A stretch of DNA of 63,630 nucleotides, filler included, from Dugesia japonica (taxonomy: Eukaryota), in the NCBI GenBank assembly GCA_001938525.1. It is 6 parts of 6 records of this genome, joined end to end, with 100 filler letters (N's around TTAATTAATTAA, not from the genome) between each part and the next. Parts side by side here need not be neighbours in the genome. Positions count along the whole stretch, not along the records: positions 44,414 to 54,879 come from MQRL01579621.1; 5 more parts are not named here. One strand, 5' to 3'. This document shows, piece by piece, positions 1 through 63,630 of the stretch. Both the position numbers and the translations under genes were made by a program. The notes below the pieces were generated by a model. The model searched no databases. It was not told the origin of the DNA and saw nothing but the letters and a program-made list of their open reading frames with translations. The first letter of the stretch is position 1. Each line of letters begins with the position of its first letter.

Positions 1-129
1 TAATAAACTAATAATAATTAATAATAATAATGAAAATAATAATACTAATACATATTAATATACATGATAATAATAAATAATAGTAATAATAATATATAAT
101 TTACTCCCATAAATTTCCGTAAAGAATTC

Positions 130-575
130 TACCTAAACAGACCAACCCGATGGTTTGCTCAAAAATCATAGAAAATTGACCCTTGTGAGTAAATAATCAA
201 CCAAGTTTACCCATACAAAGTAAATAATTGACNNNNNNNNNNNNNNNNNNNTAAATAATTGACCAGATCTTCCAAAAATTAACCATGTTAACCATTCCTG
301 AAGAAATATTTGACCAAATCACCCAAAAAGTTAACCAAGTTAACCAAATCTTAGGAAATCTTCAACCAATTTTATTTAAATTACCTAAAAATCATCAATA
401 CCGAAAAATTTACTTAAAAACAACCAAATTTACCCAAACTGCTCAAACCCGCAGAAATAATCAACCAAATTTACCTGAACCAATCAAAAGTTAACCTTAT
501 TTGACCTCACCGAGTAAATTCCTAACCAAATCGTTCCAAAATTACCTAAAACTGATCAAGTTTACCCAAAATTTA
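130..575. repeat. Degenerate short-period repeat array (AA(A/G)TTTACC / TTAACCAA / AATTGACC units)
   Basis: Recurrent aatttacc, ttaaccaa and aattgacc words; ORF 285..494 appears to be a by-product. Confidence 0.5.
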
Positions 576-741
576 AATCTTTTTTGATAAAAAAGATTTT
601 TAAAAAAAATGATCACTAATCACACATAAATTTTAACTCACTTTTCAAAACCCAGTCACATAAAATATTTTGTTTGTGGCAATGAAGGCTCGTACCATTT
701 CAGCAAACAAAAAACATTATCGTCACATATTAATTAGACAA

Positions 742-885
742 ATGGTACCTTCAGCAAAATAATTGTTACTAGATTGTAATTACATTTTCTAGCATGACAA
801 AGATCTGAAACACAAAGGAAAAATTATTAAAAAATATTTGTAGAAGAAAAATATTAAAACTTTGGACTGGCCATCTCAAAGACCT
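742..885 (+). mobile_element. Tc1-family transposase remnant
   Basis: Translates to YIF*HDKDLKHKGKIIKKYL*KKNIKTLDWPSQ, matching the Tc1 FQQDNDPKH...WPSQSPDLNPIE region. Confidence 0.75.
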
Positions 886-1289
886 ATGTAGACCGCTTTA
901 TGAAACCAAATGACTAAAAAAGTACACTAAAAGCATAATAGATCAGTATAGCTAGTACCAGATCTTAAGAGCCATGACAAGAATAAGAAAACTATAAACA
1001 ATACAATTTTCGCCAAATGAATACAATTGGTAAAATAAACAGTAATATAAAATTTGCTTAAAATTACCGTATATATATATCCATATTCAAAAACATAATG
1101 AAACAAATGATCTAAATAAAATGATAAAAAGCAATTTTTTAAAACTTTTATTTGTAATACATGTTTTGGACNNNNNNNNGTTTATCATTAGTTACTGTTG
1201 TAAAATAAGAAGTAAATTGTTTATATACTAGCCAATAAAACCTGTTACGCAATCAATACAATAAAATAAGATTAAAATAAATTTAAAAG

Positions 1290-2110
1290 TGAATGTGTAC
1301 CAATCTGAGTATTAAGAATCGGATTATGCAACCCAATTGTCAAAGCCTCACACTCAATTCTTTCAATATAGTTACAAACCACTGTTCAAAACTGTAAACT
1401 CATCAATGCTTATTTTGTTTGTTCTATTTTTGCAGCAACAGGCATGATCTAAAACAGAACTTTTATTACCAAATTGTATATTCTGGCTAACTCATGTGCA
1501 AAGATCATTTTTTATTTCTCTAATGTACTTGGCATCACAACCGGTACAATTAAATTGATAAATTAGGTTAGCAAGCAAAGCTATTGGTGTAGTAGATTTG
1601 TTGTTTAACTGAAAGTGTCTTTGGAGTGAAAATTAGTCTAAATTTCTTTTCATCAAAATATTTCATTAGGAAACATTTTAATGACTTAGCTCCTTCCGAG
1701 AATGGTTATTTAATAGTTATATTTTCTTGATATTTTTAATGTTTTTTTTCTTGGTCATTATTTGATGCTAAGCCCAGTTTGTTTAGAATACTCCGTATAT
1801 TATTATAAATCGTTTTATTGTTATATCCATTAGCTCGAGGACTACTGTCTAATCTTTTAAGACCATCGTCAGGAATCTCAAAGCTTGATGATATACACAA
1901 CACTCGATGAATCAAACCTTTAATTAAACCTTTTTTATCAATCATCACAAAAACCTTTAGGAATGGTATAAAGTCCTGTGTCTGTTAGTTTTTTTTATAA
2001 AGTCAAGTATTATAGTTGCGACCATGCCTGAAACATGAACATTTAAGAATGGTTATTTTCATTCTTTTTCAACTTCTATAGTGAATTTCATATTTTAATG
2101 AAGACTATTC
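1290..2110 (-). mobile_element. Penelope-like retroelement remnant (RT C-terminus + GIY-YIG endonuclease)
   Basis: Minus strand with frameshifts: KFTIEVE...LYKK.TDTGLY...KKGLIKGLIHRVLCISS...NGY, then NLIYQFNCTGCDAKYI...SSVLDH...ERIECEALTIGLHNPILNTQ. Confidence 0.85.
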
Positions 2111-3639
2111 ATATATTGAAGGAAAGATAGTATAGATACGCAAATGATATCTCCCTTATTTTTAAAACCAACAAGAAGAAGAAGAAGAAGTATCTGATAT
2201 TATTATTGAAATATTTATTTTTGTTCGTGTAGTATTTCTTATTTATATTGCGATTTTGAAAATGTCTCTCTTGAGCCACATGTGACTCTTTACCAATTTT
2301 TTGTGGTTCAATTATAATTTTTAAAGTTACAAGTAAAATATTTAAATTTCACTCCTATTTGGTTAATTTTTTATACAAACAGAAAATAAAGTTTTTTTCT
2401 CTCTTGTCCCTATCAGAAAATCAAATGCATGAATTTTGTTTCTTTATATTTAATAATAATATCCAAATTTGTTTTTTTAACTTAATCAATTTAATAATAA
2501 ATTCTATTAGAAATTAAAAACTTAAAAAAATTGGTTTTGTAAATATTAGCTACAATAATAATAAAATTAAATTCAGATTCATGTTATATTGAGAACTTAT
2601 GGCTCAACAGCATTTTTGAAAATTTCGAAAATGGCTCGCAATAAATAAACCTCTGACCACCTCTAAATTAAACAAATTTCTGAAAGAACATTACTCGTAA
2701 CTTAATTTTCTATTATTTCTGGAGCAAAGAAAAATAGTAATGATTTTATTTTTTTTTATTTATTGTTATGTATAACCATAATTATTATATATTAACCATT
2801 ATTTTGCAATCATTTGGTGAGGTCTACGGCTCCTCATAGAAGTTACAAGCATGCTGTTACTGTATGAGAAAAGAATGATAACATGAATACGACCGAGTAA
2901 ATGATATTATGAAATGAATATGATAGAATAATAGCAAATACGATAGAGTACACATTGTAAGTTATAGAGTTATGAAGAATAAATGTATAAAAATAGGAAG
3001 TGAATGACTGCACAAATTATAGATGAAACGTTATCAAGTAGGTAGATAGTGACAGTCTGGAACATTTAGTACCTAATAAGTTTAATGATGTCATGAAACT
3101 TAATCCTAATTTTTTAGTTTAGGAATTAAAAATGACATAATATTAGTCAATATTTCATTACTGTTTTAAAATTTTTCGCGTGTATTTAGTTTGAAAAGTA
3201 TTTTGTACACAAATTATGTCATTAGATTAATTTAATTGGTGAAATTTTATTTTTAAGGGACTAACAGTTTTTAAATTTTTCTTGCTTATTAGTTGGCAAG
3301 AAATATTTTGCACATAAATTATGTAATTGGATTAATTTATTGTCAACATTTATTAACTGTTGTTAAATTATTTAGGCTTTTTAAGCAGCAATAATTTTTT
3401 AGGCATTTTATACGGTAGAATTTCTTTTTATGTTTTTAGTTGGCTAACATTTTTAATGGAATTTTTTATGGAATCCAGGTGAACAGCCCAAATTATTTCC
3501 TCGATATGAGGAAATAATTATTAATTAATAATTTCATCCAATGAAAATCGATTAAACTGAATATTAATATTTTATTAATTGTAATCACTTATATTATAAA
3601 AAACCAACGAAATCTTGTCAAACATGTGTTGTAGTAGTG

Positions 3640-5596
3640 AAATAAATGATGTCTAAAAAATTAGTTGTGATTTGGGAAATGAATTATCAATTGAAGATTT
3701 ACCTAACATTATGGCAGGAGTAAATACCGATTCTAGGTTATTGCGGAATGTGTTCTGTAGAGGAGATGATATTGAAAAATTCATTAAGCGGTACGAATTA
3801 TATTTTTGAAGCTAAAAACATAACCAAGGTGAAACAATAGGAGAGATTAGTCTCTTGTTTGTTAGATGAAGATTTGTTGGAAGAATATGTAATGAAGCTG
3901 AAAAAGGTGAAGGTTTTCAGGCTCTTTTACCTATAGCATTTGAGAAAGTGAAAGATGCTATCAAATACTTTCAAACTTTGATTAACTAAAAGCGTGGGAA
4001 TGAAGAGATTCAAGTTTATTTTAAAAATGTAAAAGATTTAGTAAAAAGATTATTTACAAATAAAGAGTTTACTAAGGAAAAATGTTACCAAAGATGCTAG
4101 AACACTGTTCAGATAACAACAAAGTTGAAAAAGAATTGACTTTGCGGAAACTACGGAATATACAAGAAACTGAAGAAACAAAGAAGTTAGTAGATTGAGT
4201 TGAGAAAACCGAGATCAAGTTTATGCAGTTAGAAATTACGCGAGTTACAAGTTGAAATTATCAGAAACCTGTCTATCATACAGTGAATAGACATGTGGCA
4301 CAAAGAAAGAAAAAACAAAATATCGAATGTTTGTTATGTCATAAGATCGGTCATACGTAAGCAAAAATTCCGACAAAAAAAGTGGTAGAGTGCTGGAGTT
4401 GTCATAAAACAGGACATATAAGTCGAGATTGTCCAAATAAAAAACCAAAAATATGTTTTGGTTGTGGAAAGATTGGCCATATTAGAAAGCCAAGAAGTGG
4501 GGTGTAAACGATGTGGTAATGGTAGACATAAGGAAGAAGAGTGCTACACAAATTTGAAAATGAAAAGAACAATTGAGAAGTTTATGACTGCAGAAACATT
4601 AAGAAACCAATATAATCGAGTACATGCGATTGAAGATGAAGTCAATACAAACGATGGATATGAAAGTTATTTCGAAAAAGGCAGGGCTCCAATAGTAGAG
4701 GAGTTAGTTGGTGCCATCTATTGTTAAATGAAGTGAGTAATTATCCTCAAGGGGTCAAAAGTGGGATGCTATCGGGAAAGTTACAGAAAATATACAGGTT
4801 CTTAAAGAGGGAAAATTTTGCGGATGAATGAAAAGTAGAATGGGTTTCAACAATTGAAGCAGAACAAACAACAAATATTTCGTACCAAAAATTGCAAGGC
4901 AGATTACGGTATCAATTCAAGAAAAGAAAGTCAAATGTTTATTAGATACAGGGGCTTGAATTAACGTTATGAGTTTGAGTTGTTTAACAAATTACGAGAA
5001 TTACATTTATAAATAAGTGATGAAAGATTGCGTTGTGCATATTGTTGGAAAAGTTAGAACTGGAGTAATAATTGATGAAGTTTGCAAAGAGGTTACATTC
5101 TTAGTTGCTGAAATAGTGACACCAGATAATGGAATGCAGTAACTAAAAGACAAGCCTTTCCTATGTCCAATGTCGATGAAATGCTGAATGAAACCAAATA
5201 TTTCAGTTCAATAAATTTGGGAAATGCGTACTACCAGGTAGTGCCAAAGAAGAATCACAAGACAAAACGGCGTTTTCAACGAAGCACGGATAATATTGTT
5301 TTAATAGAATGCCATTTGGCATTGCAGTGGCACCAGGTACATTCCAGGAGATGATGACAAAAGTGGTAGTCAGAATCAATAGAGCCATGGTTTATCTTGA
5401 TGATATTTTGATATTTCGAATAATAAAGTTAAACTCTGAAGTAATTGGAAGAGTATTGATGAAGTTAATGAAGGCTGACATAGGAATTAATTCAGAAAAG
5501 TGTCAGATTCTTCAAAGCAAAATCGAATTTCTCGAACAAATAATTAGCAAGGATGGTGTTAGAACTGATTTCCTTAAAATAGAAGCAATAAGAACA
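3640..5596 (+). mobile_element. Ty3/gypsy family A copy 1 (LTR 3' end, gag with CCHC knuckles, PR, partial RT), decayed
   Basis: LTR end ...aagatttacctaACA shared with 57006-57075; CWSCHKTGH and CKRCGNGRH knuckles; CLLDTG; MPFGIAVAPGTFQ; VYLDDI. Confidence 0.9.
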
Positions 5597-6825
5597 GGAT
5601 ATCATTGACCTGTTTATTCTCACAGTCATGGAGGAACCAGATGATCTCCACGAAAGATTCAATTTGGCGCTTCGGCTTCTTTACAGAATGCTACATATCT
5701 CTTAACTTTACTCTCTACTGTTGCAGTGTCTGTTTCCCAGAAACTATTAGTGAGACGGTATAGGTCCCACGTCATAAATTGATATTCTCATCCCCACCCC
5801 CACTTAAAGTATTTCGGACACTCCAGAGCGTGTCACTAATTGTTCCTTCTAACCCTATCGAATATGGATGGGTTCAAGCGGAGGAGATGTGCTTTCTCTC
5901 CACGCCTGCTCATAGATCGACATGCTATTCACGTAATCGGCGAACATCACTCTTACCACATAAGTGACATGACTGCAATCGAGGCCGTTCCAGTGATAAT
6001 ACGCCTGTTGATCAGTAGCGTCCATAAGTCTTTCTTCATAAGCAACCCAAGCGTGCAAGTTGGCCGTTCTATTAGAACCCCTGCATCACGGTTGTAGGGG
6101 TTTAAATATGTTTGAATATTATCCGGCCGATGGCCTTATCTTGAATCACTTCCCATTTATGGTCCACTAAACAAAATATCAACATTCAACATACTAAATA
6201 TATAAAGATATGAAGTAAAGCAGTGGTAAGATTTTATTTAAATAAACTATCATGATGCAATGAAACGAAATTATAATACTGCTATTATTATAGACGCTAT
6301 TAAAATATGTGCCGCAATAAGCTGCATAAAAACCAAAATTTGTATATTCATTATGCAAGGATTGAGAAATATTATCAATATTTGATTTAGTTATCTGTAT
6401 TAAAATTTTTATTATTTACAATAATCTAATGAAGTACTTTTAGTTACCGATTAATTAATTTTCTGAGTTAGTTATTTCTCGTAATAAAGTTACGTTTAAT
6501 TCCAACAGTGAATCTAACAAATTATCTGAAGGTCATCAAGCCTGTAATCTTTAAAACTCATTTATAAATAAGTCGTATCCCACAAAGTTTGATATCATTA
6601 TACAAATGTGTTGCAATTTGATGAATTATATTAATAGGTGCATGGGAATTAATAATATTTACTAGAATATAGTTTTAGATGTGTAATTTAATGCACAATG
6701 TTTGGAAAAAAAGTTAGCATTGCTCATGAAGTTTAATCTAAACATTTACTGCTTCCAAACCGTAAAACAGTGGATTTGTCATTTTACAGTAAATAAGAAA
6801 GAAAACATGATAAAACCATGATTGA

Positions 6826-7520
6826 GGTCATTTAAGATTAATATTGATAGCAGCTCCTCTTGAAAAAAATAATCTGGTCAATAGTCCGAGACTTCGTGCT
6901 GAAGAGGGCAGTAAGTATTTTTTCTAAAGTAGACCAAAATGTTTGCAGTACGGTCCACAATGCATCCAGGTCATTGCTCATAGATTTTTGGCTTTGTTTA
7001 TTCAAAGAATAAAATAAGCCGAGATTATTAGTGCTTAATTCTAGAGACCGATGCTGCTTGTTCGTAACAGTGACGGTTGGAATTAAACTGTCCTCAAAAT
7101 CATTAAACCTTTGTACGTTGTTTTTACCAACATGTGGACAAGTATTATCTATTTGAATAAAAACGATTTTGCACTAGTGTATCTTATTTGAAATTGCAGG
7201 CATGATTTTATTATAAATCAGCCTGTAAAAGATGATAGAAGTTATTGTGAAATGGACATTGCAAACATCAGCTGTTGGGTGGTTTTTGAAGATCGTTGGG
7301 ATATTTGATCTTTTTGAATCCTCCAAATGCCGATTAGACTGTTGAAATTTTTTTCTGAAAATTTTGGCAACAGCAGTTATTATCATAATTCTAAGGATAT
7401 TAGCCTTGCTTATTAAGGGTACTTTTTTCCTTATACTATTATCATGATATCTTTCATGACTGAAGGAATACAATTCGAACCTAATGTCATCAATGCCCAC
7501 ATTATTATTTCATGTATTAT
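6826..7520 (-). mobile_element. Mariner transposase remnant of DD39D-like (plant/oomycete-type) family
   Basis: VGIDDIRF...SKANILRIMIITAVAK...IGIWR...RSSK...KIMPAI...VFIQIDNTCPH...QHRSLELSTNNLGLFYSL, matching HIDEKWF / KVMFLxAVARP / IQQDNAxPH / QPPNSPDLNVLDLGFF. Confidence 0.75.
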
Positions 7521-8599
7521 ATTCTGTAATGAAAGTGGACATGTTCTTCTAGGTACGGATCTGAAATTTCATAATTTAAAAATAAAATCATTTTTTGTTC
7601 TTCAGATAAGGTTGATATTTTAAATTTTTCCTAAAATTAATCAAAAATAGCTAGTTATAACAAAATTTAAATGACTTGATGATAAAGTTAATAAATTCAC
7701 TTATTTATGGTTTGGAGGTAGTATTTAATTATTTCAAAATAATAACTTAATTGCTTTATCATATTTTTATTGCCGTCTGTTAGTAAATTCCACATGGCAT
7801 ATTAAATAACATTAATTTTTGACAGTTCATTTATTGTTAAAAAGATCCGATCAATCTCATAAATTAATTTTCATAATAAATAAATATTCATAATTATTTA
7901 TAATAGTTTAAATAATCATTCCAAATGTTACATTTTAAATTCATTGAATTATACTATTTATTATTATTATTAGAAATTATAAATAATAATAGTTTCTCAT
8001 TAACGTACATAAATTAGATGAATTTTGCAAAAAATAAAATCAATTAATGAAGCAAGAATATAATTAAATTTAGTTTTGAATTTTAAAGTTTTTGTTTAGT
8101 TTATTGTTACATGGTTAAAATTTTAAACACATTTTTAAAAAGTAAAAAAATTAAACTTAAATCAATGTCCTATGTAGTTTCAGAAAATAACAATAAATTG
8201 GGGTTTTATGAAGTAATTTTTTTTTCCTAATATATTTTTATATAAATTTGTATTTAGTCTCTATCTTTAAAATTTTCTGATCAATTAGAAAATAAAATCA
8301 GCGTTACCCAGTTAAAAGATGGCAATGTTCTTGTTTCTACAAGTTTAGCAACCAATGCTATATCTCTAAGGGTAAACGAATTTATTGTTTTTTAAATTAA
8401 TTTATAATAAAGTTTACATATTTGCAAGTTGAAAAATACTTTGTTTATATTAAAACTTGAAAATATTTATATTACTAATATAAAAATTCTAATTTGTAAT
8501 TAAATAATGTTTATTAGTTTTAATTTTAATATGCAATTTTCGAGTTTTACATTAATTTTACTGTCCAATTTACATACAAGCTCGTAAAAAAAGCTTACG

Positions 8600-8682
8600 G
8601 CATAGCTATCGGAACTGTTGTCACTCTTTCTAAAACTAAGAAAGTAACCTTTGCAAACGTCGTCAATTATCACTCCAGTTCT
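8600..8682 (-). mobile_element. Short gypsy family A protease-region fragment
   Basis: Reverse complement aligns with 5057-5130 (gaactggagt.ataattga.ga.gtttgcaaag). Confidence 0.7.
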
Positions 8683-8686
8683 AATT

Positions 8687-8804
8687 TTCTATCACAATGT
8701 TATTCTATCACAATGTTATTCTATCACAAGGTTATTCTATCACAATGTTTTTCTATAATAATGTTATTCTATCATAATGTTATTCTATAATAATGTTATT
8801 CTAT
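8687..8804. repeat. 16-bp tandem repeat (CTATCACAATGTTATT), about 7 copies, running into the gap
   Basis: Directly visible. Confidence 0.9.
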
Positions 8805-8904
8805 NNNNNNNNNNNNNNNNNNNNNNNNNNNNNNNNNNNNNNNNNNNNTTAATTAATTAANNNNNNNNNNNNNNNNNNNNNNNNNNNNNNNNNNNNNNNN
8901 NNNN
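8805..8904. other. Artificial 100-bp contig linker (N44-TTAATTAATTAA-N44)
   Basis: Identical structure occurs five times; the 12-mer has stops in all six frames. Confidence 0.95.
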
Positions 8905-10520
8905 GAAGCGTTGCTACACAGTAAAAAAGTCACCCGATCTTTAGCAACTTTAAAACCACTAGCAATTTTTTCAGATTTAGCTATAAATGTTCTGGCAGGC
9001 ATTTTTTCCATAACAGACCCGTTTCATCGGCATTGAAAATTGGGTTGGGAACATAACCATCATTTTAAATTATTTTGACTAGTTTGGCTGAAAAGGTTTT
9101 AGATGCCTTTTCATCTGCTGATGCAATTTCTCCTTTAATTTTTAAATTATGAAATGCATTTCTTTTAAGAAATCCCGTTAGCCATCCATCACTAGAAGAA
9201 AATTCTTTCCTATTATCTTGACGACTTGTTGATGGCTCCGATATCTGCAGTTGTTTATAAATTCGAAGTGCCTTCTGCTTTAAAATATTTCCATCTACAT
9301 ATATTCTCTTTTGCAATAAATCCTCCATCCAAAATACTACACATTTTCCCCTTTTTACTAACTTTTCGTCTCTAATGTTTGACGATGTTTTGGAACTAAG
9401 TTTTGATGAACTGATGACAGATNNNNNNNNNNNNNNNNNNNNNNNNNNNNNNNNNNNNNNNNNNNNNNNNNNCTAAGTTTTGATGAACTGATGACAGATT
9501 TCCGTATGTTATTCTCATTTTTCTTAATGGTTCTGATAGTAGCTTCTGTTGGGTATTTCTACTCAACAAGTTATTTATGGTTCGATTATTTTATAACTAT
9601 TAGTTGATAATATGTTTGCGAATTTTACGGGTGTTGATTTTTTCTTTTGTATGTTCGTACAGTATTATATAAACAATATTTTATAATGAAAATATAAATA
9701 AAGTGATATTGTGTATGTGTCTTATATAAATAACCAATACGAATACTTTGAATAATTTTATTTTTGATGTATACAAAATATGACTATAGTATTACACCTA
9801 TAAGCAAGATTTTAGAAACAAACTAGAGATGTCNNNNNNNNNNNNNNNNNNNNNNNNNNNNNNNNNNNNNNNNNNNNNNNNNNNNNNNNNNNNNNNNNNN
9901 NNNNNNNTTACATATGTAGGCTATACACACATCAATGATCAACATTAAAATAAACCGTTAAAACAAACTTAATTTTTTTAAAAAAATTATTATTTACAAC
10001 ATAAAACTTTTGCAAAATTATAATTTACAACAAAACTTTTAAGATAAAAATAAATGTTCAAAATAATCATAAATAAAAATAAATGTTCCGAATAAAATTA
10101 ATCACAAAATAAAACTAAGTCATAATTAAAATTAAATGTTTCAAATAAAATTAATAACAAAAATAAAATAAATCATTGTTTTAAATATCATTGAGTTATT
10201 ATTTACACCAACACAATAACAATATAAAGTTCGTTGATTTGATTTTGAGTTGGGTTGCATCGACTGTTGAAATTGAATATTCGTTTGACTCCTCCAGGTG
10301 CTGATTCGAACTTGTTGTCCATGTTCTATTTATTTTTGCCTACATGCTATGTTATGCATATATTTGCTATGTTATGTATATATTCAGACCTAAACACTTC
10401 GTTTAAGCTAAAATCCTTGCCCAAAGATGTTGAACCTTCACCTCTTGCAAGACAGTCTAAGTTTTTTAATTTTAAATCCAAAGAAATGGCTTGCCTTTTA
10501 TGAATTTTTGGACATTTTGT
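8905..10520 (-). mobile_element. Tigger/pogo (TIGD1-like) transposase, interrupted by a solo LTR
   Basis: psq-type HTH KRQAISLDLKLK...KDFSLNE|ATIRTIKKNE; CENP-B HTH FSSSDGWLTGFLKR; DDE start QIFNADETGLLWKKMPARTFI...KDRVT. Confidence 0.9.
9547..10396. mobile_element. Solo LTR with 4-bp target-site duplication CTTC
   Basis: Starts TGTT, ends AACA; CTTC at 9543-9546 and 10397-10400; removing it restores the Tigger frame (LNE-ATIRTIKK). Confidence 0.85.
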
Positions 10521-11009
10521 TAATTGTTATCTAGGGTAAAAATTTTATTATTGATTTAATGCTAAACTGAAAGTTTTTGTAGATAAAAATATTTTCTTTT
10601 ACTTATTAAGGTCATAAATGTTCAAATATCATTGATAGCACTATGTTTGGTACATACCTGATAACATGACCAATTGATGAAATATTGCAAGCTAATAAAG
10701 TTAAACAATGGGTAGGTAAAAACTATCAAATGAGGGGATTTTCCAGTAATTACTATTACATTGCAGCAGTGCTGCCTAGTTTTTCAAGTGTGGTAAAAAC
10801 GTGAATGTTTTTCAATACATTGGTTCTAAAGACTTCAATTTCTACTAAACCTCTCATGAAATAAATTTATGTCACATACATACCAACGTAATTACAACAC
10901 AATTATTTTGAAACTGTATGAGTCTAAAATATTTTACAAAAATCTATTTTTTTTAAACCGTGTAACTTCAAATTCGTGTTAAAATAACGTTTAAAAAAAG
11001 TTGAGTGTA

Positions 11010-13265
11010 CATTTCAGTGGCAATGACGAAATTAACAAGTAAGTGGAAATACGGAAATTAGCATCAGTGGAGGATATCGAGACGCTTTTGGTTAAGATAG
11101 ATGGAATACAGAAGAGGAGTAATTTTCGTATCAATGTAGTATGAAACTATAACGAAGTACTAAAAGGAAATGAGAGACACGTTTAGGCAGATAGACCGAG
11201 TACTGATCGGAAGACCAAATACGTGGAGCCGACTAGAGACAGAACAGAAAGGAAAACATTTGTGAGGAACACTAATAGAGAAAATCACATTAGCCAGATA
11301 AAATGTTGGTCGTGTCGCAAGATGGGACACATCAGCCAAGAATGCCCGAACAGAGAAATACAGGGCACATTCGTAGATTTTGTCCAAATAGTAAGTGTTT
11401 AGTTTAGAAGGTTAGGTTTATTATATTCAGATCGGTGACCCTAGATATTATCGTGGGGATTGAATTACAAAGGCAGTTTGGATTTTTATTACGAAAGGAC
11501 GGCCGAGAAGATACAGCAAGAAAAGAAGAGGGAAGCAGGGAAGAGCCTATATGCATTTTAGAAGCAAAATTTGGTAGACGTGTTAGCCATAGCAAAAGAG
11601 CAAGGATAGCGTTAGAAGCCTTGAAAATAGATGCAGAGTCAGTGTTAGGTAACATCATACAAGCGTATGAAGAAGAATTTATGGCTGACAACTGGGATAT
11701 TGGATGGACAAACTTGGCAAAACATGTAATCAGAAAAATAGGCAAATAAATCAATATCAGACTATTCAGACAACCGATGAACTTGGAAGCAAAGATTGAG
11801 GAGACTATCATAAATCTTTACGAGAACGGAATCACCAAAAATGGCCAATCCCCATGGAATATGCCATTAATCTGCCTCTGGAAGAAGGACAAACATGAGG
11901 TAAGACTATGCCTGAATTTCAGACAACTTAATGCGGTAACCAAGAGACCGGCATTTCCAATGCAAAACATGGATGAACTTTTGGACCAACTTGGAGAGGC
12001 GAGATTCTTTAGCACAATTGACATAGGTAATGCCTATTACTAGGAAGAACTGGACAAAGAATCCTAGAATAAGACAACATTCCTGACAAAAAAGGTCGAT
12101 TCTGTTTCAATCAAATGCCCTTTGGGATAGCGGCAGTGCTGGGTACTTTCCAAAAGATCATGAACCAGGTTATTGGCAATATCAAAGGTGCGTTGGTCTA
12201 CCTGGACAATATTCTGTTTATTTCCGATAACGTAGAAAATTATTATAAAAGACTCAAACAGGTACTGGATAGAATTAGAGAAGCAGGGCTGAAGATCAAT
12301 CCAAAGAAATGCAATTTTCTGAGAGAAAACTTAAGATTTTTGGGTCACATTATTAGCAAGGAAAAAATATACACGGATCCAGGGAAAATAGATGCTATCA
12401 AAAATTATAATGAGCCAAAATGCGTCAAAAGCTTAAGAACCTTTTTAGGAATTTGTAATTATTACCGCAAATTCATAGAAGGATACGCGAAGAAAGCAGA
12501 AAAAAAGTCTTGACTGTAAAAAACAAAGAAGAAACAGCGAAAGTACAAGTCACAGAGATCTTCACAGATATATATATGTAGACATATGCGGTCCATTCAA
12601 GAAGACGACGAGATAGATGGAGTATATCCTCGGAATAATAGACCAATGTAGAAAGTACATGGTTTTGATAGCAATCCGCAAGCAAGATGAGGACACAATC
12701 TAGAAAGTTATTTTGGATAATTGGATGCTCAAGTTTGGTTGCCCAATGCGCATTCACGTGGACTGCGGACGGTCTTTCGAATCGAAGGCAATGGACTAAT
12801 TCTCCAAGAGATGGAACATAGAATTATGTTTTTCAAGCCTGTACCACCATAATACAAATGGGCAAATCGAGAGACAGTTGAGAACAGTATGGGATTTGTT
12901 AAATGCAACATTAGAAGACAAAAAGAGTACAGATTGAGCTGAATTACTGCCAGAAATAAAATTTGAATTAATCTATAAATACCAGTCCAGCGGAATTTAT
13001 CTTTGGAAAAAAATAGCATGAGAAAACTTGAACAAACAAGTAGCAGAGAAGAGGGCACCAAAGACGACAACCAAAAGAACTTTCGAAGATGGAGAGGAAG
13101 TGTTAGTAATGACCGAAAACAAGAACAAAGACCAGGAACGTTTTGAGGGGTCTTATCAGATAGTAAAAAATGTACACGACTGAAGATGCTTATTGAAGAG
13201 AACTGACGGAAGACGAATAGAAAGAAATGTGAAAAAGTTAAAGAATTTTTTTCCAAGTAGGATAT
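11010..13265 (+). mobile_element. Ty3/gypsy family B (related to A), decayed and internally deleted
   Basis: CWSCRKMGHISQEC knuckle; SPWNMPLICLWKK..RLCLNFRQLN; MPFGI; YLDNI; FLGICNYYRKFI; integrase SPxHHxTNGQIER-like segment. Confidence 0.9.
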
Positions 13266-13399
13266 CAGATANNATTTAAAATTGAAAATCAGAATTAAAA
13301 TAAATGATATTAAATTAATGTTTAATATCGTTGTTTTAATATTCAGTTTTCAGATTAGTTATAATTTTGAATTAATAAATTTATGGATTTGTCTTCGGA

Positions 13400-15025
13400 T
13401 TTTAATCAAGTTAACAATAATATTGACCCATCTTATTGTTATTCGGCACCTTAATTAATATTAGTAGCAGGATTAAAATATACAGCTGTAAAATAAATAT
13501 ATTATAAATAAAAAACTTTTGATATGTTACTATTTTTTGAACAGGGAATTAGAGGTGGAGTTTCATCAGTTTTAGGAGACAGATTTGTAAAATGTAATAA
13601 TAGGGAAACTAATTCAAGATTAAATTTTATGAATGAATTAGGTTTATTAAATTTAAATTTAGAACAAACACAAAAACAAGAAAATTATTTAACCTATTAT
13701 GATGAAAATTCATTATATTCATTAGCAATGTGTGAACCATTACCAACAGGAGAAAATGAATGGGATACAAATCTAAAATATGAATCACCAACAGAAGATA
13801 CAGGATGTTTATACGAAGTAGAATTAAAATACCCAGATTAAATAAAAGAAAAAACCAAATATTTTCCATTTTTACAAATAAAGAAAACCTAAATTATAAT
13901 GAATTTATAAATTATCAAAAATCAATTGCTTCACATAATTATAAACCTATGAATAAATTATTATTAACACAATATAATAAAGCAAAATATATAATTGATA
14001 GAAGAATGTTTGATAAGTATTTCAATAATGTTATTAAAATTGTTAAAATCCATAGAAGGATATATGGAACATAATATTAAACAAAGAAAAAACCAAAATT
14101 AAGTGATGATAAATTTGGTGATTATTTCTTTAAACTATTATTTAATGCATTTTATGGTAAAACTTTGGAAAATATAAGAAATCAACAAAATATAGAAATT
14201 ATAACCGATTCAATTAAATTCAAACATTTTTTTTATCAAAATTCATTTAAAATAAAAGATTTCGATCAAAAGTTTGTTTTTTTCGTTTTTGATAGCAATT
14301 CAATTTTTCAACCTTGTCTTCTTGAGGAATTGACAATTCAAGTCAAAAGTCAATTCCTGAAATATTGAATTTTTATCAAAAACGAAAAAAAAAACAAAAT
14401 TTTGATCGAATGTTTCGTTTGAAATAACTTCTGAAAAACTATCAATGGTTATGTCCAACAATTATTCTCGCAATAATTGCAATTGTAAAATTTATTATCA
14501 AAGTCAACATTTAAAAAAGATTTACAGATGACGTAACGGCAGTTCATGTGTTAAATAATACAATCAAACTAATTTAATTATGTTGGTTTTACAATACTAG
14601 AAATATCTAAATTAATTATGTACAGATTTATATATGATTATATAGATAAAAAATTAGATAATTATAAAATCCATTATACTGATACCGAAAGCATATTTTA
14701 GAAATCAAAATCCCATTCAATTAATCAATCTAATAAGAAGTTTCAAAATTTGGTGAATTTATACATAAATCAGATTTATTGAAATTTAAAGATGAATTAA
14801 ATAGTAAATGTATATATGAATCTGTATATATTTAGCTCCAAAAAGTTATTATTATAAAACTTTAGATAAATATTAAATAAAATAATAACAAAGGATAATT
14901 ATAAATTAAATTCAGATCATATAAAAATGATAAAACAAATTAAAGAACCATTAAATTCATTTCAAGATAAACTTATAATTCATTCTTTACCAATTCACAC
15001 TTTACCACTTGGTTACTTTTCTTGA
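13400..15025 (+). pseudogene. Polinton/Maverick protein-primed DNA polymerase B (pPolB), decayed
   Basis: DPSYCYSAP; EQGIRGGVS; YYDENSLYSLAMCEPLPTG; FFKLLFNAFYGKTLENIRN; YVGFTILEISK; HYTDTES; FKDEL; LPLGY. Confidence 0.9.
14230..14490. mobile_element. Palindromic MITE/foldback-like insertion within pPolB
   Basis: 14261-14294 and 14374-14410 are inverted copies; the end aacaattattctcgcaataattg is the reverse complement of 16667-16689. Confidence 0.65.
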
Positions 15026-15880
15026 ATATTTTACTCACAGAGTAAAAATGTGTATATATACCTCACAGCTCGAGGTATATAAACCCATTTATGCATTGTA
15101 TATATAAAAATTCCTTGATGTTTTTGTTGCGAAATATTTACTAGTCCATGTATATGCAAAATTCCTCATGATTTCTTTAGAATTTAATTTTCTTAATCCT
15201 CCAATTCTTTTAATAAATTTTATTTTCCATAGTTTTATCAAATTCCATGCTGGAAATATCTTTTTTAGTTTTTGAAATCAAATCTTTAACTTCTTTAACC
15301 ATATTTTTGCTGGTAGAAATTTCATCATCAGTTAATACATCATCATTTAAAGCTTTTTGATGAAATAAAAATAATTTATTTTTAACTGTTTCAAGTTCAT
15401 GAATTTACTGATGATATTTCTTTTTTCTATTGTTTAAACATGATACACAATAGAATAAATTACTGGAATTAATGTAATTGTTCCAGTACTTATTAATGGA
15501 GTTGTAGTTCACAATGTTATCTAAATTGCACCTCAAATTCTAATAATTACACTCATACCGATATCGGTATATCTAATACCACTATCAAATTTACTCCATC
15601 TTTTGTATATTTTGGTATAGTGTTTAATTATCTCGCAAACCATCAATCATTTTCCTAAAGTAATAAAATAAGAATTTAATTATTAGAAACTTGAAGAATT
15701 TTTTTTAAAATTTTTCACTTCACATTTGAAACATTTGGTGGTGTAAATTTAGTTAATAATTCTCTTGTAACTAATAAATCATTTAATATTGTAATATTAT
15801 GAATATATTTCAGGTAAAATTAATGAAATACTGTCTACTTGTTCATTATTAGAAGCAATTTTATCACTTGATATCATTAT
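15025..15880 (-). pseudogene. Two decayed Polinton accessory ORFs (a transmembrane protein with a KALNDDVLTDDE motif and a small RIGGLRKLN...FAYTWT protein)
   Basis: Manual translation through stops and frameshifts; convergent with pPolB; motifs resemble conserved Polinton hypothetical proteins as I recall them. Confidence 0.5.
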
Positions 15881-16329
15881 TAATAAGTTTTCTTTCAGTA
15901 AAATTATATTCAAAATTTTTATTTATACCATAAGTATTTTAAAATATGGAATATCATAATATCCATAAAAAACAAAATATACTTTTAAATAACTTAATGT
16001 AAAATAAAATTCTATAAGTTTATATAAATAAAAATATCCTCGTTTTTTATTATCATTTCTTTTAATTTTAATTAAAAAATATTTAATAATAATATAACTG
16101 GTAAAATCATATCTTTATAATCTGTTTCTGATCTCATAGTGAATAGATTTAATTTTTTATTTCAATTTTTTTAATAACTTTAACATTCTACCTACTTCAT
16201 TACAAAATGTAGTTATTTTTTTAAATTGCATAATTTTATAATTTAAATATGATATCTTATTTAAAATATTTTCTTTAGTCAAATTATTTGATATACATAA
16301 CTTATTTTCTTTGTTTATTTATTTTATAC

Positions 16330-16640
16330 AGTAGTAGGTAGATCCTAGCGCACTGGATCAGACTCCCCAGATCTAATTCTTTTCAAGTTTAGTAATCTAG
16401 TATACTCAACTCTGATTGGTCCGTGATCTAGTATACTTCATTCTGATTAACTAAAATAATTCAAGGTCGAATTTTCAAGGTCAGTGATTTAGTATACTCG
16501 ATTCTGATTGGTAGAAAATTTCAAGGTCAAGACAACGATTTGTTGGTCAAAGTCAACTATCATCCGCCAAGACTTTCTAGATCAGACTTACTATTTAAAT
16601 TCCTCTCACAGACTATATATTTTTTGTTTTAATGTTATAT
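16330..16640 (+). promoter_or_regulatory. Putative Polinton terminus (AGTAGTAGG) with TCAAGGTCA / CTGATTGG motif array
   Basis: AGTAGT start typical of Polinton TIRs; TCAAGGTCA at 16475 and 16521; CTGATTGG at 16412 and 16504; homologous to 20379-20720. Confidence 0.55.
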
Positions 16641-17756
16641 TTATTTATTATTTTATTTTATAATTACAATTATTGCGAGAATAATTGTTGAATTTAATCA
16701 TTGATCGCGTTGGAGATTTCATTAAAATAAAGAAAAGTCTTCGATCAAAAATATTGTTTGTTTGTATAGAAATTCAAATTTTCGACAATAGTCTTTTTCA
16801 GGAAAATGATGACTTCTTGATATATTCAACGCAATAGATTTTTGTTACATAATTCTTTAGATTTTATCGAAATTTTATTGGTTTATTTTAATTATGAATT
16901 TTAATTTTATATTAATTCTCAAAATTTTTTCATTAAATCAAAAATTCTTTTAAATATTTAATTTTTGTTGAGTTTTGATATAATTTTCATATATTAGAGA
17001 TTTTTAAAAATTTTTTTCAATTATAAATTTTTATATATTAGTGATTTTTAAAAATTTTTATTCGATTATAATTTTATATATTAGAAATTTTGAAATTTTA
17101 CAAGTGCTTTTTCGATACAATTTAGACTCTAAAAATACAAAGTTGAACAAAGAAATTTTTTTTGGGAAATTCTATACAATTTGTTAAATATTTAAACGAC
17201 TTCTATGTAATTGATTAAAAACTGTTATGACTTCTATGTTATTTTGAAAATATTTCAACGACATCTAATTAATACAATTATACATTAATAATACATTAAT
17301 TAATGTATTAATTAATACGACATCTAATTAATTTATTTCGTCTTTCTAATACACAAAATCTATTATTGTTGATTCCATGTTTAACCTTGTCAAATTCTAG
17401 TGTCCACTGATCAATTGCCACTCAGCCTACACAAATGTCACCGCTTATTACTTGGAATGCAAATGTAACACCGCTATGCTAAACAACGCGAGCATATGTT
17501 GCTTACACATATTAAAAAATTGGAGATCATCTATAAAAAGCAATTATCAATTGCCAACGCAACCACAAACAGATTTAGCAAGATAGCATTTTTGAACCAG
17601 TATATCGCGGATCTGGCCGCTAAACGCAATACCCTGACCATCAACTAGTGGAACGACGAGGATTACGAAGCTGCATTCGATTTTAATAACGAGCCTTCAA
17701 CACAACCAGAACTAAGTATCTTAATGTAAAAATAAAAGTTTTAGTGTTACCACTCT

Positions 17757-20370
17757 TGTTGTATTGTCTCTTATATAGTTAAAATGAGGGAATGAGGAAC
17801 CTGAACTAAAGGAATGCAGACAAGCACTCCAATTACGGGTTAAGTCACCAGACCTATTCCGAAAATCTAGCTCAGAGAGGTTAGATAAAATTTTTAGCGA
17901 TGTTCTGCTGGGTGACTGATTCTCCCAGTCAGAAAATAAAACATGTAACCAAGATGAAACCCCAACACTTCGTTTATATATTCAATTATTATAAGTGTAA
18001 TAACCTTGAATTTTATTTCATTTTAGCGAAAACCTAAAGTAGTAATTTTATATTTTTATAATTTTATATTTTGAAGCTAAATTTATTTTTGATAAAATTA
18101 AAATAAATGTTTATTATAAATTCCAAATAAAATAATTAATTATCTTAACTTATTTAAATTACTTTTTATAGTAATTAATTTTATTCTAACTTTATACAAT
18201 TAATCTGACCTTAATTCTTTTAAACAAAAAATTATTTAAATTGCAATATTCTGTCATCTATCTTATTTCAATAACAACTAAGTGATTAAAATATTTATTA
18301 AATATAAATTATAACGTTAATTCGTATTATTCAAATAACGTTATTTCGAATTTCTATAATTCCTACCTCCTTCAAAACGTTTTCTATCTTTTTAGCCATT
18401 CTATTCTTCTGGTTTTCAAACCATTTGGAAACTTGATTTCTACTTGACATGCTAATACAAACGTTACTATCTGGTATGGCCCTTCATACAGCAAACCGTT
18501 TTTTGTTTGTGTGGTTTAACTCGGACTAAAACCCACTCTCCCTCTTTAAAGAATCTTTGTCCTCGCTTATCTTTCTCGAAAATTTCCATTGTTAGCGTTG
18601 CCTTCTTCAAATTCTGCCACACTTTCTCTTCTCAACCTTCCTTTTGAGAGCGTTTCCATTTTGGTATGCAGATTTATCTTTCGACCAAATACAGTTTCGA
18701 AAGGAGAGAATTTTGTTGACTCTTGTATTATAGCATTAATACTAAATTCTACTCTCGGTAATAATATCTCCCAATCTTTCTCATTACATTTCCATTTTAT
18801 TGATATCGTAATAATGTCTCTCACTGTTTGGATCGTCCGTTCTACCAAACCATTTGATTGCTGTTGATACGGGAACTAAATTCCTGTACGATTCCCAATT
18901 TTCCTAGTTTCTTTGTTATCATTTGACTTTCAAATTTTTTATCTCTATCAGTCAGAAGGGAATTTGGTTTACCAAAACCGTATATCCATTTGTACAAAAT
19001 TATCATAAAAATCGTCTCTTCATCCATTTTTGAAACTGCAGATAAGCTGACTAATTTGATGAAACGATCAGTAATCACTACCATATATTTCTTTCTAGAC
19101 TTGCTCTGTTTCAAATGAGCTATGTCCAGTAGGATTTGTTCTTAAAGATTTTGGCTTCTCTACGGTATAAGCTTTTTTTGTACGACTTTGTACTACTTTC
19201 CTTTTGGCACACATCTCGAATTTATCAATACTTTTATTAACTGTCTTACGCATCCCTGGCCAGAAATAACTATCTTGTACGTATAAAAATAATCTTTCCT
19301 TCCCACATGACATAAATCTTCATGAATTTCTTATATCATTTTGTCACATATACTTGTTGGAACCACGAACAAAAATTTATTTCCTCTTTCCACTACTAAC
19401 AAATCATCCACTATTTTTAATCCATGCTTCGGTTTATTCCAGTAACTTCCTTGTTCACTATTTTTAGTCTCTAAACCTTCTTCTCCCATCATTGCTACAC
19501 AGCTTTGTATTTCTGATTCTTCTGTCAAAGCCTGTCGAATCATTGTAATTATATCGGTCTCATGTAGAATTCCATTAATATGTTTCACTCTGGCTTTTCT
19601 CCTTTTACGTCTCTGTTTCATGCTATGTTGTGAACATAAACTCTCCTTTAGATTTGACAACTCATACTGATTGTTGTATTCTTCACCTTTTCTATACTTG
19701 AGTTCAAAATCATACAATCCCAAATTTGCCATCCAAGTCTGGAATTTTTGATTGATTGGTTTCTTTGTGTTATTCAAAAACACCAACGCTTTGTGTTCCG
19801 TTCTTACTAGAAATCTCTATCCATACACATATTCTTTTAATTGTTGTACAAATTTGTGTATAGCTAATAGTTCTTTCCTTGTCACACAATATCCTTCTTC
19901 ATGAGCTGTCGAATATTGGAATCCATACGCTATTACCACTTCCCTTTTCTCTTCGGATTGACTAAGGACTGCACTGATAGCCTTGAATCTAGCATCAGTG
20001 TCTAAAATGAACATTCGATACTGAAGCACTACACATCTTGTCTTTTAACATATTGAAACTGTTCTGGAATGCTTCTGTCCAAAGTAAGGTTTTGTTGCAA
20101 CCTGAAGTTGCTTCATATAAAGGAGCTGCTATCTTTGCATAATCTTTTATGAAACGTCTGTAGTAGTTTGTTAGTCTGAGAAACAAACGGAGTTTTGGAG
20201 AACATTCTGGAACTATAGCATTCCTAATCTTCTGAATCTTAACTTCAATAGTGCGTATACCAGATGCACTAACTGTATTTCCCAAGAATAACACTTCTTT
20301 ATGATAAAACGTACATTTATCCGGATTTATTCTTAATCCCAAGTCTATTATCCTGTAAAAGACTATCTCT
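17757..20370 (-). mobile_element. Ty3/gypsy family C (RT end, RNase H, integrase, PPT, probable 3' LTR), decayed
   Basis: LTNYYRRFIKDYAKIAAPL; FILDTDA; YCVTRKELLAI; ITDRF...GKPNSLLTDR; VERTIQTVRD; polypurine tract near 18361-18373. Confidence 0.9.
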
Positions 20371-20378
20371 AACCCCCG

Positions 20379-20720
20379 CCAAGGTCAAATTTTTCCAAGG
20401 TCAGTGTTCTATTATACTTCATTCTCATTGGCTGAAATATTTCAAGGTTGAATTTTCAAGGTCAGTGTTCTAGTATACTTCATTCTCATTGGCTGAAATA
20501 ATTCAAGGTCGAATTTTCAAGGTCAGATTGATTTAGTATACTCAGTTTTGAGAATGTTTGAAGGTAGAATGAATGTGAATCAATGATATTTCCATGACAA
20601 TCTTTGTCAATGTCAACTATCATCTAGACAGACTTAATAATAAAGTTCTCCGAACTGACTTAATATTAAAGTTTTCCCCGCAGACTTAATATTAAAATGT
20701 CCTAGACAGGTTTAATATTT
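20379..20720 (+). repeat. 61-bp tandem repeat carrying (T/C)CAAGGTCA and CTCATTGG motifs
   Basis: Motif at 20395, 20456 and 20517 (period 61); same family as 16400-16640. Confidence 0.85.
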
Positions 20721-20891
20721 TTTGTTTTATTGTATTTATTTATTTNNNNNNNNNNNNNNNNNNNNNNNNNNNNNNNNNNNNNNNNNNNNNNNNNNACTAC
20801 TAATGAAAATAAAAAACAATTTAAAAATGAATGTTTATTTTATAACATATAATTAACAGTCAATATAATAAAATATATTTGTTGGTTTTTC

Positions 20892-21168
20892 TTAAAGATC
20901 CGAACCTTTAATTTTCAGTATTCCTTCTTCAAACATTGGCACATCTTCAACTGTTTTTACATCAGCCCTAATTTCAACATCCTCTTGAATATTTTCTAAG
21001 TTATTCATTATTTAAATAATAAATTAATAAAAATATCTTACCTATAGTTTCAACAAATGTTTCCTTCTTCTCTTCTTCATTCAATTCTACAAAATTTTGT
21101 TGATTTTCATGAGAATAATTTATATCAATATATACAATTATATCATCTATAACTTTATCTAAATTCAT
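20892..21168 (-). CDS. Putative two-exon small acidic protein (76 aa) downstream of pPolB
   Basis: Exon 1 21168-21042, 46-nt intron GTAAG...TTAG 21041-20996, exon 2 20995-20892; open after splicing (MNLDKVIDD...ETI-E-NIQEDVE...KGSDL*); AATAAA at 20839-20834. Confidence 0.55.
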
Positions 21169-21642
21169 TATTGATAAAATGAAAAATGTTGATTTTGTTT
21201 ATATTGGCCACTGTTGNNNNNNNNNNNNNNNNNNNNNNNNNNNNNNNNNNNNNNNNNNNNNNNNNNNNNATGCTCATTGTATACTTGCATTTGAGTTGCA
21301 CATATATGACGCAGTTGTTGATGACTTGTAACTGTATTGCATTTTCTTTGTTTAACTTGCATTCTTATTGCGCAGCTGTATTACTCATGCTCTTTGTATA
21401 CTTGCACTCGTGTTGCAATGTCTTTGATTCAAGTTTCACCAGTATGACTCATAGTTTTTTTCTTGAATTCTATCTGTATTGCATGTTCTTTGTTTAAATT
21501 TCTTTCTCAAACTTATAATTTTGAGCCCTAATGAGAACTTATATACTCTCAATCAATATTTGTGGTCATAAAGACGACCGTTACACGTTCACATATATAC
21601 AATTTTCTTCTTTTTCCTGAATTAAAAAATTTTAAATATTAT

Positions 21643-22370
21643 CTAAAACCAAATAATTTCATACTTTGAGATAGACTGGATTGAGCATGATTGGGTTGGA
21701 TTGATCTTGATTGAGGAAAAGTATTTCAATAAATAATGCCCGTATGGAAAACTTAAATTTTTCTCTGTCCATACTCGCTTATCATCCTTATTAGACAGAG
21801 CTATCTTTTTATTCTTAATACTACAGAGCTGATGATTTTTCGATGTTTTTCGAAATTGCTCTACTGAGACCGTTCCATTATTATTATAACAGTCAAGGTA
21901 TGACTGGTGAAAAATGTCAGTACCTTTTAATGTTATACCCTTAGCTTTCATTGATTCTTTCTTGCTAAGTAGGTTATAACAATTTGGTCTCAAAAATATC
22001 TATTCTTGATATTTCTCCCCTTTGTTCTCAACCTTGAACTTGCCAATTACTGAATTTAAATTGTTGATGTAAAGAAAATGGCTTGTGTTGTAATTGGATG
22101 TATCTTATAGCTGATCCTTCTTCATTAATCCGGTCAGTTTTTCCAAACGTATGTCTACCACTTCTAAGAAAAAACTATCGGTATCACCGGCAACTATATT
22201 TATCTTACGATTCTCTTCCTGTCTGTACTTTTCCAACTCAATGTACGGTAATCGGTACATTCTTAACTTGCTTAAGTCAAATACAGTCTGCCTATTTAAC
22301 TCGGTCGATCCAAACAAACAATATCTTTGTTCAACCAAACAGCTATTAGATCATCATCAATTTTAGTTGT
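21643..22370 (-). pseudogene. Polinton pPolB C-terminal half (AGDTDS variant)
   Basis: QTVFDLSKLRMY; NIVAGDTDSFFL; GKFKVENKG; LRPNCY; KAKGI; KIALSNKDDKR; PYGHY. Confidence 0.9.
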
Positions 22371-22470
22371 NNNNNNNNNNNNNNNNNNNNNNNNNNNNNN
22401 NNNNNNNNNNNNNNTTAATTAATTAANNNNNNNNNNNNNNNNNNNNNNNNNNNNNNNNNNNNNNNNNNNN
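22371..22470. other. Artificial 100-bp contig linker
   Basis: N44-TTAATTAATTAA-N44. Confidence 0.95.
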
Positions 22471-22833
22471 TGATTTTATATAAAGGTGGACCCCCTAGAA
22501 TTAATTACAGAAATCATCAACGTAAAAAGGGTAAAACCCCAACAATAAAGAAAATCTGTAATTTTTCAAAGTTCCACAGTTATTGTTGAGACGGTTTCCT
22601 TAGTGAGTTGGTTTTCTTGCATTTTTAAATTGTAAATGTTATTAATGTTATGTAAAACCTTTGCTTATATACTTGTTGCGATACACACATACTCGTTATT
22701 TGTGAGTTCATATTTGTTATTATTTAATATGGTTTTATATTATTCATTTAAATTTGTATGATTAGTTAATGTTTGATATAGTTGATATGATTCGATTATA
22801 TTCGTTACAATAGTTATGATTGGTTTCCTGGTT

Positions 22834-22872
22834 TATATAAATAGGACCTCTTTTTTAAAATTAAATTCACTT
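22834..22872 (+). promoter_or_regulatory. TATA box + initiator-like element for the gene at 22888
   Basis: TATATAAATAG 22834-22844; TTCACTT about 33 nt downstream. Confidence 0.5.
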
Positions 22873-22887
22873 TTACAAAAACAAAAA

Positions 22888-23423
22888 ATGAATTTCTTTG
22901 AAAATTCCTTTGAAAATTTAGATCAAAGTGTACGAGTTATTAAACATCTTGTTAAGCATGAAAGATTAAAAAACTTAATTTCCACTATTGATAACGAATC
23001 CATGAATATTAATGAAGAAATAGAAGAAACAACCATTCAAGATGATCAAAAACCAGATGATGAAAAGATGGATGAGGAATGTCATGATATTAATGACAGT
23101 GGTCTTCATTTTGAAAATATGTATAAAAAATACCAACATTTTTATGGTAAGAGTTTAATGTATTATTACAACTTTATTTAATTTTTTTTCTAGAATTAGT
23201 GAAGCAGATATTAAATAAAAAGTTTCCAGAATTTTGTAATAACTGTATGTTGATGACCACAGAGGAATATTTTGATCATATATTGCAAACAAAAACAATT
23301 GATCTAATTATGAACGATTACATAATGGAACTTCGATCTGATTTGTTATGTAATGTTAACAAGACACATTACGAGATCTTGAAGGAACATTTTATGAAGA
23401 TGGATGAAGAATTTGAAATCTAA
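22888..23423 (+). CDS. Intact two-exon gene, 162-aa acidic protein of unknown function, in Polinton subterminal region
   Basis: AAAAATG start; exon 1 22888-23146; 47-nt intron GTAAGA...TTTTCTAG 23147-23193; exon 2 23194-23423 in frame, joining the two ORF-track ORFs; AATAAA 23433-23438. Confidence 0.7.
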
Positions 23424-23639
23424 TATGCTAATAATAAATGTTTAATTTGTTAATACGGTTTTTATTAGTAAATTAAAAGGCTTTAATAAATATTAAAATA
23501 ATAAAATTTTTATAAGTAGTAAATTAATGAATGCAATAGGTATGCAATAGGAATTCAGCATATATTCACTGAAAATCACGAGCCTGGGACTTTCTTTTAA
23601 TCATTGTAATAGGCATGCATTTTACACGACTACCCCATG

Positions 23640-24050
23640 TTACATGGTTACTATATAATTAACACAAGGTAACTACACAAATAATAAACTTATAAAACCT
23701 ATATTACATAGTTGCTAAGTAAATAATACAATGAAAATATACAAATATTACACTAATAAACCCTATATAATTTATAGTGACTATGTAAAAATACCTTATA
23801 ATACATGATTGTTATGTAAATAATACACTCATAAATCTTATATTTCATGGTTGCTATGAAAATAATACACTCATAAGTCTTATATTACACAGTTATTAGA
23901 AAATATTACATAAATGTTATGTAAAAGTTACACTCATAAACACTATATTTACAGTTACTGTGTAAATAAAACACTCAAAAATCCTATATTACATGGTTAC
24001 TATGTAAATATTACAAGGTAACTATGCAAATAATACCCTCATAAACCCTA
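23640..24050. repeat. Degenerate ~41-bp tandem repeat (TATTACATGGTTACTATGTAAATAATACACTCATAAA...)
   Basis: Repeated aataatacactcataaa and ttacatggtt units. Confidence 0.8.
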
Positions 24051-24460
24051 AAGATATCAAAATATTTATATATTGAAAGGTTCCATGAATTTATGACTTT
24101 TATGATTTTTATGAAAAAAGGTCTGTTTTTGTTTATCATTTTGCACAGAAATGTTCCCAGCTAATATGTTTTTATTAAAGAATTGTCACTACTAATATTT
24201 TTTTTTAAAGAAAAGAATTGTTACACTAATGTTTTATTATTATAGAAAAATTGACAGTCTTCATTTTAAAAAACATTATTTTTTTAAAAAAAAATCTAAA
24301 TAAAATAAAACTACATAAAAAAGACTTAATAATAATAATACATTTATTTTTATCTAAAACAAAAATAATTATCATACATATGAAGTTCATTCTGATGGTT
24401 CTCCATAGCTACATATATCCCTCGTCCCTTGCAAAATATCAAGACTGTTTTACAGGTTTA

Positions 24461-24672
24461 TTTTCCCGCCAAAAAATATTTGTTTTCAATTTCCCGCCAA
24501 ATAACTTTTAAAAATATCAAGATTCCACTTTTTCCCGTTCAAAAATATTAAAAAAACAACCAAAAATACATCAAATACAGTAAAATACCATTACTTTCAT
24601 TAAATTCATGAATTTAAGCAAAATACAGCATTTTTAGCCAAATTAAATATTTGAAAACATTATGACGTCATA
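24461..24672. promoter_or_regulatory. Paired E2F-type sites (TTTCCCGCCAAA) and a CRE/ATF palindrome (TATGACGTCATA)
   Basis: TTTCCCGCCAAA at 24462 and 24490, a degenerate copy at 24531; palindrome 24661-24672. Confidence 0.45.
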
Positions 24673-25199
24673 ACAACCCCAACAGAAAAATTTAAAATAA
24701 ATCTTATAATATCCGATAATTAATTTTCTTTCCACACATACCAACCTCTACTTCATGAAAAACAATTTTTAACATACTTATACAATATAAACCAATTAAA
24801 TAGTAGCTCTTAAAATAAAAAATCAAAGCACATTCAACAACCAACATCTTTTCCATCACATTACCTCTCCAACAAACCATCAACCAACAAATTCCATCAA
24901 CCACATACAAACCTACAGCCTCCATAAAACCTATCCTCGATAATTCATACGACTGTGCCCGTGTGTCACTACCCTTGTATCAAAAACCATCCATCCAAAC
25001 TCATACGTCCTTTAGACAATATATAGACCAAATATATTTTGTCCAACAACAAACAAATCTTCAAAACAACAAAAAGTTATCTCCAAGATCTCCAGCTTCT
25101 CCTCCTCTTTTTTCTAGTATTTTACACACACACAAACACAACTTGACCTACTTTTAAAAAACCACCTTAGTAACCCAAACACACACAAAATTAAAATTT

Positions 25200-25379
25200 A
25201 AAAATACACACACACTTTAAGGATCAAAAAAACTGATCCGATCAAATTTTTTTATCCCAAAAATCTTAGAAAAAAACGAGCACAAAAATAATGTCTAAAA
25301 TATGCAGCTCAAGCGTAATGTGTTTCCGAGTAAGGGGTGATTTATGAAAATTGTGCCCATGTGCCACTATCTATCTACT
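25200..25379 (-). mobile_element. Polinton terminal inverted repeat (right end, ...CCACTATCTATCTACT), abutting gypsy A gag
   Basis: Reverse complement aligns with 31693-31851 (agtag....atagtggc.ca.g..cacaa...ctcg.aaacacatta...ttgatcggatca); AG...CT type terminus. Confidence 0.7.
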
Positions 25380-25380
25380 G

Positions 25381-28075
25381 TCAGCAGATCGAGTAGAGAA
25401 AAATAGAAATCGACTTGATGCAGTTAGAAGTTACCCGAGAGTTACAAATCGAATTTATCAGAAACCGGTAAATCATACAGTAAATAGACTGTAGAGCAAA
25501 GAAAGGAAAACAAAATATCGAATGTTGGTTATGTCATAATAAGCAAGTTGTCCGACAAATAAAGTGGTAGAGTGCAAGAGTTGTCATAAAACAGGACATA
25601 TAAATCAAGATTGTCCAAATAAAAAACCAACAAAATGTTTTGCTTGAGGAAGTGTTGGCCATATTAGAAGGATATGTCAAGAAAAGAGGTGTAAACGATG
25701 TGGTAATGGTGGACATAGAGCAGAAGAGTGCTACATAAATTTGAAAATGAAAAAAAAACAAGTGAGGAATGTATGACTGCAGAAATATTAAGAAACCGAT
25801 GAAATGGAGTACATGCGATTGAAAATGAAGATATCAATACAAACGATGGATATGAGAAAGTATATGAAAGTTATTCTGAAAGGAAGTACCTAAAAGGCAA
25901 GGCTTCACCAGTAGAGGAGTAGGTTTGAGCCTTCCATTGTTAAATGGAGTTAGTATTTATCCTAAAGGGGTAAAAAAGTTGAATGATATCGGAAAGGCTA
26001 CAGAAAAAGTATACGGGTTCTTGAAGAGGGTAACTTTTTCGGATGAGAGAACAGTAGAATGAAATGGAACAATTAAAGCAGAAAAGAAAACAAATATTTC
26101 GTACCAAAAATTGCAGGGCAGACCAAGTGTTACAGTCTCAATTCAAGGAAATGAAGTCGAATGTCTATTAGATACAGGGACTCAAATTAACGTGATCAGT
26201 TTGAGTTGTTTTAATAAATTATGAGAAGTAAATTTAGAAATGAGTGATAAAGGATTGCGTTGTGCAAATAATATGGAACTTGAAATTGTTAAAACCAGAG
26301 TTATAATTGATGAAGTTTGCAAAGAGATTACTTTCTTAGTTGCTGAAAGAGTAACACCAGATCTGATAGTAGGAACAGATATGCAGAAGACCTTTGGATA
26401 TCAGCTTATGCGAAAGGTCGATAGCAAAGCGGATGAAAAGGTTGAAAATTACATTTGTAATATTGAAATGAAATTTGGGAGACAAATTGAAAAAGGAGAG
26501 CAATTGACAAGATCCTAAAATATTTTGAAGATTAAAGACAATCAACGGTTATTGAAAATAATTGAAGGTAAAGAAAATGGTTTTATGGCAAATAAATGAG
26601 ATGTACACATCTAGTAAGACACAAAATAATCACAAGTGGTGAACCATTTAATGTCAAATTATACAGGCAACCAATGAACTCAAAATCCAAAATTAAAGAA
26701 GCTATCCAAAATCTTTTTGAGAATAATATTATCCGAAAATGCAACTCTCCATGGAATACCCCACTGATCTGTGTTTGGAAAAAGGAAAGGAAAGACATAA
26801 TAATATGTTTGGATTTCAGACAATGGAATGCAGTAACGAAAAGACAAATCTTTCTGAGGCCTTATGTCGATGAAATGCTGGACAAGTTAGTATCGATTCA
26901 TGAATTTCGGATGTCTGAGATTTTTTAATTTTTATATTTAATATAAATATTGGTTTTTTGAAATTTGAAAAGGTTGAAAAATAAATAAATATATATGTAA
27001 AACAAAGGTATTTTAAATTAAAGTTATAATTTTATATTGTGTTAAATTATAAAATTTTAAAAAATTATTTTCTAAAATGAGGTTAAAAATAATTATTTTG
27101 GAATTTATAAAACCAATATTTTTGAAAAATATTTTATTAAGATTTCTCAGATTATTTGTTTGAAATTTGTAAATTGTTTTTTCAAATTTTAAATTCTAAG
27201 AAAATACTTTTAATAATCAATAAACAATTTATGGAGACTTGTGAGACTTTAAATTTATCTAATACTCATATTTACGAACAATAAAGATCAACACTATGAA
27301 GTCATTAAAAAAGTAACGAAGGCTGGTTGTAAGAAAAGTTTCAGTTTCTTCAAAGTGAAATCAAGTTTTCTGGACACATAATTAACAGGGATGGTGTCAG
27401 AACTGATGCGTTTAAAATAGAAGCTATAATAATATTTGGCAAACTTAACTGTGTGAAGAAGTTACGAAGTTTCTTGGGAATTTGTAATTATTACAGGAAG
27501 TTTATAAATAATCTAAGAAAATCAAAGATCTTAGAGTAGTTGTGTATCGGACTAAGCAACAAAAAATTAGAATGGACAGATGAAATTAACGATACTTCTG
27601 AGGGTCTGAAAAAATCTTTAATGATTGCACCAATATTATGTTTTCCAGACATAAACAAAGAATTTATATTAGATACAGTTGCCAGTTTTGATACAATTTG
27701 AGCAATATTGTCAGATAAATAAAGAAGATAGAGAAAGAGTTATTGCCTATGGATCACACTCAATGACTAACTGAAAAGAGTTGGCTGTTTATTATTTCTG
27801 TATGGATTTCAAACATTACTTGTATGGTAGAAGATTTACTCTTAGAACAGATTACAAAGCTCTAACCTTCATGATGACGACTAAAAAATCAATTACGTCG
27901 CAATTCTAGACATTGATTAATTATCTGAGCAGTTTAGATATGGTTTTGGAATATTGAAAAGGAATTCAACATGCTAATGCAGATATGTTATCTAGATTGA
28001 GATGTGAGGTATGTGTACAATGTCAAATATCACATGAAGAAATTAAGAAAGGGAAGATTAAAATGAGAGTTAATT
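25381..28075 (+). mobile_element. Ty3/gypsy family A copy 2 (gag-PR-RT-RNase H), RT core replaced by an AT-rich tract at ~26890-27270
   Basis: Nucleotide similarity to 4190-5600 and 57100-58730; CLLDTG; SPWNTPLICVWKK; FLGICNYYRKF; FILDT; RCEVCVQCQISH. Confidence 0.9.
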
Positions 28076-29205
28076 GTCAGATTGTAAAACACCATATATC
28101 AATTAAAGAACTTTTAATTCTAAGAATATTGATTGAAAATTCAACATTATACGATTATGTTTGACCGAAAAATTAATTATTGAAAATTTTAATTAAAAAT
28201 TTTAACCTAGATTTTTAAGGAAGCATTTTCAGAGAAATTGAATATATACATTCTTGACCTACATTTTGATTTTCTATCCAATGATACCGGTTTCGAGTTG
28301 AAATCTTCTAGATCACTACGGGGGTACTGTGCTACTATGTTTTTAATTCTGAGTTGAATGGTATAAAAATATTTTTAAAATTATTATTATATTAATTATA
28401 ATTATAATTTATAATTAATTATATAATTATATCTTATCTCAAAAACGAAGAACTTTTGTACAGCTAAAGATTTATACAAAATATGTTTAGTTTTTAATTT
28501 TAAGACGATTGGTACTAAATTCGAAACCCCATGATAAAAAGTCACAGGAAAATCACAGACCAAAATTCTTATCTTTCCGAGGAATTTTGGGACAAAGTCA
28601 GGGTCTAAGCATTATACTAAACAATTGCAAATATTGCATGAAATCGCAGATTACAATCCAATAGAAAAATTAATCATTTATGTTTCGAAAAAGAGGAGAT
28701 GAGAACACTTTAAAACATCCTTTCTAAAATCAGGGCAATAAAATTTGTGTATCAATCTCAATTTTGTTTCCCTTTCCGCTATGTTTCTTTCCCACTTCAC
28801 CATAATTATATTGCAATAGTAATACTTTTCTGAAAGTTTGCGGTAATTATGCTATCTGCTGAATCTTGATTTTTTACGAGTCTGTCTTTCAGTCAGACAC
28901 TGTTTTAAATTTTTATCAAACACTTATTGAATTGTGTTGGTTTGATTTCAGTTTTTAATACTTGTTTGATTTTATTGATTTCTTCATCTTTCAGCTGAAC
29001 TTTTTTTTCTTCCGATAATGATAAATTTTTAAAACTATATAAAAAAAAGCTAAAGCCGTCACATCTGGTATTTTATATGAGATATAAATGCTAGAATCAT
29101 AGGGTAAAATTCATAGAATTTAATATTGGATTTGTTTAAATAAATTCAGGTTAAATAGTGTTAGAATAAAAACTAATAAATACAAAAATTAGTAATTGTT
29201 TAAAT

Positions 29206-30520
<1,315 letters not shown>

Positions 30521-31692
30521 TTTCTAATTTAATTGTTAATACAATTAAATTTATCTTATCCAGTCGTTTTCTCTTCAAACTTTAAAGGTTTCAATTTAAA
30601 TTTATACAAGCTCTCTAAAATTAGAAAATTAAAATTACTAAAGTTAAATTCTAAGTTTAATAATTATCACTGGTAGACAAGGGTCAGCCAGTTTAGAGCA
30701 GTATATTTTTGAGATACCTTGGGGGATTTTGCCAAGATAAATCAACTTTGCGTGAGTTGGTTAATAAGTTAGAGCGATTATGATACTTCCAATAAAATAT
30801 AACGACAGTTTTGTGTACCTTAATATAGCTAATATAAATATAACAATAGTATAAATAAACCTTATGGTGTTTCTTATTCAAAATCAATAAATTACTTTTA
30901 AATGAATAAATATTTTATTGTCAATAAAAATACACTCGATTATCAAATTGTAAAATACACTAGATGATTAAATTGCACGTTATTATTTTGCCCAGTTGTG
31001 AATTTTAAGCAATCCAAACTGTTGTATGGCTTAACAAATTGGTGCTAAAAAATGAAAAATAATCCACTATTTATACTAAAGGCTTATGAAGATCATGTAT
31101 ACAGTTTATGTGAAATTTTCATAAATTTACATTAAATTTACATTGTAAATATAAAATGTTTCCATTGACATTGTAAATATAAAATGTTTCCATTATTTAT
31201 GTAAATAATTATAAATTAATAAAAATTACCGATTACCATATAAAAGTTTTCATAAAATAAAGTAAAATGTTCCATTATTTATTTAATCCAGATTAATAAA
31301 GTTCACTATTTGTTCATTGAAATTAATTCACAAAGTTTGATATTAATAAAGCCCACAATGATTGTCGATTAATTCACAAAGTTTCATAAAAAAATAAAAT
31401 AAAATATATGTACATAATAAAATAAAATATAGAATGATTATTCAGAAAAAATAAAATAAAAAATGATTAATCAGTTCCCCATCACAATTTCATAAAAAAA
31501 TGTTCAAATTGAGAATTGATTTAGACTGCCATTGAGAATTGATCACAAATTAATAATAAAATGTAAATGTTTGAGAATTGATGATTTGTTGATCTGGGAT
31601 ATTTGCTGGATTGTTTTGCATTTGTTTTGTATGCGTGTATGTGAATTGTGTGCTATGTATGCATATTAACTTTGATTTTCCCCAACAATATA

Positions 31693-31851
31693 AGTAGGGG
31701 GATAGTGGCGCACGATCACAACATGCATGGCGCTGGGCGAACCCCCCCCGGGGGGGGGGCTCGAAAACACATTAAGATTGTGACCGTTTTTTTTGGGTTG
31801 GTTTTTTTTTCCTAAGACTTTTTGGGATCAAAAAATTTTTGATCGGATCAA
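31693..31851 (+). mobile_element. Polinton terminal inverted repeat (left end, AGTAGGGGGATAGTGGC...) containing a C8G10 hairpin
   Basis: Inverted homology to 25200-25379. Confidence 0.7.
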
Positions 31852-31951
31852 NNNNNNNNNNNNNNNNNNNNNNNNNNNNNNNNNNNNNNNNNNNNTTAAT
31901 TAATTAANNNNNNNNNNNNNNNNNNNNNNNNNNNNNNNNNNNNNNNNNNNN
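31852..31951. other. Artificial 100-bp contig linker
   Basis: N44-TTAATTAATTAA-N44. Confidence 0.95.
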
Positions 31952-32245
31952 TTGGATAGTAAAAATATTAAAACTTTGGACTGACCATATCAAAGTCCAT
32001 GTTTAAATCCTTTTTAAAACGTATGAATTTTTCTGGATAAACAAGTGTCAGCCATAAAATGGAAATTAATTATATCAAATTTTAGATGTTTTGTGGAAAA
32101 CTTACAAGCTACTTTTCTCACTAACCTTGTTGAAAACATGCCACGTAGATGCCAAGCCGTTATTAACAATGAATGAATGCCAACCAAATATTACACTTTA
32201 ATTTTAATAAATTGTTTCATGATTTTTGTATTATTTTGTAAGTGG
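31952..32245 (+). mobile_element. Tc1 transposase 3' remnant (same family as 742-885)
   Basis: NIKTLD*PYQSPCLNP...LVENMPRRCQAVINNE*MPTKY. Confidence 0.8.
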
Positions 32246-33189
32246 TTGGATTTGTTTTGTCTATTGTTTATTATATTAAAACCATATTAAAACTATAATA
32301 TATAAAAGTATAAAAACCATACTTTAAAACCGATAAACCCCTTAAACTCACTAAATACCATGCACCCATAAACCAAACACATTAATGAACACATACACTC
32401 CTAAATCAAATACGTTTATTAAACCTATTACATTCAATGGAACATGATTAAATCAGTAAATTAATTGTATCATCGACTTTAGGACCAAATATTGTTGACT
32501 GATAGTGTATGTAAAAAGTATAAAGAAAATTCAAAGAGCAAGAACAAAAAAAATTAGAAATAAAATATAAAAAACCATAAAAATAATAACTAAAATTAAT
32601 GAAATTCAAAATAAAGGCACAGTAAGAGTTTATTATATGCGCGAATTTTATTCTTACAAAGCATACTGTAGTATCAACTGGCACGTGCAATAATCGTGTG
32701 AAATAAATCTTTTAAGGAAAACAGCATTGATTGTATTTATTCTACTAAATGATTATTAAACTTATTATAACGTTTATTATTCATCAATAATAATCTTCCC
32801 ATTTATACATTTTGAAAGGAATTTAAACATTCGGAGGTAATAAGAATTACAGTCTTCCGTCGGTAATTAGATTCTTAACATTATTAATCAAGCAAAACAA
32901 CTCATCCTCGTTTAAAGGTCGAGCTTGTCTAATCGATTGCTTCCATTTTGAGAACATGTTTTCTATGGGATTGCAAAATGACGAATATGGTGAAAGAAAT
33001 AGTATTTTATGTCCATTTTCCTCAAAAACTCCTCAATTTATGCTTAATTTACGGAAAGGTACATTATCCATTATTATTACAGAAAGCCCATAGCCGAAAT
33101 TTTCAATATCGACAAATTAAACATTTAAACACATTTTCAAAATGTTATAAACTTAATTCAATGATGGTGAGCCATATGCTTGATTGATT

Positions 33190-33753
33190 AAACAAAGGTT
33201 TGTCATTTACACTTTTAGAAATATTAAAACTTAATTTTTCTCTTTTTTTCAACCCTATTTAACAAAAATAACTAATCAGCGCTAATAATGTGTCCCAAGA
33301 ATTTAATTTCCCGTCTCAGAAATTTGTTTTTCTCCGGATTTACCCTCAAACCTGCTATATTCATTAAGACTTCCTCCACTATATTCAAATGTCTTTTCTC
33401 ATCTCTCGATTATATCAATATATTACCTAAATAAGCAAAGGCTTCTTTAATTCTTTGATCTAGTGCGCTACTTTCTACCTACTTAGGTGCAATCTATTAT
33501 TCGCAAAATGGATCTGTTAAATGTAGATCGAAACAATGGTATTATTGTGAAGGAATTTAAAGATTCATATACGTTTATAACCTCTGTGTTGGCTTTGGAC
33601 TTTGAAGTTGATCAATCAAAATTGCTAAAATCGGAAAATCTTTAGTTGAAAGTGCGTTTCCATAAAGCATTGACGGAATCAGTGACAATCTATGTACATG
33701 AAATACTTGATTCGGATATTCAAATTACCAAGTATGGAGTAGTATGTACGTAA
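33190..33753 (+). pseudogene. Polinton major capsid protein (double jelly roll) C-terminal remnant
   Basis: NNGIIVKEFKDSYTFITSVLALDF...KSENL*LKVRFHKALTESVTIYVHEILDSDIQITKYGVV*, matching the Polinton MCP C-terminal pattern. Confidence 0.65.
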
Positions 33754-33757
33754 TAGT

Positions 33758-34212
33758 ATGCAAGTATATATTGGAAAGAATGTCCTTTTTATTGACTATG
33801 AAGCCTTTCAAGATAACGACTTTAAATATTTAATTAAAACAATTGTGTATAATGGATAGGAATAATATTCTCAAACCATTCTTTTATATGTTTATGATGA
33901 CTGAATCTATTGGAAGTTTTACGAAATGAGCTCAAATAAGCAACCAGTATTTGAGACTTTGACGTCATCATCTTAGATGATTGATGGTGACTGCAAATTT
34001 GATCCAACTCATATTCTCAATGACTTGCAAGCAATTTCTAATTATGCATTTTCATGTTCTTGATCATGTAAATGGAAAGAAAATCAACACTCTGAAACTC
34101 TTTTCCCTAAGTCTTCGATTAGTCAATTATAATATAAACGATTATGAGCAACTGTCTATATCAGAAAATATATTATGTCCATATTTTAATCATGGATATT
34201 ACTGTGCTTTCA
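33758..34212 (+). pseudogene. Polinton DEDD/DnaQ-like exonuclease-family accessory gene
   Basis: FIDYEAFQ...YLIK.LCI...FYMF...NQYL..RHHL.*IDG...NGKKINTL...CPYFNHGYYCA (frameshifted). Confidence 0.6.
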
Positions 34213-35660
34213 CACCATCTCTCGACAACGGACTCAAGACAGCATTAATTGTATTGAAACTTGCATCTGTATCTAATATAATTTGGCTTTGAGGATTTGG
34301 AAATGTCAAGATTGGAGAGCTACGTAATTTTGGCTTCATTAGTTTAATGGTGCTATCAAACTTGAATAATAGCCTCTTTTACTTTATTAATAATGACATC
34401 ATTTGTTTCATATTACCTATATTGCACATAACTTGCAAGCCTTTTTTAGTTACAAATAGAAGAATTTTTTAATATGCTAGATAAGATTAAACCTCAATAA
34501 ATAATAAATTATTCTTAATAAACTACTTCATTCATAAACATTTTATTTTTGTCATTACTAATTTCTTGACGTTTGATATGACTAGGTTTTAATTTATTAT
34601 TAAAATGATCGTATATTCCACAAATTTCAATTAATAATCGTAATATTTCTAAATGATTTTTTATGTCAAAATGTCAAGCATTATTTCTCAACTTTTTCTA
34701 CATAAAGGTAAAAATAAAATTTTGGTAGGCTTCATTAATTTTTATTTTTCTGTTCAAATTATTATCGGTCATATGAAATTATAAATACTATAAATGATTG
34801 ATCACACACGGTTTTCTTTGATTTTTATGTCATAAACGTTTTCCTTAACCATCTCTTATCTGATATAATTGAATTTCTATTTATACTTATTTTATTTATG
34901 AATCACCCAATGAAATAATTGAAATATTTTTTCATGTTAATATTTAAATGAACTATAAATGACACCACATATGAATTACACCATTTAACTTCCGCTTCTA
35001 ATTTCCATATTTGCATACCATGCAACTCGTCTCTTCGAGTATATTCTATATCATCTTTTTTTAGGTGCGCCACTTTACAACAAACATGATAAGGAGTGAT
35101 AATTACATTCCCAATTCATGGTTGAGACTAGCTGGCTGTTTATTTTAATTGACAGTGTGATTGAAGCGCCGAATTTGCGACTGAGTTGACTTCTGAAGAG
35201 TTTTTGGTTTCTTGAATTAGCCAATGATATAATCGAAATATTTTTTTCATGTTATGATTAACATGATCTATGCATTATGATTATTTAGTACTTAAATCTT
35301 TTACAAAAATATATTAGCTATTCCTAGAAGCTTTTCTTATTAATCTATTACAATCAACCAATAATATATTCATTTTAACACTATTATTAAATAAAATAGT
35401 GTTTTTAGAACTGATTGCATGACCGAGATATTTGAGTTTTGATACACTAAATATACATTTTCACGATTAATTTTGATACCATATTGCACAATTAGTACCA
35501 ACACATTTTGTAAATGTTTATCATGAAAATTTTGTGCCTGGCCAAAATTTAAAATGTCATCAAGATAAATAAGCACTCCAGAAAATAACATGTTGCTAAA
35601 AATTTATGCATTAATTCTTGAAATGTTGTTAGAGCGATGCATAATCCGAACGGCATAAGT
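34205..35660 (-). mobile_element. Gypsy RT/RNase H fragments with intervening insertions
   Basis: LMPFGLC; VLIYLDDIL; SSPILTFPNPQSQIILDTDASFNTINAVLS. Confidence 0.75.
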
Positions 35661-36932
35661 AAAGTACGACTTGTATTTTAAATAATAAAAAAATGCTGAA
35701 TCAATTAATGATTTAATAAAAAATGGAGTAGGATTTTAAATGAAATAATGATAATGATATTGAATTACATAATGGAAATAATGAAAATTAAATTAGAAAA
35801 GTCAAACAAAGGATTCATTTGATTCAGTTTTCAAATCGTGAGGATTATTTAAAAAAATTTTAAAAATGTTTTCTATTGATGATGAATCATTAGGGGGAAA
35901 ATGTATCTTTAAAAGGAAAAAAAGAATTTTTAATTCATTTACATAATTAAAAATTTAATAGTATAAAAATATGATAATTTTTATTTTTAAATTAATTGGA
36001 TACGGAGTCGGATCAAAAAATATGGAGACAAAGACGGGATTTTTAATGTATGTTATAAAATATAAAGATGAAGACAGGATTTTAATAATTATAATATACA
36101 AACGGTGAAATATTATATTTATGAATTTTTTTCATTTCTTGATCTATATATTCAATCCCCGTAGGTTTAAATTTATTAATAAAACATATTTTTTATGTTT
36201 AGAAAATGGTTTTTACAAATAATAAATTTCTCATTACAATATTTGCATTCCCATTCATAGGTTAATAAAGTTTTACCATTTCCAAAGTCAATATGATTAT
36301 ATAATTTAACGTTCGCTAGAAATTGATCACCAAAATCATTGCAATTATATTCACTAATTTTAAAAAATAAATTTTTAATGTATTATAATAGATTTTTAAA
36401 TATTATGTTCAAATTCATCTGAATATTGTAATTGATGTTTAAAAAATTTATTATTACTAATAATAAAATTTTCATTACAATATTCACAATGATATATTCT
36501 TTTTAATATAAAGGAATTATTAATTTTTAGTTTTCTTTCATAACTTTCAATAAAGCATGTTTATGAATACTAAATTTTTGATCACTAATATGAAACCGAA
36601 TATTAGAGTTTTTACAAAAATGATTATTTATCATTGTTTTATATTCTTTATTATTACTATTTGTCGTAATAAATTTTAAACAATCACAATCACGACCCTT
36701 ACAATTATACCTCTCGAACAGAGTTCTTTGAATACTCATTTTAATAATAAAAATGTAATACAACTGAGGGTATTAAAAGAGGACTCAAGATATATTGTTA
36801 CATCTTTTTGTCACATTGAAACATCTTTTATCATATTGAAACATTTTTGTCTTATATTGAAACATATTTTGATACTTTTTGAGAATACAAAAACAAGTTA
36901 TGGAAAAAAATTCAAATAATTTCTATATAAAA

Positions 36933-37166
36933 ATGTCTCTGACTCCAATTTTTAAAGCCAAAGAAGTTAGTCTTAATATATTAATTGAAATTGAAATTAA
37001 TATAATGAATAAATGTAAAAATAAAATACTTGAAGATCCAATTAAATCAAATAATAAAATAGCCAAGGAAATAAATTTTCCAATAAGAAAATTAAATGAA
37101 GTTTTACGAAAAAAAGAATTAGTTAAAGAAACTAAAGTTAGAAACTCAACAAAGATATTCATATGA
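36933..37166 (+). CDS. Small helix-turn-helix-like ORF, probably Polinton accessory
   Basis: TATAAAAATG start; ILEDPIKSNNKIAKEINFPIRKLNEVLRK resembles an HTH. Confidence 0.35.
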   Translation: MSLTPIFKAKEVSLNILIEIEINIMNKCKNKILEDPIKSNNKIAKEINFPIRKLNEVLRKKELVKETKVRNSTKIFI

Positions 37167-37500
37167 TCCAAATTTAAAACAATTTGTATAAAATTATAAT
37201 GTAAAAAAATAATAAAATTCACTTTCTTTATCAATTTATAGATTATTTGGAATTCTTTTATTTTCTTCAATTATATTTTCAAATGCATTTGTTATTGAAG
37301 TTCCTGTTTTTCCATTACATATTTTTACAAATGTATATCTTGAATGTAAATCAATAACTTTTAAAATTATTTTCGTGTTTAAAAATATTAAGTCTGCAGA
37401 CCAAGTTTCATCAATTTCATTAATTATAACTTTTAAATATTTTTTTTGTTTTCTATATTCTTTATGTTATTCATTAGTTAAATTGTCTGATTCTGAATTT
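37160..37500 (-). pseudogene. Polinton c-integrase (second lineage), N-terminal part
   Basis: LTNE*HKEYRK...VIINEIDETWSADL...VIDLHSRY...NAFENII...IPNNL*IDKESEFY. Confidence 0.85.
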
Positions 37501-37505
37501 AAATT

Positions 37506-37850
37506 TTAATTTCCACCAAATAATATATTTCCTTTCATTAATAATTTAACTAAAGTAGTTTCTAATGTTTCCTATATTGTAGGATTAATCCTATTATTTA
37601 AATCATGAATCACATTTACATCTTCAATATGTCTATCTCTAATATCTTTTGACTTGTATGCTAAATCATGTCTAAATGTTGATTTATTGGTTCATTTCCT
37701 GGTTTTCGATAATTATTTTCATCTTTTTGCTAAATTTGTTCCTGGTTCAGTATAGTGTCTTTCTCTTTTATATGTTTCTTGTGTAAATGGTTTTATTGCA
37801 GCTAAAATTATTATTTTGTAAGTCACTTTCTTATTTCTTAGTTCAATATT
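37506..37850 (-). pseudogene. Parvovirus-VP1-type phospholipase A2 domain gene
   Basis: HYTEPGTNL (YxGPG Ca-loop), FRHDLAY (HD catalytic motif), RDRHIED...; directly upstream of the integrase. Confidence 0.8.
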
Positions 37851-38204
37851 TTAGATTTATATATTTATATTTTATTGTAGTGTATATAAGTAAATGTCCA
37901 TTTTATATAGTGATAATTAATCTTTGGAAACATCATATCCTTTAACATTTTCAACAAATAAAATTTTACTATTTGATATTTATAATTCTACATATTTTTC
38001 TTCGAAAATACGCCAATATATATCACCTTTAAAATTTCTTTCTTTTATTATGTTACATCTACAATAATTATTGATAATTTTGAATCTTGGGAAGATACAT
38101 TATTACAAAAAATTGGGTAAAATGTTTTCTATTCTATTAATAATAAATGTGGTTGATTAAAAAATTCTAAACATGTTTCAAATCCAGATTTAATTTTTTT
38201 AAAC

Positions 38205-38790
38205 AAGAAAATAATTTTAACAGTTATTAAAAATCAAAAATTCTAGATATGCATTTGTTGAAATATGTAATGGAAAAACAGAAACGTCAATAACAAATGC
38301 ATTTGAAAATATAATTGAAGAAAATAATAGAATTCCAAATCATTTATGGGTTGATAAAGCAAGTGAATTATTTAATATTTAAATCGTTTTGTAATGAAAA
38401 TATTATTAATTTATATTCACTTGAAAATGAAGGTAAAGCAGTTATAATAGAAAGATTTAATAAAACATTTAAAAATAATTTTTTTTAATATTTCTTCAGT
38501 TCTAAATCAAAAATGTGATAATAATTTTTTTACAAAAAATTGTTGATGAATATAATAATATAATTCATTCTTCTATAAATATAACTCCAAAAGAAGCTTC
38601 AGAAAATCCAGATAAAATAAAAGAAATAATCGAAAATCATCATACTGAATATGATTTTAAACAAAAATTTAAAATTAGTGATCGAGTTAGAATATTTATA
38701 TATAATAATACATTTGAAAAAGGATTTACAGCTAAATGGACAAATGAAATATTTATAATATCAAAAGTATATAATACAAAAACCAATAAT
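38205..38790 (+). pseudogene. Polinton c-integrase (second lineage), inverted second copy
   Basis: IPNHLWVDKASEL; NEGKAVIIERFNKT; YNNIIHSSINITP; KFKISDRVRI; FEKGFTAKWTNEIF; reverse-complement match to 37200-37370. Confidence 0.9.
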
Positions 38791-39519
38791 TTCGATAGGA
38801 AACAGTACGGTATGAATAACCCATTTAAAAATCAACAAACCTTATACATAAAGAGTTTTAAAGAAAAAACAAATAAATTTAACTATTATAATTCAAATTA
38901 ATTAAATTTAATTTAAAATAATTTAATTTCTAAATAATTTAAATAATAATGTTCTAGAATCAATTTTATAAACGTAACAATGTATTTAATTAATAGACAC
39001 TTACATTAAATCATATATAAACTGAACCATTAATTCATTATTTATAATTTTACTAAGGGAAATTTACCCATACTAGTATTCAAGTGTGAAAAACAAAGAA
39101 ACTACTTCAAGCATGAGCTGCTTTTCTTTTAGAGAACAATCAATTATACTTTTCAAGTAATATTTGATTTGCTAATTACTTCATAAATACATTTTTTATT
39201 AGGACCTTGTAAAAGCTAAACTTTGTGTTTACGATTTATACATATCTGATATCAGTGAGAATGATCAAAAGACTCTTAATGAACTATTCGTAAGAATCAA
39301 TGAACACATGAAAATTTAAGATGCAAGATTTATTAAAGAAGATAGTTTTCAAGAAAGTAAATCAAAGATTACAATTGAAATTATTGGTTACAAAAATTAG
39401 AAGACATAGTAAAACCAATATGGAAAGTTAATTCAACTCATGAGATTGAATGGAAATTTATTGAATAAGTATTGGTATAATTAATTAATTTATATTTGTT
39501 ACTTTTATAAATCAAAACA

Positions 39520-40700
39520 AGTTTAAAATTATAACGGTTATTTTAATCAATTCCATATTACTCGATGTTCCCATGGCTGTTCTGTGTGACATTTTGCAAC
39601 TGGAAATATAATATTTAAATAAAGTATTAATACAACAAATATTAGTTAAAGTATTTGGATATTTTTCCATTTTCCATTCATATTGTTGTCTTATTGCAAT
39701 TGCTAATTCCTTCAGTTTTATATTCATTTGAGTTTGATTTATTGATTCTGGACTAGAATAACTTAAATCATAATTGCATTCTTTGATTAATGATTCTTTT
39801 ACATTCTAATAAAACCCATTTGTAACCGTTCATAATTCGAGATTATGAAATTTAACTTAATTATATATTAGTAATATCATGTTTTCCAATGGATCTGGAG
39901 TAAATTTCAGTTTATGTATTAATTCTATTCTTCTAAGTATTATCCATGACTATCCATGAATTGGATTTGAATAAGAGCTTGTATTGTTTCTTCTTTTGTA
40001 ATGTTTCACAATTTGAAGGGATATGATCTCTATCATATATTAAAATACGATCTTAGTAGATTTTCGAATTGGAATATTTCTTGTATTCAAATTACTAGGT
40101 TTTGAGTTTGACTGCACATATAGATAAAACTACTGTAAAACCTATAGATAGCTATTAATTTGTAAATTTTTCTTGTTATGGGGCCGTTAGAACAATAAAT
40201 TCAAACCCATTAACATCAAATGAGTTTAAGGATTAAGACTACGTGAATTTGTCCTTATAAATTTGCAACTAGTTTAGATGCTTCAGTGAAAACTCAGATA
40301 ATGCCACCTATTTTGGATGGAGTTACTTAGGAAAATTATTTGAAAGCTCTTGACATGTGGAATTTTGCAGTTTTAAGAATACTTTAGACTATATGATGGT
40401 ATATTTGAAACTTGATGTTATTTTTTTAGCTAACTTCTTTCAGCAATTTTGAGCTAATTCTTTAGAACATAATAGGTTAGAACCACTTAATTTCTTTGGT
40501 ATTCCTGGAATAAGGTGGGCTTCTGTCTTGATTTCTTTAAATGTATCCATCAAGCTTTTGACTGACAATGATATGTACACTTTCTTTGAAGGTGAAATTA
40601 GATGAGGTCTTATTTTTATAAATAAGTATTATGTGGCTATAGATGTTAATACTGAGCTTATATATATATATTAATAATTTATATGGTTAAGCTTTAAGCC
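39520..40700 (-). mobile_element. Heavily decayed gypsy-like pol (RT thumb/RNase H/integrase)
   Basis: Scattered motifs (FTEASKL, GYKWVLL, HRTAMGTS) among many stops. Confidence 0.4.
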
Positions 40701-40849
40701 AAAGGATTTCTTGATAGAACTTTGAATGAATTCATTCTGATTTGGAAAAACTTCTTGTTGATTGTATGACTTAAGACTTAGATTCGTTGTCTTATGGTTA
40801 AAGTTTTGAAGTTGATCTGTTGATTTCTAACGATATGCATAAGTATTTA

Positions 40850-41132
40850 AGTGGTTTTCCAGTTGGTGCTGAACAACCATTAGTACCAAGTACAACATTT
40901 AAAAAAATACTACTTACAAATCACCCAAAGAAAGCTATGCAATACACTGGAGACTACTTGAATTGTATTTACAAATTGGAGTTTAAGTGACTTAAATTCA
41001 TAGGGCTGTAAAATTTGACAAAGACTTTATCTTTAAGACTTATGTAGATGAAAACACTGAATTAAGATCTGAAAACAAAAATTAGTTAGATAAAATGTAT
41101 CATAAACTACTCAAAAATAGTCTTTACTGTAA
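40850..41132 (+). pseudogene. Polinton pPolB fragment (motif B region)
   Basis: YAIHWRLLELYLQIG...IHRAVKF...YVDENTELR...HKLLKNSLYCK. Confidence 0.8.
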
Positions 41133-41819
41133 GCGCTTTATTTCATTAGGATTAGTTTTACACCATTTATCTAGGCAATTCGGTTGTTTGTCTGAATTCA
41201 TTTGTGCGGCATATATATATTCGTTAAAACTGCAATAAATTCAAATACTTCTTTGGTAGCAAATAGAAAATAAAGACTATGCGATTCGATAAAACTGAAA
41301 ACCTCAGGATTGCAGGCACTGCTAATTCCAGAACTGTTTGAAGAACTTGCTTCACTATCTCATAATATTCGGCGTCGTTTAGAGTAAGCTTGTGAAAATA
41401 AATCGTCAGACAAATTTATAGAGACATGATCTTTACTTGTCGCCAAATTAGTTTTAAGGCTCACTAAGAAATTAAATACAGGATGCAAAAATTAATATAT
41501 CAGTTTAAAGCATAATAGTTATTACTACCTAAATTTAAAATAACTCGCCTCGACAAACAAAACCATTTGCCACTACAAAATATCTCGCCAAAAATTACTT
41601 CGCTATATATATATATATACAGTTAAGGACAAAGTAATAACAACTATTTGAAAACTAATTAATAGAATGTACTAAATAGATATAAATATTAATATAATGA
41701 TAGTAATGTAGGTAAAATAGATATTGACAACCTTAATCTTTAAAAATTCATAATTGGTTCTAAAGTGCATTTTTTGAAGCCACTTAAATTTTGCATCGAA
41801 TTTTTGTAATGAGTAACTA

Positions 41820-42702
41820 AAACCAATAAGGACGAATCCAAAAGCCCCAGCGGTTTTCGAGACGTAGAGAAGTTCATAAAAGCAGCTCAAAATGTGAAAA
41901 GAAAGACAAAAAAGTGGTTATCTGGAAAGTTAGCGTACAGTCTGAACAAGCCGATGTTGAAAGGATTTTCAACAAGAGCATATAAAACATGGTATTGATA
42001 ATTTATGGCAAATTGATCTAATGGCGATGATTCTATATTCATAAATTAATAAAGGATAAAGTATATTTTTAGATTTACAAGAGCAGTTACTGTTGAATCA
42101 AAATCTGCTAATGATATGGAACCAGCAATCAAGTCAATGTTTAAAAATGAACATTTAGATAATTTACAAACGGATTTGTGTAAGGAATTTTACAATTACA
42201 AGGTGAAACAACTTATGAATCAATGGTTAAATACATAAACCATTGTAGTGTATGCTCTCAGTATAAAGCTGCACATATGGATAGATTTAATCGTACATTG
42301 AGAGATGCAGTGAAAAGGCATTTTGTACATGTTGTTAATAAGGCCTGGATAAATGTTTTAGCGAAACCTATTTATAAATATAATCATTCTGGTCATAAGA
42401 GATTAAATGGAGCAAGACCGGTTGATGTAAGTACAAACAATCAATTAAAATAATGTTCATCGCAAAAACATTCAAAAACAAATAAAAATCCAAAGTATAA
42501 AGTTGGCTATTATATGAAAATCTCGAAAATATCAGCTTCACCATGTATCAAGAATTTCAATAGTAATTGTAGTGATGAAGTGTTTCAAATAACAAAAATC
42601 AACATGAAACAAAATTCGGTCATGTATGTCATTAAAGATTATGAAGATAATATCGTGCGAGCAAATTTCTATGAGCAAGAATTTTAAGTTATTCCACCAC
42701 CA
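41820..42702 (+). pseudogene. Polinton c-integrase (first lineage), decayed paralogue of 52600-53606
   Basis: KKWLSGKLAYSLNKP; DNLWQIDL; NLQTD..KEFYN; KAAHMDRFNRTLR; clear nucleotide similarity to 52600-53480. Confidence 0.9.
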
Positions 42703-43369
42703 GATTTTACCTTTGTATATCAAACATTTCCTATATATAGAAAATTCTAAAATTCAATACATTTGCTGTTCTTCTCAATAAGGACACAGTTTGCTTAGAT
42801 CGTCCGAGCTACATAGGACAAACTGTACTTGACCTCTCAAAATTGAGAATGTACAAACTTCAGTACATTGAGTTGGACAAGTATATGAAGTAATTTAAAT
42901 GTAAAATTAATATTGTAGCCGGTGATAAGGATTTTTTTTTCTAGAAAGAGAAAGTACTAAATTAGAAAATTAACAGCAAGTATGTGGAGAGATCAGCTAC
43001 TTGGTACTTCAAATTATGATAAAGATCATACTGTTTATAGTAATACGAAAATTTAAAGATGAGAATAAAGGGAACAAGTATTAAGAATGGGTAATTTTGA
43101 GGCTGAAATGCTAACGCCTGCTCGGAGAAAAGAACAGCATGAGACCCAAAGGTATATCATTGAAGAACACAGAAATTTCTCATCAGTCTTACTTTGACTG
43201 TTTTAATGAGAACAAATCGGTCTCGGTGGAACAATTTAGAATAACCAACAAAAATCATCAATTGTATAGCATTAAGTTAAACAAAAGAACACTGACTAAT
43301 ATAGATAATAAGCGCGCATGGGTAGGTATAAATACTAGTGTCCCATATGGTCATAATATTATTAAGTAG
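42703..43369 (+). pseudogene. About 55-bp minor-capsid fragment fused to pPolB C-terminus (internal deletion derivative)
   Basis: 42703-42759 matches 53732-53788; then LDRPSYIGQTVLDLSKLRMY, NIVAGD, TSNY, FKDENKG, PKGI, DNKR, PYGH. Confidence 0.85.
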
Positions 43370-44313
43370 TTTTTTCCATAAAACTGTTCATTCGATCATG
43401 TCTGGTTAACAGATGGTATTTATTTAATTGTTTTTTAAATGATATTTTAATTATTTTTATTTAGATTACAAAAGAAAACAATCTCAAAAAACATTTGAGA
43501 ACGTATAACCGGTCCTCTTTAGGACCAAATTGTACATTATTGTATTTATTTAAATAAACGTTGTTAGTATAATTTGTTTTTTATTATTTATTAAGTTTAT
43601 TTTATTGCAAACATGCATTATGTATGACGCAAGCATGTACAACAAAAATAATTTAAATGTTCATAAATAATGAATTTGGACCTAATTATAGACAAAATGC
43701 TTGAAAATATTCAAAGAAATTATTTTGTATCCAAATTAAAAATATTACGAAAAGTTCAAGAAGATAATTTAAAAGAAATTATTATTTAATTAAAAACTGT
43801 TTAAAATACAAAAAAGCCTTTGATTAAATAAAATTTATTAATACATTGGAAAAATAACACATAAAAGTACAACAATTAACAACAAAATAATGTCTTTTAC
43901 AACCAAAAAACAAGATGTTGGTGTGATTGTTTGACATTGCATGCTAGATCACAACTATAAATTAATAAGTTTACATAAATCAAAAATATATTACCGATAT
44001 TTTTCTTCCTATCCACAGGACATTATCTTTGCATACCAAATGCAATGGATAGAGCTTGCATTTTAAAATTTGTTCTGTTTATATTAATTATCTCTGGACT
44101 CTGATATTGTATGTCCATTTTCAATTTATTAGTAATGTTTACTTTTTTTTCCTGATAAATTTTCCTGATACATTTGACACTGTACATATACTTCACATCT
44201 TGGTCTAGATAACATATCTGCATAAGCATGTTGAATTCCTTTTCTATATTCCAAAACCGTGTCAAAACTGCTCAGATAATTAATCCATGTCTGCAATTGC
44301 GACGTAATTGGTT

Positions 44314-44413
44314 NNNNNNNNNNNNNNNNNNNNNNNNNNNNNNNNNNNNNNNNNNNNTTAATTAATTAANNNNNNNNNNNNNNNNNNNNNNNNNNNNNNN
44401 NNNNNNNNNNNNN
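44314..44413. other. Artificial 100-bp contig linker
   Basis: N44-TTAATTAATTAA-N44. Confidence 0.95.
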
Positions 44414-44574
44414 ATTATACTATATTTATATTTATGTTGCTAATTATTATTGCTATATTAATTTACTAAAATATATAAAACACAGGACTATCGAATGACA
44501 TGTAAATTTGCACAAAATTTAAATGAAAATATAAATTTCTATTTTAGTTCTCATTTAACTGGAATTGAAAGATA

Positions 44575-44851
44575 CATATAACGACANCCAGTTGTTACCA
44601 AACGTTTCAATGAAATTAAAGGTGCTAATAACAATCTGAAACGAAATACAAAATTTGGATTATAATTGTATTGAAATTTCTTGTTCAATATTGCACTCTC
44701 CAATGAATCGATAACTTCCTTGAAGTTCTCACTTGAATTATTAACCCAATTAGTAATATATTCTTCGCAAGTTTTAATAAAACTTTCTCCGTAAATATTT
44801 ATCTCCTCGATTTCAAAAAAGTCACCATCAAATGAAAGCATTATTTGAGTT
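44575..44851 (-). CDS. Possible host exon, product unknown
   Basis: Stop-free frame of about 90 aa preceded by a tttag acceptor-like site; no TE motif recognised. Confidence 0.25.
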
Positions 44852-45792
44852 CTAAATTTCAAATATAATATAAAATGTTTCTTTATTTATTGATTAAATT
44901 AATGTTAATTAGGTAGATAGTAGTTCACTACCGCAATCGTCCCGGCGGAAAGAAATAAGAGTTGCAGTAGAAATTTTTATGTTTTCGTGATGAAAAATAT
45001 TTCTTTGTTTTAATGGTTAGAGAATTTTAAAAATTGGATCAACAAATTTTTAAAATCGGGTCAAATTTTTTACCTATGCACACAAAATGTACAAGTGAGC
45101 ATTTCAGTGCTATTTTCATTTTACTGCGCAAAATGTGATAATCGATATTCACAAAAACAATTTAAGCGCTCAATAGCACTCTATCTTTATTGACTCTCAC
45201 CTTTCTGAATCAAAGCTGTTGTTTTTCCTAATTATGTTTTTATATTTTGGGTAAAGGACTTTTGAATTGTTATCAAATATCAATAAAAAAAACAAAATAT
45301 TTTGATCGAAGCTTTTATTTTAAAGGACTTTTGGTAAAAATTTGTGTTCTCAATATAAAGGGTAGTAGTGCATAAATGAATTATCGAGCATTTGCAAAAA
45401 GATTGTTTCAGTTCTTTTATTTGTCGTCCGATCGAGAGAAACTTAGTACTGATAAATGAGCAATAAAATGATATACATTACTATGATATTTTCAAAGTCA
45501 GTAAAATCAATACTCAAATCAATATTTTACAAAAATTGTTTGAAAAGTTTTAAAAAAATGGTTTATAGCAGAATCTTTTTATTATAGTCGTAACATCCGA
45601 TTTGATAACATCCGATAAAGAATAAAAACTATCTATATATTGCCTAAAGGATTATTATTGATTTATTTTGTTTTAATATCGAACTTTTGCAATTTCTAGT
45701 TTTTAAATATTTTCTTTTTTTAAATTTTTTTATTATTTATTGTTTTAAATAACTCATTTAAAATACATTTTATATGAAATTGTTTTAGTATT

Positions 45793-48700
45793 TGTAATTA
45801 TGTGCTAATGACGACAAGTAAAGTATCATTAGAATCCAAATTATAGGTCGGAGTTTTCTATTATATAAAATAAGTATTCAATATTACTGTGATATGTGTT
45901 TTAATAATGTTAATTAGTTAGTGTAGGTTTTAAATAAATTTTAGTTACCTAAATTTCTTTATTCAATAATAATAACATGGGGTCACGATCATTGCTGGAG
46001 GAACTTATCGACTGATTAAGTGAAAAATATGTTTTCGAAAAAATTTAGAATCAAAAAAAATATTTCTAATCATATTGCCAAATTCGAAAAATTTGTAGAA
46101 GAGCAAAAATTCGGGGATCCAACACACCACTCAGAGAAGTTATTGAAAAGTTTAGAAGAAGAAACATNTTTTGAACTCCAATTAATTTGAGAGTTCAAAT
46201 CTAATAAATCAGGTAATGAATGGCAGTAGACAATCTTAATTGAATTATATCAATACCTTTTATCAATATTTTTGAAATAGGTTAATAATCGTTTGGCAGC
46301 CAGAGCGACAAAATTTATGAAATTTTATGAAAAAGGAAGATAAAACTCGACATAATCATAAATTGTGAATTATTAACAATAATGCTAACACAGAAAAATG
46401 ACAAAAAATGGAAATCTTAAAACGGAGAATAATTGAGATCGAAAATTCTATAAAGTATTTGGAAAAAAACCATGAAAAAGATTCTTCAAAGTTTGCAGCT
46501 CAAAAATCTCAAACTATAAATAAAATATTATAATTGCAATAGGAAAGGTCATATTGCTCGAAATTGTAACAAACCATTGCTTTAAAGGAACTGTAACAAA
46601 TCCGGACATATATCTCGATTTTGTCAAGCAACAAAAAGATCTAATATTCAGAGAGAAGCTTTTCGAAGACTAAAAGAAACGAATGACAATTCGAATGTTG
46701 TAATTATGAAAAGGAATCTGAAAATAATAATAAATTTTTCAAAATTGTTTCAAAAGAAAGGAAAATTGAGAGACAAACGGAAACAAAAAGATATATCAAT
46801 TATCCAGACGATATGATTAAGTTTGATGAGTATATTCGAGGTTCAAGATACAAACTTCCAATGTACAAAGGACAAAGAACAATGATTTCAGCAAACAAAC
46901 CAATAATCAAAGGCAAAGTAGAACAATAAGAAGAGAAAATATTTATAGAATCTGGAAAAAATCCAGCATCATGGATTTAAAAATGTTTCAAATGATCCGA
47001 GAAAAAGAAAAATTCAAGCTGTTTCAATCGAACAAGACGCCAACATATGCAAATGGCTCACCGATTAAGGTAATTAGATATTCTTTTATAAATGTAACTA
47101 TAGGAAATTAATCTAATAGAATTAGGATGACTATTGTAGATAAATTGTTCCCAAAAGTCATAATAGGAACAAGATGAAACAGATGAACATTTCGATTTTA
47201 CCAAAATTAGACTGTGTAACTGTAGATGAAATAAAAGTACCTTTCATATCCAAAATAAAATAGTTAACGGAAAACTAAAGAGGACTGTGTCGGATGGTCC
47301 AGATAATAATGTGAAAAGTGTGAGGGGGTTCAAATATTTACAGTAAAAGTTATATTAGACAATAAAGTTACAATTTTGAGAAAATAATAAGTAACTGTTT
47401 TAGAGACTGCAGATAGCAATATTTTTTGTTTGAAAGAAGTTTTATTTAGTCCTTATAAAGTGAAGTTAGCGAATTTAGGAGTTGTACCTGCGAATAGTGT
47501 GTCTTATGTTAGAGAAACTGGTAAAATCCCAGTACGAATAATTAATTTCAAAAATAAAGATATCACATTGTTTAGAAATACGAGATTGCGTTGAGATTGT
47601 AAATGATAAAGAAGATAATATTGGAAATGTTAATAGAATACATCAAGATACCGGGGTGAAGCATATCCAATTTATAACGGATAAGATTGAACAGATATTC
47701 AACTGATATCGATACAAATGCGAAAAAGACTGCAGTAAAGATAATAACAGAATTTAAAGATATATTTAGTAAAGATAATTATGATATCGGATATTGTCCA
47801 ATTTCAAAACATAAAATAGATGTCATTGATCTTAAACCTATTGTTCAACCATTATTAAGAGCTCCCCTTCATCTTTAAATTAAAAGTAAATTAAAAAGTA
47901 AAATGGTTATTACAATATAGAAATAAGTGACGACGACAAAGGAAAAACAGCTTTTGCTATACGAAATGGTCAGTATGAATTTAATTGCATGCCGTTTGGA
48001 CTGTGTGGAGCATCAGCAACTTTTCAAAGACTAATGCTTTTAGTTTTCAGAGAAGAAAACTTTGATAAATGCTTAAAATAATTCGATGATATTTTGATTT
48101 TCGGGAAAAACATAGAAGAACACAATGAAAAACTGAAAATCTTGTTAGAAAAGATACACCCGTCCAGAGTTAAGTTATCCCCCAAGAAATGCGTTTTTTT
48201 GAATTCTTCAGTACATTATTTAGGTCACATAATATCAAGCGAAGGAGTGCAAACTGATCCAGAAAATATTAGTGCAATAAATAATTAGAGTATTCCTAAT
48301 ACAAATGAAGAATTACCAAGTTTTCTAGGGTTTTGCAATTATTACAGAAAATGTATTTGGGGATATGCCAAAATTGTTAAAACTCTAGAAGATTTGTAAA
48401 GAGATGCAAAAATCACGAAAAACGGAAAAAGATAGATTTAACATTGGAAGAATTTCATAAGGAAACTTTCGTATGTCTAAAACATACTCTCACAAGCGCA
48501 CCAGCTTTATATTTTCCCAATAGGAATGATTTTTCCTATTGGATACAGATGCTAGTCACTTTGTAATGGGAGCAGTTTTAAGTCAAATTCAAAATAATGA
48601 AGAAAAAGTATTATGGATCTATGAAGTTTTCGAAAGCAGAAAAAAATGTATTGCATTACCAAGAAAGAACTCATGGCGGTTTATTACTTTGTGAAGAAAT

Positions 48701-49664
48701 AAAAGCATTATTTATTGGGCAAGAAATTTATTATTCGCACAGACCATAACAGTTTAACATGGATATTGAATTGGAAAAGACCAAATACATTACAGTACTA
48801 CTCCTGGATTGATGAACAAAGTATGTATGATTTTGAAGTTCAGCATCAAAACAACAATTGCATACAAATGCAGATGCATTTTATAGAGAATTCCAATGCC
48901 AACAATGTGAAATAAAACATATCAACCCAAAAAACTAGACGAAATGTCAAAGTGTTAAAGTCCAACAAGATCGATTCAGATGATGAAGATTATTGACAAA
49001 TCAATGAATTAAAAGATACCCATAAAGAGTATAAGGAAAAAAAAATAAATAAAATTTTAAAATATTTGCCATCCAAACGCTAAACAAACTTTGACTAATA
49101 TCAAGAGATATGATGAATGGATAAACATGGAAAAAGATACGGAGAAATGCGTGGCAAATTGTGCCCTGTGCTGAGAGAAAGCAGGGAAATAAAATAGGTT
49201 ACAATATCTAAAACTTTTTTACAGCGACAGAAGCCTTTGAAATGATATATTGCAATATAACGGGACCGCTACCAAATTTCGAGTGATATTCATATATTTT
49301 AGGAATCATCGATTTATTTCTAGATATATAGCGTTAATACCATTAAAGGATATTTCTGCAAAGACAATTATGAAAATGATATTTGAAAGATAGATAGCGT
49401 ACATTGAGATTCCAAGTATAATTCATTCTGATAACGGAACACAATTTAAATTGGAAGTAATGAAAGAATTGTGTAATAAATTACAAATAAAGTAATCACT
49501 TTCAACACCATACTATCATCAGGGTAATGGGTTTATAGAACAGGTATTTAGAAAAGCCGAAGACAAATGTTATGCATCTATGTATTTTAATAATATTAAT
49601 AATTTAGTGTAGATTTTAAATAAATTTTAGTTACACAAGTTTCTTTATAACAATAACAATTACA
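45793..49664 (+). mobile_element. Ty3/gypsy family D, near full-length with both LTR ends, decayed
   Basis: LTR 3' ends 45900-45977 and 49588-49664 align; TGG PBS at 45978; CNRKGHIARNC knuckles; MPFGLCGA; FDDI; LDTDAS; YCITKKEL; IHSDNG. Confidence 0.9.
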
Positions 49665-49936
49665 ATCAATAATTATCGAAAACCATGCTCAACAACTATT
49701 AATATTTTGATGCTAGTAGATAGATAATTTAAAACTTTCGATACAATGTCTATAAAACTAGTATAGATTTATTATTTTAATGAAGTAATAAAAGTGATCA
49801 AAAATAGTTTGTATTCGCTTGACATTGCATTTGTTACCTATATATCAGAAAATAAATTATAACTATATTATTAACTATAAACAAATGTATAAAAAATATT
49901 AATTAAATTGATACGTTTAAGCAAGCCACAATTATA

Positions 49937-50285
49937 ATGGAATTAAGAAATGATACTGTATATCAAATTATTGGACCTATTGGTAGTGGAAAAACTATGT
50001 TTGTGTCTAAATTATTGAAAATAAGTTTATTTAAATCAGAATTTAAATAAATCTATTGGCATAGTGGATCAAAAAAGGAGCATAGATCTACTTAATCGGA
50101 AAATTTTAATATTCATATCACAATTATTAATGAATTCCATAAAAATTAGAGCAAGAGTCAAAAATCAAGCCACTTGATTGTTTTTGATGATCTGCACCAG
50201 GAAGGTAATAAGAAAAAGTACTTTAACTGTTTATTCACAAAGGAATCAAGACATTGTTATGTGATTGTGATATTCATTACAAAAA
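49937..50285 (+). pseudogene. Polinton packaging ATPase, truncated second copy
   Basis: MELRNDTVYQIIGPIGSGKT; IVFDDL; LFTKESRH. Confidence 0.9.
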
Positions 50286-50733
50286 TTGAAAACGTCAACG
50301 ATAATTAAAACAAAATTTTAAATTCCCAGCAAATTCCTACACTAATTAAAACATAACAATAAAAAAGATAAAACTGCTCCGATCTAAAATCAGTAATCTA
50401 AAAATCCACGATAACGCATAACTAGTTAGACACCACTTATTACTTATTTTCAAAAGGGGGATAGAAAAACATTTTAACTGACCATTCAAATTAGTAGTGC
50501 CATGCTTCCATATCTACCGAATAAAGAGCTTTCCGGAAAATAAGCGAAAGATCCAGGAAAAGAAATACAAGAAGAATATGAGATGTTAAAATAATTTATT
50601 TTTAAAATTATTATTATTTTTTTTTAATTTTGTTTTTAAATTTTGTTTTTAAAATTTTTTTTAAAACAAAATAAAGAAAAACAAAATCGACTGATTTAAT
50701 TTATTTATTTTATAACATTTAACTAATAAATAA

Positions 50734-51160
50734 CTAATAATAAAACTTTACCTCTTTCAGATATTTCTTCTCCACATATATTTGATAGTGTAGTGTCTTT
50801 ATACCGAGTATTACAATTTTTCCCGATGAAAATACGTTAACACATACAGGATCACACAATGTTAGATGTTGGATCAAACCAACATTTTGTCCCTTTTGCT
50901 AATTTATACAAATTAATAATTTGTCCCAGATTGATTACAATTGTTAATAATTGCAAACAAATATCCTTAATATCATACTGTAATGTTTCCATTTCCAACG
51001 GTTTTTTACATCCCATTATTCAAAAGTTTCCTGATTTAAAGAATATTAACGTATATTTCCCACTTTTGTCAACAAATTGAGAACGTTTACCGATAGGAAA
51101 CTTCATTTTGCTTGTTACATCTTGCGACACTCTACCTATGTAATTAATATTAACCAACAT
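50734..51160 (-). pseudogene. TATA-binding protein (TBP)-like gene in the Polinton cassette (one nonsense codon, one frameshift)
   Basis: MLVNINYIG...YTLIFFKSGNF*IMGCK...ICLQLLTIVINLGQIINLYKLA...CWFDP / PVCVNVFSSGKIVILGIK; two direct repeats matching TBP TALIFSSGKMVCTGAK and VLLIFVSGKVVLTGAK. Confidence 0.8.
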
Positions 51161-51276
51161 TATTAATGATAATTAATATATGAGAGTGTATTTATATATA
51201 TATTTTCCGAAATAAAATTAATCGATTCAAAGACAAATAGTATTATAAACAATGCATTAAATTTAAAATTTATAAA

Positions 51277-51878
51277 ATGGAATTGAGAAATGATGCTGTT
51301 TATCAAATTGTTGGTCCAAGTGGTAGTGGGGAAACCTTGTTTGTATGCAAGTTACTAAAATCAAATTTATTTAAATCAAAATTTAACTAAATATATTGGC
51401 ACACAGGTGCAGATGAAGAGCATGAGTTAACACAATCAGAATTTTGCAACATTAAAATTATTAATGGATTTGATAAAAAGTGGCGCAAGAGATTGAAACC
51501 GGGCGATGTTATTGTAGTAGATAATCTGCATCAGGAGGCAAACAAAGAAAAAGACTTTAATAATTTATTTACAAAAATATGACTGGTATTCATTACACAA
51601 AATTTATTCCATTAAGAAATAAGTTATAGGACACGTAATTAAAATGTACAATACTTAGTTATATTTAAAAATCCGAGAGATCAAACAGTTGTCGATTTTC
51701 TAGCAAGCCAGGCGTACCCTAATAATAGGCAATTTTTTATTGAATCATTTCAAGATGCAACAATAAATCCACATGGTTATATTTTTCTCGACTATACACA
51801 CAATGTCTAGATAAACTGAGGGTGAAAACTGATATTTTCAATCCTGAAGGTGTTAATGTGTATAAACAAACTAAGTAA
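51277..51878 (+). pseudogene. Polinton A32/FtsK-like DNA packaging ATPase
   Basis: GPSGSGET Walker A; IVVDNL Walker B; FITQNLF; NVQYLVIFKNPRD; QAYP; HGYIFLDY; LRVKTDIF. Confidence 0.95.
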
Positions 51879-51894
51879 ATATTATACTTTGAAA

Positions 51895-52098
51895 ATGACG
51901 AAATTTAAAAAATTTGTAGTTGATCAGATTAAAAGTATTTCAAAAATAAAATGTGGTAAACGAACAAAAAAGCGTATTGTAAAAAAGAAAAAAGGTGGAA
52001 AGAGGAATCAAAGTAAACAGTTAAACATTTTTAAGAAACTATCGAAAATGTATGGTAAGAAAATGAAGAAAATAAACGGAAAATGGATATCATTATAA
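51895..52098 (+). CDS. Very lysine/arginine-rich 67-aa protein, candidate DNA-condensing core protein
   Basis: MTKFKKF...KRTKKRIVKKKKGGKRN...; open frame; located between ATPase and other structural genes. Confidence 0.5.
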   Translation: MTKFKKFVVDQIKSISKIKCGKRTKKRIVKKKKGGKRNQSKQLNIFKKLSKMYGKKMKKINGKWISL

Positions 52099-52133
52099 AC
52101 AAATACGGGTAATTTTTATTATTAAAATATAAA

Positions 52134-52457
52134 ATGAAAATACAACGAAGTAATCCAATTTTTACATCATTAATTCAATCGCAAAAATCGGCGAGAATGC
52201 AAATTTTGAAATCATTTCCAACGTTTGTTTTAGATGATTTAATTGAAATTATTATAAATATTGTTCGCGGAAATGTAAATGTGAGCAATGCAAGAAAGTA
52301 AGTATTGAAAAAACATAAAAAAACACTATTAACTCTTGTAAATACAAAAAATAAGAAATTAATGAGGCGAGTAAAACGAGATAATCAAAGACGTGGCTTT
52401 ATAGCAGCATTACTACCAATTGCATTAGCAGCATTAGGATTAACTCATTTCAAATAA
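52134..52457 (+). pseudogene. Conserved Polinton/adintovirus virion protein ('GasderminX'-like) with C-terminal hydrophobic peptide
   Basis: EIIINIVRGNV...LKKHKKTL...NQRRGFIAALLPIALAALG; one internal stop. Confidence 0.7.
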
Positions 52458-52599
52458 ACAATTGTTGGTTTTATAGAAGTATTACTATTATAAAATCATT
52501 CTAAATAAACAATGGATGGTTTACAATCATTACCTAATTTTGATTTAAATTTTTCATCTAATTTTTGTAATGGGCAAGCTGAAGACGATATAGACGGAT

Positions 52600-53606
52600 G
52601 CAGAAAATCCCGCAGGTTTTCGTGGTGTAGAAAAATTGATGAAAGCAGCACAAAAATCAAAAACAAAGACAAAAAAGTGGTCATCTGGTCAACTGGCGTA
52701 CAGTTTGAACAAACCAATGTTGAAAAGATTTCCAACAAGAGCATATAACACGTTTGGTATTGATGATTTATGGCAAATGGATTTGATGGAGATGATATCA
52801 TATTCAAAAATAAATAAAGGATACAAGTATATTTTGACATGTATTGATGTATTCAGTCGATTTGCAAGAGTTATTCCAGTCAAATCGAAATCCGCAAATG
52901 AGACGGAACCGGCCATTAAATCAATGTTTAAAGATGGACATCGAGATAATTTACAAACTGATTTGGGTAAGGAATTTTACAACTCTAAAGTCAAACATCG
53001 TTTATCACACCTATCCATAAAACATTATACTGTGTTCTCTCAGTATAAAGCGGCACATGTAGAGCGATTTAATCGTACATTAAGAGATGCTTTGAANNNN
53101 NNNNNNNNNNNNNNNNNNNNNNNNNNNNNNNNNNNNNNNNNNNNNNATGTGTTGTCAAAATTGATTCATAGTTATAATCATTCAAGCCATAAAGGTTTAA
53201 ATGGAGCAAGACTGGTTGATATACGTTCAAACAATTAAAAAAATGGTTATCGCGCAAATAAGAAACCAAAATATAAAGTCGGTGACCGTATTAGAATCTC
53301 AAAAATGAGCGCATCTCCATTCATTAAAAACTTTGATAGTAATTGGAACGATGAAGTGTTTCAAATAACGAAAATCAATACTAAACAAAATCCAGTCATG
53401 TATGTAATTAAAGGTTATGAGAATAATATCATACAAGGAAAGTTTTATGAGCAAGAATTACAAGTCATTGCGCCTCCTACTATATATAGAATCGAAAAAA
53501 TAATAAAATCGAAATGAACAAAAATGAATAAACAATATTATGTAAAATGGTATGGAACTACTTGGATATTAGCATCACAGTTAGTTAATAATGAACAACG
53601 TGAATA
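52600..53606 (+). pseudogene. Polinton c-integrase with C-terminal chromodomain
   Basis: PAGFRGVEKL; GIDDLWQMDL; LTCIDVFSRFA; LQTDLGKEFYN; KAAHVERFNRTLR; YRIEKII...YYVKWYG. Confidence 0.95.
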
Positions 53607-54634
53607 ATTTCTATACACTTTTACCTAGTNNNNNNNNNNNNNNNNNNNNNNNNNNNNNNNNNNNNNNNNNNNNNNNNNNNNNNNNNNNNNNNNNNNNNNN
53701 NNNNNNNNNNNNNNNNNNNTAGCATTGTTGGATTTTACCTTTGTATATCAAACATTTCCATTATATAGCAAATCTAAAATTCAATACACAGCAACGAAAA
53801 CCATAACGAAAGAAGTGACTATAACAATTAATCATAAAGAAAAGTTGTTGAGTGTCAATGAAAATGAACATGTTGCTATACGTGATAGGACCATTATACT
53901 TATATTTTGTGAATGTCCATATGATATCATATTTGAAGATCAAAAATCTGTACGTAAATTAGGATACTTTCATAAGACTAACAGAGAGAATAACAAAGTT
54001 CTTCGTATTTACTTTACTTTATTTAATGATAATTCTCCAATAGAAAATGTAAAATTTAAAATAGAATATACTCAAGTAAGTTCTCATACTATACAGTTGA
54101 AAGATGAAATATACATAACAAAAATTGAAGAATTAAATAAATGTTTAACAGAAAGCGGTTCTGAACTATTTAATACGATTAGTCTTAAAGCAAATAATCT
54201 TTTTCAATTCTCGCTTAAAGAAGATATCAAAACTGTGACACTCGATGAAGTTTTGACAAAAACATTGGGATTGGAAAAACCGCAATATTCATCTGTAGAT
54301 ATGATGAATGGTTTAATCCAAGGTATTAGGAATCCGAAAATAATTAAGTTGCATCAACAAATGTTCATCTATAGTAATATTGTTGAACCTATAATTGTAG
54401 GAGATGTTAAGGTTCCTCTTTTGAAATCGGTATGAATAGAAAAATATGAAACTGATGAAGTAGTACAAGTAATAGTTGATAATCCAATTTATTTACCGAT
54501 TGTAATAACATGTATAAACAATATAGAAATTAATATTCAATTAATATAATTCAATTATTGAAATTAATATTAAATTAATCAAGTTTCCAAAAGATTCAAA
54601 AACACATTTAACTTTACATTTTAGAAAAAACTAA
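53591..54634 (+). pseudogene. Polinton minor capsid (penton-like) protein
   Basis: N-terminal NFYTLLPS; C-terminal MFIYSNIVEPIIVGDVKVPLL...NPIYLP...IEINI...LTLHFRK; stop overlaps the next ATG (TAATG). Confidence 0.85.
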
Positions 54635-54879
54635 TGCCTGATCCTGATATTATATCATTGTATAGTAACAGCCAAGCAGATGGAGAATTGCCTTACTTTG
54701 TAGGAAAACAGTATGGTTCCGGCTGGTTGCGAACAATAGGTAGATTTGCGCTTCCTATTCTTAAACGTATTTGTAGTTTTGGTATGAAAACTGCTCAAGA
54801 TGTTTTAGCCAACAATGGAAAAATATTACCAACATTGAAATCTAATGCATTGGCAGAACTTGGTAATGTAGTGTCTTCG
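54634..54879 (+). CDS. Polinton/adintovirus small virion protein ('Cupiennin'-like), truncated by gap
   Basis: YSNSQADGELPYFVGKQYGSGWLRTIGRFALPILKR: QxGxG motif followed by an amphipathic helix. Confidence 0.75.
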
Positions 54880-54979
54880 NNNNNNNNNNNNNNNNNNNNN
54901 NNNNNNNNNNNNNNNNNNNNNNNTTAATTAATTAANNNNNNNNNNNNNNNNNNNNNNNNNNNNNNNNNNNNNNNNNNNN
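54880..54979. other. Artificial 100-bp contig linker
   Basis: N44-TTAATTAATTAA-N44. Confidence 0.95.
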
Positions 54980-55059
54980 ATGTTTATTGTTTAGTTGATA
55001 CTGGGGCTAAGATTAATGATTGATTATGCAATATTTTTAAAATTAAATATTACTAAAAT

Positions 55060-55535
55060 CAGCGCCAGCTTAAAAGTGCACATTGAAATTTTGCCGCCCC
55101 ATATTATTTTTTTAAATTTTTAATAATAAAAATACTGGAAAAATTTTATTTAATAAATTATTATAATTATTTTTATTTAATATTTAATAGTTCATTTTAT
55201 CCATTAACAATAAATTCAATTCAAATTCAATTTCAGTTCATTAACAATAAAACCTATAATTCAGAAAATAAGAATTAGTAATCTTATCTTCAAGAAATTT
55301 CGAAATCATAATATATACTTATATACTTAAGAATATTGAGTTAAAAACTAATCTTTCGAATCTTTATAGTTAATATTTCTATAGTATCATCTTCATTACT
55401 CACGTCTATGTTCATACTCAGACTCACAGTACAATCAGAAAAAATTCTTGAGGTTTCAACTTCAGATGCTGTGCTTAGAAATTTTGTTAAACTACCTGAT
55501 TGTTTTTTCATGGACATTGCTTTTTCTTGATTTCA
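55060..55535 (-). mobile_element. Possible non-autonomous hAT remnant
   Basis: CAGCGCCAGCTT...TTTTGCCGCCCC terminal-like motifs; KKQSGSLTKFL resembles the N-terminus of ZMYM1-type hAT proteins. Confidence 0.3.
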
Positions 55536-56903
55536 TTCGTACGCAGCCATGATAAGGGTTTGTGATCAGACTGCAGGATAAATTGGTAACCATATAAGTT
55601 AAAATGAAATTTCTCAATCGCGAAAAACAATTGAGTATAATTCTTGTTATATCGTTGACAATCTCTGCTGTGACTCAATTAGCTGCTTTGATTGAAAATC
55701 AATAGGGTGTTCAATATCATAGAACTTTTGAGATAGAACGGCTCCAACTACTTTGTCCAAGGCATCTGTATGAACATAAAATATTTTAGCATGGTCTGCC
55801 GTTCTCAATATAGGTCATGTCATCAGCATCTTTTTTAATTTTTTGAAGCTCTCTTCACATTCTGAATTCGACTTTACTTAGCCACACATCTTCTTGTTTA
55901 GGAGATCTGTTGATGGCGGAGCAATGAGAGTTAAATTATTGATATGAGCCCTATAATAATTCAGCATTCCCATAAACTGGCAAACATCTTTGTTTGATTT
56001 AAGGGGGAGTGGGGGTATTGTATTATTGCAACTTTGTCTGCGATTGGGGAAACCTCTCTATTCCCGAGCATCTTGGAAGAGTTTTATCAGTTTTTTATTC
56101 ACAACGCTATAAATAATTCATCTGCCAGTTTTTCATCGATTCGCACGGTATTTCAATCTGTTATTGCGGATTTAGATTTGAGTGCTGATTGTACGATTAT
56201 GTCTTGCTGATTTATCCATGGGCTCAGAAGATTATTATGAAATGTACTACATCTTTTCTTTGTTCGTTCTGTGTCAACTTAATAGTTAACGTCTCTAATT
56301 TGTTCTACAATTTTATAGGGACACTGCTATCTTGACATAATTTTATTAGCAGATGTCGATAATAAAACTAAAACTTCATTGCTTTGAGCAAATTTTTTAT
56401 CTCTTGATTTTTTATCATAACATTTCTGATTTTTTAAAGTTTTCTTGCTGTAACTTTATTTCTGTAACTTGCAATAATTTATATTTTAAGTTTAACACAA
56501 ATTTGTGGATCTTTGATTCAACTTCCTCTTTACCCAAAATCTCTCTGTAAGCTAACGATAAAAGGGCCTTGGACATCACGGCCAAACAATAGTTCAAAAG
56601 TGCTAAATCCTAAATTTTTATGGACTGAGGAACGATAAGCCTAGCATAACTATGGCAATAATTCATTCCAGTCTTTAACATCGGTATCCTCTGATAATTG
56701 CCTTAGCATTGCCTTTGGAGTACCATGGAATCTTCACATATGCCGTTAGTCTGAGGGTAATGTGGGAATATTCTGATGTGTTTGATGCCAACAAAATTAT
56801 AAAATTGTATAATTATTGAGCTTAAAAAGTTTATTCCCTGATCAGTAAGAATCTCAGTTGGTATACCTACATTACAATAATAATGAGAAAATTTTATTGC
56901 CAA
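55535..56903 (-). mobile_element. Gmr1-type gypsy: integrase followed by RT thumb/RNase H
   Basis: 5' to 3' on minus: GIPTEILTDQGINF...PHYPQTNG...FELLFGRDVQGPL, then FMGMLNYYR...FYVHTDA...GAVLSQ...SDHKPLSWL. Confidence 0.85.
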
Positions 56904-56904
56904 T

Positions 56905-59785
56905 AGAAAATTTAAGCCAATAGAAAGTGATTAAATTGAATATTAAAATTTAATAAATTCTAATTACTTATATGTTTATTTTATCAATTATGTGTTATAG
57001 TAGTAAAATAAATGATGTCTCAAAATATTAGTTCTGATTTGGAAAATAAACTATCAATTGAAGATTTACCTAACATGGTGACAGCGGCAAAACGAGTCAA
57101 AAAGTCAAAAATTACATTTGCAATATTGAAGCGAAATTTGGGAGACAAATTAAAGATTGACAAGAGCCTTAAATACTTTGAAGATTAAATAGGATCAGCG
57201 ATTATTGAAAATAATTAGAAGTAAAGAAGATGCTTTTATGGCAGATAAATGAGATGTAAGACACACACATCTGACAAAACATAAAATAATCACAAGTGGT
57301 GAACCAATCAATGTAAAACTATACAGGCAACCAATAAACTTGGAATCTAAAATTGAAGAAGCTATCCTAAACCTTTTTGAGAATAATATTATCCGAAATT
57401 ACAACTCTTCATGTAATACCCCACTGATTTGTATTTGGAAATAGAAAAAGAAGAACAAAAGAATATTTTTGGATTTCAGAAAATTGAATGCAGTAACAAA
57501 AAGACAAGCGTTTCTATGCCTAATGTCGATGAAATGCTGGACAAGTTAGATGAATCCAAATATTTCATTTCAATAGATTTGGGAAATGCGTACTATCAGG
57601 TAGAGCTCGAAGAAGAATCTCAAGAAAAAACGGCATTTTCAACGAAGTACGGACAATATTGTTTTTATAGAATGCCATTTGGCATAGCAGTGGCACCAGG
57701 TACATTTCAGGAGATGATGACAAAAGTGGTAGGTAGAATCAATGGAGCCATGACAATCTTGACGACATTCTGATATTTACGAGCAACAAAGATCAACGCT
57801 ATGGACTTATTAAAAGAGTATTGATGGAAATAATGAAAGCTGGTTTAAGAATTAATCCAGAAAAGTGTCAGTTTCTTTAAAGCGAAATCAAATTTCTTGG
57901 ACACATTATTAGCAGAGATGGTGTTAGAACTAATCAATCTAAAATAGAAGCAATAAGAACATTTGGCAAGTCTAACTAAGCTTCTTAGGAATTTGTAATA
58001 ACTAAAGGAAGTTTATAGAAAACTACGCAAGAAAATCAAGGAACTTAGAGCAGTTGTGTAGCTGACCTAGCAACAAGAAATTCTAAAGGACAGATAAAAT
58101 AAACGATTCTTTTGAGGGTCTGAAGAAATCTCTAATGACTGCATCAATATTGTGTTTTCCAGACATAAAGAGAAATTTTATGTTAGATACAGATACCGGT
58201 TTTGATACAATTGGAGCAGTATTGTCCTAGAGAGATTAGGAAGGAAGAGAAAGAGTTGTTGCATATATATCACACTCAATGACGAGTGATGAAAAGTTAT
58301 ACTGCATTAAACGAAAGGAGTTATTGGCTGTTTATTATTTCTGGAATATTTTCGGAATATAGAAAAGGAATTCAACATGATAATTCATATATATAATATA
58401 GACCAAGATTTGAAGTATGTTTACAATTTCATTTCAGAAATTAAAATTTTTAGAATTTTCATTTCAAAAACTTTATTATGTAAAAATTAACTTTTTCATT
58501 GATCTGTAAATTAAACAAATATTTTGAAAAACAAATTTCGATAAGTCAAATTTTGAAATAGCCGAAATATTGAACTCTCAATGAAAATAGAAAAACATCG
58601 TTTTTGATCTTTGCAATTGAAAATAAATTTGACTTGTTAAATTTGTTTTCCAAAAACTTTGTTTATGTTTACAATTTCAAGTATCACTTGAAGATGCCAA
58701 GAAAGGGAAGATTAAAACGAGAATACTAAACATAATTGAAAAAGAAAATGAAGAGCAATTAAACCTTTCTTAGGAAACAGATTTAATCAAGAAAATGAAA
58801 ATTCTGTATAACAAAATACATGAAACAATAGAAGAAATACATAAATTATTATGTCATGCAGGAGTTGGAAAAGTGCACGAATATATGAGAAACAAATACA
58901 TTTCGAAGAATTTGTGAAGCCAAATAAAGAAGATAGTTTGTAGTTGTGAAATTTGTCAGAAGATTAAAGTAGTGATAAAAGCAACTAAAAAGAATTCAAA
59001 GATATTAGTGGCTACCAATTTATTTAAAGACGTATTCATAGATATATGTGTGTCAATGCGGGAAACAAGTGGACGAAAAAAATACATTCTTGGAATAATC
59101 GACCAGTACAGTAAATACCTGGATCTTATACCATTGCCTAGACAAGACGAAGAAACAATACGAAAAGCTATTTTTGAAAATTGGATATTGATACTTGGTT
59201 ATCCAAGAGAAATAAGACTAGGTTGTGGAAAAGCTTTTGAATCCAGAGTTATGAAAGAGTTTTCACAGAAGCTAGATATTAAACTTTGTTTTTTGAGTCC
59301 ATATCATCATAATGCAAATGGACAAATTGAGAGACAGTTAAGGACAATTCGAGATTTGAATAATGCAACACTTAAGGAAAGAAAGACAACAGATTGGGCA
59401 AATCTTTTACCGGAAATAAAATTTACAATGAACGCAACAAAGCAGAAGAGGATTGTAAAGAGCCCGGCTGAGATCGTATTTGAAAAGAAAATTAGCAGGC
59501 AAAAGTAGTACGAGTCAGACGTTTCAGATAAAACTAAAGAAAACACTTCAGACGTGATTACTAAAAAAAGTCAAAGTGGGCGATTTTGTACACATCAAGG
59601 TAGAAACAAGAAATAAAAGTCAAGACAGATTTGAAGGACCTTATCGAATAATTGAGAAAATTCATGAAAGGGGGTATGCGGTACTAGGAGAAAATGGGCA
59701 GCGATTAGAAAGAAATGTGGAAAACTTAGAAAGTTTCTTAAGAAGAGGAATATAAGGAAATAATTATATTTTCTAAGAAATAATT
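56905..59785 (+). mobile_element. Ty3/gypsy family A copy 3 (LTR, tRNA-Leu-type PBS, RT, RNase H, integrase, PPT), nested in the Gmr1-type element
   Basis: ...cctaACA TGGTGACAGCGG; SIDLGNAYYQV; MPFGIAVAPGTFQ; HKLLCHAG...CEICQ; GIIDQYSK; SPYHHNANGQIER. Confidence 0.9.
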
Positions 59786-59789
59786 GTCA

Positions 59790-60265
59790 TGTTGTTCTAA
59801 TGTTTGAAAAATCTCTTTAAGCGATTCGTCATTATGTTGTTCAATTTTCAGCTTTTCTGGTTTTATTTCAAAGAATTAACTTTTGTCTTCTGGCAAGTTT
59901 TCAGCTGATATATTTTTAAGAATTTCAGCATCTGAAAAGTATTTGTCAAAGATTTCACGAGGAATATCATCAATCGATAACATCCTCGATTTCTCGTCCA
60001 GTTTACTACACTTTTCTTCCTCATTAGCTTATATCGACTTTGATCTAGTCATTTTCTTACAAATATGGTCGATTCCATTACCTAGTAAAATATCATGCTT
60101 GCTTCCCCTTACAATTGCTCTAGTACTCACAGGTACTCCTTCAATTTCCATTACTGCATTTGCAAAAGGCGCTTCATCAATTTTCCCATTAGCCAAATAA
60201 ACACTCACAGTTTCACTAGATAAATCCAAACTTTGAAGATATCGAGGTTGAATCACAGTTGTTGA
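59790..60265 (-). mobile_element. Gmr1-type gypsy protease and linker (5' part of 55535-56903)
   Basis: VYLANG...PFANAVMEI...DILLGN...MTRSK...LKIEQHNDESL. Confidence 0.65.
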
Positions 60266-61065
60266 TTTCTACAAACTATTAAATAAAGCACTATAAGTTA
60301 AGATAGTGAAGAATTTGAAGAATTGCATAGATCGATGGCTATGTAACAATTAGAAAATTTTGTAACTTATACTAGCAAAGTTACATTTAGGAAAACAATG
60401 GATATTGCAGAAGGACTGAAGACTTTATTGTTAGAAAAGATACCATATGTCTAGATAGACCGAGTTATATTGGTCAGGTCGTTATAGATTTGAGTAAATT
60501 GCGAATGTATAGGCTACGATATGAAGAGTTAGAAAAATACTGTTAATACTTTTATTGCAAAATCGATATTATTGCTAAAGATACGGATAATGTTTTCTTA
60601 TCATGTATTGGAGTAGGTAAAAACCAACTCTTGTCTCAGATGAAATCGGATGGTTCCTTAAATATAAGCAATTACACAGAATATCATCCACTCTCTTCCT
60701 ACAATGTAGCTAAAAGAATTGAATTGTTTAAAGATGAAGGAGAATGTAAAGATTATACTGAATGGGTATTCCTTAGGCCAAAATGTTATAGTTTGAAGAA
60801 AGAAGATGCTAGTGCAACAGTGAAGGTGAAAAAAATTAGCTTTAAACAAACAAATATTAATCATCAAAATTATTTACAATAAAGATGAAAATGGAGAAAA
60901 GGATCCAAATAAGGTTAGGCAGACTAGCGTTCAGTCAATAAATCAAAAGGTTTATACAATAGAGAGTAAGAAACGCGTATGGTCTTGTCTGAATGATAAG
61001 AGCTTTTGGAGCAGAAGAAATACTAGTATGGCTTATAGTTATTGTAAAATTAATAATTCAGTAAT
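60265..61065 (+). pseudogene. Polinton pPolB C-terminal half (AGDTDS-lineage paralogue)
   Basis: FYKLLNKAL; LDRPSYIGQVVIDLSKLRMY; DIIAKDTDN; SNY; FKDEGECKDYTEWVFLRPKCY; NDK. Confidence 0.85.
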
Positions 61066-61249
61066 AAGTATTTAATCGCTGTGTTTTAGTGGCCTCGAAT
61101 AGTGAAAGAAGATGATTTTAGTTTTAATGATGAAATAAATGTTATTTATTTATTATTTTGTTTTTTATTTATTGATCATGTATATTTTAATAAAAAGAAA
61201 GAAAATATTTATTGTTGTTGTTTTAATAAAAGTACAATGATTCTTTAGA

Positions 61250-62440
61250 TTTATTTATATGAATAATAATAATAAGAAATTTGTATTCATAAAATGTAAA
61301 AATTCATGGATATTTCATGAATTTTCTGAATTTAAAGGGATTTATTTTGGTTTTATAAGCGATTTATAAGGGTTTAATAATGGTATTTTATATGATGTTA
61401 TAATATGTTCAAAATTGATTTTTTGGGAATTTTTATTGGTTTTAAGGACTTTATCGAATATTGAATGAATATTTGATGGTTTTGTGGTGTTTCCGTGCAA
61501 TTTAAAGATTCAGAGATTTGAGTGCTGAAATCTGAGTTTTTATATTTTTTACGATATTTTTAGAATTCATGGGGATTTCAATAGTTTATGGGATTTATTG
61601 TGGTTTTATAAGAGCTTTATAATGGTATTTTATAAAAGTTTCATATGATGTTATAATTGGTTTAACATTGTTTTATAGGGGGTTTATGCGGGTTTTAATG
61701 ACCATATCTATTATTTTAATTATTATTTTTATTTAAATGGGTAATATTATTATAATTATTATTAAACATTTAAAGAATGATATTTATAGGAAACCATTGA
61801 AAATAATAGGAAATTACGTAAAAGTACTATAAAACCACGTAAAACACATTAAAACATCATATAGAATACCGTTAAAAAATTTTATAAATACCCCACAAAC
61901 ACCTTAAAATTCATGAAAACAACCATAAATCCATTAACACTTTTGAAAGCCACCGTAAACCCCTTATAACTCATAAAAACACCATAAGTCATTAAAATTC
62001 CCGAAAAATCACACTAAATCACATTTTATGAAACCCTATAAACACCTTATAATTAATCAAAAGACTATAAATCCTTTAAAATTTCCCAATAAATTTCGAC
62101 AAATCCCATAAATTTCATGAATCCTTACATTTTATGAAATCCTCAAAACGCCCTAAAAATTCATGAAAACTTAAAAATTTCACAAAAGTTACCGAAAATC
62201 ACTAATAAATCTCAAAAAATCTATGAAATTACCACGAATCCTTAAACGTCCCGAAAAAATCTCCATAAATCTCATTAAAAATCATGAAATCTTTAAATTT
62301 CATGTATTTTTTCATAAACCCTGGAAATTTCAATAAATCCCAAAAATTTCAAGAAATCTTAATATATCCATTAATATACACAAAATCCCCATAATTCCCT
62401 TAAATTTCATGAAAACCATGTATCAAACCATTAAAATTAT
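61250..62440. repeat. Degenerate repeat arrays in inverted arrangement
   Basis: G/T-rich left arm and C/A-rich right arm; 61283-61310 reverse-complements to about 62113-62140. Confidence 0.6.
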
Positions 62441-62608
62441 TTCCAAGGGGAAATTATTGCATCAACCCCTAGAGTAAATGCGTCCTCTTTCTCTCGACAT
62501 TGTGTATTTTGTACGTTTTTGAGAGTAACTGTAAATACGGTACAACCGAACGATTATTAACTTCATGTTTTCGTATTTTTAAAGTGAAGGATTTGACACC
62601 ATTTTCAG

Positions 62609-63062
62609 TTGATAGTCAACGATAGAGTTGATATTCGTCTTTACGCTGTTTACCCAAAGAATGCAGAATGCTTTTACTTGCGAATATTGTTAATCAACGT
62701 ACGTGAACCGACAGCCTTTCAAGAATTGCCGTTTAATATGCAAACCTCCGAGAAACCAACATGCAATATCAGCAAAATTCTGGAATTGGTAAAGTGCTCC
62801 AATTATGTTCANTCATTATATGGGCGAATGTACTATGGAATACAAAAAGGCATGGGAAGCGCTTTACCGTAAACTAAAAGATTTGAGGAAGTGAACAACG
62901 TTTCAGCGGCGCACTATTTTTAATGTCTGGTGATTTTCGACAAACTTTGCCAGTTATACCACGTTCAACAGCTACTGATGAATTAAATGCTTTTCTCAAA
63001 TCATCAGTTTTATGGCGACATGTGCAAAAGTTAACTTTGAAGACCAAAATGCGTATAGAACT
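62609..63062 (+). mobile_element. Helitron Rep-Helicase fragments (PIF1-like), internally deleted
   Basis: RLYAVYPKNAECFYLRILLINV; LMSGDFRQTLPVIPR...LKSSVLWRHV..LTLKTKMR. Confidence 0.9.
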
Positions 63063-63630
63063 AGAAACAAAAAATATTGTTTATCCAATAGCACATAAAT
63101 AAACAGAATTAAAATACAAACACTTTCTTTCTTTAAGTGGAATCGCAAAGTATGGCAGGTACTCGCTAGTTTTATATAAATATATAAGCAAGATTAATTT
63201 ACTTTCAACTATCACAATAGTTTAATAATATTATTGGAATAATTAGTATTAAAAATTTGATGTACAAACATTTTTACAGCATCCATTCCATCTACATATA
63301 AATATTTGATTTTTAATTATAGTGGAAAAGTAAAATATTTCATACTTATTAGAAATNNNNNNNNNNNNNNNNNNNNNNNNNNNNNNNNNNNNNNNNNNNN
63401 NNNNNNNNNNNNNNNNNNNNNNNNNNNNNNNNNNNNNNNNNNTGTATTTCCATGAGTATTTCAAATTTTGAACGATTCTTTAACTTAAATGCATTACGTT
63501 TTTATTAATTGTATATTATAATTCAAAATACCACTATACTTTTAAATTTGGCAGCTTCCCTAATGTTCTTTCTAAGATTATTAAATATCCATTGTTTTGA
63601 AATAGTAAAATTTCAAAAACAATTGACTAA

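Follow-up and report, generated by a model that had tools for sequence, protein, structure and literature searches.

The proteins closest to the one described here are cellular TATA-binding protein (TBP; PF00352), the TBPs of giant viruses and poxviruses (NCLDV), and the TBP mimics of herpesviruses (KSHV ORF24, EBV BcRF1, and HCMV UL87). In the parts of PMC7221094 that deal with them, NCLDV TBPs are two-lobed and keep the L5.1 phenylalanines, mostly pair with a TFIIB of their own, and have a first TFIIB-contact glutamate that is ~40% conserved. The herpesvirus mimics, as they are described in PMC6541308, bind RNA polymerase II (Pol II) directly within a six-protein viral complex, and the herpesvirus late box is given there as TATTWAA. 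Polintons, Mavericks, and adintoviruses carry pPolB, RVE integrase, A32 ATPase, adenain, a double-jelly-roll capsid, penton, and, in some, PLA2 (as set out in PMC8502044), and the elements considered here are like them in this respect. In sections 3.2 and 3.4 of that paper (Starrett et al. 2021), TBP is absent from the adintovirus genes and no late promoter box is described; a partial precedent is the bare label "TBP" in its MELD-virus figure legend.

The window analyzed here, a 63,630-nucleotide stretch of DNA from Dugesia japonica, contains a broken TBP-like gene whose intact relatives form a family of short TBPs in Polintons. Like cellular TBP, these proteins have a predicted two-repeat saddle, three of the four intercalating phenylalanines, and a YEPELFP-type stirrup with both TFIIB-contact glutamates. 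Unlike cellular TBP, which has ~180 residues and an N-lobe helix, they have ~150 residues, the helix is absent in the Polinton subfamily, a proline apparently takes the place of the first phenylalanine, the specificity residues are polar and invariant, and there is no N-terminal extension. In contrast to NCLDV TBPs, their TFIIB-contact glutamates are near-invariant and no TFIIB family was found among the 86 ORFs scanned from their loci; moreover, in our 113-row tree, three canonical TBPs of large viruses cluster with the cellular ones, unlike the Polinton family. The likeness to the herpesvirus mimics is one of analogy, in that both systems would combine a viral TBP-fold factor with a modified TATA before structural genes. 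BcRF1, however, is 577 aa long (BFVD), as opposed to a bare 150-aa domain with a host TFIIB surface, and the Polinton TBP has 10 to 13% identity to BFVD herpesvirus entries in structural alignment; it is not a member of the herpesvirus TBP-mimic family. Polinton literature searched by term gave no mention of TBP or TATA, and our literature search, outside which lay subscription journals, Repbase, and the supplementary tables of Starrett et al., returned no account of the short-TBP family or of the YATAAACR box described below. Judged by its sequence, this would be a viral TBP of a new sort, which has the TBP fold but fails two canonical features and comes with a testable late-promoter model.

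A broken TBP-like gene in a Polinton cassette

An earlier note on this DNA had reported a minus-strand frame of ~142 codons with two-repeat TBP motifs, interrupted by a TGA at 51022-51020 and a frameshift near 50868. We find this frame as claimed: it opens at ATG 51160, breaks at ~50870-50855, and its second frame closes at the stop at 50736-50734. Both pieces match PF00352 as their sole Pfam family (E values of 0.015 and 0.0019) with scores of 15.6 and 18.4 bits, which are under the gathering cutoff of 22.9, and a phmmer search of the PDB with the broken first piece gave a weak TBP match only (E = 0.16). The first piece is 68 to 72% identical (E of ~1e-39) to four intact proteins of 149 to 153 aa, all four of which match PF00352 (best E = 9e-16; 55.7 bits for the protein P0005, against the cutoff of 22.9). 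Since the second piece matches the same intact protein further along (66% over 29 residues), the break in the frame reflects a short deletion within the stirrup region of repeat 2. The note had also described the gene as intronless, without an N-terminal extension, and shorter than the ~180-aa cellular core; the intact relatives have ~150 residues. As read, the window copy is a pseudogene, nonfunctional and unable to make protein; the family, structure, and residue work below was done on intact natural relatives. The features of the surrounding cassette, whose genes were located by tblastn with ORFs from related loci, are as follows.

50734..51160, minus strand: broken gene of the Polinton short-TBP family (427 nt, ~142 codons; intact relatives, 149 to 153 aa)
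about 50852-50870, minus strand: frame break in the repeat-2 stirrup region, a short deletion relative to intact relatives
51020..51022, minus strand: in-frame stop inside repeat 1
51165..51169, minus strand: TCATT initiator-like element, ~29 nt past the TATA-box start
51189..51196, minus strand: canonical TATA box (TATAAATA), 36 nt before the TBP-like ATG
51244..51251, plus strand: YATAAACR box, 33 nt before the ATPase ATG
51277..51872, plus strand: A32-type packaging ATPase, broken (stops, frame change)
51861..51868, plus strand: YATAAACR box, 34 nt before the ATG of the Lys/Arg-rich ORF
51895..52098, plus strand: Lys/Arg-rich ORF, no Pfam match
52094..52101, plus strand: YATAAACR box, 40 nt before the core-like gene
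52134..52438, plus strand: core-like gene (cluster c4), broken; a relative has a marginal adenovirus protein X match (E = 0.05)
52576..53586, plus strand: RVE integrase, broken, N gap inside (rve, E = 2e-11)
53722..54628, plus strand: penton (minor capsid) gene, broken (tblastn and a relative's model)
54513..54520, plus strand: YATAAACR box, ~120 nt before the c17 ATG
54634..54879, plus strand: small gene c17, located before the major capsid gene in relatives; the window copy is cut by an N gap at 54880

The proposed cassette order of ATPase, core-like gene, integrase, and penton is confirmed, but all of these neighbors are broken and N gaps are present (53097-53146 within the integrase and 53630-53719 ahead of the penton). 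Likewise, the ATPase does lie head-to-head with the TBP-like frame, its ATG (51277) being 116 bp away, but this order is not conserved, as the two genes are divergent in 2 of the 21 ATPase-bearing loci, and we rejected the head-to-head arrangement as a conserved feature. A relative's penton model (pLDDT of 61) matches the mavirus penton (Z = 13.6, rmsd of 6.6, 242 residues aligned), its other top matches being PBCV-1, Sputnik, and adenovirus capsid chains. The Lys/Arg-rich ORF at 51895..52098 is a possible core protein, composition being the only basis for this label. The TATA box at 51189..51196 would be a host-TBP (early) promoter, in a layout that relatives share, and TCATT at 51165..51169 is presumably an initiator. 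The cassette holds 4 of the window's 14 plus-strand YATAAACR sites.

Relatives carry the Polinton gene set (RVE integrase, A32 ATPase, protein-primed PolB, adenain protease, capsid, and penton). Integrase, ATPase, and penton are also in the window, where PolB occurs only as non-adjacent remnants, and the double-jelly-roll major capsid is found in relatives only (Atlas features of 0.97; PF21738 on 15 to 65% of cluster members). No terminal inverted repeats or target-site duplications were found in five loci or in the window at 45 to 58 kb; these contigs are incomplete and the window copy is fragmentary. The window as a whole consists of AT-rich eukaryotic DNA and is dense in decayed copies. Further Polinton remnants lie at 13413-14749, 21724-22370, 33487-34223, 37218-38811, 39974-43366, and 60264-61063; they include PolB pieces, a capsid C terminus followed by c3, and PLA2 and integrase pieces. 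A second, more decayed ATPase remnant at 49876-50284 (plus strand) is 73% identical to 51273-51575 and has its own YATAAACR box 57 nt before its start. Repeated remnants at 4.2 to 5.6 kb, 11.4 to 12.5 kb, 18.5 to 20.4 kb, 25.4 to 28 kb, 46.5 to 49 kb, and 57.1 to 59.8 kb, whose translations we take to be LTR-retrotransposon-like reverse transcriptase (RT) and integrase, match one another in self-comparison, and the translation of 62597-63102 (plus strand) resembles what is presumably a PIF1/Helitron helicase fragment.

The copies in the host were viewed through reads and contigs, not through a whole genome. In a host DNA run, 30,248 contigs lie on a 2.7-kb stretch and are mostly <99% alike, a depth that is not a copy number. 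The TBP part of this stretch is covered like the neighboring genes, and the gene is therefore a regular part of a many-copy family in the host. Low-level coverage by poly(A) reads that stem from other copies extends over the TBP gene and the neighboring genes (1,513 reads in run X22, none at ≥99%, and 61 in run X21). Mate-strand bias in these reads is the same across the two divergent genes, without a flip, and no start pileups were found over the TBP gene and its neighbors. This pattern looks like read-through of embedded copies and gives no support to the promoter model in the sampled runs.

Intact relatives: family, fold, and residues

The search for intact copies that the earlier note had proposed turned up many, and the gene is not a one-off. 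A profile of the four intact proteins matched 362 of 647 candidates at E ≤ 0.001, a set that may include canonical TBPs; among the 120 matches listed, length is mostly 144 to 165 aa, and family members are single-domain proteins, mostly of 144 to 170 aa. A second profile, built from 113 of the listed family sequences, matched 57 clusters of 50% identity at E ≤ 1e-30 and 717 clusters at 1e-10, with canonical TBPs among the latter. Our metagenome scan gave 73 loci, of which 67 belong to the family and 6 are weak, with 4 of these 6 grouping with cellular TBPs. Polinton core genes are present in 17 of the 20 family loci of at least 4 kb and in 14 of the 47 shorter ones. By ORF clustering and Pfam, the neighbors at family loci are A32 ATPase (21 loci), integrase (13), capsid (10), PLA2 (9), and PolB, protease, and penton (7 each); the position of the TBP gene varies among loci, and no single neighbor is common to all. 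Among copies, dN/dS has a median of 0.17 and a maximum of 0.45 over 34 non-independent pairs (kept at 62 to 99% identity and dS of 0.05 to 2). These comparisons show that the short-TBP family is linked to Polintons and, as read from its codons, under purifying selection.

In a midpoint-rooted tree of 113 rows subsampled from 201, built without TRF2/TBPL1, eukaryotic, archaeal-like, and three large-virus TBPs lie across a branch of length 0.7 with a support of 99 from the family. The family does not nest among cellular TBPs in this tree, and its identity to cellular TBP is 18 to 27% (about 23%). Two loci (L004:869-2566 and L005:9695-11392) encode a 566-aa viral TBP-SAP fusion (Pfam) that has a long, unplaced branch in the tree.

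Scanning viral contigs with alignment A2 returned 5 large-virus TBP loci, and scanning them with alignment A1 and the capsid, ATPase, and PolB alignments gave no match; a further scan aimed at large-virus TBPs brought back nothing but the query. Alignment A2 also had no match in genome contigs, though an integrase scan later revealed two family genes there, which indicates that such pattern scans miss members. There was no match for capsid by tblastn in the phage collection. BFVD contains no close relative among the matches listed (identity of ≤21%), and the TBP clusters of the ESM Atlas have sparse taxon labels and were not used for origin. Near-complete or partial Polintons lie inside three records titled bacterial MAGs (L093, of 12.7 kb, L095, and L099), which presumably are mis-binned eukaryotic or viral DNA. 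Two tandem penton-like genes occur in one element at L017:5616-7684 and at L094:1520-3904, and L017 also has a ubiquitin-conjugating E2-like ORF at 225-719.

A saddle fold, which the earlier note had expected, is predicted for P0005 (pLDDT of 96.1, pTM of 0.85). This model matches TBP over its whole length (yeast TBP, Z = 13.1, rmsd of 2.7, 148 residues aligned), and the best non-TBP match has a Z of 6.6. Foldseek against the PDB gave 44 matches at E ≤ 0.001 with TBPs on top, and all among the matches listed are TBPs or TBP complexes. The modeling thus shows a two-repeat TBP saddle fold.

Residues were mapped onto insect TBP and counted over the 113 homologues. E96 (109 of 113, with D in the other 4) and E98 (113 of 113) correspond to human E284 and E286, which are reported to bind TFIIB and to vary among known viral TBPs (PMC7221094), and both glutamates are present in 71 of 99 distant relatives; the alignment shows that the two TFIIB-contact glutamates are retained in the family. 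Both FxSG phenylalanines are retained, as the note had stated, but TBP has four intercalating phenylalanines. Three are kept in the family (F41 in 113/113, F100 in 112/113, and F116 in 113/113), and the first aligns with P26 (112/113), in a stretch where alignment confidence is low, so that one of the four appears to be lost. At yeast I194, L205, and V203, positions where changes alter TATA specificity according to PMC1636458, the family has R104 (112/113), N114 (113/113), and C112 (113/113), respectively, the pairing of C112 with V203 being dependent on gap placement. The most conserved residues that lie on the DNA face and yet are unlike TBP are R47, M49, R104, C112, N114, and P26. Aligned in this way, DNA-face residues are shown to be replaced by invariant new ones, and their replacement at specificity positions points to sequence-specific binding of a different site.

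The linker between the repeats has 17 to 26 residues, versus 32 in cellular TBP, and the P0005 model has no long N-lobe helix (H2). In cellular TBP, according to PMC7221094, the basic patch on which TFIIA, TAF1, Mot1, and NC2 dock lies mostly on this helix. The model shows the loss of the N-lobe helix in the short-TBP subfamily; because more distant relatives have longer linkers, this loss is not family-wide.

A YATAAACR box before virion genes

On the sense strand, YATAAACR is found ≤120 nt upstream of 57 of 65 virion-module genes (de-duplicated), while it is present in 0 of these 65 regions in antisense and before 0 of 49 TBP genes. By gene, it precedes ATPase in 16/17 cases, the core-like gene in 12/13, capsid in 9/9, PLA2 in 7/8, penton in 5/7, c17 in 5/5, and protease in 3/6. 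The motif was defined on the same loci where it was first counted; after dinucleotide shuffling, 1.6 of 65 regions had it on average and 7 at most, and random windows gave 6.7%. The box is also in 24 of 131 other upstream regions, 15 of which belong to integrase (10/12) and LRR genes (5/5), and it precedes c3 (6/9) and c22 (3/4), neither of which was assigned to either of the groups compared by the Fisher test. The distance from box to ATG peaks at 32 to 40 nt, with some boxes 8 to 18 or 50 to 113 nt from the assigned ATG, and 16 of 72 box sites end in G. A canonical TATA precedes 19 of 49 TBP genes, mostly 35 to 47 nt from the ATG. When TATA-like heptamers 28 to 50 nt from the ATG are compared, 37 of 49 are YATAAAC at virion genes, versus 1 of 39 at TBP-type genes, and virion genes are mostly without a second TATA box at TATA distance. 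These counts show a strand-specific box, mostly at TATA distance, before virion genes and none before TBP genes. The suggestion in the earlier note that the factor serves late structural-gene expression gains support from this shared, noncanonical box at the TATA position.

A held-out set consisted of 22 loci found by integrase alone. In two elements with a TBP gene, the box precedes 8 of 9 virion genes, and in six elements without a detectable TBP gene it precedes 0 of 17; three fragments of undecided gene status have it before 5 of 7, and the other eleven loci have no recognizable virion gene. In the integrase, ATPase, and capsid trees, elements that have both the gene and the box fall into no more than one or two clades. 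The contrast between elements with and without the gene is therefore worth roughly a single evolutionary event, and most of the controls that lack the gene are contigs that are not complete. In L080-L082, which have no detectable TBP gene, a canonical TATAAATA stands before the ATPase in place of the box.

An LRR gene downstream of the TBP gene in L030, L033, L035, L040, and L047 is behind the box in 5/5 cases, which suggests a late or virion role for it. CCAATCA/TGATTGG and TCATTATT are enriched before non-virion genes in the L006-L072 upstream regions, which is consistent with ordinary host-type early promoters; the CCAAT and initiator labels for elements upstream of TBP genes are ones that we presume. 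The box sequence TATAAACA also fits what we take to be the forkhead consensus. The YATAAACR box departs from the TATA consensus at base 7 and optionally at base 1, and TATA base 7 faces the N lobe, the lobe that is remodeled in the family. In PMC10005294, bases 1 and 7 are described as the kink positions of TATA, and the host machinery is reported to keep 27% activity on TATAAACG in one plant assay.

A late-gene model and its alternatives

Intact relatives are in Polintons with a shared box before capsid and packaging genes, which suggests that the TBP likely turns on late genes. We consider it fairly probable that the window gene is a decayed copy of a gene for a Polinton TBP-fold protein of ~150 residues that acts, through host TFIIB and Pol II, as the element's own late-gene initiation factor. 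The viral TBP would be made early, from an ordinary TATA promoter read by host TBP. At packaging and capsid genes it would bind the upstream YATAAACR box and bring in host TFIIB and Pol II, and these genes would then be expressed late, outside TFIID-type control. Loss of the N-lobe helix may free the viral TBP from control by TFIIA, TAF1, Mot1, and NC2. A more ambitious version, in which one orthogonal TBP of ~150 residues runs the complete early-to-late switch of a clade of animal-type Polintons with a private box, host TFIIB, no viral cofactors, and escape from regulators, is put forward tentatively, as its chances seem to us somewhat below even. The reading of the earlier note, that this lineage carries a viral TBP-like factor, is upheld by a TBP fold in a family that is neither nested among host proteins nor a one-off.

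The box might instead be read by host factors, either TBP acting on a weak TATA or a forkhead protein, with the viral TBP as a decoy that ties up TFIIB or TBP regulators and dampens host transcription. The TFIIB-contact glutamates are nearly invariant, as a decoy of this kind would have them, and a TBP crystal structure exists on a C(-25) TATA variant (1qn3). Furthermore, the use of TATAAACG by host systems (27% in one assay; PMC10005294) makes a host-read weak TATA and a decoy role possible. Invariant new DNA-face residues, however, would be needless in a decoy. The box occurs strictly in the sense orientation and at TATA distance, and what the protein has lost is the very surface to which TBP regulators bind. 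A forkhead reader is further at odds with the sites that end in G (16/72), which fall outside the forkhead consensus. We regard such a decoy as unlikely. Conservation of the same glutamates argues against the idea that the viral TBP binds the box as a repressor of integrated virion genes or serves replication or packaging, since a pure repressor would have no need of conserved TFIIB-contact residues. The family is integrated and of high copy number, and the box also precedes integrase, as this idea would have it, but virion genes mostly have no other TATA box at that distance, and we find this explanation very unlikely.

It is distinctly unlikely, in our view, that the viral TBP reads the box but needs viral partners, such as a TFIIB-like protein or adaptor or the polymerase of a helper giant virus, in the manner of the herpesvirus vPIC or NCLDV. 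In its favor, almost all TBP-bearing viruses also encode TFIIB by the account in PMC7221094, herpesvirus TBP mimics act in a six-protein complex by that in PMC6541308, and the conserved neighbors c2, c3, c10, and c14 have no Pfam family. Yet a Pfam scan of 86 ORFs revealed neither a TFIIB nor a polymerase family, none of the neighbors occurs at every locus, glutamates of the host type are retained, and the TBP gene is itself equipped with TATA, initiator-like, and CCAAT elements of the nuclear Pol II kind. Finally, the window gene could be a processed copy of host TBP or TRF, a one-time pseudogene that happened to land in a Polinton remnant; the window copy is indeed broken and intronless, and the tree is without TRF2/TBPL1 proteins. 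Against this, the window gene has ~72% identity to the intact short family, versus ~23% between the family and cellular TBP, and cellular TBPs lie across the 0.7-long branch with a support of 99. Polinton context is conserved, dN/dS is low, and there are many related host copies. We rejected a host TBP pseudogene origin in view of an intact, Polinton-linked family outside cellular TBPs, and consider it scarcely credible.

As to how animal Polintons might form virions on their own and time the expression of capsid genes, a dedicated TBP with a matching box would be a concrete, testable answer, and the box would mark late genes by sequence in this clade. Being a natural TBP of altered specificity, with the TFIIB surface and without the regulator helix, the protein would test which parts of TBP initiation needs, and the viral TBP and its box could serve as an orthogonal promoter-factor pair. 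If the late-gene model is true, these elements would have taken a second, independent route to the herpesvirus strategy of a viral TBP with an altered TATA, with far fewer parts. On the more ambitious version, no smaller late-transcription system would have been described for a virus, and it would give direct genetic evidence that Polinton "transposons" are autonomous nuclear viruses.
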